Part shown: piece after piece, positions 1 through 52,087 of the stretch | Layout of the letters: every line of letters begins with the position of its first letter | Numbering within the stretch: position 1 is the first letter of the stretch | IMG/VR virus record: IMGVR_UViG_3300024246_000007 | Location: 1-52,087 of that record | Reading direction: 5' to 3' (one strand) | DNA from: a virus | Taxonomy: Duplodnaviria > Caudoviricetes | Length of the DNA stretch: 52,087 nt | Notes under the pieces: model-generated | What the model saw: the letters and a program-made list of their open reading frames with translations, nothing else | Database searches by the model: none | Told to the model about the DNA's origin: nothing | Program-made: the position numbers and the translations under genes

Positions 1-810
1 GATCCGATAGCGGTTGACCTCCTGCCAGTTCAGGGCGTTACCCGGATCGTTGCCGTAGAATACAAGAATCCAGCCAGACGACATGAAGAACGCAATCAGA
101 TCGAGAACACCGTTGCCGCCATCATGGCTATAGGTGGCGATGTTGACCAGATTTCCACCGTTCGGCGAGAACGCCGCGAGGTCGTAGAAGGCAAGTGCTC
201 CAGAGATCGAGTTCAGCGGAGCATACCAGAACCCGGTCGAGTTGTTCTGCCAGAAGAACAGCCGCTGCTGATATTGCTTGACGCCAACCAGTGTCGACAG
301 CGTGACGCCCGTGAACGTGGAATTTGTGAGCGTTGCCCCATCGAAGACCTGCATCGTATCGGAGCCGTTGCAGAAGAACAGTCGCGAAAGGAACTGCTCG
401 GTCTGCCACGCGTCGTTGGTGAACGGGCCCGGACTCGGTCCAAACCCTGATGAGAAGCCAGAGGAAAACCCTGAGGAGACCGCAGCCACGCCGCCGCCTG
501 AAGTGATATCCCAGATCGAACCTGATGCCGCAGCTAAAAATCTTCGAATTGATCCCGCATTGTATTCTGCCAGCGTCTTGACCGCACCGGAGCCTAGACT
601 ATTGGCATAGACCGTGTAGCCGTTGCGCAGGTTGAGGCCGCTCGTGTCGGGATACCAGTTGTCGAGCTGTACCGCGTCGAGCGGGTCCATCGCCGTCAGT
701 GCGTCTCGGGTATTCCAGCCCTTGATGGGAGACGGCACGGAGGGAGGCGCTATCGCGACCGGCGCTGCAGCGATCTGCAGGCGCTGTTGACGGTTGAGAC
801 GGCGGGTCAT
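1..810 (-). CDS. Tail/DNA-stabilisation protein (P22 gp10-like), 3' part outside window
   Basis: ATG at 810 overlaps stop of 807..1802; reads MTRRLNRQQRLQIAAAPVAIAPPSVPSPIKGWNTRDALTAMDPLDAVQLDNWYP... and is still open at base 1 (...FYGNDPGNALNWQEVNRYRI); position after the adaptor. Confidence 0.6.
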   Translation of the reverse strand, partial: MTRRLNRQQRLQIAAAPVAIAPPSVPSPIKGWNTRDALTAMDPLDAVQLDNWYPDTSGLNLRNGYTVYANSLGSGAVKTLAEYNAGSIRRFLAAASGSIWDITSGGGVAAVSSGFSSGFSSGFGPSPGPFTNDAWQTEQFLSRLFFCNGSDTMQVFDGATLTNSTFTGVTLSTLVGVKQYQQRLFFWQNNSTGFWYAPLNSISGALAFYDLAAFSPNGGNLVNIATYSHDGGNGVLDLIAFFMSSGWILVFYGNDPGNALNWQEVNRYRI

Positions 811-1802
811 GTACCGAGCACACCCCCAAAATTTGTCTCGGGCAAGTTCCATGGACCAATTAAAGTCAAACTATTGTTTGGCGTCAGATTTAGAATAGCC
901 GCACCGCCATCCTTGCTCATCGCCTTCGAAACTTCATGCTCGTATTCGTCGAGCTCTTCCGAATAGCTCATGCCCTTGCGGCGAAGCACGCGCCAGAGCA
1001 AGCCGAGCTGGATCAGATATTCGTCGATGACTCCGGTGTCAGTGTCGGCCAGCCATGAGGACTGGAATACGCCTCCGGAGGACTGACACCATCCAGTTGA
1101 GACGTATTCAAAGACTAACTGTGCGCCATTGTCGGTCGGCACCGGATCGATCGATAGGATTGTGGTCCCGGTCGGTGAGCGCCGGAAGCGAAACCGCCGT
1201 TGGATAGAGGCCCGGCCGATCACCGATGACTTATAGAGCTGCCATTGCTGCGGCGAGAGCGGCCCGCGCATCGACCAGAACCGCGAACGATCCCAGAACG
1301 TGTTGTCGACCGGAGTTTTGTAATCGGACGGCAGCACATAGTCACTCTGTCCGAGTAGGAACTGTCCCGCCCCGGTCTGCGTTGCTGGTAGCGACAGCGT
1401 CACGGTCGAGTTCGGATCGGCGTTCGTCACCGCGGTAATCAGCGAATTGTTGCGCACGCCTGTTCCGAAGGCATACCAGCCGCTGGATGTCACCGGATTG
1501 GCAGGTGCCGCGATCGTCACGCTTCCGCTCAACGTCAGACCTGAGATCACCGCAACCCCGCCAGCCCCGGAATTGGCGATCGTGCCGGCCTGCTGCGGTA
1601 GCGAAGATGTCGTGAAATCGTATTCCCTGACCTGATCAACCCAGCCGAAATCAGGCTTTCGTGCCAGTTCTTCCCCAGCCTTAATGGCGAGGTAATAGAG
1701 CAGCGTTGCGGTCTCGTCCTGCCCGACGCTCGCGACGATCGCGGACGGAAGCGCGAGCGGAATAGAGGCTGCGACGGATTGGCAGATCGTGAGCAAACTC
1801 AT
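807..1802 (-). CDS. Head-tail adaptor / tail tubular protein A-like
   Basis: 331 aa; N-term MSLLTICQ, 'YVLPSDY', C-term 'IDEYLIQLGLLWRVLRRKGMSYSEE'; position upstream of gp10-like gene. Confidence 0.6.
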   Translation of the reverse strand: MSLLTICQSVAASIPLALPSAIVASVGQDETATLLYYLAIKAGEELARKPDFGWVDQVREYDFTTSSLPQQAGTIANSGAGGVAVISGLTLSGSVTIAAPANPVTSSGWYAFGTGVRNNSLITAVTNADPNSTVTLSLPATQTGAGQFLLGQSDYVLPSDYKTPVDNTFWDRSRFWSMRGPLSPQQWQLYKSSVIGRASIQRRFRFRRSPTGTTILSIDPVPTDNGAQLVFEYVSTGWCQSSGGVFQSSWLADTDTGVIDEYLIQLGLLWRVLRRKGMSYSEELDEYEHEVSKAMSKDGGAAILNLTPNNSLTLIGPWNLPETNFGGVLGT

Positions 1803-1805
1803 GCT

Positions 1806-2069
1806 TCAATCCACCGGAAGGCCGGCGGCGCAACGGACCAACCATTGCCGCGCCAGATCGAACTGTATGATAGGATCATACGCGCCATCGTTGATGCCCC
1901 AGCCGATAATCACGGGATGTGCCCGCTCTCGCGGCATGATCGCGAACAATCCATCAACGTCACCATAGTTGCCGGCCTCGATACGATCAGCAAGCGCGCG
2001 GAGCTGTGCCGGGATTTCAGCAAGCGTCGGACCTTCGCGCAGCGGCACGACCTTGAGATCGGCGGTCAC
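1806..2069 (-). CDS. Hypothetical phage protein
   Basis: 87 aa, start overlaps upstream stop within the late operon. Confidence 0.55.
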   Translation of the reverse strand: MTADLKVVPLREGPTLAEIPAQLRALADRIEAGNYGDVDGLFAIMPRERAHPVIIGWGINDGAYDPIIQFDLARQWLVRCAAGLPVD

Positions 2070-2254
2070 TTCCGGTCCTTCGCGTCGAGCCGCTTCGTCA
2101 AATCCTTCGCGTGCTTGTTTGCGGTCGCTATCGCCACGCCTTCGTCAACGCCGGCCTTGACCATGGCGGTTGCCTGTTTAGCAGCCTTGTTCGCCTGCGG
2201 CTTAGTCAGGCTGTGGTTGTGCTTGGCCTTGAAGGATTTTCCGGACCACGGCAT
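2066..2254 (-). CDS. Small basic phage protein
   Basis: 62 aa, Lys/Ala-rich, operon-packed. Confidence 0.6.
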   Translation of the reverse strand: MPWSGKSFKAKHNHSLTKPQANKAAKQATAMVKAGVDEGVAIATANKHAKDLTKRLDAKDRK

Positions 2255-2256
2255 GG

Positions 2257-2490
2257 CTATTTGTCCCGCTTTGCGAGCCGGCTTTCGAGTTTTTCACCCA
2301 AAACCCGGTTCGCCTTGGCGTCTATCTTGGCCTCCTCAGACTTGGACATGCGACCGGCATTGACCGCCTGTGTGGCGCGCGCCTTGGCGTTTGCGGCGTG
2401 AGATTTATCGGGAACCGGAAAAGAGCGGTTCGGCCCGGCGAATTTTCCCGCCGGCAGGGCGTTGCGGCCTTTTGACGTCAGCTTGCTCAT
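2257..2490 (-). CDS. Small basic phage protein
   Basis: 77 aa 'RNALPAGKFAGPNRSFPVPDKSHAANAKARA', a motif type recurrent in phage head modules. Confidence 0.65.
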   Translation of the reverse strand: MSKLTSKGRNALPAGKFAGPNRSFPVPDKSHAANAKARATQAVNAGRMSKSEEAKIDAKANRVLGEKLESRLAKRDK

Positions 2491-2493
2491 GGC

Positions 2494-2721
2494 TCAATTC
2501 CTCGTCGAGATCAGCTTCGGTTTGCCCTTGGCTTCGAGCTTGTCGATCCGGTGATCCAGCGCAACGACAAGGTCGGTCAGCGATGCAATCTGGTCCTGCA
2601 TGCCTTCCATGGCCTTCAGGAGGTTGCCAATTGCGGCCATCTCGTCTGAGTTCTCAGCCACCTTGCGGAGCCCGAGAACGGTTGGCGCCGGTGCGCCAAG
2701 CCCGGGAAGGGCTTTGCTCAC
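2494..2721 (-). CDS. Hypothetical coiled-coil protein
   Basis: 75 aa, operon-packed. Confidence 0.5.
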   Translation of the reverse strand: MSKALPGLGAPAPTVLGLRKVAENSDEMAAIGNLLKAMEGMQDQIASLTDLVVALDHRIDKLEAKGKPKLISTRN

Positions 2722-3485
2722 GCCGCATCTCCTGCCGCTCGGGCCGCAAGCTCGGCATTGGACGGACGGCCGCGCCGACGCGGCTCGGGAAGATTGGCAA
2801 GACTGGACTGGCCGACAGGTTCCATGGGCTGGGCCTGCTGTGCCACCCCGACCGGATCATGCTGGCCTGGGACATAGGTTGCGATGGCGGATGGCGCGTT
2901 CTGCATGGCGATGACCTGGCTGGACAGTTTTTCGGCCAGCGCTGACAGATTGGCGATCTTCTCGTTCTGCTCGGCAATCGTCCGCTCAAGGCGCTCGTTC
3001 GCCGCCGTGGTCTGCGTCAGAAGCGCTGCCGCCTTCTCATCATCGAGATATGTTTCGGCCAGCTGCTTCAGCCGCCGTCCCATCATCGGGATTTTCTGCA
3101 TGGCAAGGTCGCTCATCGCCGCGACCTGCTCGACGGTCTGGAAACCGAGATATTTCAGTTCCAGCACCATTTCACGCTTAAGGACCGGCCATTGCTCGAG
3201 CGGGATGCCGTCGACCGACATTTCCTGACCGGCCTTGAAGCGCTTGTACTCCTCCGGCCAGCGCTCGATATGCTCCTGATTGACCTTCTCGACCGGCTTC
3301 GTGAGCTGCGAGATGCCAGGCATGATGATCTCGACCCGCTCCTCAGCCTTGAAGATGTCGCGGCCCTGCTGTGCCGTAGCGAGATGGTCCTTCACTGAAT
3401 CGGTGAAAAACCTCGGATAGGTGTTCGATGACGGCGCACCCTGCGTGCGGGTGTAGGAGCCTTGCTTAAGTTCGCTCATGTTCAT
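2718..3485 (-). CDS. Conserved phage head-module protein with coiled coil
   Basis: 255 aa; 'PRFF...ERWPEEYKRFKAG...GIPLEQWP...LGFQTVEQVA'. Confidence 0.7.
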   Translation of the reverse strand: MNMSELKQGSYTRTQGAPSSNTYPRFFTDSVKDHLATAQQGRDIFKAEERVEIIMPGISQLTKPVEKVNQEHIERWPEEYKRFKAGQEMSVDGIPLEQWPVLKREMVLELKYLGFQTVEQVAAMSDLAMQKIPMMGRRLKQLAETYLDDEKAAALLTQTTAANERLERTIAEQNEKIANLSALAEKLSSQVIAMQNAPSAIATYVPGQHDPVGVAQQAQPMEPVGQSSLANLPEPRRRGRPSNAELAARAAGDAA

Positions 3486-3945
3486 GTTTCTCCTTTTCTT
3501 TGTTGAATACTGCTCTCAGGTCTGCCCCGATCGTATCGTCGGGCTTCATGAGCAGATTTGCGCGTTCAATTTCTTTGGCAAATTCGTCATCTAGAGATAA
3601 ATCATGGCCGTTCGGAATCACCGGATTATAAAGACGCGACCGAATCCAAAGTCGTAGCCTCAAGATCCATGACGTTCTCGATTTGAACGCAGCATATTCC
3701 TTGGGCCAACGAACTCGATGAGCGTCTGTAACAACGAAAGCGGGCGCCAACGCGCCAAAGCAAACATTTGGATAGAGAAATTGGACGCGCTCCTCTACCC
3801 AGAATCTCGGTTTGCGACCTAGAACGTCGTCTTGATCTGTCGCATGAAATACGAAAAATCTTGGAGTAACTGAATCGACAAATTCACCACCGATCGCGCT
3901 ATAGCTGCCATATCGGTAGTAATTTCCCTGTTTGAGTTCTCTCAT
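3466..3945 (-). CDS. Divergent paralogue of the N-terminal part of 2718..3485
   Basis: Shares ELKQG.Y, PRFF, EERV and RWP.EY..FK motifs; visibly AT-richer. Confidence 0.6.
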   Translation of the reverse strand: MRELKQGNYYRYGSYSAIGGEFVDSVTPRFFVFHATDQDDVLGRKPRFWVEERVQFLYPNVCFGALAPAFVVTDAHRVRWPKEYAAFKSRTSWILRLRLWIRSRLYNPVIPNGHDLSLDDEFAKEIERANLLMKPDDTIGADLRAVFNKEKEKHEHERT

Positions 3946-3949
3946 TTAG

Positions 3950-4294
3950 TCACTCTTCGGCTGGATTGGTCGGCTCCATGACGTTCATGTCGTCGAGTTC
4001 CTCATCCGCTGAGATGATCTTGGTCTCTTCGACGTAGTCAGGCTTCGACGCCTCAGTGGGATTGACCCAAAATGGCGGCGTTTCCGACACGGGTGTCTCG
4101 ACCTTTGCCGGCTCTTCGGTCGCCGCCGCAGCTTCGCGCATGTCCGCCGTGTGCTTCGCGTGGAGATAGCTCTGGTATGCGTCAGGATGGTTGCGGATGT
4201 CGGTCTCGGTAGCCAGCCCGTGATACTCTCCGCCGAGCGCCGGCGCGCGGAGCATGAATTTCCCGGTCTCTGGATGATCGTAGAAATCGGCCAT
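3950..4294 (-). CDS. Hypothetical acidic phage protein
   Basis: 114 aa; RBS (AAGGAG) upstream. Confidence 0.6.
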   Translation of the reverse strand: MADFYDHPETGKFMLRAPALGGEYHGLATETDIRNHPDAYQSYLHAKHTADMREAAAATEEPAKVETPVSETPPFWVNPTEASKPDYVEETKIISADEELDDMNVMEPTNPAEE

Positions 4295-4303
4295 GGCTGC
4301 TCC

Positions 4304-4660
4304 TTATGCGCTGAGGTTGACGAACCACGTCAAACCGTTCGAAATCGCGATCGCCGATTTCGCGTTTGTGACGGAGAACGACGCATTCACGGTTCCTCCG
4401 TTGATGTTCCCGCCGACCGGCGGATACAGCAACAGCGGATTGGCGCCGCCGTTGACGATCAAATACATTCCGGGTGCTCCGAGTATCGCGCCGGTGTTCG
4501 AGCCGACAGTGCCGAATACCGAGAAATTCGATGTCAGCGCGAGTGCTGTTCCTTGCGTGGTGCCGGTTGCTGTCAAAGCAGCGCTTGCCGGATCTTGAGC
4601 GAGAAGATTGGCTTGCAAAGCAGTCAAGCCGCTGCTCATGAGTTCAGATTTCAGAGGCAT
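4304..4660 (-). CDS. Putative small virion structural protein
   Basis: 118 aa Gly/Ala/Thr/Asn-rich beta-type; 'LLLYPPVGGNING'. Confidence 0.55.
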   Translation of the reverse strand: MPLKSELMSSGLTALQANLLAQDPASAALTATGTTQGTALALTSNFSVFGTVGSNTGAILGAPGMYLIVNGGANPLLLYPPVGGNINGGTVNASFSVTNAKSAIAISNGLTWFVNLSA

Positions 4661-4661
4661 T

Positions 4662-6482
4662 TCAGTTCTCCATTGCCTTGAGCCAGCGCTGCCAGGCGGT
4701 TTCGAGTACGTCGATCGTGTCGCGCTTCCACACGGTCAACTGATGCTTTCCCAGCCAAGGGAAGGATTCGGGAGGCGTGATGCCGCCGAACCGTTGCCAC
4801 CAGCTTTCACCCATTGAGACCGGCCGGAGCGGGTCTATCTCGGCCGATGGCTTGATTTCGATGAATGGCCAGTCCGAGAACTGCAGCAGCTCTGCCGGGC
4901 CGTTGGCGACGATCATGTTGCACTTCGCAGCGGAATAGAGCGCGGCGCGGGTGATCAGGTCCAGCGAGGCTTCCGGATAGGTGGCAAAGTCATCAAGCGG
5001 CTCATGCGCCTTGGCGGTGTCGCGCACGAAGACGACGTTATGCCCTTCATCGCGGCGCCGACGCGCGAATTCCAGCCACGCATTGATATTCGAGTTTCGC
5101 TCCGGAGAATAGCGTGTCTCGCGCAGCGTGATCACGATCGGGTCACTGAGATGACGGGTATACAGCCGCCGTAGCACATGCATGCGAGCGGCCATGGGAA
5201 CTTCGACCTTCGGCACCTCTTCCCCGGTCTTGAATCCGTCCGTGATCGGCCGATACCAGTAATGATATTGCCGGCCATGGATCGCACCGGGCTCTTCCTT
5301 GGCGCCGAACAAGGCAAGAGCAGGCCGCATCACCTTATCCATGATTTGGCGCTTCTCGGGCAGGTTCTGAACGTCGCCCTTCCGGAAACCCTCGTCAGTT
5401 CCGTCGACAAAGGCGACCAGCAACGGGGCCGGTGCACCGCGGCGCCGACGATCCATCTCCGCATTCACCAGCCATGTGATGAAATCGAAGCTCGCCGGCA
5501 CCTTGGAGAGATCACAGGTCGCTGCGTTATCGGGCCATGCCGAAATCATCTCCCGGGCGATGGTCGGCAACAGCCCATCGCCGTGAACCGTGATGGTGCA
5601 GCCGAATTCGGCCAGCATGCCAGAGAAGCGCGTGAACGCTTCGGCCTGCTTGAACATGGCAAACGAGCAGTTGAACTTGCGGCCGGCGCAGATAATGCCT
5701 AGGCGCTTGGATTCGGCCTTGTTCTTCTCCTGGTCATAGGCATGCGCCCGGCCGTCGTCGCTATCCGACGAGTCGTAGCCGTAGAGATGCAGCATCCGAT
5801 AGCCCAGCGCGGTTGCGGCCGAGATCGCGACCAGCCCCACCGTGATCATGCCGCCAACCAGAACGATATTCCGTCCCTTGTTCCGGCTGTTGGACAGGCA
5901 TTCGTTCAGATCCGGGTGCGGCTGGTGAAACATGGTCACGTCGGCACCGCGCTCGACCAGATAATCAAATAGCGACGGGTCGCACATCGATGACAGCAGA
6001 TAGCGCTTGGCGTGCAGCCCATCGAGGAAGGCGACATTCCCCGGCCGCGCATCGCAGATCACCTGATAGTCGACCTCGATGCCGTGATCAGAGAGATATT
6101 TGGCAGAGCCGTTCAGCGCGAATATCTTTTGGCCGTAATTCTTCCGTTCGGCTATTTCGTATAGCTGGAGCTCGACCGACGTCCCGCCGCCGACCATCAC
6201 GGCATGACCTTCATGCGGGCCGGTCAGATTGAGCCACGGCACATCGGTGCGGGCTCCGTTCGCGGTCATATTGCGCAGGTGCGTCGCAATCGTCGAGTTT
6301 TGCAATGCGTCTACCTGCATCTGCCATTCAGGGATCTCAACTTCCGTGATCCCATCTTCAAGCATAGCGGCGCGAATTACCTTCTGCTCGTCGAACTCGA
6401 TTGCTACCGAAATTTCGGCATTTTCTCGCTCAGGCGACCACAGCATATTTCCTGCATCTTTAATCTTAGGAAGAAGATTCAT
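4662..6482 (-). CDS. Two-domain protein: DUF115/Maf/MptE-like domain plus putative GT-B glycosyltransferase domain
   Basis: 606 aa; 'AVMVGGGTS...IFALNGS...DYQVICDARP...LGYRMLHLYGYDS'; C-term 'IVITLRE...RNSNINAWLEF...VVFVRD...RAALYSAAKCNMIVANGP'. Confidence 0.6.
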   Translation of the reverse strand: MNLLPKIKDAGNMLWSPERENAEISVAIEFDEQKVIRAAMLEDGITEVEIPEWQMQVDALQNSTIATHLRNMTANGARTDVPWLNLTGPHEGHAVMVGGGTSVELQLYEIAERKNYGQKIFALNGSAKYLSDHGIEVDYQVICDARPGNVAFLDGLHAKRYLLSSMCDPSLFDYLVERGADVTMFHQPHPDLNECLSNSRNKGRNIVLVGGMITVGLVAISAATALGYRMLHLYGYDSSDSDDGRAHAYDQEKNKAESKRLGIICAGRKFNCSFAMFKQAEAFTRFSGMLAEFGCTITVHGDGLLPTIAREMISAWPDNAATCDLSKVPASFDFITWLVNAEMDRRRRGAPAPLLVAFVDGTDEGFRKGDVQNLPEKRQIMDKVMRPALALFGAKEEPGAIHGRQYHYWYRPITDGFKTGEEVPKVEVPMAARMHVLRRLYTRHLSDPIVITLRETRYSPERNSNINAWLEFARRRRDEGHNVVFVRDTAKAHEPLDDFATYPEASLDLITRAALYSAAKCNMIVANGPAELLQFSDWPFIEIKPSAEIDPLRPVSMGESWWQRFGGITPPESFPWLGKHQLTVWKRDTIDVLETAWQRWLKAMEN

Positions 6483-6718
6483 TATCTCACCAAAACGCCA
6501 GTGAAAGTGAGCGTACTGAAATCATTGTTGGTGTTCTGCTGGATCTCGTCGTCAACGCTGACCATACCCTCAAAATATGAATCAATGGATGTGTTTCCAG
6601 GATCTGTGATGCGGACGATCACATCACCAACTTTTACGCCAACTACACTGATCGCTCCTGACGTGGCTCGTCCTGAGAACGTCACTTTCATGACGGTAGT
6701 AGATGAAAATGTTGACAT
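6482..6718 (-). CDS. Small hypothetical beta-rich protein
   Basis: 78 aa, RBS AAGGAAG, TAATG coupling to downstream gene, AT-richer. Confidence 0.5.
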   Translation of the reverse strand: MSTFSSTTVMKVTFSGRATSGAISVVGVKVGDVIVRITDPGNTSIDSYFEGMVSVDDEIQQNTNNDFSTLTFTGVLVR

Positions 6719-6729
6719 CTCGCTTCCTT

Positions 6730-6765
6730 ATAAAAGAGCGGTGCCCAGTTTTTGCTGGGCACCGC
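6730..6765 (-). terminator. Intrinsic terminator after capsid/decoration genes
   Basis: 11-bp perfect stem GCGGTGCCCAG/CTGGGCACCGC, 6-nt loop, followed by TCTTTTAT on the minus strand. Confidence 0.75.
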
Positions 6766-6773
6766 CAAGATCC

Positions 6774-7331
6774 TCAGATGATCTGCCCCTGCGAGAACGG
6801 ACGCTGCATAACCGCAGTGATCGTCGAAGTCGCCGACGCCACCGTGGCCGCATTGACCGAACGGAGGTTCATGATCTCCTTTGTGGAGCCCAACAGGCTG
6901 GTGACCCGGCCCGCCGTGACACCGCTCAAGTAGAGCGGAACGCTCGGCGAGACCGAGACGGCACCCTTCTTGATGACGGCACAGCCAGCGATCTGGTACC
7001 AGCCATAATAGCCGGATACACAAGCCGCCATCGCAACCGCCAGCGGCTGATTGCCGCTCGCGCCAACGCCAGTCGCCGTCGTCGAGGACAGCGTCGTCGT
7101 GCCGTTCACCGGATCATATGTGACCAGCGAGCCGACAAGAGTCGACGCCACGCCCTTCAGATAGATGAACTCCCCGCCGCCGAACGTCGGGTCGATCGCT
7201 CTCACGATCTCGCCAATGGTATGCTGCGGGTTGAACACGGTCGACTGACCGGGCTGGTAGAGCGTGTTGATCGCGACGGTCGCACCGATCGGCTGGACGC
7301 CGAGACGGTTTTCAGTGGGATTGTATGCCAT
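6774..7331 (-). CDS. Putative capsid decoration / minor capsid protein
   Basis: 185 aa directly after capsid gene; 'GGGEFIYLKG...YYGWYQIAG'. Confidence 0.6.
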   Translation of the reverse strand: MAYNPTENRLGVQPIGATVAINTLYQPGQSTVFNPQHTIGEIVRAIDPTFGGGEFIYLKGVASTLVGSLVTYDPVNGTTTLSSTTATGVGASGNQPLAVAMAACVSGYYGWYQIAGCAVIKKGAVSVSPSVPLYLSGVTAGRVTSLLGSTKEIMNLRSVNAATVASATSTITAVMQRPFSQGQII

Positions 7332-7346
7332 GTGTCATGCCCTCCC

Positions 7347-9500
7347 TTACGCGCCCATCACGCCTTGCAGGAAACGATTCGCCATGGCGATGTTCCCGGC
7401 AAAGCCGATCAGTTTCACCATCGCGTCCTGATTGACGCTGAACCGATCCGGGTCCAGCGGCACGCAATCGCGATCCTTGTGGGGTCGGTAGTAGATGTAC
7501 TCGGTGTTCAGCATGAACATGCTGTTGGTCGGAGCACCGGAGCCCGAAAGCCACGATCCACCGTTACCCAGCACGCTCACATTGCCGGAGCTGTTGCCCT
7601 GGAAACCGCCGTCATAAACGACGTCAGCATCCATGAACTTCAGCGCCATGAACCCGGCCATCGCGCTCCGCTCATCCTGGATACGCTGAATCGCCTGAAG
7701 CGATTCCCAGTAATAACGGAAATACGTATTGTCCGCGATGATGAGGTCCGGACGATCCGCCTGTCGGGCCTGGTTGAGCCACATGCGGTTCATCATGGTC
7801 TGCATCGTCGCAGCGCCGGGCGTCAGGCCTTGGGCAGCGAACGAGAACGCGTTGTTCTGCCAGAAAGCCCAGATGCTCGAATCAATTCCGCCGATCACGC
7901 CGGAATTGTTGGTCGTCGAAACGAGCAGCTGCAGACCACCGATCTGCTTGCCGCCGTCGGCCGTGCCGTTGCTGTAGGCATCGTTGCTCAGATTGTTCTG
8001 GAACGTCCGTTCGGCATTGCCGATGCGGGATTCCAGCAGATCGAGCATCTTTTCTTTGCCCGAGTTCTGGAGCATTTCCAGACCCGAGATCGAAACAGCC
8101 ACCGCAGCTTGCGCGATGGGGTATTGAGCCGCCGTAAAAACGTCTTGCGGCGTGATGTTGAGGATGTCGTCAGTTCTGTTCGCTGCACCGGCTCTTTATC
8201 CGGAGCATCAACCGCTCGCACGGTTGCTCAGACTATCTCTTCGCCTCACCGAGGCGTCGGGCGCTCGTGGTCGGGTTATTGTTGGGACTCACCGACTAGT
8301 CGTTAGAGCTTCCGCCAAACCAAAGGCCCTTGGCGGCTTGCTACGGGATTGCCTCAGAGAGGGTTTCCCCGTTTCACCCGATGTTTGCTCGTCGCTCACG
8401 CGGCGAGAGGACTACCGATTTCCAGAAATCCTGAGTAGCGCTTGTAGGTGCCATTCTCGCTATATTCAATTTCTTGAACAATAGCTTGGCCACCGTCGAA
8501 GGGCTTCACCTTGCCCTTCTGCGAAAGACGACGCAGAAGTGCGTTGTTCTTGGTCCTGATCTTAGCGCGCTGGCTCTTTATCCAGCGCCTGCATCTTCAT
8601 GTTCGATGCAGAGGAGACTATCTCACCACCTGCTTTGCGTCGTGCGTTGGTCTTATTGCGACCTACGGTCAGATCAAGGAGCTTCTTTGCTCGAAACTCT
8701 GGATCTTGCCACAACGCTTTCAATCTCTCGGAGTTCTTCTTTCTCGTCGCTTCCGACGCCACGGTGCGCGCTGCGATTTCTCGCCGCAATGCACTATGCT
8801 CTGGCGTTGCCCTCGCGATATTCGCAAGTGCTTGGGACCTCTTCTTCATCTCTGGGTCCATCAAATGCTTTGCGATGGTGCGCCGCTCTTCTTTCGAGAG
8901 AGCCGCCCAACCGCGCCGCTGATGAACTGAAAGCGCCTGCCCATAAAGCTGAGCCTTGCGCGTGGGAATGAGATTGTAGCCCTTCGCCTCGTCGTCGGAC
9001 GAGTAGTGATCTATCCACCATTGTTCCCGAACAAGCCGCTCGTCTTTTCCGCATTCTTCGATGACGCCGAACTCAAATGCGTCAGCGCCATGCAGCGTAA
9101 AAGATCGTTGCAAGAACTCGTTGGGATGCACGCCGCGCAAAAGATGGCTGCGGTGCTTGTTGAGCCGTGCCCGCATAGTTACGGACGATCCAACATACAC
9201 CTTGCCGTTAACGCGGTTTTTGATGAAATAAACTCCAGATATCATCGCAGATGCCGGGCGCTCGTGGGTGGATTATTCTTTCGTCACCACCTAGTCGTTA
9301 CGCCTTCTATCGCCCTCGTTCAACTCACGAGTGAGTCAAAACTACATCGATAGCTTGGCACGGGATTGGGATTCTCACCGTCCCCCGTTTCACCCGGTTT
9401 TACAACGTCCACTCAATTAAACGTTGTCGGCCAGCTTCCGCGAACGATTGAACAACGTCGTCGTGGTGATTTCTGACCAATTGGTATTCGGGACTGCCAC
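7347..9500 (-). CDS. Major capsid protein, spliced: complement(join(7347..8170,8428..8554,9420..9500)), 343 aa
   Basis: RBS AGGAGA + GTG at 9500; exons join in frame as MAVPNTNWSEITTTTLFNRSRKLADNV|TKNNALLRRL...TYKRYSG Y DILNITPQDVFTAAQYPIAQAAVAVSISGLEMLQNSGKEK...; 81+127+824=1032 nt; follows scaffold gene. Confidence 0.9.
8171..8427 (-). mobile_element. Group I intron 2 of capsid gene (257 nt, no ORF)
   Basis: Exon ...AGGAU pairs with intron GUCCU (U-G at splice site); P3 CGGGUG/CGCCCG; P7 GACUA/UAGUC; P8 CGCCUC/GAGGCG; terminal G at 8171. Confidence 0.9.
8555..9419 (-). mobile_element. Group I intron 1 of capsid gene (865 nt) with homing endonuclease
   Basis: Exon ACAACGUU pairs with intron GACGUUGU (U-G at splice site); P3 CCGGGUG/CGCCCGG; AACGACUA and GAGAUAGUCU core elements; terminal G at 8555. 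Confidence 0.92.
8562..9245 (-). CDS. Intron-encoded GIY-YIG homing endonuclease
   Basis: 'SGVYFIKNRVNGKVYVGSS..MRARLNKH...REQWWID...GYN' followed by a basic helical C-terminal region. Confidence 0.9.
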   Translation of the reverse strand: MISGVYFIKNRVNGKVYVGSSVTMRARLNKHRSHLLRGVHPNEFLQRSFTLHGADAFEFGVIEECGKDERLVREQWWIDHYSSDDEAKGYNLIPTRKAQLYGQALSVHQRRGWAALSKEERRTIAKHLMDPEMKKRSQALANIARATPEHSALRREIAARTVASEATRKKNSERLKALWQDPEFRAKKLLDLTVGRNKTNARRKAGGEIVSSASNMKMQALDKEPAR

Positions 9501-9545
9501 TGATTTTTCTCCTGTCAATGGCGTGTGAAGTGATGGGAGTTTGCG

Positions 9546-10790
9546 TTAGCCGAGTTCGGCCGCCGCTTCCTCCAGCTGTTCGCGCAATGATTGTTCGCCG
9601 CGGATCGGTGCAGACGCCTGGCCGGAGCCTGGGGCTCCAGTGACGCTGGATCCTGCGCGACGTGCGCTTGCCGCTTTGGCCCTGGCCTCTTCTGCAAGCC
9701 TCGTCTGCTCGGCAGCTTTTTGGCTGGCCAGCATGGCGGCTCGCGTCGAGGGGTTTGCCCAGACGGCAGTTTCATAGAGTTCCGCCAAGGGAGGAATCGG
9801 CTGCTTGCTGGCCACGTATGAGGAGGCGAGTGCGACCATTGCTGGCTCGACCTCCTCATAGAACGGGTGCTTCAGCTCGCCGGCTTCGTTGGCTTCGCTC
9901 TTGAATTTGGTAATATCGGCCTCAACAGCGGCTTCGCGCTCCTGGGCCGTTCGAATGGTGGCGTTGCGCTTCTCGCTGTCCTGTGCGTCGAGGCGAGCGC
10001 GGAGCTGCTGCAGCTCAGTGGCCAGCTCTGGCGGCAGCGCGATCGGTTGCGCTCCGGCGGCTGCCTGATCGGTCTTGGCCGGCTCAGTGGCGGGTTGAGC
10101 GGTCCCGGTGGACGTAAACCCCAATGCCTGCGCAAGCTGGGCCTTGTCGATATTGTAGCCCTTGATCATGCCGGCGATGACGTCGACGCCGCGGCCGTTG
10201 GCCAGCGCGGTTTCGACATTCGCCCATGCGCGGATGGTGGCGGCCGGCGTCAGGCCTTTGGCCTTCAGCGTCTCGAGATGCGGCTTGAACATCTCGTCGA
10301 TCGGGCCGAATTCCTTCTGAAGGCTGGCCAGCGCCTCGGATTTCTTGGTGAATCCGGCTTCCATGTCCTTGTAGCGGCGCAGCAGGAACGCTTGCGCATC
10401 CGGCGGCTGAAGCTTGAACATGGCCTTGTCGGAGGCGGACCAGTTAGCGGGCGGCTCCTTGCTGTCAGTGGCCTTGGCGTCGGGCTGCTTGTCGTCGGCC
10501 TTGGGCTCTTCGGCCTTGACCTCGGTTTTGTCGTCCTTGGCCTTGGCTTCCGGCTTTTCCTTGTCGTCGGCCTTCGGTTCGGTCTCTTCCTTCTTGGCGA
10601 ACTTGCCGTCCTTGGCGCGTGCGCGGTCGCTTTCCTTCGGCTCTGGTTCGGTTGCGGCTGGTTCAACCGGATCGGCCGCAGCCGGCTTGACGTCAGCGGC
10701 GGGCGCCTCAGTTGCCGGCGTCATCGCCTCATCGAACGAGGCAGACAGGATCGAGCGGAGGTCGTCGGCGGGAGCTTTATCGTCAGACAT
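9546..10790 (-). CDS. Capsid scaffolding protein
   Basis: 414 aa, charged low-complexity N-term ('RAKDGKFAK', 'PPANW'), helical; directly upstream of capsid. Confidence 0.75.
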   Translation of the reverse strand: MSDDKAPADDLRSILSASFDEAMTPATEAPAADVKPAAADPVEPAATEPEPKESDRARAKDGKFAKKEETEPKADDKEKPEAKAKDDKTEVKAEEPKADDKQPDAKATDSKEPPANWSASDKAMFKLQPPDAQAFLLRRYKDMEAGFTKKSEALASLQKEFGPIDEMFKPHLETLKAKGLTPAATIRAWANVETALANGRGVDVIAGMIKGYNIDKAQLAQALGFTSTGTAQPATEPAKTDQAAAGAQPIALPPELATELQQLRARLDAQDSEKRNATIRTAQEREAAVEADITKFKSEANEAGELKHPFYEEVEPAMVALASSYVASKQPIPPLAELYETAVWANPSTRAAMLASQKAAEQTRLAEEARAKAASARRAGSSVTGAPGSGQASAPIRGEQSLREQLEEAAAELG

Positions 10791-11034
10791 TGGTCACCGG
10801 GTTTTCGAACGTAATCTTTGATTTATTCCATTTCCAGTGGTTTCGCCCGTAGACGAGCCAAAGGGCTATATTCATCGGAAGCAAGCCCCAAGCGCCAACA
10901 GACACGATCCAGATCAGCCAAAGGAGTTGATTGACGAGACCGATAGCCCATGCATCTCGATGCTTGTTTCCAGCAAGGACGGTCATCCATACTGTGATTG
11001 CTGACAGAAGCCATGGTAGATAAGTCCTAATCAC
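10783..11034 (-). CDS. Small Trp-rich membrane protein (PnuC-fragment-like)
   Basis: 83 aa, about 3 hydrophobic helices, AT-richer than neighbours. Confidence 0.55.
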   Translation of the reverse strand: MIRTYLPWLLSAITVWMTVLAGNKHRDAWAIGLVNQLLWLIWIVSVGAWGLLPMNIALWLVYGRNHWKWNKSKITFENPVTNV

Positions 11035-11408
11035 CGCCGATTCCTCTCCGCAAACGCACGCGCCGCGTCCGCGCCGGTGTTGCTGCCATACTCGCCCCGG
11101 GCACGCTTGATGTCGTCAACACGGCTTTCCTGCATCTGGCGCTGGGTCGGGCGGTCGTCATAGATCCTGGGCGTTTCGTTGCCGGTCTCGACGTAGCCGT
11201 TGCGGCGCAAGTAGTCGCGGTGCTGGCTGCGCGAGGAGATGAATGGCCGCTTGCCGCCGCATGCGATGTCGGCGCCCATGGCGCGGTATCCTTCGATGTC
11301 CTTGATCAGCGCCGGGCCCTTCGGCTTCTCCTCCTCGAAGAAGTTCGAGCGGTCGCCGCCGACCTCGTACATCATGTCGAGTTCTTTGTCGTAGCGGTAG
11401 CGTGGCAT
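11031..11408 (-). CDS. Conserved phage protein between portal and scaffold
   Basis: 'DIEGY...ISSRSQHRDYLRRNGYVETGNE'. Confidence 0.65.
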   Translation of the reverse strand: MPRYRYDKELDMMYEVGGDRSNFFEEEKPKGPALIKDIEGYRAMGADIACGGKRPFISSRSQHRDYLRRNGYVETGNETPRIYDDRPTQRQMQESRVDDIKRARGEYGSNTGADAARAFAERNRR

Positions 11409-11641
11409 CAGGTCACCTTGTCCGGTGGGTTGGTCTGCACATGGTTCATGATCTTGGTGGCGATATGCCGGCGCCGCGCTTCCTTGTTCATCGGGCCAAC
11501 TCCGGTCTTGGGAAACTCGTCAAGATGGACTTGAACCGTGTAGCGTGAGCCGTCGTGATGCTCATAGGTGTAGGTGCAAACGCCGGTCTGCTTGTCGTAG
11601 GAGGTGGCGACGATCTGGTCGTCTAGGTTGATGGCGGTCAT
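11408..11641 (-). CDS. Hypothetical protein
   Basis: 77 aa, coupled on both sides. Confidence 0.55.
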   Translation of the reverse strand: MTAINLDDQIVATSYDKQTGVCTYTYEHHDGSRYTVQVHLDEFPKTGVGPMNKEARRRHIATKIMNHVQTNPPDKVT

Positions 11642-11823
11642 GCGTCGATCTTCCGCAATTCGTTCTGGTGGCAGATTTTCGGGTTGTCCGAGCCATCATC
11701 CCAGACCGTTTCCATCCAGCCCGGCCGGGCCAGCAGCGTGGCAACGACGCCCTTGCCGGGGCGACCTCGCATATAGATGCGGTCGCCGACCTTCGTGGGG
11801 CAGTCTTTTGGCGTCTTGGCCAT
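11638..11823 (-). CDS. Small SH3/KOW-like hypothetical protein
   Basis: MAKTPKDCPTKVGDRIYMRGRPGKGVV...WDDG; TGATG coupling to upstream ORF. Confidence 0.5.
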   Translation of the reverse strand: MAKTPKDCPTKVGDRIYMRGRPGKGVVATLLARPGWMETVWDDGSDNPKICHQNELRKIDA

Positions 11824-11996
11824 CAGGCCGCTGCGACGAGTTTCACTGGCTCGTCCGGCTTCGGAGTGATGCCGGACTTGGCATATTCCTCGAGCTGTGT
11901 AGCCTGCCGAATGATGTCGTCGGCTGGCCGCCAAAGGCCGCCCAAGCTCTTCAACGTTGCCTCAACAGCCCACACGCGCAGTTCCTGCTCAGTCAT
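11823..11996 (-). CDS. 57-aa protein (not in ORF track), paralogue of 16501..16656
   Basis: MTEQELRVWAVEATLKSLGG...EPVKLVAAA; GGAGG RBS. Confidence 0.6.
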   Translation of the reverse strand: MTEQELRVWAVEATLKSLGGLWRPADDIIRQATQLEEYAKSGITPKPDEPVKLVAAA

Positions 11997-12228
11997 GCTT
12001 GCCTCCGTTGGTTTTCACTGCAGTCCCTCAGCTTCCATCATCGAACAATCCGAAGCGGCTGACGACGCTTTCGACGCACAGGTTCAATTGGTCCAATAAA
12101 TTCCCTGTTTCGCTGCAATGCATTTCCCACATATCTGCGATCGAGATAGCGCGTAATCCGTGGCGTCGCAGCCAAAAGACCGCAGGTTCCAAGCAACACA
12201 GAAAGCATAAGTATTTCGATCGTATTCA

Positions 12229-14655
12229 CTACTGCAGCCCCTCCGCTTCCCGCGCCATGATCGAAGCGCCCTTCACATCCCGATAGGCGCGAAGATCGGC
12301 CTGCTTGTTGATGTCGGCCGCCAGACGATCATGGTGCGTCTTGGCGTCAAGTGCGAGTTCTTCCGTCTTGATCCGCTCCTGGCTCGCGACCTGCGCCAGC
12401 TTCACCGCGTTGCTCTGCTGCGCGATCTTCTCGCGGCTTTGCGTGTCTGCGGCGCGCTGTTGCAGGGCTTGCGGCGTATCGGGCCCCGAAGCGCCCTTGC
12501 CGCCATCCTTCGGCGGCATTGGCGGCATGCCCTTGAGCGCGTCGAATGCCTTGGTGACGGATTCCTCCAGCGCGCGAGCAACCTTGAATGGCCGCATGAC
12601 AAACAATGTCATTTTCTCGCCGAGGTCGGCAAGCGCCGGGTTACCCATGCACACCGGAATGATCTGCTCGAGGAACGGCACGAACTGCTGCATGAAACCG
12701 GTGCGCTGCGCCTGCTCCGCCTCAACGTCAGGCTCGATCGTGGAATCCGCCTCGATGTCTATCCGGAACCCGTGGATGCCATCCCGCTTGATCAGCGCCA
12801 CCGCGTCGTCGAATTTCTTCTGTGCGGCTTGGTTGGCCTGCTGGATGGCTTGCACCGCCTGCTGCATCTGCTGCCATTGCGCGAATTGCGGGTTTGGCAC
12901 CATCTGCATCTGCGGCATAACCATCGGAAGCTGCGGTTGGGCATTTCCCGCCGGTGCGCCACCATTCAAGCCCGTTGGGGAGGACACAGCGGGCTGCGGC
13001 GGCGCGCCGGCGGGCCCAGCAGCCGGCTCACCTGTCGCAGGATTGGACGCTGGGATGGGCGCCGGGATCATCTGCGACGGTGCCGGCGGCAATTGCGGCA
13101 CCGGCTTGAGCTGAGACTGCGGGAAACCGGTAATCATCGAAATCGTCTTGGCCGAGAAATGCTCGGCGATCACAGCGCCTTTCAGTTTGAGCAGGTTACA
13201 GGCAAAATCCGCAACATCCTTTTGTTTCGGCGCAATACGCCGGGTCGCAAAACGGGCCTTTAGATCCTGTGCCCCTTTGGTTTCGACGGGGCTGGTCTGG
13301 CCGCGGAGAATATCGCTCATCCCGGTCAGCTCGTAGAGGATCTGCTTGGTACGGTCCCGTGCGTTGTAAAGCTGAATCAAGCATTCCGCGATCTGCTGAA
13401 TTGGCATCCATTGGATGATATCCTTTATGCCACCCTTGTCGACGAAGCGCTGCCAGTCATGAATCGGGATAAGGCGGTTCTCGGTGCCCTCATCGATCAA
13501 CTGTTGAAGGGCGGCCTTTTCCTCACCGGGATAGAAGCCCTTGACCTGCAGCGCTCCGGTCAGCTTGTCGATGCGCGCCGTGACCTTGTCGAGTTCGCGG
13601 GCTTGGTCCTGATACTGGATGTAATCCGGCACCGGTATCCGCTTGTCGTTGGTCGAATTGGCCAAGAGCGGGTTTGGGTTCGGGAAAAACCCCGGCAGCT
13701 TCAAGGGGTCGTCGACCTTGTCGAGCACCAGATCAGGCGTGCCTGGCGCGATCCAGATCACCTTCAGCTGTTCCCGGTCCCAGTATTCGTGAACGCAGGC
13801 CTTCTTGTAGAGATCGCTGGGGATGTTGGTCTTTGACGATTCGGTCATGCCCTTGGGCTCGTAGTCGAGATTGACCAGCTTGCCCTTTTTCTTGCCAAAC
13901 CGCGCGATCAGCTTGTCGCGCGACAGATAGGCTTTATATCGTACCCACGGCACCTCATCCCATTGCCGGGCCGGTCCCTCGCGATAGTCTTCCCAGAACA
14001 GGTATTTAGCTATTGCCTCTTCGTAGACGACTTCGCGGGCCGGTTCTTCCTGATCGGCGTCGGGGCTTTCCGCCTCGATGCGCGAGGTATCCTCGCCCTC
14101 ATCGCCTTCGGAGGTAACATTGACGCCGGCCGCGTCGTCCTCCTCGTAGTCGTCGCTGGCTTCTTGGTCCTTGCCTTCCGGTGTGACGATCGGGTCACCG
14201 TAATGCGGCACGTAGAGCACGCGCGCCACGGCGCGGCCCGGCAGCAGGCGATCCTCGACCACAGCCTTCATCACGCTATCGAAGTGATGCTCGTGTGCAT
14301 CGCATGAATATTCAATGCAGCGCTGCATCAGTTCCGCGGCGAATAGCCCGATCGGATCGTCGTCTCCGAAAGTGCGGCGAACGTCAGGCTTCGGCGTCCT
14401 GGCGTATAGCGTCGGCTTCAGCGTCTCGACATTGGACCAGAGCACGTTGAACCGGTGCGTAGTGTCCATCGATTCCGGGCGCTCGTCGCGATAGCGCTTG
14501 ACGATCTCCCGGGCTTTCTTGATCCACTTGCGTTCTTCTTTTTCGGCGACCTTCTCTTGGCCCATCCAGTAGGCATAGACCGCCGCGTCATCGTTGGGCT
14601 TGCCGAGGTCGTCGCGCGTCTCGATGCGCTGGCCAATGTCGGCAGTATCAACCAT
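12229..14655 (-). CDS. Portal protein (P22-like)
   Basis: 808 aa; 'FNVLWSNVETLKPTLYARTPKPDVRR', 'YELTGMSDILRG', 'FRIDIEADSTI'; between terL and scaffold. Confidence 0.85.
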   Translation of the reverse strand: MVDTADIGQRIETRDDLGKPNDDAAVYAYWMGQEKVAEKEERKWIKKAREIVKRYRDERPESMDTTHRFNVLWSNVETLKPTLYARTPKPDVRRTFGDDDPIGLFAAELMQRCIEYSCDAHEHHFDSVMKAVVEDRLLPGRAVARVLYVPHYGDPIVTPEGKDQEASDDYEEDDAAGVNVTSEGDEGEDTSRIEAESPDADQEEPAREVVYEEAIAKYLFWEDYREGPARQWDEVPWVRYKAYLSRDKLIARFGKKKGKLVNLDYEPKGMTESSKTNIPSDLYKKACVHEYWDREQLKVIWIAPGTPDLVLDKVDDPLKLPGFFPNPNPLLANSTNDKRIPVPDYIQYQDQARELDKVTARIDKLTGALQVKGFYPGEEKAALQQLIDEGTENRLIPIHDWQRFVDKGGIKDIIQWMPIQQIAECLIQLYNARDRTKQILYELTGMSDILRGQTSPVETKGAQDLKARFATRRIAPKQKDVADFACNLLKLKGAVIAEHFSAKTISMITGFPQSQLKPVPQLPPAPSQMIPAPIPASNPATGEPAAGPAGAPPQPAVSSPTGLNGGAPAGNAQPQLPMVMPQMQMVPNPQFAQWQQMQQAVQAIQQANQAAQKKFDDAVALIKRDGIHGFRIDIEADSTIEPDVEAEQAQRTGFMQQFVPFLEQIIPVCMGNPALADLGEKMTLFVMRPFKVARALEESVTKAFDALKGMPPMPPKDGGKGASGPDTPQALQQRAADTQSREKIAQQSNAVKLAQVASQERIKTEELALDAKTHHDRLAADINKQADLRAYRDVKGASIMAREAEGLQ

Positions 14656-14989
14656 TGAACAGTGCCGTTAAGCCGTCTGAGGCACCGGTTCCTTCGCGAT
14701 AGACGACGCGATCGAAACTTTCGCGCAGGCTGGCCGCGAAGATTTGTTCGGCGGCATCAATGCGCCGCTGCAACAATTCTGCTATCTCCGGCGTCATCTG
14801 ACCGGTGCTGACCGCCTGTGCATAGGGCCATTGGATTGCAGGATCATCGAAAACGATCGGAACGCCACCCAGCGATAAGGAATGCATGACCTTCACCGGC
14901 ATGATCGACGCCGCGCGAACGATCGCAGGCGCGGCGACGCCTAACGCGATCAGGCCGGTGATGAAGCCGCGGCGGGAGGATTCAATCAT
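14648..14989 (-). CDS. Twin-arginine signal protein with capsid-like segment
   Basis: MIESSRRGFITGLIALGVAAPAIVRA; C-term resembles the capsid segment LLESRIGNAERTF. Confidence 0.55.
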   Translation of the reverse strand: MIESSRRGFITGLIALGVAAPAIVRAASIMPVKVMHSLSLGGVPIVFDDPAIQWPYAQAVSTGQMTPEIAELLQRRIDAAEQIFAASLRESFDRVVYREGTGASDGLTALFNG

Positions 14990-15151
14990 TTCGTTTTGCT
15001 TCTTCGCGCGCAAGCTTGGCAAGCTCTTGACGTGTCGGCGATTTCAGCTCCATGACCACATGGCCGCCTTCTGCGTAAATCTCTAGCGTGTCACGCATCG
15101 AATACCACTTGCGATTTAGATCGTGATGACGGCCCTTGCTATCAATGTGCA

Positions 15152-15403
15152 TCAATCACCCATCACCACAGCCACGCCGCAGAGCAGGAAATTCGGCAAT
15201 GGTGCCTTATCGCTCGCGAGCAGTGGCCAGCCGCGCAACTCGAGCGCATGCCGCAGTTCGGCCTCGGCTTGATGCCAGAGCCTCGACTCGACCTCAAACG
15301 GCCGGTCAAGCATGTAATTCGGCTGCGAATAGATAGCGCGCTGAATCTGTGCCACGGCATCTGCCCGCACGATCTCGCGCTGCTCGCCGCCGCCGACCAT
15401 CAT
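15152..15403 (-). CDS. Hypothetical protein
   Basis: 83 aa, ATGA coupling. Confidence 0.5.
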   Translation of the reverse strand: MMVGGGEQREIVRADAVAQIQRAIYSQPNYMLDRPFEVESRLWHQAEAELRHALELRGWPLLASDKAPLPNFLLCGVAVVMGD

Positions 15404-15810
15404 TTTGCGCCCTTCTCCGGAACCTGCTTGCCGCCCTTCATGCTCGACTTGTCCACGGCCTTGTCGTGTGCCGTCTCCAGATCGCTCCGCAGTCCCTTCT
15501 TGCCCTCAGCCTCTTCGGCCTTGGCGTCGTGGTCGACCATGCCTTTGTGAAAGCGGATCGTCGCCGAATGCCGGTCTCCCTCCGGAGAAGAGCGCGTTTC
15601 GCTCTTCTCGACCGTTCCATGCCCGGTGAAATGCACACCGTCGCCTGACTTCAGGTCTCCGTTGAGCCCCATCTTGGTCAGGTGATGGTGATCGAGCTCG
15701 AACCTGGCACCGTCGTCCTCGGGCTGGACGTAGGGATCAACCCCTTCGCTTTTCCCGTAAGATGCCTTCTCTGCCTTGACGTCGGCTGCGGTACGGCGAA
15801 GATTTTTCAT
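15400..15810 (-). CDS. Hypothetical charged phage protein
   Basis: 136 aa, ATGA coupling. Confidence 0.6.
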   Translation of the reverse strand: MKNLRRTAADVKAEKASYGKSEGVDPYVQPEDDGARFELDHHHLTKMGLNGDLKSGDGVHFTGHGTVEKSETRSSPEGDRHSATIRFHKGMVDHDAKAEEAEGKKGLRSDLETAHDKAVDKSSMKGGKQVPEKGAK

Positions 15811-16151
15811 GTCGTTCCACCTTCACAGGGCGTGAAATAGACCTTCCCACCAGTCGCGGAGACGTTCACAGCTGCTACGCCAGTCACGCCACCCGGCGCC
15901 GGGTTCTGCAGCAGGATCGAAGCGCCAGCCGCAAGTGGGATATCGGTCACGGCTGCGGTAGGAGCTGCCTCAGTGGACACCCTGACGAAGACCAGCACGC
16001 TATTGCCGTTGGTCACCCGGATGTTGTTGGCCCAGTGCGTGGCACCGCTGATCGTGCTGTTGACGCTGGTCGTGTCAGCCGCTGTCGTGAGCGTCACACC
16101 GGCGCCCACCGTGGCACTGGCCTGGATCGGTGCGAGAGGAAGTCCGGTCAT
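15807..16151 (-). CDS. Small beta-rich putative virion protein
   Basis: 114 aa Ala/Thr/Val-rich; paralogue of 16151..16498. Confidence 0.65.
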   Translation of the reverse strand: MTGLPLAPIQASATVGAGVTLTTAADTTSVNSTISGATHWANNIRVTNGNSVLVFVRVSTEAAPTAAVTDIPLAAGASILLQNPAPGGVTGVAAVNVSATGGKVYFTPCEGGTT

Positions 16152-16498
16152 CAGGTACCGCCCTCCCCGGGCGTGAAATAGACATCGGCCGCCGTGGTCG
16201 CGCTCGACAGCACCGCTAGGCCAACAGTTCCCTGCTGCACCGGGTTCTCGACAATGACTGCAGTCCCCGCAGCGACCGGAATATCCGCAGCGGTTGCGGC
16301 CGGCGTAGCCTCACCGGAGAGCCTGACATAGGCCAGCACGGTCCCAGCATTGTAAACGCGGATATTGTTGGCCTGCTTCGTTGCGGTTAGTACAAGGGTT
16401 CCCGGCACGCTGGTCGGCGTGGCGTTGCCGGTCACCTTGACCGTGGCACCAGCGGTGGCGCTCGCCTGGAGTGCCGCAAACGGCAGGCCATATGACAT
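16151..16498 (-). CDS. Small beta-rich putative virion protein
   Basis: 115 aa; shares GLP.A..QASAT.GA, ANNIRV.N, DIP.AAG, VYFTP.EGGT with neighbour. Confidence 0.65.
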   Translation of the reverse strand: MSYGLPFAALQASATAGATVKVTGNATPTSVPGTLVLTATKQANNIRVYNAGTVLAYVRLSGEATPAATAADIPVAAGTAVIVENPVQQGTVGLAVLSSATTAADVYFTPGEGGT

Positions 16499-16500
16499 GG

Positions 16501-16656
16501 TTACTCGGCCTTTGGTTTGACTGGCTCAGGCCGCACGAACTCCATCAGCTTCTGGGCCTCACCGATCAGCGTCTCCATCGTCACCCCGGTTCCGCCGTGG
16601 TGCTTGATGGCCTGCTCGATCGCCCACGTCCTCAACTGCTCTGCATTGTCCGTCAT
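16501..16656 (-). CDS. 51-aa protein (not in ORF track)
   Basis: MTDNAEQLRTWAIEQAIKHHGG...EPVKPKAE; GGAGG RBS. Confidence 0.6.
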   Translation of the reverse strand: MTDNAEQLRTWAIEQAIKHHGGTGVTMETLIGEAQKLMEFVRPEPVKPKAE

Positions 16657-16657
16657 C

Positions 16658-16942
16658 TCAAATCCTCCGGTCTTTCTCTGCTGCGCGGCGCTTGCGCATG
16701 AGATCGCGCTGATAGGTCTTGCGGTCGAACGTGCCGCGCGGGGCGCGTGTCTTTTTGGCTTCTGACGGGCCGGGCGCTACTCCGGCTGGATCGGATTTAC
16801 GCCCGGTTGTCGCGACCAGTTTGCCCGACCGATCCGAGGGGAACTCTGCGTGTCTGCTTTCCACGCCGCCGTCAGAACTCTTGAAGCCGAGGCCGCGGCA
16901 AACCCTGCCGCAAGCGCCTCCGCAAAATATGCAAATCGCCAT
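16658..16942 (-). CDS. Small protein with Cys-rich N-term and basic C-terminal helix
   Basis: CIFCGGACGRVC ... FDRKTYQRDLMRKRRAA; spans a tRNA-like structure. Confidence 0.5.
   Translation of the reverse strand: MAICIFCGGACGRVCRGLGFKSSDGGVESRHAEFPSDRSGKLVATTGRKSDPAGVAPGPSEAKKTRAPRGTFDRKTYQRDLMRKRRAAEKDRRI
16756..16877 (-). ncRNA. tRNA-like cloverleaf element ending GCCA (not a canonical tRNA)
   Basis: 9-bp acceptor-like stem TTCTGACGG/CCGTCAGAA then GCCA; D-like arm GCGTG/CACGC; long arm GGATCGG/CCGATCC; T-like arm GCCGG/CCGGC. Confidence 0.55.
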
Positions 16943-16945
16943 GAC

Positions 16946-16973
16946 GTTAGTCTAACACATCAGTTAGACTAAC
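16946..16973. repeat. Perfect 11-6-11 inverted repeat
   Basis: GTTAGTCTAAC-ACATCA-GTTAGACTAAC, filling the gap after terL. Confidence 0.85.
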
Positions 16974-16976
16974 CAT

Positions 16977-18467
16977 TCAGATTCTCCGGTCTGCCGTTCG
17001 CTTCGGGCTTGCCTTGGCCCACGCCTCGTCCATGGTCATTTCGTTGGTGCCGCGCATGGGCGCGATTGGCGGTGGCGTCTGGCGCGTGATCATATCGTCG
17101 AGCAGCTGGCCTATCAGTCCCAGCATGTCGACTTGGTCGTCATGCTTGCCGGCTGGGAAGCTCAGCAGCTCGCTCCTGAAATCCGGATACCAAGGCGCCG
17201 CGATCGGAACGTAAAGCCCATCCAGAGCCATACGGCCGCGAATAGATTGGGCCCGAACCGCCTTGTCTCCACGGGTCGGAAACTGCTGCCGATAGACGTA
17301 GGCGCGGCGTCGACGCATTTCCTTATCGATGAACGGGCCTAGTGCAGCCTTGATCTGCCCGGTTTCCTCCGCCCATCCGAGCGGCTTCCAAAGCTTCACC
17401 ATGTCGCAGAGCGCATCGATCCAGACGTCGCCCTGAGATTGGCCGCGCCAGAGATCCAGCAGATACATCCGGTCATCAGGGTCGACGCCAACCACGCCAT
17501 GAACCGTGTAGTCGCCTCCGCCCTCTGTCACGGCATAGTCCGAGGCGCCATAAACCGTGAGCGTCTCAAGCGCCGGCATCTTGGCATATGGCCTCAGCCA
17601 ATCAGCCTTGAAATAATCGCCCTCTTCCGGAGCTGGCCGCTGCTGATAAAGCGCTGACCACATCATCGGCGAGACTTCGCGGCGACGCTTGCGGAGGAAC
17701 TCCCCGTAATTGTACCCCGTGGGATCGTCCCAGAGATATTCGCCTTCTCTGCGCCCTACCGGATCAGCAGGGCCGGCAACGGCCTGAATATCAATGATCT
17801 TCCCGGATACGGTCCCAGCCCTAATGCGGGCTATTTCCCTTCCCGCGACATCCTCATCATGCCAGCGGGTGTTCATCAGGATTCGCTTGGCGCCAGGCTT
17901 CAGACGTCCGCAGAAGTCGTCGCAATACCAGTTCCAGCGCTTTTCGCGCACGGTCTCCGAATAAGCATCCTCCCGTGATCCGAATAGATCGTCACAGAGC
18001 CCGAGATCAGCCCGAAACCCAGATATGCCGACACCGGCGCCAACGCCGTAGTATTCACCACCGGTGATCAGCGACCACCGATCGCTCGCCGCATTGTCAT
18101 TACTGACCGATATCCCGAGCGTCGGCCCATCCAACAGAATGTCGTTCCGGACCTTGCGGCCCCAGCGCTGGGCGAACTCCTGGCTGTGCGTTGCGGCAAG
18201 GATGCTGTTTTCAGGGAATCGGGCCAGATAATGCGGCGGGAACAAAACCGAGAGATACATGCTCTTGGCCGATCCCGGCGGAGCATGCAGCATCAGAACG
18301 TCTAGGCTTGGATCATCGAGGAAGCTCTCAACCTCATGACAGATCAGGCGATGGTGTCTGGCCGGCTCGAAACCCCTGAACCGCGCATACTCAATTAAGT
18401 TGCGACGGATCGACCGGCGCTTTAGTAGTTCCTTCGCCGCTTCTTGAGGCGATATTCGCAAGCTCAT
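16977..18467 (-). CDS. terL: Terminase large subunit
   Basis: 496 aa; Walker A-like APPGSAKS, 'GFRADLGLCDD', 'MNTRWHDED', nuclease 'ASDYA...DYT...GKHDDQVD'. Confidence 0.95.
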   Translation of the reverse strand: MSLRISPQEAAKELLKRRSIRRNLIEYARFRGFEPARHHRLICHEVESFLDDPSLDVLMLHAPPGSAKSMYLSVLFPPHYLARFPENSILAATHSQEFAQRWGRKVRNDILLDGPTLGISVSNDNAASDRWSLITGGEYYGVGAGVGISGFRADLGLCDDLFGSREDAYSETVREKRWNWYCDDFCGRLKPGAKRILMNTRWHDEDVAGREIARIRAGTVSGKIIDIQAVAGPADPVGRREGEYLWDDPTGYNYGEFLRKRRREVSPMMWSALYQQRPAPEEGDYFKADWLRPYAKMPALETLTVYGASDYAVTEGGGDYTVHGVVGVDPDDRMYLLDLWRGQSQGDVWIDALCDMVKLWKPLGWAEETGQIKAALGPFIDKEMRRRRAYVYRQQFPTRGDKAVRAQSIRGRMALDGLYVPIAAPWYPDFRSELLSFPAGKHDDQVDMLGLIGQLLDDMITRQTPPPIAPMRGTNEMTMDEAWAKASPKRTADRRI

Positions 18468-18849
18468 CGTCGGTCACATCACGAGCGCTCTTGAGGTTGA
18501 TCTGGCCAGAATGCTGCACAGCGGAAAGCCTGGCATGGATGAACGGCGCCGCATCCCGAGCACACTCATGCGCCATCTGCCGGAGGCCAGCAGCCTGCTT
18601 CACCTTGGCCAGGAGCGCCTTGAACTGTTCCTCATGGCTCTGACCAAGAGCGCCGACCTGCTCCTCGTTCATGCTCTCGATGACAGCCTCGGCATCCAAT
18701 GCCACCTGCTGGAAGTGCCTCATGTTCTCCAGCATGACGTCGAGCGGAGCCTTACCCTCAGCCAGTGCACGCTCAGCCGTCTCACGGGTGCGCTTTGTAA
18801 CCGCTCCTGCGGGCCGTCCAGCACCGTTCCTCTTGCCACCACGCGCCAT
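18391..18849 (-). CDS. terS: Terminase small subunit
   Basis: 'MARGGKRNGAGRPAG...AAPFIHARL'; immediately upstream of and overlapping terL. Confidence 0.75.
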   Translation of the reverse strand: MARGGKRNGAGRPAGAVTKRTRETAERALAEGKAPLDVMLENMRHFQQVALDAEAVIESMNEEQVGALGQSHEEQFKALLAKVKQAAGLRQMAHECARDAAPFIHARLSAVQHSGQINLKSARDVTDDELANIASRSGEGTTKAPVDPSQLN

Positions 18850-18885
18850 CTGATTATCTTTGATTAAGTTCGATTTTCTTGTGTC

Positions 18886-19143
18886 TTAGGTGTTGGCCGG
18901 GATGTCGGCCTGCAGCTTGGTTGCGGAGGTCTGCAGATCGGTGACGGTCGTGGCGAGCGCCGCGATGTCGTCGGCGCCGAGCGTTGCCCCTGCCGCAACC
19001 TGCCCTTCCAAGGTGCTGATTTGGTCACTCAGACCCTTGATCTGAGCGGAAAGCGCCTGGAGCGCGAGGTCGGCGGACTGCTCGAGCGAGGTGTTCAGCT
19101 TGACCTGATCCAACACCGACTGGACTTGTGCGGAAATCGTCAT
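18886..19143 (-). CDS. Coiled-coil hypothetical protein
   Basis: 85 aa, GAGGA RBS, heptad pattern. Confidence 0.5.
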   Translation of the reverse strand: MTISAQVQSVLDQVKLNTSLEQSADLALQALSAQIKGLSDQISTLEGQVAAGATLGADDIAALATTVTDLQTSATKLQADIPANT

Positions 19144-19538
19144 GAGGATGTCCTCTCGTTCGTTGTGGTGATGGATGTGGAAGTGGTGGTGCACTAGCGT
19201 GCCGTTTTCGGATTTTTATGGTTTTTAAGCCACATATTGAAATGATGTTCGTCACCATGGCCCGAAGCGGTATATGTTGACTGTATATCGCAGCCAATCA
19301 CGCCATGATCCAAATCATATCGGCTAATTTCTGGAGCAAATATCTCGTCAAAATCAATATCAAGAACAGTTCCGAAACCGTTAACAATGAACCAGTTGGT
19401 AAGTAGATCTGGTCTCATCTTTCAATTTCCTGGCGATCCCCCTTGGCTTTCACCAAGGCCGTAAACGAGGGACGAATACGGGGCGGCGGCACGGGGAGGA
19501 GCGAGCCAGCCGGGACCAAACCACAAATCTCGCTTGCG

Positions 19539-19575
19539 ATTATAGTCAGTTGCACTGATTTGGGGCGGGGGCAAG
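19539..19575 (-). promoter_or_regulatory. Candidate late promoter with palindromic regulator site
   Basis: Minus-strand TATAAT (19544-19539) just downstream of TCAGT-GCA-ACTGA palindrome (19546-19558); intergenic, upstream of the terminase operon. Confidence 0.45.
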
Positions 19576-19608
19576 TTTTTCAGGAGTTGTGCACATTTTC
19601 CCGTAATC

Positions 19609-19806
19609 TTAACGCCAAACAGACCAGAGAATTGATCCGAGCAGCGCCAATAGCCATCCCAACCCCCAAAGGATAATTACCAGACGACCAGTGTCGCGCT
19701 GATATGTTCCGATGGCTCGTATATCCGTGATGATGTGATTCATCTTAGGAAGGAGATCGTCATTGATCTTATCAAGCTTCTGAGAGCATCGCTCAAAGGC
19801 GTCCAT
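19609..19806 (-). CDS. Small protein with C-terminal TM helix
   Basis: 65 aa; AGGA RBS. Confidence 0.45.
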   Translation of the reverse strand: MDAFERCSQKLDKINDDLLPKMNHIITDIRAIGTYQRDTGRLVIILWGLGWLLALLGSILWSVWR

Positions 19807-19822
19807 TGGAGTTCCTATTCTG

Positions 19823-20374
19823 CTATCTCATCGCCAGTCCGTAAATCACCGCCATGGTGTCGAGCGCGCCACGGAACCGCTTCCCGAAATAGTCCTCCCA
19901 GCTTCGGCCGGTCAGCCCGCGGGAACCGGCAATGGCCCGCATGGTCCAGCCAAACACCAGAACCTGATGCACGACCGCCGAGCCCTCGATCCCAAGCGCG
20001 GCCTCGATCTTGTTCAACCGGGCTACAATCCTCATGCGGGCCTCGGTGATAGGTTCAGGGAGTGCCCCGCCGTCAACATACTCCTTGCCAGGATCAATCG
20101 CTCTTGGGCCGTTCTCTGCCAATTCAAAGTCCTGTTGAAACATCCTGCCGGCTTGGTACTGCGCTTCAGAAATGGTTTTGCGCGCGTGCTGGTCGCCCAA
20201 GGGGTCGTCACGGGTCGACCTCATGACGACTAGCCGGGCGCCGCGCTCGAGCGGATCGTCGACCTCGATCGGGGCAACATGGCCGCCGATACCTCGGTTG
20301 AACTCAGTCGCGCGGCGATCGTGGATCTTGGCCGCTGCCGGATCGTAGGGCTTTTGGCGCTTAGGGCGGGTCAT
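19823..20374 (-). CDS. Putative late transcription regulator (Q-position gene)
   Basis: 183 aa; 'ISEAQYQAG..F..D', HTH-like C-term 'WTMRAIAG...ALDTMAVIYG'; last early gene before the late promoter. Confidence 0.55.
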   Translation of the reverse strand: MTRPKRQKPYDPAAAKIHDRRATEFNRGIGGHVAPIEVDDPLERGARLVVMRSTRDDPLGDQHARKTISEAQYQAGRMFQQDFELAENGPRAIDPGKEYVDGGALPEPITEARMRIVARLNKIEAALGIEGSAVVHQVLVFGWTMRAIAGSRGLTGRSWEDYFGKRFRGALDTMAVIYGLAMR

Positions 20375-20512
20375 GGTGTTATTCCGAAAATGCTATGCAG
20401 TTGCCAACCAAGAACGATTCCAATCGCAAGAATCATGGTTCCCCAAAGACGGATGACGAGATCGAGAATTTCCTCATCACTCATTTTGTGCCTTTCCATT
20501 CGTGATAGTTCT

Positions 20513-21115
20513 TCAGCCATTCGCGGGATTTTTTGGCTTGAAAGCCAATCCATATTCCGCGTAATGCGCCCGCAAATCGTCCAAGCTCGGTGCCTTGAAT
20601 GTTGGGCCGGGCCGAGGCTCGACCGGCGTCAGGCCAAAATTCTCGCCGTATTTTTCTTTCAGTTCGTCGTAGGTCGGAACCGGTTTATCCGGAGCTGGTA
20701 ACGCCAGTTCATTTCGCTGGCCCCATGTTTCGAAGCGCTGCTTGTTTTGAATTTCAGCCACGCGCTTGTCGCAAGCATCAACGATTTCGGAGATGGTTGG
20801 CGGCCATTTGCAGCCGCGCTGAACGCCCGTGCGAGGATCCGAGACATGGACAATCACGTCGTTCGGATATTGCTCCAGCACCGCTCCAAGGCTCGCCATG
20901 TAGCCGTCCGGATCGCTATACTGATCGGTGCGGTATGCGGAGAAGATTATCCGCTGGCAACGCAGGATCAGGGTTTCCCTCGATTTCGAGCGTTGCAAGT
21001 CTTCGGTCGATTGCGCCGATGAGGCTTCCTGCCCGTGGATTGTCCTGAGTTTTTCCATTGTTCTGCGGTCCTCTCGCGTTCCGAATCCAGTTTCGCCAAG
21101 TCGCATCCCAGTCAA
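20513..21115 (-). CDS. Replication accessory protein (helicase-loader position)
   Basis: Follows the initiator; 'CKWPPTISEI'; true start may be internal (MEKL). Confidence 0.5.
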   Translation of the reverse strand: MTGMRLGETGFGTREDRRTMEKLRTIHGQEASSAQSTEDLQRSKSRETLILRCQRIIFSAYRTDQYSDPDGYMASLGAVLEQYPNDVIVHVSDPRTGVQRGCKWPPTISEIVDACDKRVAEIQNKQRFETWGQRNELALPAPDKPVPTYDELKEKYGENFGLTPVEPRPGPTFKAPSLDDLRAHYAEYGLAFKPKNPANG

Positions 21116-21665
21116 GCTTTGTCCCCCGCTGGCCAGGCTGAGCTTTCCAGTAGTCCTTGAATTTCAACAGTTCTTCGCTGACACGCGCGGCGCCGATCTT
21201 GCAGACAGCCTCGTTGAGATCGATCTGCGCAGGCGTCCAGTCCTCAGCCAGTCGGGCGCCGCGCTTGCGCGCGCTCTCTACTTTCTTCTCTGCTTCTGTA
21301 TCTGTATCTGTATCTGTATCTGTATCTGGGGGCGTTTCTGAAACGTTTCGTTGTTGTTTCCTGAAACGTTTCACTCTCTCTGTTGAAACGTCCGACTTGT
21401 ATTGACGACCGTTCCAATTGTGCGGCGCAAATCCAGTTTCAATCTTGTCTAGCAACGTTGCTTTGACGAGGGTGGAAATGATCTCCGTCGCCTTAGCCGC
21501 TGTCACGCGGAGTTGGATCGCGATATCGTCAAGCGCCGGAAGCGTGCCATTGTTTTTCGACGCCACGCAAAGCAGCGCGGTCCAGTACCAGCGCATAGCC
21601 TCTGGTAGCTTCAGAATCTTCGGATCATTGATCGTATCGTCGTAGAAGCGAAACCAGCGGCTCAT
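20916..21665 (-). CDS. Phage replication initiator / replisome organiser
   Basis: 'WFRFYDDTINDPK', 'HNWNGRQYKSD.STERVKRFR', DT repeat, C-term 'FKDYW...KLDWDATWRNWIR'. Confidence 0.8.
   Translation of the reverse strand: MSRWFRFYDDTINDPKILKLPEAMRWYWTALLCVASKNNGTLPALDDIAIQLRVTAAKATEIISTLVKATLLDKIETGFAPHNWNGRQYKSDVSTERVKRFRKQQRNVSETPPDTDTDTDTDTEAEKKVESARKRGARLAEDWTPAQIDLNEAVCKIGAARVSEELLKFKDYWKAQPGQRGTKLDWDATWRNWIRNARGPQNNGKTQDNPRAGSLIGAIDRRLATLEIEGNPDPALPADNLLRIPHRSV
21295..21391. repeat. Candidate replication origin (iterons inside the initiator gene)
   Basis: (TCTGTA)x5 at 21295-21324; TGAAACGT at 21339, 21362 (palindrome TGAAACGTTTCA) and 21384. Confidence 0.65.
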
Positions 21666-21668
21666 GGA

Positions 21669-21938
21669 TCAGATCATTCCCAGAGCATGCATATAGGTCT
21701 CCAGGACTGTCTCAGCTTCGCGCCTATCGTCTGGATCTTGCCGGCGCATCCTGACAATGGTGCGGAGCGCCTTCACGTCCCAGCCGCCGCTCTTGGCCTC
21801 GGTGTAGACGTCGCGGATGTCGTCTCCGATCGCCTTGCGGTCTTCCTCGAGCCGTTCGACGCGCTCGATGATCGACCGTAGCTGATCCTTGGAGAAGCTA
21901 TTGTGGCCAGCGGCTGGCGCCGTTTGAAGTTCGCTCAT
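21669..21938 (-). CDS. gapR: DUF2312 / GapR-family nucleoid-associated protein
   Basis: 'QLRSIIERVERLEEDRKAIGDDIRDVYTEAKSGGWDVKALRTIVRMR...LETYMHALGM'. Confidence 0.85.
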   Translation of the reverse strand: MSELQTAPAAGHNSFSKDQLRSIIERVERLEEDRKAIGDDIRDVYTEAKSGGWDVKALRTIVRMRRQDPDDRREAETVLETYMHALGMI

Positions 21939-22270
21939 GGGGTTCCTCGTTTTGTGAATATTCACGCAAGGCGACTGAAGCGCCGTCGATCAGGATGTTG
22001 CTGAGGTGCGCCTTTGATATTTCGAAGCGCTGGATTGGACCGTTCCCAACTTGGATATTAAGGACGAAGACACCCGGCGCTGGCGTGGTGAGATAGGCGA
22101 TCTTGGCTTTGGTCATGTGTCCCTCTGTGGCTCGACGCAGGCGCAACCGCAAAGCCAGATGCAATGCGTCGACCATTGGCCGTGATGCGTGCCCTCAAGG
22201 CTCGGCAGCGCCATCCAACCCAAGAGCAGGTAGGACGGCACGCGATCGTGAATGATCCAGCGGTGAAGCG

Positions 22271-22903
22271 TCATTCCGCCGCCTCCTTGAACTTGTCGGT
22301 CTGATTGCCCCAGACGTCCCAGCCCTTACGCGGCGCGCGGGCGAACAGCTCAAGGTAAGGACCGGCCACCAGTTGCTCGATGCGGCCATGAACGCAGTCA
22401 GGCTTGCGGCTGTGCTCGCGGCGCGGCTCGACGATGGCTTGCTTGATCCCGGCGTCCCGACGCTTGGGAGAGCCCCGCGTGGCCAGCAAACACACCTCTG
22501 AATTGGACCGAGTCCAATACCCGAGCGTCATGTGCGGGTCGATATCGTCTTGGAACATCTCGATCTGTCTGGCGTGACCCTTCACCCAACAAAACCCGCA
22601 TGTTTTGTATTCGAAGCCCCACGCCTCGATCGTGCGCAGCGACCATTGCAGGACAGGCCAGCAGGTCCACATGAACAGGACGCAATTGTCAGCGGCTAAT
22701 TCTTCGACCGGCAGAGCGTTCAGATCCGCCTCGCGCATGACCTCATAAGCTGGTTCAGTCGCCCGAGACGGGTAGCTGAATTTCTTCTTCGGCGAAGGTG
22801 TCTTATTGGACCGTCCGGACCACCATGTTTGAAAGGCCCACGGCGGATCCGCGAGGATCGCCCCGTAATGACCGCGCTGCAGCCCATCGAACTGATCGCT
22901 CAA
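22271..22903 (-). CDS. MT-A70 family N6-adenine methyltransferase
   Basis: 'ILADPPW', 'LFMW', 'WGFEYKT', 'EHSRKP', 'YLELFAR...GWDVWGNQ'. Confidence 0.9.
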   Translation of the reverse strand: MSDQFDGLQRGHYGAILADPPWAFQTWWSGRSNKTPSPKKKFSYPSRATEPAYEVMREADLNALPVEELAADNCVLFMWTCWPVLQWSLRTIEAWGFEYKTCGFCWVKGHARQIEMFQDDIDPHMTLGYWTRSNSEVCLLATRGSPKRRDAGIKQAIVEPRREHSRKPDCVHGRIEQLVAGPYLELFARAPRKGWDVWGNQTDKFKEAAE

Positions 22904-22981
22904 GCCGATCTCCTGTGTTTGCGCCGGCCGACTTCCTTGCGCAGCTCGGCCGTCATTTCATGTTTCAAAGCAGCCTCCAGC

Positions 22982-23905
22982 TCAGCGCGGCGAATGGAGC
23001 GCGGCGGCGCCAGGGCCGTGAGAGACTGGAGAAACGCGATCCGGTGAGGTCTTGGAAGGCGCCGCAGCCGGCGCAGCGTTGTGAAGATGTCCATTTCTCT
23101 TTGCCTTTGCCTTGGAGCGGGCTTTAGTCAGCATTCTAGCTTTGATTGACTCGCGCTTGGCCTCGTTAAGCCAATAGATGACGGTGGATGGGTTAAGTCC
23201 CGTGGCCCGCGAGATGGCTGCGTAGGTGAGCTTGGCCATCCGCAGCTCTACGATTGCCTCGCGGCGGGCTGCGCTGATGATGTGGCTCCGGTTGGCGCCG
23301 TAGAACATCGTTGCGGTGATATTGAATTTGGTGCAGATGGCGCGGACGATCCGGCTTTTATCGTCAACATTGTCCTCCGGTGCGGCAGGCGTGTCGGGCC
23401 CCTTTGCCGGCCTCTGCGCGCTTTCCCCTAACAGGATCTTGTCGACGTGGGCCGCATCATAAGCGATCGTCCAATCGTCTCGAGCCAAATCCTTGAACTT
23501 CTGGAACCCGTGCATGACCGATGCATGGTGAAGGCCGAGCGACTTGCCAATCTGGGTGAACTTCTTGCCGGCATAGCGGGCCAGGAACATGAATACCCAC
23601 CGCGGGGCTATTTCTTCGGTCGTACGGCCATCCGGATTGTCCATCTCGTCAAGCGACCGACCGAAGTATTTGGCTACCGCGCACTTGATGTCGAAAATTT
23701 CAGCATCGCTGTCGTTGGAAAGTTTCAATGTCTCGGGCGATGGCCCGTATTCAGGATGTTGTTTCATCAACCGCCGCAGCAGCATCGCACTTGCGATCTG
23801 GTTTCTCGGATGATGGCGCTTTTGATAGTCCATCCCATCGCCTTCCGGTCTCAGCATTGAACAACTTCCTCCTGTTGATAAAACGTTCAAGTCTTTGGCG
23901 GGCAC
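22982..23905 (-). CDS. Protein with two DnaA C-terminal-like HTH domains
   Basis: 'IKCAVAKYFG...R.VFMFLAR...QIGKSLGLHHASVMHG' and 'IVRAICTKFNI...R...ARREA...ISRATGLNPSTVIY'; start uncertain. Confidence 0.65.
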   Translation of the reverse strand: MPAKDLNVLSTGGSCSMLRPEGDGMDYQKRHHPRNQIASAMLLRRLMKQHPEYGPSPETLKLSNDSDAEIFDIKCAVAKYFGRSLDEMDNPDGRTTEEIAPRWVFMFLARYAGKKFTQIGKSLGLHHASVMHGFQKFKDLARDDWTIAYDAAHVDKILLGESAQRPAKGPDTPAAPEDNVDDKSRIVRAICTKFNITATMFYGANRSHIISAARREAIVELRMAKLTYAAISRATGLNPSTVIYWLNEAKRESIKARMLTKARSKAKAKRNGHLHNAAPAAAPSKTSPDRVSPVSHGPGAAALHSPR

Positions 23906-24267
23906 GCCGAGCCCGCCACCATTTCCACAAAGCCCTGATCAACCTCATTCAATTGCCCCCGCAGAGCCGCCAGCTTGGCCAGCTCGTTCGCATGCTCTTG
24001 TTCAACGCGGTTGCACAAATCGCGGTAGGCGTCGCGGATCGATAGAAAAAGCGTGATCCGCGGTTCTTTGACTTCCTGATGGTTCGATAGAAATTTCTTG
24101 AGCCAAGACGAACTGGCCCCGACCTTCTTGGCAACGGCCTCGTAGGCGATTTCCCGCGAGCCGGTGCGGTGTTGCTCCTTCTGGAGCAGGTGGCCGAGTG
24201 CGTGTCGCGTTGCGTCGGTCAAGGCAAGTGCGGACATGGCAGGCGATTCCCTGTCGAAGTTCCTCAT
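23887..24267 (-). CDS. CII-position HTH regulator
   Basis: 'AYEAVAKKVGASSSWLKKF'; downstream of cro. Confidence 0.55.
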   Translation of the reverse strand: MRNFDRESPAMSALALTDATRHALGHLLQKEQHRTGSREIAYEAVAKKVGASSSWLKKFLSNHQEVKEPRITLFLSIRDAYRDLCNRVEQEHANELAKLAALRGQLNEVDQGFVEMVAGSACPPKT

Positions 24268-24909
24268 CTAATTACCTCTGTCATGGTGTCTGAATGCTCC
24301 CATGACGGAGGATGACTTTGTGTTCGAGCCGATCGCAGTTGCCGCCGCTAGGCTCGTCAGACGACTAGAAGACAGACGCTACGGACGGAGCGAAGAACAA
24401 CGCATAGATCACGGCGCCGAGGAAGAAAGGCAGCGCGACAATGCCGAGAGCGAGAAAGGAAAATGCCGTAGTGCGAAGGTTTTCCAGCGCTTGTGAGCCG
24501 GACTCCATGTGAGCCAGGAACTCAGCATGGCTGAGCACGAAACGGGTTTCACCCCTACTGCAAGCCAGCATCACTGAAGGCTCACTCTCTCCGGAATTGA
24601 GAGAGCTATCAAAAAGCGGGGGTGAACTCGGGAAAGGAGGGCCGGCGTCCCCAGCCGGGGCATGAACAAGGGACGCCGGACGCGCGTTAGTCTTGAGGAT
24701 GTTGCGCGCGTTCTGTGCGCAGGCTGGTCCGGGCCCGCGCATATAGTGTTCGTTGGGATGGTAGGAGGTTCCGAAATTACGAGGCATGCGAGATCCCCTC
24801 AACTAAAGTTGTGATTATTTTTCTTGCAACCGGCTGCAATCGATTCCATTGTCATGGTTTCGACACATCCCGGAATGGCCGACATGGGCAACGTTGTGCA
24901 GTTCGCGCG

Positions 24910-25125
24910 TCATGCGCGGGCCTCGTCGGCAGTTAGCGGATACAGGTCAGGGCGAAGCTCATGGCGAGATACGCCAGAGACGCTTTCGACCTTGAGCACC
25001 CGCAAGGGTGGAACCTCGACCCATTGGGACACCGCTTGCGGCGTGACGCCGATCGCCCGGGCGAAGGCCGCTTGCCCCCCGGTTCTCTCGACTGCTCGTT
25101 TGAGTGCTTCTGTTCTGTCGCTCAT
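24910..25125 (-). CDS. cro: Cro/YdaS-like regulator
   Basis: 'GGQAAFARAIGVTPQAVSQW...VSRHELRPDLY'; divergent from the repressor. Confidence 0.85.
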   Translation of the reverse strand: MSDRTEALKRAVERTGGQAAFARAIGVTPQAVSQWVEVPPLRVLKVESVSGVSRHELRPDLYPLTADEARA

Positions 25126-25135
25126 AGTTCGAAAC

Positions 25136-25201
25136 TCAAGCATAGCTTTATATCAAAGTCAAGCGTTGCTTTGTTGTTTCGATCAAGCAGAGCTTTATAA
25201 T
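25136..25201. promoter_or_regulatory. OR-like region: three operators TCAAGC-N3-GCTTT plus repressor promoter -10
   Basis: AAGC-N3-GCTT at 25138, 25161, 25185; TATAAT at 25196-25201; minus-strand TTGACT overlapping the middle operator. Confidence 0.85.
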
Positions 25202-25207
25202 ATTGAA

Positions 25208-25528
25208 ATGACTTTAGGAAAACGCATAAAGACCGCCCGCGAGCGCCTGAAACCTCATCTCACTCAGGCCGCCGTCGGAAAGCATTTTGGCGTTTCAGCT
25301 CAAGCTGTTTCGGGTTGGGAACGGGACGACACGGTTCCCGATCTCAATAAGATAGCTCCGCTCGCAAGGCTGCTCCGAGTGCCCGCCATTTGGCTGCTGG
25401 AGGGGGGAAGTCCGGTTCCTGCCCCGGACTCCATAGAAACAACGATCGAGCAGCTCACGCCCTCCCAGCGCGCGATGCTGAACGCTGTTGCCAGGTCGAT
25501 CCTCAAGGAAACTGACGAGGTGGCATAG
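25208..25528 (+). CDS. cI: CI-like XRE repressor without S24 peptidase domain
   Basis: MTLGKRIKTARE...LTQAAVGKHFGVSAQAVSGWE; 106 aa; flanked by operators on both sides. Confidence 0.85.
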   Translation: MTLGKRIKTARERLKPHLTQAAVGKHFGVSAQAVSGWERDDTVPDLNKIAPLARLLRVPAIWLLEGGSPVPAPDSIETTIEQLTPSQRAMLNAVARSILKETDEVA

Positions 25529-25556
25529 TCCGCTTTCGAGCCGGGCATCTTTTTTT
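25528..25556 (+). terminator. Intrinsic terminator after repressor
   Basis: GTCCGCT-TTCG-AGCCGGGC hairpin (one bulge) then ATC and T7. Confidence 0.65.
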
Positions 25557-25567
25557 GGCCAACAGCT

Positions 25568-25604
25568 AAAGCAACGCTTGACAGCCGTATAAAGCCGTGC
25601 TTGA
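25568..25604 (+). promoter_or_regulatory. OL/PL-like region: two operators and TTGACA
   Basis: AAAGC-AAC-GCTTGA (25568) and AAAGC-CGT-GCTTGA (25591); TTGACA at 25578; near-identical inverted copy of the cro promoter region. Confidence 0.85.
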
Positions 25605-25631
25605 GTGCTTCTACCGCAACGGGAGCACGAC

Positions 25632-25907
25632 ATGACCAGCGAAGATCGTTACCTCATCCAAGATATCGCTGAACGCGCCAACGAGATCGGGCTTATCAGC
25701 CGCCGCTCATACTCCATGCTTACCTGCATAATGGACCTGACGGCGGTTCACGAGAGCCAGCCGCTCCGACTAGCCGATCTCCTCGCCGCTGATCAGTTCA
25801 ACTTCGTTCATGATGTTGCTGGCATCGCCCGACACATGAACCGCAACACGGGCAAGCTGGAAAACTTCTTCAGCCCGCGCTTCTCCGACCATCGGAAGGC
25901 TGCGTGA
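25632..25907 (+). CDS. Conserved phage early protein
   Basis: 'MDLTAVH...LRLADLLAADQFNFVHDVAGI.RH...F.PRF'; GGGAG RBS. Confidence 0.65.
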   Translation: MTSEDRYLIQDIAERANEIGLISRRSYSMLTCIMDLTAVHESQPLRLADLLAADQFNFVHDVAGIARHMNRNTGKLENFFSPRFSDHRKAA

Positions 25908-26140
25908 TGTCCATTCCGAGAAAATGCACAGCAGTCGATATCAAGCTCGGTGAGCGGCTGCGCGGCCTGCGCCAGAAGACAGGCTTGAGCCAATCCGATC
26001 TGGGCGCCGCGATCGGCGTCAGCTTCCAGCAGATCCAGAAATACGAAGCCGGCAAAAACCGGGTTGCCGTGAGCACGATGCTTGCGCTCACGGATCATCT
26101 CGGGATTTCCCCTGCTCGGTTTTTGAGGGGGATCGCGTGA
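25904..26140 (+). CDS. XRE-family HTH regulator
   Basis: 'GLSQSDLGAAIGVSFQQIQKYEAGKNRV'. Confidence 0.85.
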   Translation: MMSIPRKCTAVDIKLGERLRGLRQKTGLSQSDLGAAIGVSFQQIQKYEAGKNRVAVSTMLALTDHLGISPARFLRGIA

Positions 26141-26382
26141 TGCAGCAGCTCCGCACCCATCACTTCGACAACGGCGACGTTGTGACAGGTCTCTGCCCGC
26201 ACGGCGAGTTCGGCGCCTATCTTGAGCGACATGATGGCCGAGTGCGCGGCTATGGCCACACGCGCCATGCAGCGATTGCCGATCTGGTTGAATCGCTCGA
26301 GCTGCAGGAGCCGGAGGATTTCGACAGGCAGGCTGCAGCGTTCGATTACGCGCATGATATGCGGAAGAATTGGGAGGCGTGA
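26137..26382 (+). CDS. Hypothetical protein
   Basis: 81 aa, coupled. Confidence 0.55.
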   Translation: MMQQLRTHHFDNGDVVTGLCPHGEFGAYLERHDGRVRGYGHTRHAAIADLVESLELQEPEDFDRQAAAFDYAHDMRKNWEA

Positions 26383-26703
26383 ATGTTCAGAGTTGGGCAG
26401 AAGGTCGTGTGCGTAGACGCTAGTAAGCGAGGCACCCTTGGTTCAGTCAATTATGATCGTCCACAGCTCACGAAAGGTGCTGTTTACACAATCAGAGAAC
26501 TGGATGGTTGTGATGGATATCATGCCGTCAGACTAGTGGAAATTGTCGAGCCTATTCTGGATATATGGATCGATCGCGGACCATCGGAGCCAGCTTGGTA
26601 CTCTGGTCGCTTCCGCCCCATCGTAGAGCGCAAGACTGACATCTCAATCTTCAAGGCAATGCTCACACCGGCCGGGAAGAAGGAGCGCGTCAATGCGCGC
26701 TGA
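26383..26703 (+). CDS. Conserved phage hypothetical protein
   Basis: 'MFRVGQKVVCVD...GAVYTIR...RFRPIVERKTDISIF'. Confidence 0.65.
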   Translation: MFRVGQKVVCVDASKRGTLGSVNYDRPQLTKGAVYTIRELDGCDGYHAVRLVEIVEPILDIWIDRGPSEPAWYSGRFRPIVERKTDISIFKAMLTPAGKKERVNAR

Positions 26704-27124
26704 TAGCCAAACCCGCGCTAATGATCTCCTGGCAATCTGGCAGCTCCAGCGCGAGATGGGCATAAAGCCTGAAGATCGCCGGCTACCAGATGACGGGTTC
26801 GAGCGCGATCTGGCGATTATCCGGCAATGCCTGGAGAGAAAGATATGAGCGATGACTACGCGATCGATCCGGCCACCGTGCTGATCGGATACATTCTGCT
26901 GAATATCGCGCGTTGGGCATTCTATGACGTGGGCGCGATGGTGCTGGCTAAGGTGTTCGGATGACACATCAGGAAGAAAAAGCAGCTATGGCCGTCCGCG
27001 ATCTCATGAGCGCGATAGTTTCGCTCTCTGAATTGCCAGATGAAAATATCGCCATAGAGCATGAAGCAATCGAACTGGCGCACCGGCGCCTGATCAAGAT
27101 TCTGATGCGCGTGGAAGAACCGGC

Positions 27125-27343
27125 ATGACACCCTGCAGAACCTGCGACAACGTCCACAGCACGACGCGCAAGCTGTCATACACGCAGTGGACATGCGTCA
27201 GGTTCCCCAAGGTAGCAGGGCTTAATCCGGTCGACCCAGAAGGCTGGATCGACCCGCCTTACATGCGGTGCGCTGGGATTAATGGGGGGCACTGTCCATT
27301 GTGGACGGCTCGACGCGAAGGACAGCAGGACAACGGCCTATGA
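27125..27343 (+). CDS. Small Cys-rich protein
   Basis: CxxC...C...C...C; coupled to downstream gene. Confidence 0.5.
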   Translation: MTPCRTCDNVHSTTRKLSYTQWTCVRFPKVAGLNPVDPEGWIDPPYMRCAGINGGHCPLWTARREGQQDNGL

Positions 27344-27978
27344 GCTTTTCGGAACAACAAAAGAACGATCTGGCCGCAAAGCTTCCCATGAGCGCCGTCA
27401 AGTCGCGCGATCAGGCTGGCCGGCAGGTCTCCTACGTCGAGGGCTGGCATGTCATTGCCGAGGCCAACCGTATATTCGGGTTCGACAACTGGACACGCGA
27501 AACGCTGGACGTTCGCTGCGTAGCCGAGAAAGACCGCGAGATTGGCAAGGCGAAGCTTCCAGGCTTTGGCGTGACCTACATCTGCAAGGTCCGCATCATC
27601 GTCGGCGGGGTAGCGCGCGAGGGCTGCGGCGCCGGCCATGGCATCGACCGTGACCTTGGGCAGGCTCATGAGAGCGCGATCAAGGAAGCAGAAACGGACG
27701 CGATGAAGCGCGCGTTCATGACCTTCGGTAATCCGTTTGGTCTGGCGCTCTATGATAAGGAGCGCACCAACGTTGCGGATGAAGCGGACGAGAGCCGCCT
27801 GCGGTATGTCTCCGACTGCATGGTCAAGATCGCAAACTTCCCTGACCAGGACCCTCGCATTCTCCCTTGGTGGGACGGCGAAAAGCAGGCCAGACGCGAC
27901 TTCGGATTGACCAGCGATGAGGTCAATAAACTGAAGGAAATGGTAATCGCCAAACTTCCGAAGAAGGCCGCAGCATGA
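27340..27978 (+). CDS. Rad52/Rad22-family (Sak-like) single-strand annealing protein
   Basis: 'SYVEGWHVIAEANRIFGFDNW...REGCGAG...AIKEAETDAMKRA...FGNPFGLALYDK'. Confidence 0.9.
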   Translation: MSFSEQQKNDLAAKLPMSAVKSRDQAGRQVSYVEGWHVIAEANRIFGFDNWTRETLDVRCVAEKDREIGKAKLPGFGVTYICKVRIIVGGVAREGCGAGHGIDRDLGQAHESAIKEAETDAMKRAFMTFGNPFGLALYDKERTNVADEADESRLRYVSDCMVKIANFPDQDPRILPWWDGEKQARRDFGLTSDEVNKLKEMVIAKLPKKAAA

Positions 27979-28493
27979 ACAAGCCATTGGCTATCCGCGC
28001 CGCGTTCGCTGACATGAAGATCGTCAAGACACGCCAAGTCGTGCAGCTCATCCTTGAACTTCCGCTGGCTGATTTCGATCAGGCATATGAGGTGCTCGGC
28101 GGCTTGCCGAATCCAGCGAATGAACGCTGGTTCGGAATTGCTCCGATAAAGGAGGTGATGCCCAATATACAATCAGACCCCGTCCCCACTGATGTGCGGC
28201 CCGAGCCGAAGGACAAGCCGGCTCGGTCCAAGCATGGCGTTCGGCCATGGCGAGACATGCAACCACAAACGCAAGCCGGGATTAGGTGTGATGACCCTGA
28301 GTTTATCGCATTCCTGCGCGAGGAGCGTTCGGATGATTGGCACGAAAGCATGGAGGACGCTGAGGAATGCGTTCGCCTGATTTGTGGTGTTGTCTCGCGC
28401 AAGGATCTCGCGACAGACCATCGAGCGCGAGTGATATGGCACCAGCTTGACGAACAATTCTTGACCAGGAAGGCATTGGAGCGAGCAACGTGA
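27975..28493 (+). CDS. Conserved phage hypothetical protein
   Basis: 'QAGIRCDDPEF..FL...VRLICGVVSRKDL'. Confidence 0.6.
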   Translation: MNKPLAIRAAFADMKIVKTRQVVQLILELPLADFDQAYEVLGGLPNPANERWFGIAPIKEVMPNIQSDPVPTDVRPEPKDKPARSKHGVRPWRDMQPQTQAGIRCDDPEFIAFLREERSDDWHESMEDAEECVRLICGVVSRKDLATDHRARVIWHQLDEQFLTRKALERAT

Positions 28494-28876
28494 ACATGCG
28501 AGGCGAGAAGCGCACCGAGTTTCCACAATCAATTCGCAAGGCTGCGTTTGCCCGCTCCTGCAAGCCTGATGGTATTCCAAAATGCGAGGCGCCAGGCTGC
28601 GGCAAAGTGATCCGCGCCGGCCATCTGATCTTCGAGCATGTACAGCCGGACGGGCTTGGCGGTGAACCGACAATGGAAAACATCGCCGTCTATTGCGACG
28701 TCTGCGCGACGAAGAAGACGTTCGAGGAAGACAACCCGCGCATGGCGAAGGCTGATCGTGTGCTCAAGGCAACGTTCGGAATGAAGCGCAAGGGCCGGCC
28801 AATGCCAGGATCGAAGGCAAGCGGTTTCAAGAAGAAGATGTCTGGCGTTGTCGTCAGGCGTGGATTCTCTCGGTAA
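28490..28876 (+). CDS. HNH endonuclease-like protein
   Basis: CE..GC...EH..P...GG...N....C..C..KT. Confidence 0.75.
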   Translation: MNMRGEKRTEFPQSIRKAAFARSCKPDGIPKCEAPGCGKVIRAGHLIFEHVQPDGLGGEPTMENIAVYCDVCATKKTFEEDNPRMAKADRVLKATFGMKRKGRPMPGSKASGFKKKMSGVVVRRGFSR

Positions 28877-28898
28877 TTTGGGATTTGAGGAAAACATC

Positions 28899-29324
28899 AT
28901 GGGTTGTGACATTCATTTGGTTCTTGAGCAGCGCGACGCCGACCTCGGATGGGTTGGCATTGATACTTTCGCTGGCCATGAGTCCAGTTACGGTAGGGGA
29001 TATAACAGTCCTGCTGCTCGCAGTCGTAACTACAAGCTTTTTGCAGCACTCGCTGGCGTTCGTGGAGACGGTCCCACACCGCGCGGCATCCCTGAGGATG
29101 CGAGCACAACAACGCGCCTCCTTGTGAAGGAATTGGGAAGCGACGGCCATTCTCACTCTTGGCTTCCGCTCATTGACGCAGCACGCGAATGGAATGTCGA
29201 GAGATACACGGCCGAAAAACTCCGCGATGGCTATCAAGAAAAGTTCCCAGAATCGTTCTGGTTCGGGATCGATTCCGAAATGGATCTCTCAAAATATCGC
29301 GTGGTTTTCTGGTTCGACAACTAG
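28899..29324 (+). CDS. Conserved phage hypothetical protein
   Basis: 'MGCDIH...RNYKLFAALAGVRG...PRGIPEDAS...HSHSW...RVVFWFDN'. Confidence 0.7.
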   Translation: MGCDIHLVLEQRDADLGWVGIDTFAGHESSYGRGYNSPAARSRNYKLFAALAGVRGDGPTPRGIPEDASTTTRLLVKELGSDGHSHSWLPLIDAAREWNVERYTAEKLRDGYQEKFPESFWFGIDSEMDLSKYRVVFWFDN

Positions 29325-29330
29325 TTTTAA

Positions 29331-29891
29331 TTGGAAACAAAGGCAAACATCATGGATAAGATTGACGAAGAACTTCGCAACGCCTTTGAGCAGGAGATTG
29401 CCAAGGGTCTGACCGAGAAGGCAATCGAGGGATTGCAAAAGGATCTCCGCAAGGTCGCGGACTCCTTCGAAGACGATTTCATGTGGAACCTGAAGGACAA
29501 CCTCGCCTACAACCTCACTGGTTGGGTCGTCGACATGGCCGAGCGCGCCGTCGAGCAGATGCTTGCCGGCAATGACGACCAGATGCGCCGCTATCTGTCG
29601 TGCGACAAGAGCGGCGAGGATGGCCAGTATATTTGCTTCACCGGCCGCAGCGACGGAGCTTATTTCGGAGCTAGACGCAAAGACCACGAACAGCATCCGG
29701 TCATCCATGGCCGCCTTTTCGAACAAGGCGCCGTCGAATTGCGCAAGAAGGTCGCGCAGGCCAATGAGGCACTGATCCGCGACGAGCGCATTCTCGATTT
29801 GGAAGATCAGGTCAAGTCGCTAGTCGCTCAGGTCAACAAAGCGATCGCCGAGAAAGATGCAATGTGGGAGCGCGTCAGGGCGCTTTCGTAA
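29331..29891 (+). CDS. Coiled-coil hypothetical protein
   Basis: 186 aa ORF; start may be the internal ATG. Confidence 0.55.
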   Translation: METKANIMDKIDEELRNAFEQEIAKGLTEKAIEGLQKDLRKVADSFEDDFMWNLKDNLAYNLTGWVVDMAERAVEQMLAGNDDQMRRYLSCDKSGEDGQYICFTGRSDGAYFGARRKDHEQHPVIHGRLFEQGAVELRKKVAQANEALIRDERILDLEDQVKSLVAQVNKAIAEKDAMWERVRALS

Positions 29892-29910
29892 ATTGGGAAT
29901 TAGCGCTGAA

Positions 29911-30714
29911 ATGAACCCTTACGTGATCCAAGGCCCGGCATTGATCTCGTTCAGCGGCGGTCGCACCTCGGCCTATATGCTGCACGAGATCCTGTGCGCT
30001 CACGATGGCAAATTGCCCGATGATGTGCATGTCACCTTTGCCAACACTGGGAAAGAGCGGGAAGAGACACTTCGATTCGTCCACGACTGCGCCACTCATT
30101 GGAACGTGCGTGTGCGCTGGCTTGAGCGTGCAGATAGCGGTTTCACTGAGGTCGGGTACAACAGCGCCAGCCGAAAAGGCGAGCCGTTCGCGGCCCTTAT
30201 CGCCAAAAAGAAATATACACCGAATGCCGTGACTCGGTTCTGCACGGTCGAACTCAAGATCAGGGTAATGCGCGACTTCGGCCGATCGGTCGGTTTCGAG
30301 ACATGGGACAACGTGATCGGGCTTCGCTATGACGAAGGTTTGCGCGTCATGAAGGCGCTGGCACGCAACGATGAAGCAAAGGAACGATTCCGCGCCTTGA
30401 TGCCTCTGTCGAAAGCCAAGGTCACAAAGCGCGACGTAATGGCTTTCTGGGCCGCCCAGCCATTTGACCTTGGGCTAATGTCTTATGAGGGGAACTGCGA
30501 TCTCTGCTTTCTCAAGTCGAGAGCAAAGCTCGCGGCTATCATGCGCGAGAACCCTGGCATGGCCGATTGGTGGATTGAGCAAGAGAAGGTCGGCAAAGGA
30601 CGGTTTGTCACTGAGTACAGCTACGCCAACCTACTCGACCATACTGAGCGCTCGCCAACTCTATTTGATGATGAGCACGACGTTGAATGCGGGCTGCACT
30701 GTGCAGCCGAATAA
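29911..30714 (+). CDS. PAPS-reductase-family (PP-loop, Fe-S) protein
   Basis: 'SFSGGRTS', 'NTGKE', 'RFCT.ELK', 'GLRYDE..R', 'GNCDLCFLK'. Confidence 0.8.
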   Translation: MNPYVIQGPALISFSGGRTSAYMLHEILCAHDGKLPDDVHVTFANTGKEREETLRFVHDCATHWNVRVRWLERADSGFTEVGYNSASRKGEPFAALIAKKKYTPNAVTRFCTVELKIRVMRDFGRSVGFETWDNVIGLRYDEGLRVMKALARNDEAKERFRALMPLSKAKVTKRDVMAFWAAQPFDLGLMSYEGNCDLCFLKSRAKLAAIMRENPGMADWWIEQEKVGKGRFVTEYSYANLLDHTERSPTLFDDEHDVECGLHCAAE

Positions 30715-30861
30715 TAGCGCTAATGCCCCGGTACAGCGAGGTTGAGCAATGATCTACGTCTTGGCTTTAATCGGAGCGTGGACTGTCGCAGGGTGGTTCA
30801 TGGAGCTTTGGCGAACCCGGAAAGACAAGGGCTATGATGCAAGCAAGTGGGGAGCGCTTTA

Positions 30862-31320
30862 ATGAGTGATCAAAGCGACCTACTCGAAGAACTTCGCCAC
30901 CATGAGCGCGAATATCCCTCTCTGGTCCATGGTCCATTGTGTGGCCGCGCCGCCGACGAGATCGCCAGCATCATCACCCAGGTATCCTATCTAAAAAACG
31001 CTCACGTCTTTGCGTTGACCGAGATCGCCAAGCTCAGAGAAGCAATAATGATTGGAGCCGCAGAAGTCGTCAGCCTCCGCGCCCAGCTTGCGAGCGAACG
31101 CAAGGAAGTTGCTGGCGAAATAGAGCGCCTCCGTCAACTTCTCGACAGGACGACTAGCGAATCCCTACGGGTTCACACGCAGCTTGCGAGCGCGCGGAAG
31201 GCGCTGGATGCAGCAAATGAATATTTCGAAGACGCAGCAACGTCGAGCGCCTATTCGCGCCGCGTGGTCAAAGAGATTCGCGCCGCATATACAACGTTAA
31301 CTGACGAAGAAGGAACATGA
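30862..31320 (+). CDS. Coiled-coil hypothetical protein
   Basis: 'AADEI', internal repeat QLASERK/QLASARK. Confidence 0.55.
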   Translation: MSDQSDLLEELRHHEREYPSLVHGPLCGRAADEIASIITQVSYLKNAHVFALTEIAKLREAIMIGAAEVVSLRAQLASERKEVAGEIERLRQLLDRTTSESLRVHTQLASARKALDAANEYFEDAATSSAYSRRVVKEIRAAYTTLTDEEGT

Positions 31321-31929
31321 GCATGGTGGCTGCGCTCTTTGTCGAGACCAACGGAATCTACTTCGGACTTCCGAACGTAGACCCGTGGGACGTGCGACGG
31401 GATGCGCGGCAATATGCCGGAACGCATCCGGTCGTTGCCCATCCCCCCTGCGATCGCTGGTGCCAGATGGCGCCTGTCAATCAGGCTCGTTATGGTCATC
31501 GGGTTGGAGACGACGGCGGCACGTTTTCCGCGGCGCTGGCGGCTGTGCGGCGCTGGGGCGGCGTGCTCGAGCACCCCGCGGTGTCGCTAGCCTGGGCCGC
31601 TTTCGATCTTCCTCGCCCTCCGAGTTCAGGGGGGATGGGTTCGTGGCTTCTGCGGCGGCTGGTCAGCACACGTCGAGCAGAGGCATTATGGACACCGAGC
31701 ACGCAAGGCGACGTGGCTTTATGCCTTCGGTGTCGAGTTGCCGGATCTGCCATGGGGAAAAGGATCACCCCCGGAGGCATGGATTAGCGCCGATCGACCT
31801 CGAGCCGAGCTCGCCGCGGCCGGCATCGGTCAGTTGAGCAAACGCGAGGCCAAAGCAACCCCGCTTCCGTTTCGGGATCTGCTGATCTCGATGGCTTTAA
31901 CTTCTGCTTACCGAAAGGGCGACGAATGA
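31317..31929 (+). pseudogene. C5-cytosine-methyltransferase-like gene with a one-base frameshift in a G6 run
   Basis: 'VVAHPPC' and 'GGVLEHP' in the first frame; deleting one G at 31629-31634 continues into 'VEQRHYGHRARKATWLY...ATPLPFRDLL', ending at 31929. Confidence 0.7.
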
Positions 31930-32159
31930 GTGAGGTGTTCGATGACCCTGATTTCGTCGAGTCTGAAGAGGTTCAGACCGAGTACGAGCGTGGTCGAGCA
32001 GATGGCATAAGGCATATGCAGTCCATGGCTGATGACGTACTCGCACGAAGTTTAGCCGATGAGCTTGAAATAATGGCGCTGAAGGCTCGCGTCGAAGATC
32101 TGAATCGGCGCCTCGCCTTAAAGACCGCACAAGGAAAGGTAGATTCAAATGGCACCTGA
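31926..32159 (+). CDS. Hypothetical protein
   Basis: 77 aa, ATGA coupling. Confidence 0.5.
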   Translation: MSEVFDDPDFVESEEVQTEYERGRADGIRHMQSMADDVLARSLADELEIMALKARVEDLNRRLALKTAQGKVDSNGT

Positions 32160-32367
32160 CCGCTTCGGCAACAAAGCAATGCTCGACAAGATGGATGAAG
32201 CTGAACCATTTTTCATCCTGCGTGGCCAGGATGCATTTGCAGCTCACTTGGTGTCTCAGTGGGCAGACATGGCCGAGAGCGCTGGAACGTCAGGTGCCAA
32301 AGTCCAGAACGCTCGGCAATGCGCAAGAGCCATGAAGAACTGGATAAAGAAAAAAATTCCAGATTGA
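32149..32367 (+). CDS. Conserved small phage protein
   Basis: 'EPFFILRGQD.FA...V..WA'. Confidence 0.6.
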   Translation: MAPDRFGNKAMLDKMDEAEPFFILRGQDAFAAHLVSQWADMAESAGTSGAKVQNARQCARAMKNWIKKKIPD

Positions 32368-32633
32368 TTTCGTTTCACACCACTTAAGGAAAACGATGAT
32401 GCATTGGCTTTATCGAATTAGATGTTGGTGGCGCGGCTATCACTGCGACTCGCCGGACATAGGCCGTTTTCGATACGACGTCAGTGGCATATGTTACTAT
32501 TGCGGCAAGGTTGGAGATGGGATCAACCACAATGACGATTGAACGCCGCGAGACGATGACGGCAACCATGCAGCCCGATATGTACGACGGACTGCGAGCG
32601 AGTTTTCTTAACGAGTTGAAAAGGAGAGGATCG

Positions 32634-33017
32634 ATGACGGTCAATAACCTTGTACTCCAGATCACCAAAATGACTCCGGCAGAGCAATTTGAACTGGCCT
32701 TCAAGGTTGCCGAGAATATTGGATACGATCTCATTCCGGCGAGGTGCGAGTATTGCGGCTCCGGCCCCTGCGAAAATTGCAGGAATAGCGGCTATGCCGA
32801 TCCCGAAAAGGCAGAGATGTTCTTGGCGGCCATAGAGCTGGCAAAGCTGCCGAGCCCTTGGGTTTTTGCCAAGGGCAGAACGCGGCCAGATGAACCCTTA
32901 TGGGGCGTCCGGCTGACTGATGAGGAAGGCAACATCACCTCGGAAGCAGAATCGGAGCATCCGGCTGATGCAATACGGTTAGCTGTGAGCCGGCATCCGG
33001 TTTTGAATCAGCATTAA
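32634..33017 (+). CDS. Hypothetical protein with CxxC pairs
   Basis: AGGAGAGG RBS before ATG 32634; CEYC/CENC. Confidence 0.5.
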   Translation: MTVNNLVLQITKMTPAEQFELAFKVAENIGYDLIPARCEYCGSGPCENCRNSGYADPEKAEMFLAAIELAKLPSPWVFAKGRTRPDEPLWGVRLTDEEGNITSEAESEHPADAIRLAVSRHPVLNQH

Positions 33018-33038
33018 CCATCGGATAGGGAAAGCCAC

Positions 33039-33245
33039 ATGTCCTTCACTCACTCACGATCTGCCCTCGACATCAAGCTTGAGATCTACGAGGTCGAAGC
33101 CCTGATCGACTGGCATCACGAGAATCAATATCGTTCTGCTGATCGCGCGGAATACCAAGAGGCAGCGAACAGCAAGCAGCGCTCCGACGAGCTTGAGGGC
33201 CAGTTAAAGGCTCACCGCGACGCATTTTCTCTAACCTCGGGTTAG
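33039..33245 (+). CDS. Hypothetical protein
   Basis: 68 aa. Confidence 0.5.
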   Translation: MSFTHSRSALDIKLEIYEVEALIDWHHENQYRSADRAEYQEAANSKQRSDELEGQLKAHRDAFSLTSG

Positions 33246-33249
33246 CGCC

Positions 33250-33534
33250 ATGAGCGAATGGAAACCGATCGAGACGGCACCAAATGGACGCGATGACATG
33301 ATCGACGTCTGGTGCGTTCCGTTTCCTGACGACGATTTTAAACCTGAGCGCGGCGGCATCCGGCTTACCGATGTGTTCTGGTACGCAGAGACGCCGGCCC
33401 CCGGATGGGCGAGGCTGCTTGATGACGGCAACGTCGATTTCGTTGAGCGTCCGCCATCGGTAACCGGAGGGCTTCCTCCGTGGAGGCCGACGCATTGGAT
33501 GAAAATTCCTGACCCTCCGCTAACGAACTGTTAA
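33250..33534 (+). CDS. DUF551-like phage protein
   Basis: 'EWKPIETAP ... PTHWM..P.PP'. Confidence 0.7.
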   Translation: MSEWKPIETAPNGRDDMIDVWCVPFPDDDFKPERGGIRLTDVFWYAETPAPGWARLLDDGNVDFVERPPSVTGGLPPWRPTHWMKIPDPPLTNC

Positions 33535-33538
33535 TGCC

Positions 33539-33718
33539 ATGAAGAAGCGCGAGCGCAAATATCGAATGCTACAGGTCCCGATCGTCCAAGAGGACGCGCG
33601 CTGGAAATGCGAGACGTGCGATTCTCCGACAGAGAACGACGAATCCCGCTGGTGCATTCATTGCCGGATGTACTGGGAAGATTGCCGCAACGGACTTTGG
33701 CAGGACGACATACCATGA
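33539..33718 (+). CDS. 59-aa zinc-finger-like protein (not in ORF track)
   Basis: CETC...CIHC; ATGA overlap with the excisionase-like gene. Confidence 0.45.
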   Translation: MKKRERKYRMLQVPIVQEDARWKCETCDSPTENDESRWCIHCRMYWEDCRNGLWQDDIP

Positions 33719-33954
33719 CCGACACGCTCGACCATGACACCCGCGAAACGCTCTACGTCACCGACGCAGAGCTGATCCGGCGCATGGGCGTGCCGGAGAA
33801 GATCGCGCGCGCGGCGATCCAGGAACTCGACCGGGACCGCGCCTCGGGCTTTCCCCAGAAGAAGAAATTGTGGGGAGATAGGCGTTATTGGCCGGCTGTG
33901 AAGGCTTACCTTGATCGCACGAACGGGCTTAAGGTGGATCGTAACATTTCGTGA
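33715..33954 (+). CDS. Excisionase-like winged-HTH protein
   Basis: 'TDAELIRRMGV...GFPQ...WGDRRYWPAVKAYLD'; near integrase. Confidence 0.65.
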   Translation: MTDTLDHDTRETLYVTDAELIRRMGVPEKIARAAIQELDRDRASGFPQKKKLWGDRRYWPAVKAYLDRTNGLKVDRNIS

Positions 33955-34019
33955 CAATGCGGGACTTGCGTACGCGGATATTGCGTGTATATTGCGTCTA
34001 TCAGCAACGGAGCAAGAAC

Positions 34020-34406
34020 GTGAACCAGTGTAGATTTTGCAGCGCGCGGACCGAACCTCAAGTCAAGTACGGGGTACGCCACTATGCACACTTCAAATGC
34101 TACCTCGATGCAGGCAAGAAGTTGTCGGACCTTCATGCGTGGCAAATCGGAGAATTTCCATTCCGTTTGCTCAAGGAGCGCGGTCTTGAGCAAGAAGCAT
34201 ATGCCGCCCTTGCAGAAGTTGCGCGGGCGAACAAGCCAGTGGCATACTTCAATGTCACAATGGATGCTTTCGATGGCCAGCAGTACGGCATGTTGACGCT
34301 GTGCGTTGAGGCGGACAGTGAGGACGATGCCGCACAGAAAGCCATTAAGCAGGCGGAAGATGATGGAGCCAAGAAGGTCAAACTGATGTTTACGAGGGCC
34401 GCGTGA
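34020..34406 (+). CDS. Hypothetical protein (CxxC...HxxC)
   Basis: GGAG RBS then GTG at 34020; promoter-like TTGCGT-16-TATATT upstream. Confidence 0.5.
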   Translation: MNQCRFCSARTEPQVKYGVRHYAHFKCYLDAGKKLSDLHAWQIGEFPFRLLKERGLEQEAYAALAEVARANKPVAYFNVTMDAFDGQQYGMLTLCVEADSEDDAAQKAIKQAEDDGAKKVKLMFTRAA

Positions 34407-34594
34407 CTCCGACCCAATACAAAGCCGCCATCAAGGCCCTCGGCCTCTCGCAAGAGAGGGCCGGGGTCTGGCTCGGGATCGGCCGGCGCACGTCTCAAGG
34501 ATATGCGATCGGAGAATCTCCCGTTCCCGAACCCGTGGCTAAACTATTGCGTCTTTGCGTGAAGCTGAAGCTTGCCCCGGAGGACGTGAAATGA
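34403..34594 (+). CDS. Small HTH protein
   Basis: 'MTPTQYKAAIKALGLSQERAGVWLGIGRRTSQGYA.G...VPEPVAKLL'. Confidence 0.75.
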   Translation: MTPTQYKAAIKALGLSQERAGVWLGIGRRTSQGYAIGESPVPEPVAKLLRLCVKLKLAPEDVK

Positions 34595-35814
34595 GCAAGC
34601 CCGTAAAGGTGCGTAGCGCGCCAGGTCTCATCTGGCGGCCGCGCGGCAAGGCATGGGAAGCCCGCTGGCAGGCCCGCACCGATCTCGTCAAGCGCGGATT
34701 CGGGACGAAGTCGGTGAAGCTCTGGACCGGCGCCGTCGACCCTACCAAGGAGGAATGGGACCGGATCGCCGACCGCTGCAACGAGCTGCAAGCCGATATG
34801 CTGGTGTGGGCGCGCGGCGGACTCCCCGAGGTCGGCCCGTTCGATGGCACGCTCCGATCGCTCATGCGCGCCTACAAGACCGACCCGGATTCGCAGTACC
34901 GCAAGATCCGCTACAACAGCCGCGTCCACTACGACGCCCTTATGTCGCTGATCGAGACCGAGCACGGCGACAAGTTGTTGGCCGATCTGAAAGGCCGTAC
35001 CTTCAGTCGCCTGCACGAGGACTGGACTGCCGGCGGAAAGATCGCTATCGCGCATGCGAAGATGGGCATGCTGCGGACGCTGTTCAGCTTCGGCGCGACC
35101 CTCCTGGAGGACGATGATTGCGGGCGCCTGTCTGGCATCCTGAGCAAGATGCGCTTCGCCATGCCCAAACCCCGCACGGAGCGCCTGACAGCCGCCCAGG
35201 CGGTCGCCATCCGATCCAAGGCCCACGCGCTCGGACGTCCCTCGATCGCGCTCGCCCAGGCAATCCAGTTCGAATGCATGCTCCGGCAGAAGGACGTCAT
35301 CGGGGAATGGGTACCGATCCGGGAACCGGGGATATCGGACGTCCAAGCCGAAGGCCTGAAATGGCTCCGCGGCATCCGCTGGGAAGAGATCGACCAGAAC
35401 ATGGTCCTGCGGCACGTCACCAGCAAGCGGCAAAAGCTGATCGAGATCAGTCTGAAGAATGCACCGATGGTGCTGGAAGAACTAAACAATTTTCCCAAAT
35501 ACCGGGAAATTCGGCAATTCGGTCCGATCATCGTTTCAGAGTGGGACAATCTGCCTTGGACCGGGCCGGAGTTCAGGCGCTGGTGGAGGATCGTTGCGGA
35601 CGCCGCTGGCGTGCCCAAGACGGTCAGGAACATGGACAGCCGGGCCGGCGCGATCAGCGAAGCCACGGACGCTGGAGCCGATCTGGAGCACGTACGGCAT
35701 GCCGCCACCCACTCCAACATTTCGATGACGCAGCGATACAGCCGCGGCGCCGAGGACAAGATCGCGAACGTCCAGATTGCCCGAATGGAGCACCGGAACA
35801 AGCCGAAAACGTGA
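34591..35814 (+). CDS. int: Tyrosine recombinase / integrase
   Basis: 407 aa; 'MLRQKD', 'TSK', 'MDSRAG', 'ATHSNISMTQRY'; GGAGG RBS, ATGA coupling. Confidence 0.9.
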   Translation: MSKPVKVRSAPGLIWRPRGKAWEARWQARTDLVKRGFGTKSVKLWTGAVDPTKEEWDRIADRCNELQADMLVWARGGLPEVGPFDGTLRSLMRAYKTDPDSQYRKIRYNSRVHYDALMSLIETEHGDKLLADLKGRTFSRLHEDWTAGGKIAIAHAKMGMLRTLFSFGATLLEDDDCGRLSGILSKMRFAMPKPRTERLTAAQAVAIRSKAHALGRPSIALAQAIQFECMLRQKDVIGEWVPIREPGISDVQAEGLKWLRGIRWEEIDQNMVLRHVTSKRQKLIEISLKNAPMVLEELNNFPKYREIRQFGPIIVSEWDNLPWTGPEFRRWWRIVADAAGVPKTVRNMDSRAGAISEATDAGADLEHVRHAATHSNISMTQRYSRGAEDKIANVQIARMEHRNKPKT

Positions 35815-35886
35815 TGACTGACCATGACTGACACGGGTATAGCAAAATCAATCGGTTATGGACCGTTAATCTTAACGCCCTGTTTC
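35814..35886. other. Candidate attP region
   Basis: Intergenic, directly after int; tandem ATGACTGAC (35814, 35824); AT-rich core with TTAAC-GCCCT-GTTT. Confidence 0.45.
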
Positions 35887-35952
35887 GGTACAGGTGAGCA
35901 ATTTCAAGGGCCTCGTCAGCTATCGGGGCGGCGAGAAAACGCAGGAGACGGT

Positions 35953-36144
35953 ATGGCAAGCCTAGAACCTCAGACGATCAATGACCAAAATTGGTACTAT
36001 GAATATCCGACGTATCTCCTTCTGGTCCATGAAGTCAGGAGGGATGATGGGACTCATATTCGAACCGACACGGTCAAGATCTATTGGCGGAAGATCGAGG
36101 CTTCATTGGCTCGTCGGCATAAGCCGAAGGCAAGGAAGCGGTGA
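35953..36144 (+). CDS. Hypothetical protein
   Basis: AGGAG RBS; 63 aa. Confidence 0.55.
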   Translation: MASLEPQTINDQNWYYEYPTYLLLVHEVRRDDGTHIRTDTVKIYWRKIEASLARRHKPKARKR

Positions 36145-36154
36145 CGGCAAGTAA

Positions 36155-36334
36155 ATGAAACTTTTGGATGACGACCAGGACAACAGCCAAGCGTTCGCTC
36201 AGCAATGGGCCTGCCGACTCTGTAGCGAGCGTTTCACCTTGGGCGAGATGTTGCCGGGCAAGACGTGGCTCTCTCCAATGAGGTGCCCGTATTGCAAGAG
36301 CGATGAGACGTTCCGTGAAGGTCACTTCCATTAA
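36155..36334 (+). CDS. 59-aa zinc-ribbon protein (not in ORF track)
   Basis: CRLC...F...RCPYC.S. Confidence 0.55.
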   Translation: MKLLDDDQDNSQAFAQQWACRLCSERFTLGEMLPGKTWLSPMRCPYCKSDETFREGHFH

Positions 36335-36366
36335 CGCGTCGTCAACGCCACTTTTAGGAGAGAGAC

Positions 36367-36585
36367 ATGGACCCGTTTAGATCGCGCCAGAAACGAGATG
36401 CGGTGAAGGCGGCTGAGGCCGAAGGAAAGGTGGCCGACAGCATGGACTATCGAATGGCGCTCATGGAGCGCGTGCATAAGGGCGAGATAACCCTGGAGCA
36501 GGCGCAGGCCGAATTGAAGAAGGTCAAACGCAATGCCAAGAAGAACGGAATGACCACGCGCAATTCCGTCTTTGTCCATTCTTAA
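36367..36585 (+). CDS. Small basic helical protein
   Basis: AGGAG RBS; 72 aa. Confidence 0.6.
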   Translation: MDPFRSRQKRDAVKAAEAEGKVADSMDYRMALMERVHKGEITLEQAQAELKKVKRNAKKNGMTTRNSVFVHS

Positions 36586-36611
36586 AAACAGCGCTCATAG
36601 GTAGTTAAAGC

Positions 36612-36836
36612 ATGTCCGATGCCGAGTTGAACAAGGCGCTGTACGACGAGGATCGCTCTATGCCAGAGCCGAAACGGTGGTATTGGGGCCGCGACTACGG
36701 CAAGGACCTGCTTGAAGATATCAACCAACTCGCTCATTATCGGGGGACAGGCTGCATCCACCGGGATTGTTTGCAGCGAGCGCACAGAGAGATTCGGCGA
36801 CTGCGCAACGCCATTAATCAACAGGAACCAAAATGA
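36612..36836 (+). CDS. Hypothetical protein
   Basis: 74 aa. Confidence 0.5.
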   Translation: MSDAELNKALYDEDRSMPEPKRWYWGRDYGKDLLEDINQLAHYRGTGCIHRDCLQRAHREIRRLRNAINQQEPK

Positions 36837-37108
36837 AAACGATGTTTTGGCTACTTGTCATGTGCTCTGCCGCCTTCGCTCAGCCACGGCAGGGCACATG
36901 CGTGTTGCCGGATGGATCAACCGCATGGACTTCAAATGAGGAAAATTGTGCGAACCAGAGCGGAATTTTTCATCCAATTTCACCGCTTTGGAGTGGTGGC
37001 CCGACTCCCGGAACCACCTCAACATCGATGCCAAAATGTCCTGATGGATATCAACTTGTCGCCACACCGCGACCGATGTGCGCGCGAGATCTACGCGAAC
37101 CGGAATAG
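36833..37108 (+). CDS. Small secreted Cys-containing protein
   Basis: Signal peptide MKTMFWLLVMCSAAFA; four further Cys. Confidence 0.55.
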   Translation: MKTMFWLLVMCSAAFAQPRQGTCVLPDGSTAWTSNEENCANQSGIFHPISPLWSGGPTPGTTSTSMPKCPDGYQLVATPRPMCARDLREPE

Positions 37109-37136
37109 TTTCCTTTTCATCACACAAGGGGATACC

Positions 37137-37418
37137 ATGAGCGAGATATTTGGAACGCCGGAAGAGACCGCGAAGTGGATTGACGAGCGGATCGTCCAGA
37201 TTCGCCAACAGCTCGAGGCCGAAAAGCTCGCTACCCATGAGCGCTGTGTGAGGATCGAACAAGATTCAAGGCAACGGATCAGGGACGCTGAGCGAGACTT
37301 CTATGATCGCTGCGCGCCGATGCAACGGGAGCTTGACGAACTCCTGAAGGTCGCCACTATCAAGCATGCCTATTCTCCGATCCCTCCGATGATCGTCCCG
37401 GCAAAGGACTTCCCCTAA
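37137..37418 (+). CDS. Coiled-coil hypothetical protein
   Basis: AAGGGG RBS; 93 aa. Confidence 0.5.
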   Translation: MSEIFGTPEETAKWIDERIVQIRQQLEAEKLATHERCVRIEQDSRQRIRDAERDFYDRCAPMQRELDELLKVATIKHAYSPIPPMIVPAKDFP

Positions 37419-37420
37419 CG

Positions 37421-37600
37421 ATGACAGAGCGCCAACCCATTTGCCCGGCTTGCGGCGGCCCAACTCACAGGCAGGGAATGCACTGCGCGGCATGCCTGGA
37501 GGCCTACATGGAGACCATGACGCCGGCTGACTGGCAGAGCGCACTTGGAGAGGTCATTGACCGAATAGTTGGCGCTGACGGTGAGATGGCGAGGGAATGA
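37421..37600 (+). CDS. 59-aa zinc-finger-like protein (not in ORF track)
   Basis: CPACG...CAAC. Confidence 0.5.
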   Translation: MTERQPICPACGGPTHRQGMHCAACLEAYMETMTPADWQSALGEVIDRIVGADGEMARE

Positions 37601-37839
37601 TGGGCGCGACAATCATCTTGGGGCCACAGGCTGCTGCGGAGACCGTCTGCCACGAGGAGCAGCTTCGGATCTGGGCAGATGACCACATCATCGGCGCGCT
37701 CGCCCAGGAAGGATACTTCCGCGATGATCTGTCTTACGACGACAAGATCGACATTGAGCGGATCGTCATGCGCGAGATCAAGAGCATCATCGAGAGCGCT
37801 TTCGACCATCCAGAGGCGCGGACAATCAAACGGCGCTAA
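37597..37839 (+). CDS. Hypothetical protein
   Basis: 80 aa, ATGA coupling. Confidence 0.5.
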   Translation: MMGATIILGPQAAAETVCHEEQLRIWADDHIIGALAQEGYFRDDLSYDDKIDIERIVMREIKSIIESAFDHPEARTIKRR

Positions 37840-37861
37840 TAAGCTATGACGGAGAACAACG

Positions 37862-38050
37862 ATGAAGACCTTCGAAGCAGGAACGCAAGCAATGATCGAT
37901 GCCGATAGGGAGGCTGGACACCTCGGCTCCGAAGATCCAAATTGGGGAAGGTACGAGGTAATGTTTCGGGCGGCGCTGCTCGTAGTGAAAGATCGGTTTG
38001 GTGGAGCTCCGGAAGCCGCTATAGATAGAGTTCTTAAAGGTGAATTGTAG
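37862..38050 (+). CDS. Hypothetical protein
   Basis: GGAG RBS; last plus-strand gene of the array. Confidence 0.5.
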   Translation: MKTFEAGTQAMIDADREAGHLGSEDPNWGRYEVMFRAALLVVKDRFGGAPEAAIDRVLKGEL

Positions 38051-38439
38051 ATCACCCACGATCGAATACCGCTATCAGGATGAGGATCAGGACGGTGTAG
38101 GCGACGATGCCCATCGTTTTCGCTCCCTCTGATCAGCGATCCAGCCACATCCAACCCACAGCAGCCACAACGGCGCCAGCACGATCGCAGCCAGGATCAT
38201 GAGCCAGCGAACGAGGTTGAGCAGGATCATATGCCTACCGTTGCGCCTCGGGCGACGAGGTACCCGATCAGCAGCAGGCCGATCGCGGCTGGAATCGCGA
38301 TATTGAAGATAAAGTACCCCATCAGATTGCTCCGTTGAGAACGCTGAAGAACCCCCATAGGCCAGCTATAGCACCGATGAACATGGCCCAAGCGCAGATC
38401 TGCGCTTCCTCGTCGGTCCACTTGTCATAGGGCCTCATG

Positions 38440-38634
38440 TCAGTGACACTGCTCGATCTCGTAACCGTTTGTTGCTTGCTTCAGACAGCGCTCATGGTCT
38501 TCGACGTATGTTCCTCTGGACTCGATAACCATCCCGACAATGGTGATGAGAGCGAGCGCGCCGACAAGAGCAACGACTCCCTCGATCGCATGGGCGATAA
38601 CGTTCCTGACAGCCTGCCAGGGATCATCTATCAA
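38440..38634 (-). CDS. Small membrane protein
   Basis: One TM helix, GGAGG RBS. Confidence 0.5.
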   Translation of the reverse strand: MIDDPWQAVRNVIAHAIEGVVALVGALALITIVGMVIESRGTYVEDHERCLKQATNGYEIEQCH

Positions 38635-38984
38635 AACGGCCTCCTATGTATTCTCCACCATCCTGATCTTGCGGCCTGATAGCCGTGCCCGCTGCTCGGT
38701 GGAGCCCGCAGATGAAGAGAAATGACGTTAACACCAAGGATCAGGTCACCAAACCCTATCAGGCCGACGTCAAACAAGGACGGCTCCCAAAGCCATCCTT
38801 GGCAATAGATCGTTGCGCACAGGAATAGTTCGGCGCCTGTAAACGATCCGCGGCGCGCCCACCTCACCCAATGCGGATCAAGGTTGTTGATCCTGTCGTT
38901 GTCGACTTGCCGGATGACATACTCAAGGATACCGATTTCGATGATTGCGAGGATGTCATACGCTGTAGCGATGAGACTATTCAT
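38631..38984 (-). CDS. Membrane protein, lysis region
   Basis: About 3 hydrophobic segments; coupled to the holin-like gene. Confidence 0.55.
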   Translation of the reverse strand: MNSLIATAYDILAIIEIGILEYVIRQVDNDRINNLDPHWVRWARRGSFTGAELFLCATIYCQGWLWEPSLFDVGLIGFGDLILGVNVISLHLRAPPSSGHGYQAARSGWWRIHRRPF

Positions 38985-39282
38985 TTTTGGTTCTTTCGAA
39001 CGGTTTCCATGTCCCGGCGAAGAACTTGTCTGCTTGGCGGCATATTCGAAAGCCGCCCATGCCGACCATGAAAGCGATTAAACCCTCTGGGAATTGGTTC
39101 AGTAGCCTCAACACTTGCGGCGTGAAAAAGTTCGCTGCGAGGCCGCCAACCACGATATATCCGATGATTTCCCACGGTCCCGCTTTGCGGACGAGGATTG
39201 CGTGAACGATACCGCCCGCAAATCCTGCGATGAGATAATGAATGTTGATGTCGAAAAAGATGGCATCAAGCATTCGCCCCAC
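38977..39282 (-). CDS. Putative holin
   Basis: 101 aa, 3 Gly-rich TM helices, basic C-term. Confidence 0.55.
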   Translation of the reverse strand: MGRMLDAIFFDINIHYLIAGFAGGIVHAILVRKAGPWEIIGYIVVGGLAANFFTPQVLRLLNQFPEGLIAFMVGMGGFRICRQADKFFAGTWKPFERTKNE

Positions 39283-39760
39283 CGTTGGCCATAGCTTCCA
39301 AAGTGCTAGTCAACCAATAGAGCATCGTCGGGGTGATGCGACCGGCCGGAACCTCCTTGTTTTCGGGTAGCAGTTTGCAGGCAAGAAGCCCCGTAGCAAT
39401 GAACTGAGTGCATTCCCATGCGCCAGGCTCATGCCAGTTTCGACTGGCGAACGGCCCCCAAAAGTATGTCACTGCAATGGGATCGTAGGGCTCATGGAGG
39501 TGGCTGCGCAGAAACGCGACGAAGGCAGTGGCCTGCTCTTCGGTGGCCTTCAGACGGACGAATAGTTCACGCCTGAATCCAGTATCATAGCCGGGCTTGA
39601 ACTCCTGCACGCCGCCGAGGAGATGGGCTCCAATATAGGTTCCTTTGTCGCTCACCCCGTCTACATGCGACAGCTCGGAACCGTATTGGGCAACGCCGAT
39701 CAGCTTCGTAAATACCCCGGCTTCCTGTTCCACAAACCGAAGCGTGATGAACGTAGTCAA
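39266..39760 (-). CDS. Permuted papain-like (YiiX/NlpC-P60-type) enzyme
   Basis: 'SHV' near the N-term, 'PYD', 'WECTQF' catalytic Cys, 'ITP..L'. Confidence 0.65.
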   Translation of the reverse strand: MTTFITLRFVEQEAGVFTKLIGVAQYGSELSHVDGVSDKGTYIGAHLLGGVQEFKPGYDTGFRRELFVRLKATEEQATAFVAFLRSHLHEPYDPIAVTYFWGPFASRNWHEPGAWECTQFIATGLLACKLLPENKEVPAGRITPTMLYWLTSTLEAMANGGANA

Positions 39761-39972
39761 AATATTAACTTCGTTCGGAATAGACTGCTTTCAACCATCT
39801 GTAGAGCCCCCTAGCTCTGTGGGTGGCCAGACCTGACCTAACCGTTTCGACCGGTTGGGTTGGGTCGCCTCAACAATTCCGGCAAATACTTGGCGGTGCC
39901 GGCTCAGCCGGCGGTAGAGAACAATCAGTTACACCACTCACATAGCGGCATCCAGCGGGAACGTCTGTTGAG

Positions 39973-40416
39973 CTATTTGCTGAGCCTTGTCTGAAACCCG
40001 CTGCTGGAGATGAATCCCAGCCCTCCACCGAATAGAGCCTTCTCGGCGACGATCAGGATAGCAATCAGCGCGATGGCTCCGATCACATACTTGATGGGGA
40101 CGGCAAGGTTGGCCGGCGCCAGAAAGTCCACGACCATATAGATGATGTAGAGCACCACCATAACCACGATAAGTCCGATGGCAAACTCGATCACAGCAAG
40201 GGGTGTTACGGACATCCCGCCTCCACCCCCACCGAACAGAACACCCTTGATGGCGACCAGGAACACAAGAAGAGCTGTCCCTCCGACCGCATAGCGCGCG
40301 ATCAGCTTGAACCGCTCATCCGGAGCGATGAAGTCGAGAGCCAGAAAAATCAGGTATACAATGATGCAGAGGCCAACTACAGCAATCAGGAAGTCCATTA
40401 AAGCGCTGCCAGTCAT
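39973..40416 (-). CDS. Four-TM membrane protein with internal duplication
   Basis: Two halves each '..DF.AP...YA/V.G..AL...L...K..LFGGG'. Confidence 0.65.
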   Translation of the reverse strand: MTGSALMDFLIAVVGLCIIVYLIFLALDFIAPDERFKLIARYAVGGTALLVFLVAIKGVLFGGGGGGMSVTPLAVIEFAIGLIVVMVVLYIIYMVVDFLAPANLAVPIKYVIGAIALIAILIVAEKALFGGGLGFISSSGFQTRLSK

Positions 40417-40593
40417 GACTATTTCTCCTCTTCAATCGTGATGCGATACCGTTTACCTGCCTTCAAGTTGAATTTCTCCCTGAGCACATTGAACCATGCT
40501 TCTTGCGGCTGTCTTTCTGAGTGATCAGAGATCAGGAACTTGATAATTCCATTGTTGATTATCGGCTCTTGGCACTCCCCAGATAGCTTCATG

Positions 40594-41040
40594 TCAGTGC
40601 TTCAGGTAAACGGCAATGGCCACGCCAGCCATCAACAAGCTCAGAGCCCATCCAGCTAGAGCATTCATTCCGACACCCTTTCCGGTTTGCGAAGAGACAT
40701 ACGCCTTGAGAGGTTCGATATCCTTGTTGGTCGCGTACATACCTCGCTCATTGTTGATCTGCTCTCTGAGATCGTTTGCCTTTTCGTCCTTGTAGCTCTG
40801 GATTTCTCGAGCAAGCTGGAGCGCGGCGAGATCGGCAGTTTCCTTGATCTTCAGCGCTTTCTCACGCTCGATATTGACTTCAGCATAACGTCGATCGCGC
40901 TCGTTCAAAAAACGTTCGTTCAGCATGAGGATGGTTTCGAAGTGCTCCTTTAGGGTAACTGAACTGAATCTGTCTTTCCCAGTCACTTCACAACTCGCCA
41001 GTGGATTCCGTACTTGATCGCGCAAGCCTTCGCGATCCAT
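40594..41040 (-). CDS. Coiled-coil protein with C-terminal TM anchor
   Basis: 148 aa; start uncertain. Confidence 0.55.
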   Translation of the reverse strand: MDREGLRDQVRNPLASCEVTGKDRFSSVTLKEHFETILMLNERFLNERDRRYAEVNIEREKALKIKETADLAALQLAREIQSYKDEKANDLREQINNERGMYATNKDIEPLKAYVSSQTGKGVGMNALAGWALSLLMAGVAIAVYLKH

Positions 41041-41155
41041 ACCTTTGAAACCGAAGTTGACGCAACGATGGGCGCCGGCACCTCATAGATGCGCGTTCGA
41101 TCAAGGTTGGTTATGTCTATGCCTGGAAACAGCGTGGCAAGGAAGAGGGCACAGC

Positions 41156-41650
41156 TCATCTACGGAACGCCTTGGAGGCTATCACGAGCGCGGCGCTCGG
41201 GGGGCCAACATAGAATAGCGCTTGCAAGATGGCATGTTCAGTATCCTCGAATCGACCAGGCAACGTTGCCACCTTCCATGATCCAACGACGTGAGGCTGC
41301 CATTCTAGCCATGGCAAGATATACCACTTCATCATTGGTACTAGGTGCCAACTAGTCGAATCCATTACGATCATAGCAACATGGAAGGCGAAGGCCATCG
41401 CGATCACAAAACAAGCAAGACCAAATGGGCCCCAAGTTCCTTGGCTCTTTTGAACATCAGCTCGTATCTGAGCAGACTGTACCGATGCTTGAGCAGTAGT
41501 GGTCGCAAGTTGATTTCCTGCGTCATTCTCATTCTTGAACCTAGTCGTATTATCTGCGTGAACATCAGTTATAGTTTTGCTAACTGTTCCAAGTATGAGA
41601 TTGAGACCGCTCAATGCTGCACTTCCCAATAGTTGGGCGATCCAATTCAT
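41156..41650 (-). CDS. Membrane protein, holin-like
   Basis: 164 aa, several hydrophobic segments, downstream of the endolysin. Confidence 0.5.
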   Translation of the reverse strand: MNWIAQLLGSAALSGLNLILGTVSKTITDVHADNTTRFKNENDAGNQLATTTAQASVQSAQIRADVQKSQGTWGPFGLACFVIAMAFAFHVAMIVMDSTSWHLVPMMKWYILPWLEWQPHVVGSWKVATLPGRFEDTEHAILQALFYVGPPSAALVIASKAFRR

Positions 41651-41651
41651 T

Positions 41652-42137
41652 TTATGCCGCCTTTGCTTCCGTCACTGCGGCGACCGCCTCCGTCTTTGTC
41701 GCGTCAGCCATCGCGATAGCTTCCGCGATCTTCGGCGTGATGGACTTTTCTGGTACTTCGATCAACTCGACAGGCTTCGTTGTCCGCTTGCGCAGCCATG
41801 AGATCAGCAGGCCAATACCCGTGATCATGGCGGTTCCGGCAATGCCGCGCATATCCTGTGGGACATGGGCAAAGTCGAAAATCCGCGTTGTCAACGGCGT
41901 CAGGTCGAGACTAGCGAATGCCACTGCCAGGGTATCGTAAGCCGTGACAAGCCCGGCGCCGATCGACAGAAGACGACCTATTAGCAGCGTCTCAGACTTG
42001 CGATAGAGCGCGATCTCGGCAGGCTCGATCCACGAAAAGAAGCTCTCTGTCGGCGGCTTTGTCTTCAGCCACGCCCGGCCGATGATCGCGTACCAGAGGA
42101 GGATGGCAATAATGATTGCTGTGATGCTGACAATCAT
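41652..42137 (-). CDS. Membrane protein, lysis cassette
   Basis: MIVSITAIIIAILLWY..., further TM, 'LRKRTTKPV'. Confidence 0.55.
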   Translation of the reverse strand: MIVSITAIIIAILLWYAIIGRAWLKTKPPTESFFSWIEPAEIALYRKSETLLIGRLLSIGAGLVTAYDTLAVAFASLDLTPLTTRIFDFAHVPQDMRGIAGTAMITGIGLLISWLRKRTTKPVELIEVPEKSITPKIAEAIAMADATKTEAVAAVTEAKAA

Positions 42138-42141
42138 TGTT

Positions 42142-42303
42142 TTAGGCCTTTGCCGAGAAACTGGCCTTGATGGCGCGGGCCTTGGCCTCAAGATTGCGGA
42201 CAAACGTTTCTGTTCCGACAATCATGTGAGTGATAGGGTCTTTAGCAAACCAGACGACAGCGCCGCCGACCATCGCTGCGAGACAGTGCGTGAGAATATT
42301 CAT
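42142..42303 (-). CDS. 53-aa single-TM protein (not in ORF track)
   Basis: ATGA overlap with the endolysin stop; MNILTHCLAAMVGGAVVWF. Confidence 0.45.
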   Translation of the reverse strand: MNILTHCLAAMVGGAVVWFAKDPITHMIVGTETFVRNLEAKARAIKASFSAKA

Positions 42304-42989
42304 GACTTCCTTCCGAATAGGCGTGTGAAGAGAGACGCGATGAAAGCGCCGATACTGCCCTTGGCAGGGTTGGTGATTGAAGGCGGTACTTCAGAATGAA
42401 CAGGCGGCATGATAACCGGATTTGCACCACCGAGACGCACCGAGACATCCATGGTCGACATGGCCATGATCAGGCCGGCGCAGCCGAGCTGCGTATCGAC
42501 GACCTTTGGATCGAAGACGCCATCTCTCACATATTTTCCGCTGCCATACTGATCTGTCCCGGCCCACACATAGGGTGACGGAAAGCCGCGGTTGGCATAT
42601 CCGAGACCGTTGTATTCCTCCAAAAGCGTCAACGTTCCGCCAGCGCTCCAATCCCTGTTCAGCGCGGCGTGCGGAGCACAATTGACTAGAGCGTCAAAGG
42701 CACCGTCTTCCCATGTCGCGAAGGGGCCACGGCCGATCGGGACATGAACCGAGACTTGATCGAGCGGGTCACCCTGCCCGAGTTGGGTGTTCCAATGCTG
42801 CGATGCTTCACGCTCATGAACGACAGCTATGAAGAACCACGGAACGCCTGTTTTGGCTGAAACAGCGACGTAGCGGGATTTCGCGGCCGGTGCCACCAGC
42901 CGCTTCGCTACCGCAGTAAAATCCCGTGTTGTCTTGGCATTTGCCCAGCGTCTCGCGTTCGCCGCCTTGAGCGCCGTCAGATCGGTCAT
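42300..42989 (-). CDS. Endolysin, lysozyme-like (COG5526-type)
   Basis: 'VVHEREAS...GQGDPL...LEEYNGLGY...PSPYVWAGT.QY..GKYVRDG.FDP..VD.QLGCA'. Confidence 0.8.
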   Translation of the reverse strand: MTDLTALKAANARRWANAKTTRDFTAVAKRLVAPAAKSRYVAVSAKTGVPWFFIAVVHEREASQHWNTQLGQGDPLDQVSVHVPIGRGPFATWEDGAFDALVNCAPHAALNRDWSAGGTLTLLEEYNGLGYANRGFPSPYVWAGTDQYGSGKYVRDGVFDPKVVDTQLGCAGLIMAMSTMDVSVRLGGANPVIMPPVHSEVPPSITNPAKGSIGAFIASLFTRLFGRKS

Positions 42990-43065
42990 ACCTTCTCCGT
43001 TGCACCACCCTTGCTCGCTGCAAGGTTGCGGTGCTATGATGATGCCTGTATTGAGGAATTTTCAG

Positions 43066-43263
43066 ATGAAATCTTGGAAAGATGTTCTGGCCGCCGTTGC
43101 GGCCGTCACGGTCGTTAGTGTCGGCATCGCCTGTTCGAGATTTGCTGCAGAGCCCATGCGCGGCGGCCTCATGGTTGCCCATGAGGAACCGGTTCATTTG
43201 CTGCCGGCATGCGATTACTATCCGCACGGCCTGAATGGCGAACCGTGCGTGAATGGGCCCTAG
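43066..43263 (+). CDS. Opposite-strand small exported protein (moron-like)
   Basis: GAGGA RBS, hydrophobic N-term ending IAC, promoter-like TTGCTC-18-TATGAT upstream. Confidence 0.5.
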   Translation: MKSWKDVLAAVAAVTVVSVGIACSRFAAEPMRGGLMVAHEEPVHLLPACDYYPHGLNGEPCVNGP

Positions 43264-44348
43264 GTCGTCTTGCTCGTCGCCACCCGGCCACTCCCGACTG
43301 TGGTAACGCCGCCAGAGATCGTGACACCATTTGACACCAGCAAACTGTCATCGACCAGCGAGGCGCCGAGCGACAGATAGCTGCCATCCGGTACGAATGA
43401 CGTGCCGCCCAGTATCAGCTCATTGCCACCGAGCACGGCGAACAGGCCCTTGATGATGGTCGGCCCAACCTGTTTGATAGCGCCGCTGAAGGTATATCGG
43501 CCGCCGCCCTCGTCCATGTGCCAGAGATAGCCAAAGGTGTTCGATGCATTGAACCCACCGTCAACAGATGCGCCCGGCGTCGGCCCATCGAAAAAGAATG
43601 CACTGCAGTTTGTTCCTGCGCCGACGATGGTGATCGCGTCGCCTCCCGACATATCGAACAGCCCGTTGTTGTGCTGGTAGACCGTGCCGTTGCTTGCTGC
43701 GTTCAGGGTGTTGCCCATCAGCGTTGCGGTGCAGCTCGAACTCAGCGCCTTCCACGCCATGTTCAGTTCGCCGTTGTCGCCGATGGTGATGCATGGTCCC
43801 GTGCACGTCGAGGCGACGTGACCAGTTCCGTAAAGAGATAGCTGGATGAGATTGCTGCCGACAGGCTGGGTGCTGACGTTGAACGGATCGTTCGTGAAAA
43901 CGCTGCCGGCCATCCATGCCACGATCGGCGTCGACCAGCTGCAGTCAAAATCCTTCTGGATCACCTGCGCGGCTGCGGCATTGGTCAGAAGCGCGGTAGC
44001 CGGCGATAGGCCGTCATTGGTGTCGGCACATCCTGACAGCGTTCCGACGTAGAGGATCGTCCCACCAGGGATTTTCCATCTGCCGGGTTTCTCCTCGGCA
44101 AACCAGACCGTTCCGTCGCTGTTCACCGCGATCTGTTGGTTCGGGTATAGCTTCGGGTTCACGTCGGCGGGGAAACCCGCGAGGATCTTGCCGCTTCCGG
44201 AATCTCCGTTGATGACGCGAATATCACAATCAGATATCGGAGCCGGGAGTGTGATCGTGATCTGCCCTCCTGTCGCGAAGATATCGCACCCTGAATGCGT
44301 CGATGAAAGTGTCGTGCTTATCGAAATTCCGATGACCGGTCTGGACAT
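43260..44348 (-). CDS. Tail fibre/spike-like protein
   Basis: 362 aa Gly/Ser/Thr-rich; paralogue of 46134..47474. Confidence 0.6.
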   Translation of the reverse strand: MSRPVIGISISTTLSSTHSGCDIFATGGQITITLPAPISDCDIRVINGDSGSGKILAGFPADVNPKLYPNQQIAVNSDGTVWFAEEKPGRWKIPGGTILYVGTLSGCADTNDGLSPATALLTNAAAAQVIQKDFDCSWSTPIVAWMAGSVFTNDPFNVSTQPVGSNLIQLSLYGTGHVASTCTGPCITIGDNGELNMAWKALSSSCTATLMGNTLNAASNGTVYQHNNGLFDMSGGDAITIVGAGTNCSAFFFDGPTPGASVDGGFNASNTFGYLWHMDEGGGRYTFSGAIKQVGPTIIKGLFAVLGGNELILGGTSFVPDGSYLSLGASLVDDSLLVSNGVTISGGVTTVGSGRVATSKTT

Positions 44349-44350
44349 TC

Positions 44351-45829
44351 CTACATCCTGGTTACGAGTGCGAGTACGTCTGTAGAGTTGCTATCGAACG
44401 TGTTTGCGTGTGTTCCGTCGCTGGCTTGGTTCAACGACAATACGTGAAGCCCAATCAGGAGTGCATCATAGTGGGCATTTGCCTGTGTGATGAATGACGC
44501 AGCTGCGGGAGCAAACACGATGGCGCGCGGAGATGCCGCCGTGCTCGTTGAATCCAGACCGATGTAATAAGTACCGAATGCTCCTGCGTTCGCTGTCGTT
44601 GCAGCCTCGGCCGTGCAATAGGTCGATACCTCATCTTCGGCCAGACCCATTACAACGGTCACCTGATTTCCTGCGCTGGCTCTCGCCTGCTGAATCGTCG
44701 CGCTGGTGTAGGTATATGCAACGCCGTTATCTGTCACCTTGGCTCCAGTCAGAACCCGGTTGTACATATTCCAGACACCGAGTAACCCAGCCGTTCCGCC
44801 AGATGCGGCACCGCCCACATTCCAGCTGATTTGGCCGTTGGCCGAGGCATATACAGTGCCAAGATAGGTTCCCTGATTGACGCTTACGGGACCATAATTG
44901 GTAGCCGCATTGAAGCAGTTGGCGATAGAATTCTTGTTTGTGGTATAGCCGCGCGTGGAGCGATCGAGCTGGCTGTATCCGGTTCCTCGAGCGGTTGCAC
45001 TGCCGCCGGTGTCCGAGGCCCATCCACCGCCACCGCCGGTCGCGACAGACATCGCGATACAGATGCGATTGGCTCCGCCGTGCACCCACCAGACGTCATA
45101 GACCTGACCGGAAACGACTTGGCCCGCGCTCGCCGCCGACACCATGGCATCGCTTACCTCGCATGAGGCGATCGTATCGATGGCGTCAGCCGATCCCGTA
45201 TAATAGGGTACCTGATTGCCGATATAGCAATCATAGAGCAAAGAGGTTTTTGCCGATTGGGTCGTGCTCATCACCGGCGTATTGGTCTGAAGCGTCAATC
45301 TTCCCTGTGGCGCTGATAATGTCGCAGATGCAGCCGTGATCGACGCACAGGCCAGACCACTGGCATTTACGTAGACCAGCGCGTGGGCTCCGTCATTGGC
45401 GCAGGCTGGAACTGCTACGTTCGTCATGTCCGCCGTTGAGCCGGTCGGATTGATCCAGATCGAGTTGGCGATTCCTTGTGGCAGCTGCGCCAGCGTTGCG
45501 CGGCTGGATATGTTGGAGAAGGCAGGCTGTGTGCAGGTGAACGTGCTCAGCGTAGCGATTGCCGTCAAAAACTGATTTGAAGGACAAGTGAATGACGACG
45601 ATCCGTTGGCATCTATATAGGAATTTAGGAGATCCTGCACAGTCGAGCGCAGCAGCGCCGGGGTGATCGCACCCGATGTGTTGTCCGGCCAATTGGTCGT
45701 GATATCGGTATTGATCTGCGCCTTTGTGCACGGGGTCGTGCAGTTGGCGTGCGCTTGATTGACCGGGCAGGAAATCCACACAGCGCAAAGCACAGCGAAC
45801 GCCGCAAGGACGTTTCGAAGCATTATCAT
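44351..45829 (-). CDS. Tail-fibre-like protein with signal peptide
   Basis: 492 aa; N-term ends ...NQAHA; 'APQGRLTL', 'GAITPALLRS'. Confidence 0.6.
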   Translation of the reverse strand: MIMLRNVLAAFAVLCAVWISCPVNQAHANCTTPCTKAQINTDITTNWPDNTSGAITPALLRSTVQDLLNSYIDANGSSSFTCPSNQFLTAIATLSTFTCTQPAFSNISSRATLAQLPQGIANSIWINPTGSTADMTNVAVPACANDGAHALVYVNASGLACASITAASATLSAPQGRLTLQTNTPVMSTTQSAKTSLLYDCYIGNQVPYYTGSADAIDTIASCEVSDAMVSAASAGQVVSGQVYDVWWVHGGANRICIAMSVATGGGGGWASDTGGSATARGTGYSQLDRSTRGYTTNKNSIANCFNAATNYGPVSVNQGTYLGTVYASANGQISWNVGGAASGGTAGLLGVWNMYNRVLTGAKVTDNGVAYTYTSATIQQARASAGNQVTVVMGLAEDEVSTYCTAEAATTANAGAFGTYYIGLDSTSTAASPRAIVFAPAAASFITQANAHYDALLIGLHVLSLNQASDGTHANTFDSNSTDVLALVTRM

Positions 45830-45855
45830 CAGTTTTTCCTAAAGTTGGAAGGCGG

Positions 45856-46122
45856 CTAGAACTCCAGCCAGCCCTTCATGCGAAGACATCCGCGAAGCGA
45901 CGGAGAGAACGCCGCGCTGAACGCAGATTGTTCATTGACGACGCACCATTCCTTGATGATCAGAGACCAGTAGAGAAAGCCTCCAGCCGCTCCGAACAGC
46001 AGCGCGGCGCCGAGCGCGGCGAAGCGCAATCTGCTCTTGGCAACGAAGAGTCCGGAAATGAACAAGACGATGCCGATGATCAGGGCCGGCAGTTTGGCGG
46101 TCATCTTGACGTCGTCTGGCAC
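45856..46122 (-). CDS. Small two-TM membrane protein
   Basis: 88 aa between the fibre-like genes. Confidence 0.5.
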   Translation of the reverse strand: MPDDVKMTAKLPALIIGIVLFISGLFVAKSRLRFAALGAALLFGAAGGFLYWSLIIKEWCVVNEQSAFSAAFSPSLRGCLRMKGWLEF

Positions 46123-46133
46123 GATCTATTTTC

Positions 46134-47474
46134 CTAACATGCGGTTGCGCAGACCTGTCCGCCGGTTGCCGACGCCGTACCGCCGGGGATAACCGTCCCG
46201 TTAGTTATCAGGACAGAATTGCCGCTCGGTGTGGAAGCGTTCGTGATGACTGCTCCGGGCCAGGTAAGTCCCGTCGTAATGACCGATCCTGATTTCAGGG
46301 TGAACGCAACATTCATGGTGACCAGCGGGGAAAACGCTACCGATCCGCTCAATGTAACCTTGGAGCAATGCGCCTCGCATGCGACGAACGCGAGCGGCGT
46401 GTATGTATTGACCGCATCACCGATATTGACCGTGGCGTTGTACGTCGCGCTTCCTTGCAGATCTACATCAAAGAAGACATCATTTGTGCCGCCCGGAAGC
46501 CAGATTGCCGTACCACCGTTGAAATCATAGATGCATGTCTGATGACACTTGAACTGACCGGTGCTCGCCGTGTTCGAGCTGTTGCATTTAAATGTCGGAG
46601 TGAATCCGAGGTTCCAGTTGACGATTGTGATTCCGTTATCGCCGCTGTCCCAGCATGATCCGGTCGACGCCCAAGTGATGGCACCACGGATGTTGATCGT
46701 GATGAAACAGCCAATGCTCTGCCCGGTCTGGTTGGCACCGGAGAGGATATTCGTGCCGCCAGTATAGAAGCCGAGCGAGCACGAATTATAGCCGCCTCCG
46801 TCCCATTGCTGCCCGATGACAACCACTGCGGCCTGTGGAGTCGCCATGCACCCGGTGCCGGCAGCAAGACCGTCGTTGGTATCGTTGCCGTTTTGCGTGA
46901 CGCAGATTTCCGCGCCAGTTGGAAGATGCCAACGCCCCGGGTTTACGGTGGTATGCCAACTCGTCCCATCAGAAATGACCATGCCGGCCTGTCCCGGCCA
47001 TAGCGTCGGATTCCAGTCGGATGGAAAGTTCGCTCCGATCTTCTTTCCGCTCGCGGTCCCTATCCCGCTGTAAACCTCGCTGTTTTTCCAGCCGATCCAA
47101 CAGCCCGATGACACCGAGCTAGCCGCAGGTAGCGCCAGCGTGGCGTTTCCGCCTCCGTTCGCAATCAGCTCCTGAAAACAATTCGCGCTCGTCGCCGTGA
47201 TGTTTCCGGATTGCGTGCTAGTTGCCTTGGCGACGACAGGAGCGCCGCCGTCCTTGATAAGCTTTCCGGTCGTACCATCAAAGACAGCAAGATCGCCACT
47301 AACCGCGCTGGATGGCCCTTGTACTGCTGTGCCAACCGATTGCGTAACGAACGCTTCCGACGCGCAATAGACCGTGCTGGCTCCAACTGGAGAAGTTCGG
47401 CAGGTATTTCCTTGAGCGTGCGCACTGCCACTGAGAACGACGAGCAGAGCAAATGCGGGTAGGCCTCGCAACAT
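46134..47474 (-). CDS. Cys-rich tail fibre/spike-like protein with signal peptide
   Basis: TGATG coupling puts the start at 47474: MLRGLPAFALLVVLSGSAHA; 'LAVFDGTTGKLIKD'. Confidence 0.6.
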   Translation of the reverse strand: MLRGLPAFALLVVLSGSAHAQGNTCRTSPVGASTVYCASEAFVTQSVGTAVQGPSSAVSGDLAVFDGTTGKLIKDGGAPVVAKATSTQSGNITATSANCFQELIANGGGNATLALPAASSVSSGCWIGWKNSEVYSGIGTASGKKIGANFPSDWNPTLWPGQAGMVISDGTSWHTTVNPGRWHLPTGAEICVTQNGNDTNDGLAAGTGCMATPQAAVVVIGQQWDGGGYNSCSLGFYTGGTNILSGANQTGQSIGCFITINIRGAITWASTGSCWDSGDNGITIVNWNLGFTPTFKCNSSNTASTGQFKCHQTCIYDFNGGTAIWLPGGTNDVFFDVDLQGSATYNATVNIGDAVNTYTPLAFVACEAHCSKVTLSGSVAFSPLVTMNVAFTLKSGSVITTGLTWPGAVITNASTPSGNSVLITNGTVIPGGTASATGGQVCATAC

Positions 47475-48937
47475 CACCCCATCAACTCCGTCAGGACAAT
47501 GCTCTGCGTCCCGTCGACCGAAACGTTGGTCCCGGAGCAAAATAGGTTGTATGATGCTCGTGTCGTCGTAGTTGCGGGGTCGATGGCTTTAATCAGACTG
47601 CCGCCGCCGATACCAACCGACGAATTTCCGAGCAGGGGTAGAGTTGGGCCTATATTGGTTGGCCCTGTTCCACGGCTCAGGAAGAATGTACCAGACGCAC
47701 TGGCATTCGCCTGCCATCCGAACATGATCTCAGCCATGATCGGATTGACGGCGCTCGATGGCGTGATAGAGCCACCGACATTCATATTTGTATTTGCGCC
47801 AGTCCCCGATGTGGTCGATGTGGCCGTTGCATAGACGGTCTGCACGGTGTCGGCAGGTTTCTTGATGCCTGGTCCGAACAATTGCAGCGTGGTCGGAACG
47901 ATTCCATAAGTGCCTGCGGTAGCAAGGCCTGCCGAATATTCGACATAGCCCAAGATCCGCATTGCCTTGTTCGTTATCGTCGTGCCATTCGGCGTGTAGA
48001 ACACGCCTGCCGAGGTCGCGGAGCCAGACATTGCCGTTGACGAGATCTGCGCAGTTTCGTTCAGCGTAGTAATGGTGCCGCCGCTCGAACAGTTGATCAG
48101 TCCAAGAACAACCGTTCCTGCATTGTTGAAGGCCACCAGCCAAAGACGGAACGGAGTTGAATTGGAACTCCCGAGCGTGGCCCCGGTCGCAAAGGTCGAG
48201 ATCGATAATGCCGAGGTCACTGCGACCACGACAGGATCGCCATTAGCAAGAGTCACGTCCCGGAACGGAATCCGGATTGGGTTTCCTGCAGTCGGGTCTG
48301 CCCCCGTGTTCGCGGCTTTGAGCGAGACAGTCAGCACACCGGCCGCGATGCCAGCATTGATCTGCAGATTCGATGGCTGGGTCGGGTTGACCGCACCCTG
48401 CGCGGGGTTGAGCAATTCCCAGCGTGTGTTGGCGAGATTATAGCGCAACAGGCATTCTGCCAGATTGCCCGGGATGTCTCCGATCTGTACCGCAGCCCCG
48501 CCACTACGGGTGATGGTGACGGCCGGCAGGCTATCAGCGGCAAAGGTCGGCGTCGTTGTGGCGTTTGCTGCCGTCGCGCGGAAGCTGCGCAACATGCCGT
48601 CCACAAGCGCCAGCACCGATGGCGTATAGGTCGCCGTGATCGCGTCCGCCGTGCCGCCGGCAATCGTCCACCCGACCAAGCCGTCTTGTGCCTGATTCAG
48701 CGCTGCGTAATCGGTACGCGCCACGCCATTGGCCGCACCGGTATGCCGAAAATTATTCATCGGCAGGTTGGCAGTCGGCTGGCCCTGTCCATCACGGGTG
48801 ATGCAGTTTCCAAACCCGTTCGTCGTTATGTCGTCAGTGTCTGAGTCCATGCGTGTTGCATTGATGTCAATGCCGGCCGCCTTGTCGGCGACCCACGAAA
48901 ACAGCCTCAAAAACCCACCAGACCCGTTCCACGGCAA
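47474..48937 (-). CDS. Tail fibre protein (virion-anchoring)
   Basis: 'MPWNGSG...RDGQGQPTANLPM..FRHTG.A.G', 'GGTADAITAT'. Confidence 0.7.
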   Translation of the reverse strand: MPWNGSGGFLRLFSWVADKAAGIDINATRMDSDTDDITTNGFGNCITRDGQGQPTANLPMNNFRHTGAANGVARTDYAALNQAQDGLVGWTIAGGTADAITATYTPSVLALVDGMLRSFRATAANATTTPTFAADSLPAVTITRSGGAAVQIGDIPGNLAECLLRYNLANTRWELLNPAQGAVNPTQPSNLQINAGIAAGVLTVSLKAANTGADPTAGNPIRIPFRDVTLANGDPVVVAVTSALSISTFATGATLGSSNSTPFRLWLVAFNNAGTVVLGLINCSSGGTITTLNETAQISSTAMSGSATSAGVFYTPNGTTITNKAMRILGYVEYSAGLATAGTYGIVPTTLQLFGPGIKKPADTVQTVYATATSTTSGTGANTNMNVGGSITPSSAVNPIMAEIMFGWQANASASGTFFLSRGTGPTNIGPTLPLLGNSSVGIGGGSLIKAIDPATTTTRASYNLFCSGTNVSVDGTQSIVLTELMG

Positions 48938-49165
48938 GGCGATTATCCTTTATCTTCAGTGTGATGCGATTTTCAGTGGCGCATAGCGAATTGCGGGCAT
49001 AAATAGAGCCCGATGGTCAAAATCTCAGTTTTCGATTGTCTCGCCGCGCTCGCGTTCGCGGTCTGGAAGCATGCGGAAAGCGGCTGGTCGCCGCATTTCC
49101 CGCTCGTGATCTATCTCTTGGTCGGTCTGTGGCTCTCGCTGGTCACGCGAGCGGTTGCGGTAGGA

Positions 49166-51340
49166 CTATGGCGCCTGATTTCGAGGCCCTGGAAGATAGC
49201 CGCTGAACAGCCCGGGGGACTGAGCAGCGAGAACAGATGCAAGCCGGCCGGTCTGCTGGCCGATCGGCGCCGACGCATTGGCGGCCCGGGCAGCGTTGTG
49301 GCGGGACAGAATTTCGGCCAGTCGCGGGATGTCTGTCCCGCGTCGGGTCAGGAGGTCAGCGATCCCCTCCTTAGTGCGCTCGAGCGAGAGATCACCCAGA
49401 TATTGCTGGCCCCGCCGCAGCGCAGCCACACCAAACCCCGTCAGATTGGCCATCGGCGGCCCTGACTGGTTCGGGGCTTCCGTGTCCTTCATGAGCTGCT
49501 GACGGACGGCGGTGCGGCTATTGGAGGAGACCTTGTTCGTCACCTCCTGGAAATGGGTTTCGGCTGCGATCCGCTTGTCGACGGCATCAGCGGCGTCCTG
49601 ACCAAACACCCGCGCTATCTTCTCCCGGTTCTGGTTGGTGTCGAGCAGTCGGCGAGCAGCGGCGCCGTCATTGCGCGCGGTGTCGATGATGCGATCGATC
49701 TCGCGGCGCATGCCGAGCTGCACGCCGGCCCGCTCCGGAATGCTCATGCCAGCGATGTGTTCGCCAAGCTCTTCCGGTAATAGTTTGGTGTTCAGCGCCG
49801 AACGGCCCAAATCGATCGCATCGTTGACTTGGAATTTGGTCGCCGATGCCCGCCGTGCCATCGCATAAGCGCCGTCCGTGACGTTATCGAGATGGTTGAC
49901 CAGCGCGGTTTTGGCATCCATCAATCCACCCAAATCAGCCTTACCTGCTGAATCAAGATCCTGGATACCGCCGGTCTTCATCATGCCATTGATGCGGGAA
50001 TCCAGTGCCTTCTTGACGTAGTCCCAATAGCGTAGCGAAGTTTTGGCCGGATTCGTCACATCTTCGGCGATATGATAGCCGGGGCCAGCAAGTTCGGTCT
50101 TTACTTCCTTGGTGCCGGCAATGTTCTCTCCGTGGTTCTTGGCGAGTTGCTCGGCATCCTTCATCGCCTGAGCGACCACGGGCCGTGAGGTAATCGAGGT
50201 GGGCACATTGACCACTGGATGCGCGGTCATCACGTTGTCGTAGAGTGGCTTGGCGATCTTATCGACGGCCTCGTTGATGCCGTCCCGGGTCGCCACGAGA
50301 TCGGGCGACGGACCCATGACTTGGTCAAGCGTGTCTTTGGTGCGTGCGGCCGTACCGCTGCCGAATGTCCCGGTACGGCCCTCGACCGCGTCCAGTACCG
50401 TGTTTTGACCCTTGCCGGGCTGGGCTGCGATTGCTTCGGCCCGGCCGCCCAGCTGGCGGCCCATGTCCATGAACATCGATTCCGGCCCAAGTTCAGCTTG
50501 TCGCGCCGCGGCCCCGGCCGGGGTCAACTGGTCGGCCTCGACGTTCTTCGCCACCTTGGCGACCGCAGCCGGTGTCACATCTCCACCGAGTTCGCTTGCT
50601 GCCGTTCTGGCCGCTCCGCGGTTGGCTAGTACTTCGCCAATTTTGCCGCCTGCCATTCCGGTAACGCCGCCGCCGATCGCACCCAGGAGCCGCGCATAGG
50701 GCTCCAGCCACGTTCCCTCGACGCGCGAGCCAAGCGCTTCGGAGCCTAGCCCTGGTAGTACTGCGCCCTTGACGAGATTTGGCACCACGGCGCCGCCACC
50801 GGTGACAAGTGCGGCGGGTGCGAATTCCGTGACCGATTGGCCGAGTTTCCCGGCTTCGGTCTGGGCTTCTGGCAAAGGACCGTGTTGCCCCTCGGTTGGA
50901 ATGACAGGTGCCGTAAGTTCGGGCCCCTTATCAAGTCCGGTTTTTTCGGCGATGTAGTCTGTGGCCGCCTTGCTGCCTCTGGCAAGCAGATCAGAAGCCT
51001 TGCTGATGCCCTCAGTGCCGAGGATCGGTGCTGCGATGTCTGGGCCTTTGTCGATCCCGGTCTTTTCGGCAATATAATCGGTCGCAGCCTTGCTTCCTTT
51101 CGCGAGCAAGTTGCCCACCATCCCAGGCGCTCCTAGGAACGCTGCCGCCCCCTTAATCGGGCCAGTGATACCGACCGCTGCCGCTTCATGGGCGAGGGAT
51201 GGCCCTGGCGTCACCACTGGATCGGCATGCCACCAATCCTCAGCAGCCGGCGCGTCGATATGGCCCTGCAACGGCCCGAGATTCGGGCCATGGTAGGGTT
51301 GCGACGCGACTGGATCGTTCTGCCAGAAATCGTCAGCCAT
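49166..51340 (-). CDS. Putative DNA ejection / internal virion protein
   Basis: 724 aa Ala/Gly-rich helical, upstream of the tail fibre; internal 40-aa repeat. Confidence 0.55.
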   Translation of the reverse strand: MADDFWQNDPVASQPYHGPNLGPLQGHIDAPAAEDWWHADPVVTPGPSLAHEAAAVGITGPIKGAAAFLGAPGMVGNLLAKGSKAATDYIAEKTGIDKGPDIAAPILGTEGISKASDLLARGSKAATDYIAEKTGLDKGPELTAPVIPTEGQHGPLPEAQTEAGKLGQSVTEFAPAALVTGGGAVVPNLVKGAVLPGLGSEALGSRVEGTWLEPYARLLGAIGGGVTGMAGGKIGEVLANRGAARTAASELGGDVTPAAVAKVAKNVEADQLTPAGAAARQAELGPESMFMDMGRQLGGRAEAIAAQPGKGQNTVLDAVEGRTGTFGSGTAARTKDTLDQVMGPSPDLVATRDGINEAVDKIAKPLYDNVMTAHPVVNVPTSITSRPVVAQAMKDAEQLAKNHGENIAGTKEVKTELAGPGYHIAEDVTNPAKTSLRYWDYVKKALDSRINGMMKTGGIQDLDSAGKADLGGLMDAKTALVNHLDNVTDGAYAMARRASATKFQVNDAIDLGRSALNTKLLPEELGEHIAGMSIPERAGVQLGMRREIDRIIDTARNDGAAARRLLDTNQNREKIARVFGQDAADAVDKRIAAETHFQEVTNKVSSNSRTAVRQQLMKDTEAPNQSGPPMANLTGFGVAALRRGQQYLGDLSLERTKEGIADLLTRRGTDIPRLAEILSRHNAARAANASAPIGQQTGRLASVLAAQSPGLFSGYLPGPRNQAP

Positions 51341-52087
51341 TATTGCTTGTGCCGAATAGAGCCGTCAGGAGCCATATAGGGAGTGCCTTTTGCGAGATTA
51401 TCGTATTCCGCTTTGCTCGAAATGCGGGGCGCGGTCGGGCCAGTGGCATTTCCGCCAGGGAATCCCGGCTGGGATCCTGTCTCGTTCCCCGTCATCCCCT
51501 TTAACGGCCCGATCTCGCCCCGCACCTTGTCGACATAACCTTTGAGCGGATTTTGCCGCAGCCAAGCCTGTTCAAACGATTGCGGATCCCGCCAGCCGTG
51601 CTGCTGCGCCTCGACGAAGTCCCGCGGCAGGTCGCGCGCTTGGCGCAACTGGCCGATGTCCTCGGACAGCATCTGCAGGTTCGCGGCCGGCTGCAGGTTC
51701 GGATGCTCCTTGTTTTCGGACAGGGCCCGGAACTCCATCTGCGTGAACCGCGGTGTCGTCGCCTTTAGCTGCTGCAGGGTTTCCACGTAGTTTTCGTGAA
51801 TCGCTGTCTCGACCTTGGCCGGGTCCGCTAGGATCGTTTCCGGCAGGTTGACCCCGATCGATTTCAGGAGCGAGGCGACCTGCGCCTTCTGTTCGGCGCC
51901 GTAGCCGGTCTGCATGGTCTTGAAGGTCTGCGCTATGGTGTTAAGACGCTGCTCGGCCTGGTAGCCGGGCTGAAGGCCAGAATGCCACCCCTCCTGTGTC
52001 TTTTGCCACGCTTCGACGCGCGGTTTGGCTTCGGCCGGCGATTTCGGCAATGGAGCCTGATCGGTCAGCGGCGGGACGAGCGTGCCG
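51340..52087 (-). CDS. Putative DNA ejection protein, 5' part outside window
   Basis: Frame open to the window edge; C-term 'EYDNLAKGTPYMAPDGSIRHK'; TAATG coupling. Confidence 0.55.
   Translation of the reverse strand, partial: GTLVPPLTDQAPLPKSPAEAKPRVEAWQKTQEGWHSGLQPGYQAEQRLNTIAQTFKTMQTGYGAEQKAQVASLLKSIGVNLPETILADPAKVETAIHENYVETLQQLKATTPRFTQMEFRALSENKEHPNLQPAANLQMLSEDIGQLRQARDLPRDFVEAQQHGWRDPQSFEQAWLRQNPLKGYVDKVRGEIGPLKGMTGNETGSQPGFPGGNATGPTAPRISSKAEYDNLAKGTPYMAPDGSIRHKQ

Follow-up and report, generated by a model that had tools for sequence, protein, structure and literature searches.

Group I introns have been described in phage capsid genes; statements on these papers, here and below, refer to the portions of their text available to us. 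RT-PCR and N-terminal sequencing demonstrated that a capsid-gene intron of the mycobacteriophage LittleE is spliced (Pope et al. 2013), and the same report cites a capsid-gene intron in the lactococcal phage Tuc2009 (PMC3706429). In crAss-like Delta and Zeta phages the capsid gene is a typical group I intron target and in one case is broken into five pieces (Yutin et al. 2021, PMC7886860), and splicing in intron-rich jumbo phages was observed in metatranscriptomes (PMC12880540). The usual phage intron type is IA (PMC11878797, PMC11835236). The intron tables of PMC12880540, PMC11878797 and PMC11835236 may hold further capsid-gene introns. Early in-frame stops are known for bacterial group I introns, where they keep ribosomes out of the ribozyme (PMC3073962).

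The split capsid gene described here is itself of this already known kind, and the conserved tail encoded at the start of its second intron is the more interesting feature. LittleE resembles the present locus in the U at the end of the 5′ exon, the terminal G, the temperate-phage major capsid gene that is interrupted and the presence of a homing endonuclease ORF. LittleE has one intron with an opposite-strand endonuclease and an actinobacterial host, whereas two introns and a same-strand GIY-YIG gene in P8 are found here; the available text of PMC3706429 does not mention a degradation tail. The crAss-like phages are another phage group with another host phylum, and in the available text their introns are inferred from endonuclease domains, without mapped boundaries. 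The T4 td intron with I-TevI and the IA introns of Bastillevirinae share with this locus an IA core, a GIY-YIG ORF that runs from a loop into the core helices, and a stop just past the 5′ splice site (PMC3073962, PMC11878797). They lie mostly in DNA-metabolism and terminase genes rather than in a capsid gene, the I-TevI ORF sits in P6 whereas the intron-1 ORF sits in P8, and the stop is described, in the available text of both papers, without a peptide tail before it.

The window is the whole 52,087-nt stretch analysed, IMG/VR record IMGVR_UViG_3300024246_000007. Sequence, structure and homologues together support the reading that its minus-strand capsid gene contains two group I introns (Table 1). 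The joined exons (81 + 127 + 824 nt) form a 1032-nt frame of 343 codons with a single terminal stop, and re-joining reproduced exactly the exon limits that the first-pass annotation had proposed for one 343-residue frame. Both introns follow an exon U and end in G (G8555 in intron 1, G8171 in intron 2), again as that annotation had it. Junction 1 can be shifted by one base with the U, the G and the protein all kept; 9420 was chosen because a P1 of 8 pairs fits there. In unspliced RNA read in the capsid frame, TAA is the first codon of intron 1 and TGA the eleventh codon of intron 2. Both stops had been noticed earlier, while the Leu-Ala-Ala that precedes the TGA and the endonuclease of intron 1 had been missed. 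The full capsid protein would require splicing of both introns, a view that the joined frame supports. Inteins or read-through as an account of the inserts were ruled out because exons 2 and 3 do not share a reading frame. The record has one major capsid gene only, no second copy being found in it.

Table 1. Features of the split capsid gene and its introns, in window coordinates.
Feature	Position	Strand	Description
Ribosome-binding site AGGAG	9509..9513	-	8 nt upstream of the GTG start; read directly from the sequence
Capsid exon 1	9420..9500	-	27 codons, last base U; median 85% identity to 52 homologues of 343 aa
Group I intron 1 (predicted)	8555..9419	-	865 nt, IA-type (P7.1, without P2), after codon 27, phase 0; in-frame TAA at start
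Intron 1 P1	9427-9420/9409-9402	-	strands located
Intron 1 P3	9397-9391/9260-9254	-	strands located
Intron 1 P7	9296-9292/8620-8616	-	strands located
Intron 1 P8	9253-9247/8633-8627	-	strands located
GIY-YIG homing endonuclease ORF (predicted)	8562..9245	-	227 aa; starts in P8 loop of intron 1 and runs through P8', P7' and P9; PF01541 E 2.9e-9
Capsid exon 2	8428..8554	-	127 nt, last base U; phrog_9953 positions 29-70; median 93% identity to homologues
Group I intron 2 (predicted)	8171..8427	-	257 nt, IA-type, ORF-less, after codon 69, phase 1; RF00028 51.1 bits
Leu-Ala-Ala-stop, capsid frame	8396..8407	-	5' strand and loop of P2, intron 2; predicted ssrA-like tail
Capsid exon 3	7347..8170	-	824 nt including stop; phrog_9953 positions 72-326, E 1.4e-79

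Sequence profiles and Atlas features identify the predicted product as a major capsid protein of phrog_9953 (major head protein), of the Mx8/ppBjS10J-1-like kind. Its gene is flanked by the portal and by virion genes. The product matches annotated capsid proteins over its full length, the nearest annotated relatives being Bradyrhizobium phage ppBjS10J-1 (major capsid protein, 51%) and Myxococcus phage Mx8 (42%); the Pfam SU10_MCP match falls below the cut-off, and no solved structural relative was found when sought by sequence. Among the 120 homologues listed, 52 are exactly 343 aa long, share 73-89% identity with the joined product and align gap-free across both junctions, so the proposed collinearity with intron-less homologues holds. 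The 8-residue stretch over junction 1 is identical in 33 of these 52; the 9-residue stretch over junction 2 is identical in 20, and 22 more differ by a single Ile/Val exchange. Eight of the 120 homologues listed (P0001, P0003, P0018, P0034, P0038, P0040, P0069 and P0070) begin with residues from an intron 3′ end and are mis-called split genes. It is mainly for annotation that split capsid genes matter in themselves.

The first-pass annotation had claimed P1 with a U-G pair, P3 and P7. These were found in both introns together with further core helices, the full set located being P1, P3, P4, P6, P7, P7.1, P8, P9 and P9.1; P1 of intron 2 has 5 pairs. Against the Rfam model RF00028, whose cut-off is 50 bits, intron 2 passes (E 2.2e-11), while intron 1, whose core is split by the 684-nt ORF, stays below it at 25 bits (E 0.0014). 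A fast whole-window Rfam scan at the curated cut-off reported neither intron, and Rfam at E≤1 plus four motif searches found no further introns in the window. Across 18 related introns including intron 2, 93% of 820 cells are paired and 33 of 46 core pairs are compensatory, bearing in mind that the structure was drawn from intron 2 and that relatedness inflates compensatory counts. None of 500 shuffles was as high, slid controls were 34-38% paired, and RNAalifold independently recovered most of the same helices. P7, with its guanosine-site G-C pair, is 100% paired in these 18 introns, and in intron 1 it was recognised by locating its strands. Folding of intron 2 alone is no better than shuffles (z -0.79), and its structure therefore rests on covariation. 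The P6a and P7.1 loops of intron 2 (~8329-8325 and 8289-8285) seem, by eye, to co-vary across the aligned introns, possibly as a P11-like tertiary pairing.

Subgroup IA is marked by an additional helix, P7.1, which lies between P7 and the P3 3′ strand. P7.1 is 100% paired among the 18 related introns, with compensatory change in four of its five pairs. On P7.1, both introns are assigned to subgroup IA, a scheme that fits phage introns poorly (PMC11878797). No promoter-like site was found in 7000-10000. Apart from 87 nt in Bacillus phage SP-15, GenBank phages gave no near match to intron 2.

The intron-1 ORF is classified as a GIY-YIG homing endonuclease by motif and predicted catalytic residues. 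It matches the I-TevI catalytic domain (E 3e-13), and the Arg and Glu that are replaced in two solved mutant chains are present. Intron 1 most likely spreads by homing with this enzyme. To place both introns among relatives, protein searches yielded 181 loci, some contigs occurring twice, of which 152 span the whole gene; 27 of these 152 are split, four of them by at least two introns, and 125 are intron-less. Together with LittleE, Tuc2009 and the crAss-like cases, this makes two introns in a capsid gene less unusual than had been stated. The first 101 loci include 15 with insertions, 19 in total, spread over 10 sites. At all 21 junctions, including the two of the window, a U...G solution gave the top protein score or one no more than 3 points lower (it was preferred whenever within 6 points). 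All three ORFs scanned in relatives at site 27 are GIY-YIG; antisense HNH genes are present in five introns at codons 62-69 (L014, L036, L038, L048, L058). In three further loci (L003, L023, L057) LAGLIDADG-like ORFs are seen by eye, without a Pfam hit. All eight of these antisense ORFs sit in the intron's 5′ portion, and the opposite-strand endonuclease of the LittleE intron is a published precedent for them. We infer that intron 2, which has no ORF, belongs to a family in which the other introns at this site contain an antisense HNH gene. In the closest relative (L001, 95%) intron 2 is absent, and an intron-like end occurs at codon 62 instead. As read from these sequences, the pattern of sites and endonucleases is that of homing elements targeting conserved codons. 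Three intron-less loci, left out of the intron counts, show a one-base frameshift just past the codon-27 insertion site (L006:560-640, L007:3835-3915 and L239), either a sequencing error or the scar of an imprecise repair.

The phage looks temperate. Profile matches in the record include a terminase, a portal, a repressor and an integrase, and the record is linear, with a completeness of 87%. In genomes, the capsid genes nearest to this one belong to Xanthobacteraceae and other alphaproteobacterial bins (77-79%), which suggests, from related capsid genes only, an alphaproteobacterial host, for example one of the Xanthobacteraceae. No integrase relative was found in genomes, and the host is therefore not fixed. 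Elsewhere in the window, a 606-aa protein with an MptE-like domain (PF01973, E 1.3e-10) is encoded at 4662-6482 (-) inside the virion gene block, a PAPS-reductase-family protein at 29857-30714 (+), a Rad52-family recombinase at 27301-27978 (+) and a protein with DnaA C-terminal helix-turn-helix repeats at 22982-23905 (-). A 700-codon open frame at 6204-8306 (+), which overlaps capsid exon 3 and the neighbouring next gene in antisense, is probably a shadow frame.

Reading through into intron 2 adds ten residues to the capsid frame and gives a 79-aa unspliced product ending in Leu-Ala-Ala. The first set of relatives has 19 distinct introns; 7 stop at once, and of the 12 read-on products 11 end in Ala-Ala, tails of this set having been seen by eye before counting. 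Metagenome loci fetched later, after 19 duplicate rows were dropped, added eight new introns; three stop at once and all five read-on products end in Ala-Ala. Pooled over the close relatives, 16 of 17 read-on introns end in Ala-Ala (13 in LAA), cases that come from six sites and are not independent, compared with none of 54 off-frame readings. The background is 57 of 1301 ORF ends and ~0.5% in shuffles. At the site of intron 2, nine of ten introns end in LAA with only synonymous differences in those three codons, and the intron codons upstream vary freely. The Ala-Ala ending is conserved at the peptide level. An immediate stop, without a tail, occurs in 10 of 27 close-family introns, including two at late positions (codons 106 and 171). 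An antisense endonuclease ORF as the source of the tail was ruled out, since ORF-less introns carry the tail too. A screen of ORF ends at 124 intron-motif loci in unknown genes was excluded from the counts as too noisy.

Terminal Leu-Ala-Ala is recognised by ClpXP. The tmRNA (ssrA) tags computed for five genomes with related capsid genes end in QAA, VAA or LAA. The tags of likely hosts share with the predicted intron-2 tail a hydrophobic residue followed by Ala-Ala. The predicted tail is encoded in intron DNA in the frame of the host gene, whereas the ssrA tag is added by tmRNA, and the predicted intron tails are mostly without the upstream part of the tmRNA tag. In one relative, read-through at L023:4206-4248 gives a near-complete tmRNA-like tag (AANDD...GLAA-stop). 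In the literature searched, with subscription journals outside the scope, no report of Ala-Ala or His intron read-through tails was found.

A competing explanation, which we take seriously while judging it somewhat improbable, is that both introns are spliced and an early in-frame stop is all that selection favours, so that the Ala-Ala or His residues would be a by-product of RNA structure and shared ancestry with no role in proteolysis. The precedent of early stops in bacterial group I introns (PMC3073962) fits this. The stop of the window is in the GNRA loop of a G+C-rich P2 stem, which could by itself yield Ala codons, and some tails lie in the guide strand, where the exon constrains them. 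However, only 4 of the 16 Ala-Ala cases share this arrangement, with the stop following a G as a GNRA loop requires. The tails use all four Ala codons and several Leu codons, and they are found in more than one helix, at 3-14 codons, in introns of all three phases and of differing core types. The purely synonymous changes in LAA at the intron-2 site, beside freely varying upstream codons, also argue against a by-product.

More distant capsids bear on the same question. In those found by intron motif, several with doubtful boundaries, Ala-Ala ends 1 of 19 read-on products; three others end in His, as does the one exception in the close family. A further set, fetched after a prediction had been recorded, comprises 215 loci, of which 175 are intact; from the other 40, 26 were aligned, with a single locus taken per contig. 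This sister lineage, whose best genome match is one Acidobacteria bin (92%), yielded 55 new distinct introns, of which 16 stop within one codon and 39 read on. Ala-Ala ends 3 of these 39 (P 0.27 vs background). The Ala-Ala tail is lineage-limited, and a universal one is rejected; its absence from most of the distant capsids fits the by-product reading. His ends 9 of the 39 (background 3.4%, off-frame 0/110, P ~5e-6, a value that ignores relatedness), and the remaining 27 match neither tail. All His tails of the sister lineage are at codon 289 or later: at late sites they end 9 of the 17 new read-on products, and at earlier sites none of 22. Five of them share one structural position, the P2/P3 junction, and RNA structure therefore stays a live rival for these.

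The Lon C-terminal degron motif is x-L/I-L/I/V-H (PMC11986505, section 4), and for Caulobacter Lon, too, a terminal His forms part of the degron (bioRxiv 10.1101/2020.06.12.149492). The sister-lineage endings TLH, TVH, ALH, TYH and TIH resemble this motif and the members listed with it (PMC11986505). Endings with a hydrophobic residue before the His are found in L371, L410, L486, L359, L367 and L487, in introns at codons 289-336. The sister lineage has up to nine introns per capsid gene; nine each are present in L359 (1280-5160) and L422 (2369-5492), and several L422 introns are only 179-186 nt and may be degenerate.

For the window, the account that we consider likely is that the two group I introns self-splice to give the 343-residue capsid protein and that read-through into intron 2 ends in Leu-Ala-Ala, probably as a signal to a host protease. 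Following established group I chemistry, guanosine would attack at the U-G pair of P1, with exon joining at the terminal G. This standard two-step self-splicing is most likely for both introns, and both splices would be needed for the capsid protein. Ribosomes that reach an unspliced intron would stop early. With intron 1 unspliced a 27-residue peptide would be released; with intron 2 unspliced, the 79-residue capsid fragment would bear a tail copying the end of the host tmRNA tag. ClpXP-type proteases could then clear a fragment that might disturb capsid assembly, the harm from truncated capsid protein being an assumption. That the extra intron codons, where the stop is not immediate, serve to tag the truncated capsid fragment for removal by a protease seems to us somewhat favoured by the tail comparisons. 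On the wider proposal our judgement is evenly balanced: phage capsid-gene group I introns may carry their own quality control, the first intron codons encoding a host-protease degron in the frame of the gene, Ala-Ala of the ClpXP type here and late-site His of the Lon type in the sister lineage.

It is quite improbable that the introns are a timing or dosage device in which two required splices delay or limit capsid synthesis. Both splices are indeed required and introns occur at many sites of the gene, but most whole-gene loci do without them, and sites and endonucleases vary as expected of selfish homing elements at conserved codons. Less probable still is a dead gene whose inserts no longer splice in a defective prophage: the integrase, the repressor, the linear and incomplete record and the Rfam score of intron 1 would fit, but all core helices are intact in both introns, the exons are free of stops and frameshifts and share 89% identity with an intact homologue, the endonuclease ORF is uninterrupted and keeps its catalytic residues, and a second capsid gene is absent from the record.

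If the tails are degrons, these introns would limit their cost to the phage by splicing, by stopping ribosomes and by destroying the product of failed splicing. Degron tails, if true, would explain how as many as nine introns are tolerated in the most abundant structural gene, and would bear on the viability of intron-crowded phage genes.

Follow-up and report, generated by a model that had tools for sequence, protein, structure and literature searches.

An ordered array of position-specific short sites around a phage tyrosine integrase: a candidate for address-coded cassette exchange

Sites and genes of the array

The window, by which we mean the whole 52,087-nt stretch analysed here, belongs to a phage of lambdoid, alphaproteobacterial type and contains 21 short sites of 19 bp set between small accessory genes (Table 1). 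Each junction is laid out as C-N-Y-T-A-A, a 7-bp core (positions 0 to 6) and W-W-A-R-N-G, with a core that is different at every site. Cargo genes are separated by gaps of no more than 34 nt, and their matches comprise one PAPS-reductase-like protein, two PHROGs of unknown function and one HTH; a megablast search of 26-39 kb against annotated phages returned no match.

Table 1. Sites, genes and repeats of the array, in window coordinates ("not previously listed": absent from an earlier note on this DNA).
Feature	Position	Strand	Remarks
Slot site A1	29325..29343	+	core TTGGAAA (TGGGAAA in relatives); not previously listed
Slot site A2	29887..29905	+	core TTGGGAA, left arm AAA; not previously listed
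Slot site B	30718..30736	+	core TGCCCCG
Probable slot site B2	30857..30875	+	core TGAGTGA; overlaps stop and start codon
Slot site D	31295..31313	+	core CTGACGA; within 3' end of upstream ORF
Slot site E	31895..31913	+	core CTTCTGC
Slot site F	32116..32134	+	core AGACCGC
Slot site G	32372..32390	+	core CACCACT
Slot site H	32606..32624	+	core CGAGTTG
Slot site I	33012..33030	+	core CCATCGG
Slot site J	33229..33247	+	core CCTCGGG
Slot site K	33518..33536	+	core CGAACTG; left boundary of integration module
79-aa ORF, presumed excisionase (xis)	33715..33954	+	conserved beside int; presumed from position only, no family match
Tyrosine integrase (int), 407 aa	34591..35814	+	invariant R232, K279, R351, H374, Y383; not IntI
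Two tandem 10-bp repeats, presumed left arm-type sites of attP	35813..35832	+	
Slot site att, inferred attP core	35870..35888	+	core CGCCCTG; right arm 32 nt further right
Inverted copy of 10-bp repeat, presumed right arm-type site	35915..35924	-	
Slot site N	36139..36157	+	core CGGCAAG
Slot site O	36329..36347	+	core CGCGTCG
Slot site Q	36592..36610	+	core TAGGTAG
Slot site R	36812..36830	+	core TCAACAG (TCAGCAG in relatives)
Slot site S	37112..37130	+	core CATCACA, decayed left arm; not previously listed
Slot site T	37413..37431	+	core CGATGAC; next start codon inside
Slot site U	37573..37591	+	core CGGTGAG; not previously listed
Slot site V	37834..37852	+	core TAAGCTA
Cargo ORFs between sites	29352..37839	+	co-oriented, 29-267 aa; mostly no family match

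The earlier note had described a recurring motif at gene ends, and all 17 of the instances it listed are in place. Its list was incomplete, however, lacking four further sites (29328, 29890, 37115 and 37576), and its motif was drawn too short: the arms reach C at -6 and G at +12, and the variable part is 7 bp rather than 5 bp, and slot-specific rather than free. The loose pattern is enriched, albeit modestly (14/22 array gene starts versus 22/79 controls, p=0.005), and the refined left arm C-N-N-T-A-A-Y occurs at 8/22 array starts versus 1/79 controls (p=1e-5), where control starts came from a crude gene caller and the pool used for arm refinement included the window itself. Allowing at most one mismatch on both strands, CNYTAAY-N5-GTTA gives 12 matches, 11 of them at 30.7-36.6 kb. 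Stronger than this enrichment, being out of sample, is the evidence from relatives: 16 of the 17 cores are found there again, each keeping its rank in the series. The motif is real. The seventeenth instance, at 30860 (core TGAGTGA), holds the B-to-D position in four other loci, but because it overlaps a start codon we grade it as probable only.

Within-slot identity is 0.95-1.00 over core positions 0-6, falling to 0.46 at +7 and 0.38 at +8. With sites chosen on positions 2-5 alone, identity at the held-out positions 0, 1 and 6 was 0.94-0.96, as against 0.70 at +7 and 0.58 at +8. The arms are symmetric, T(-3) and A(+9) being complementary in 76% of sites and C(-6) and G(+12) in 73%, with C at -6 in 78% and G as the last core base in 68%. 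Some sites fall inside coding sequence, and of 242 left arms only 90 coincide with a called stop codon. On the other side, the ribosome-binding site overlaps the right arm and could account for the G at +12.

This anatomy bears on a possible regulatory or incidental origin of the motif, reflecting either CtrA boxes (TTAA-N7-TTAA), a caveat raised at the outset, or stop codons adjoining ribosome-binding sites. The N7 spacing is indeed the same, CtrA boxes occur in alphaproteobacterial phages according to PMC9437464, and array genes end more often in TAA than controls do (9/22 versus 13/79). Yet the exact box is present in only 3 of 256 sites (37 lie within one mismatch), and the N7 fixed in each slot, the C at -6, the sites within coding sequence and the core-edge hybrids described below are left unexplained, such that we regard an origin of this kind as highly improbable.

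Order, gene turnover and breakpoints in relatives

The comparison set comprises 256 sites in 30 loci, counted after removal of duplicates (L010, L013, L014, L016, L018, L024, L145, L146, L153, L154, L162, L164 and the L003/L004 overlap). L147, L150, L155, L157, L163 and L186 were left out as showing the searched pattern alone or scattered matches, and tallies of loci per core that ignore position were excluded from the results. Site order is conserved (of 1488 site pairs, 62 break it), and the genes in between turn over: 347 cargo genes fall into 295 families, and one core may be followed by 14-18 different families. The cores belong to positions, not to genes. As the earlier note had proposed, cassettes are mostly single genes (169 of 248 segments between sites), and the sites behave as recombination breakpoints. 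Some genes have changed slot without their flanks, and only 4 of 15 homologous gene pairs with at least 90% identity share both flanking cores, a count in which some cases reflect missed site calls. Arrays are found across phages that have no virion gene in common with the window, and partial site runs in the unrelated phages L144, L148, L149 and L161; a generic test based on shared 10-mers, aimed at further address arrays in 86 distant loci, was uninformative owing to its high background.

Because the order is fixed, the possibility that the system is integron-like, with each gene carrying its own site and inserted at any other by one strand exchange, is largely refuted. Its appeal lies in an attI1-like spacing, with crossover after the G at the right edge (the layout of the attI1 site being the basis of the comparison), and in duplicated blocks in L158, L160 and L165. 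Shuffling had been anticipated, but order here is set by position-bound cores, unlike that of integron arrays, and the 15 O sites precede 15 different gene families. The proposed likeness to integron sites also fails in the details: RYYYAAC and GTTRRRY each occur in 0/256 sites, and the window integrase has no match to the IntI profile TIGR02249 at E<=0.01 (an archaeal XerA match is weak, at 15.9 bits versus a cut-off of 220). The predicted absence of attC hairpins was borne out, only 1 of 21 window sites folding below z=-2. We consider an integron-like mechanism very unlikely.

Blocks shared between phages often stop at a core edge. Of 40 sharp block ends, 13 coincide with sites in both phages, against 4% under the null (p=3e-9); the remaining 27, many of them mid-gene, do not coincide with called sites in both. 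In the suggested comparison of breakpoints with the motif, the first group speaks for recombination at the sites and the second against it. For instance, a block shared with L004 starts at slot D and ends at the last core base of slot E. Hybrid sites join at the left or right edge of the core and include two precise xis-int deletions. At the right edge, the K core is joined to an att flank in L143 and L165, the att flanks differing, and in L158 the H2 core is joined to an E flank and the G core to a C flank; left-edge hybrids are H/E and R/Q. Contigs from run X2 have one end at 36341 and starts at 36598 and 35873. Run X1 held a lower-depth piece (28935-29895) whose ends are not at sites, and no excised circles were found.

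That most block ends are off-site is compatible with conserved boundaries at which annealing proteins (Rad52-, ERF- or RecT-like) or the homologous recombination machinery of the host act, in which case a site-specific enzyme would not be needed. A Rad52-family protein is encoded upstream in the window, and PeSL repeats drive comparable shuffling in T4-type phages, as described in PMC2839356. However, only ~10-20 bp of sequence is shared, conservation covers exactly 7 bp enclosed by symmetric arms that all slots have in common, hybrids join at both core edges, and the annealing gene itself varies between relatives. On this evidence, an explanation by annealing or homologous recombination appears unlikely.

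The integrase and its presumed attachment site

The window integrase matches a PHROG integrase (E=4.5e-15) and, below the cut-off, PF00589 (E=6e-5), and retains the invariant R, K, R, H and Y, each of which we take to fill its customary role in tyrosine recombinase catalysis. The closest annotated integrase, from Bradyrhizobium phage ppBjS10J-1, is 49% identical, and no ordered array was found in that phage. GTDB scans gave no close integrase, a PDB profile search gave no match, and across 401 genomes an HNH search yielded four matches at 52-59%, with no array in the 2-3 kb surrounding each. The integrase tree is a quick version.

By sequence, arm-type repeats lie on both sides of the core at the att slot only; none were noticed at other slots. 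In 10 of 11 clade loci, the right arm follows the att core at a distance of 32 nt. Among 25 distant, array-less integrase loci, the mean score of the slot-arm matrix peaks at the same offset (p=2e-5), with 7/25 positive there versus 5% elsewhere, although offset 32 is the single best in only 4/25 (p=0.09) and some loci are kin. The attP offset and slot-arm match make this integrase the best candidate for the tyrosine recombinase originally envisaged. They also suggest that the att slot is the attP core and, as that core is one slot of the array, that xis-int is itself a cassette. The att site of the window deviates in having T instead of C at -6 and T instead of A at +9. Neither attL nor attR was found in the L056 genome or in proviruses L090 and L137, nor any clade prophage or junction pair; similarity between L056 and L075 fades near the presumed core, which lends weak support.

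There is a small but appreciable chance that the sites function as proposed but are served by an enzyme of the host or of another phage. Arrays persist in complete genomes without an intact integrase (none in G001, G002 and G009; a fragment in G008), an unrelated tyrosine recombinase occupies the integrase slot in L159, and both the spread of arrays beyond phages sharing virion genes with the window and the partial runs in unrelated phages fit such a supply. Conversely, the attP position in distant family members matches the slot arms, and among the 9 full arrays that site patterns brought up, 7 contain the integrase or remains of its module. In the case of XerC/D, the dif centre is 6 bp in the account of PMC2731167, and 0/256 sites carry both ATAA and TTAT.

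Candidate exchange between matching cores

Judged from sequence comparison, the ordered sites, alike in their arms but individual in their 7-bp cores, are likely to be integrase-family recombination sites that exchange genes between matching cores. Since same-order cores enclose differing genes, the integrase probably exchanges the content of individual slots where the codes of two phages agree. We think it reasonably probable that a co-opted phage integrase here runs a natural, address-coded exchange, in which about two dozen orthogonal att cores, including attP, and a shared slot grammar permit position-by-position trade between phages with unrelated virion genes.

In such a scheme, the core-binding domain of the integrase would bind the arms CNYTAA and TTARNG and cut at both core edges. 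When two phage genomes meet in one cell, identical cores would complete strand exchange, swapping the intervening genes. Within a single genome, mismatch between cores would prevent most deletions, and order would be kept; rare exchange between partly matching cores would produce hybrid sites, deletions and duplicated blocks. Phages that have lost xis-int would depend on integrase in trans. For HK022 Int, PMC7736782 describes a 7-bp overlap whose sequence may be freely chosen as long as both partners share it, which fits the scheme, and integration in E. coli that requires arm-type sites, whose absence from the slots counts against it. Our literature search found no such address-coded system.

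Phage mosaicism at gene boundaries is usually ascribed to illegitimate or relaxed homologous recombination. The array suggests a programmed route to mosaicism, with exact, predictable crossover points, so that the origin of mosaicism could be tested using a single enzyme and paired sites of 19-25 bp. If true, address-coded exchange would be the natural counterpart of an ordered cassette exchange hitherto built in the laboratory, and the array a source of ready-made, mutually orthogonal candidate sites for a single integrase.

Several known systems share elements of this design. Core sites of lambda/HK022-type Int in engineered cassette exchange (PMC7736782) likewise have palindromic arms and a 7-bp overlap matched between partners, and in SIRA ordered assembly (PMC3936721) orthogonal overlaps likewise set cassette order. 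As described there, however, these multi-site arrays are laboratory constructs, SIRA employing a serine integrase, whereas here ~24 natural cores stand in fixed order, the inferred attP among them, and the arms have another sequence. Integrons and phage-borne attC clusters, as presented in PMC9892861, similarly have co-oriented cassettes close to a tyrosine recombinase, most of them holding one gene and of unknown function, and sites that overlap stop codons; the window differs in having position-tied cores in fixed order and no IntI, attC hairpin or RYYYAAC/GTTRRRY. The PeSLs of T4-type phages are also short elements between accessory genes, with modules gained, lost and replaced, but in PMC2839356 they are repeated promoter and stem-loop cassettes, whereas the window sites are 19 bp, unique per genome and symmetric in the manner of recombinase sites. 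No PeSL-like junction repeat family was present among the 20 largest repeats shown, and no hairpins.

Sites of the pdif type bound gene modules. The XerC/D dif site, as given in PMC2731167, likewise places TAA...TTA inner arms around a variable centre, but that centre is 6 bp with ATAA/TTAT inner arms, whereas the window sites have 7 bp, lack those arms, and are directly oriented and ordered.

Slot sites and their cores

All 17 instances of the degenerate junction motif that the earlier note had listed are present at their positions in the window, and its loose form is enriched at array starts, if modestly (14 of 22, versus 22 of the 79 control starts; p=0.005 for the window alone). With a refined left arm the counts are 8 of 22 and 1 of 79; they rest on crude gene calls, and the refinement is not fully independent of the window. 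What decides the matter is sequence comparison with relatives, gathered both via the integrase and via site patterns, rather than the window alone. Pooling 256 sites from 30 loci yields the consensus C-N-Y-T-A-A, 7-bp core, W-W-A-R-N-G, with arms that are symmetrical in that C(-6) pairs with G(+12) and T(-3) with A(+9); G(+12) may have a second role in the ribosome-binding site. Every junction within one genome has a different core, and the core is nearly invariant for each slot: within-slot identity is 0.95-1.00 across the core and drops to 0.46 and 0.38 at the two bases that follow. As sites had been selected on the core, the identity test was repeated with held-out positions (selection on positions 2-5), giving 0.94-0.96 at positions 0, 1 and 6, and 0.70 and 0.58 at +7 and +8. 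About 24 cores are recognised overall, and the window carries 21 slot sites.

The slots follow a single order: A1 A2 B C D E F G H H2 I J K, the xis-int integration module, att, then M N O P Q R S T U V. Of 1488 site pairs, 62 depart from it, owing to some false calls and some real duplicated blocks. One gene occupies 169 of the 248 inter-site segments (median segment 274 bp), and cargo is diverse, with 347 genes falling into 295 families. Among the 73 cargo proteins scanned (119 in the list), 55 have no PHROG match; named cargo includes DNA methyltransferases, HNH, radical SAM, PAPS-reductase-like, RNase H-like and Lar-like proteins. For 90 of 242 sites the called stop is the left-arm TAA, and genes often read through the site. 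The cores of T and the probable site B2 include the start codon, fixing the first residues of the slot's gene as Met-Thr and Met-Ser, respectively; other cores code for C-terminal residues of the upstream gene.

Loci whose integrases are more distant, 114 in all with some duplicates among them, lack the ordered site run. Partial runs occur in otherwise unrelated phages (loci L144 and L149, L148, and L161). Assembly chimeras are unlikely to be the cause, because the shared stretches measure only about 10-20 bp. Loci L144 and L149 belong to one 63.6-kb phage (G002) with two separate partial runs, G-H-I-H and F-G-H, on opposite strands; it has a serine-recombinase-like ORF and no tyrosine recombinase match.

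Positions of features in the window
Feature	Position	Strand	Observation
Homing-endonuclease-like ORF	8562-9245		Adjoins major head gene
Palindrome pair	16945-16972		Two imperfect 11-bp palindromes, 6 bp apart, between terminase and next gene
Inverted repeats	25134-25172, 25568-25606		39 bp, 82%; flank repressor-like ORF
Lower contig depth, sequencing run X1	28935-29895		6.7 vs 9-10; ends off slot sites
Probable slot site B2	30857-30875		
phrog_12600 gene	31317-31929		One base longer than 95%-identical copy in locus L004, near G run at about 31634; frame split
Presumed xis	33715-33954	+	79 aa
Extra TAA-N7-TGA site	33942-33954		Core CATTTCG, at end of presumed xis; likewise in locus L008
int	34591-35814	+	
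att slot, presumed attP	35870-35888		Core 35876-35882
Slot site T	37413-37431		
Gene matched in six array-bearing genomes	39266-39733		

The extra site at the end of xis may be a further slot for genes inserted between xis and int. The added base in the phrog_12600 gene is either real or an assembly error, and the drop in depth suggests a variant or relative differing there.

Probable exchange between identical cores

That the array is shaped by exchange between identical cores, catalyzed by some tyrosine recombinase, is probable; the most likely enzyme, named with less assurance, is the integrase of the array itself. Identical cores of two genomes would recombine, swapping the segments between them; non-identical cores would protect a genome from self-deletion and preserve order, with rare partial core matches giving rise to deletions and duplications. 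In the available part of PMC7736782, HK022 Int tolerates any 7-bp overlap provided that both partners carry the same one. The same source reports that integration by this enzyme in E. coli depends on arm sites, so by analogy integrase activity on armless slots may be low.

The expectation that block breakpoints would fall at the motif was borne out in part. Outside xis-int there are 46 block ends, 40 of them sharp, and 13 of these 40 coincide with sites in both phages, where 4% would be expected (p=3e-9; a generous null, the sites themselves lying near gene edges), but the other 27 lie elsewhere. A few of the latter reflect missed site calls, and many fall mid-gene or at gene edges, so other recombination also acts. 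For instance, the 611 bp common to the window and L004 begin at the D arm and stop with the final base of the E core, and a block common to loci L158 and L160 runs from J to the last base of K. In sequencing run X2, contig ends lie at 36341 and contig starts at 36598 and 35873.

Hybrid sites are more diagnostic than block ends. In loci L143 and L165 a precise deletion has removed xis-int and left the K core next to the att right flank; the att flanks of the two loci differ, so the deletions look independent. L158 holds two hybrids, one of the H2 core with the E flank and another of the G core with the C flank, and two blocks shared by L158 and L165 end one base into the core (H vs E, R vs Q). 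The hybrid joins fall at the two edges of the core, the positions where a tyrosine recombinase cuts, as is established for lambda-type Int. Two findings nevertheless count against a simple picture: both cores are common to only 4 of 15 gene pairs with at least 90% identity, and some genes have moved to another slot while leaving their flanks behind.

Among known systems, the integron, to which the earlier note had likened the array, is rejected under the definition in the available part of PMC9892861: there is no IntI, RYYYAAC and GTTRRRY are each found in 0 of 256 sites, and the sites lack hairpins. A dif site is likewise rejected, since all proteobacterial dif sites analysed in PMC2731167, as far as its accessible text goes, have a six-base centre versus the 7-bp core here. 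The caveat that the motif fits a CtrA box is not supported, exact matches to the box in the accessible part of PMC9437464 occurring at only 3 of 256 sites. The slot array would work like engineered cassette exchange and SIRA, as outlined in the available portion of PMC3936721, and the nearest natural phage precedent is the PeSLs, on what could be accessed of PMC2839356. No published account of such an array was found among titles and abstract openings, with most subscription journals outside coverage.

The integrase and its presumed attP

Array-bearing integrases form one clade in a quick tree. Nine full arrays were found by site patterns: four have an intact integrase, two a precise deletion and one a truncation, while the remaining two carry an unrelated tyrosine recombinase (L159) or an unrelated short module that matches no family (L158). 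As only four of nine encode the intact enzyme, its supply in trans is an assumption; a host enzyme is another possible recombinase at the slot sites.

Immediately 3′ of int, the window carries two 10-bp repeats, the att site and an inverted repeat copy 32 nt beyond the core, a spacing kept in 10 of the 11 loci of the clade, L008 being the one where automatic arm calling failed. A matrix of the arms alone, with att sites excluded from its construction, was scored at all offsets in 25 distant loci (37 chosen, minus 6 too short and 6 without an arm pair). Averaged over these loci, the score has its peak at offset 32 (p=2e-5; 7 of 25 positive), though this offset ranks first in only 4 of the 25 (p=0.09), and some of the 25 are kin. 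From this peak, the integrase family appears to use slot-like arms at its own attP even without an array. In distant homologues L034, L035, L036, L083, L095, L096, L116, L119 and L120, no arm repeats were seen after the int stop, and other genes follow directly.

The att core varies in the clade: CGCCCTG in the window, then CGCGCTG, CGAGCTG and CGCGGCG in L003, L008 and L027. The first two read as synonymous codons in one frame, a hint that attB may lie within a protein-coding gene. A search for a prophage junction that would fix attP found none, and comparison with the available part of PMC8138268 assigned no integrase subgroup.

Genome setting

The window is an entire 52-kb phage record. Its genes are arranged as in lambdoid phages, with portal, major head protein and terminase followed by replication, repressor and a long plus-strand run; this run holds a Rad52-family gene, an HNH nuclease, some 27 ORFs that are mostly small, and the 407-aa tyrosine integrase, whose nearest annotated relative is from a Bradyrhizobium phage (49% identity). 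Its portal, head and terminase genes have no match in any of six array-bearing genomes, and a single gene is matched in all six, in a comparison covering 40,000 of the 41,836 bases of one of them (G003). The palindrome pair beyond terminase is a possible operator, and the inverted repeats around the repressor-like ORF are probably operators or promoters.
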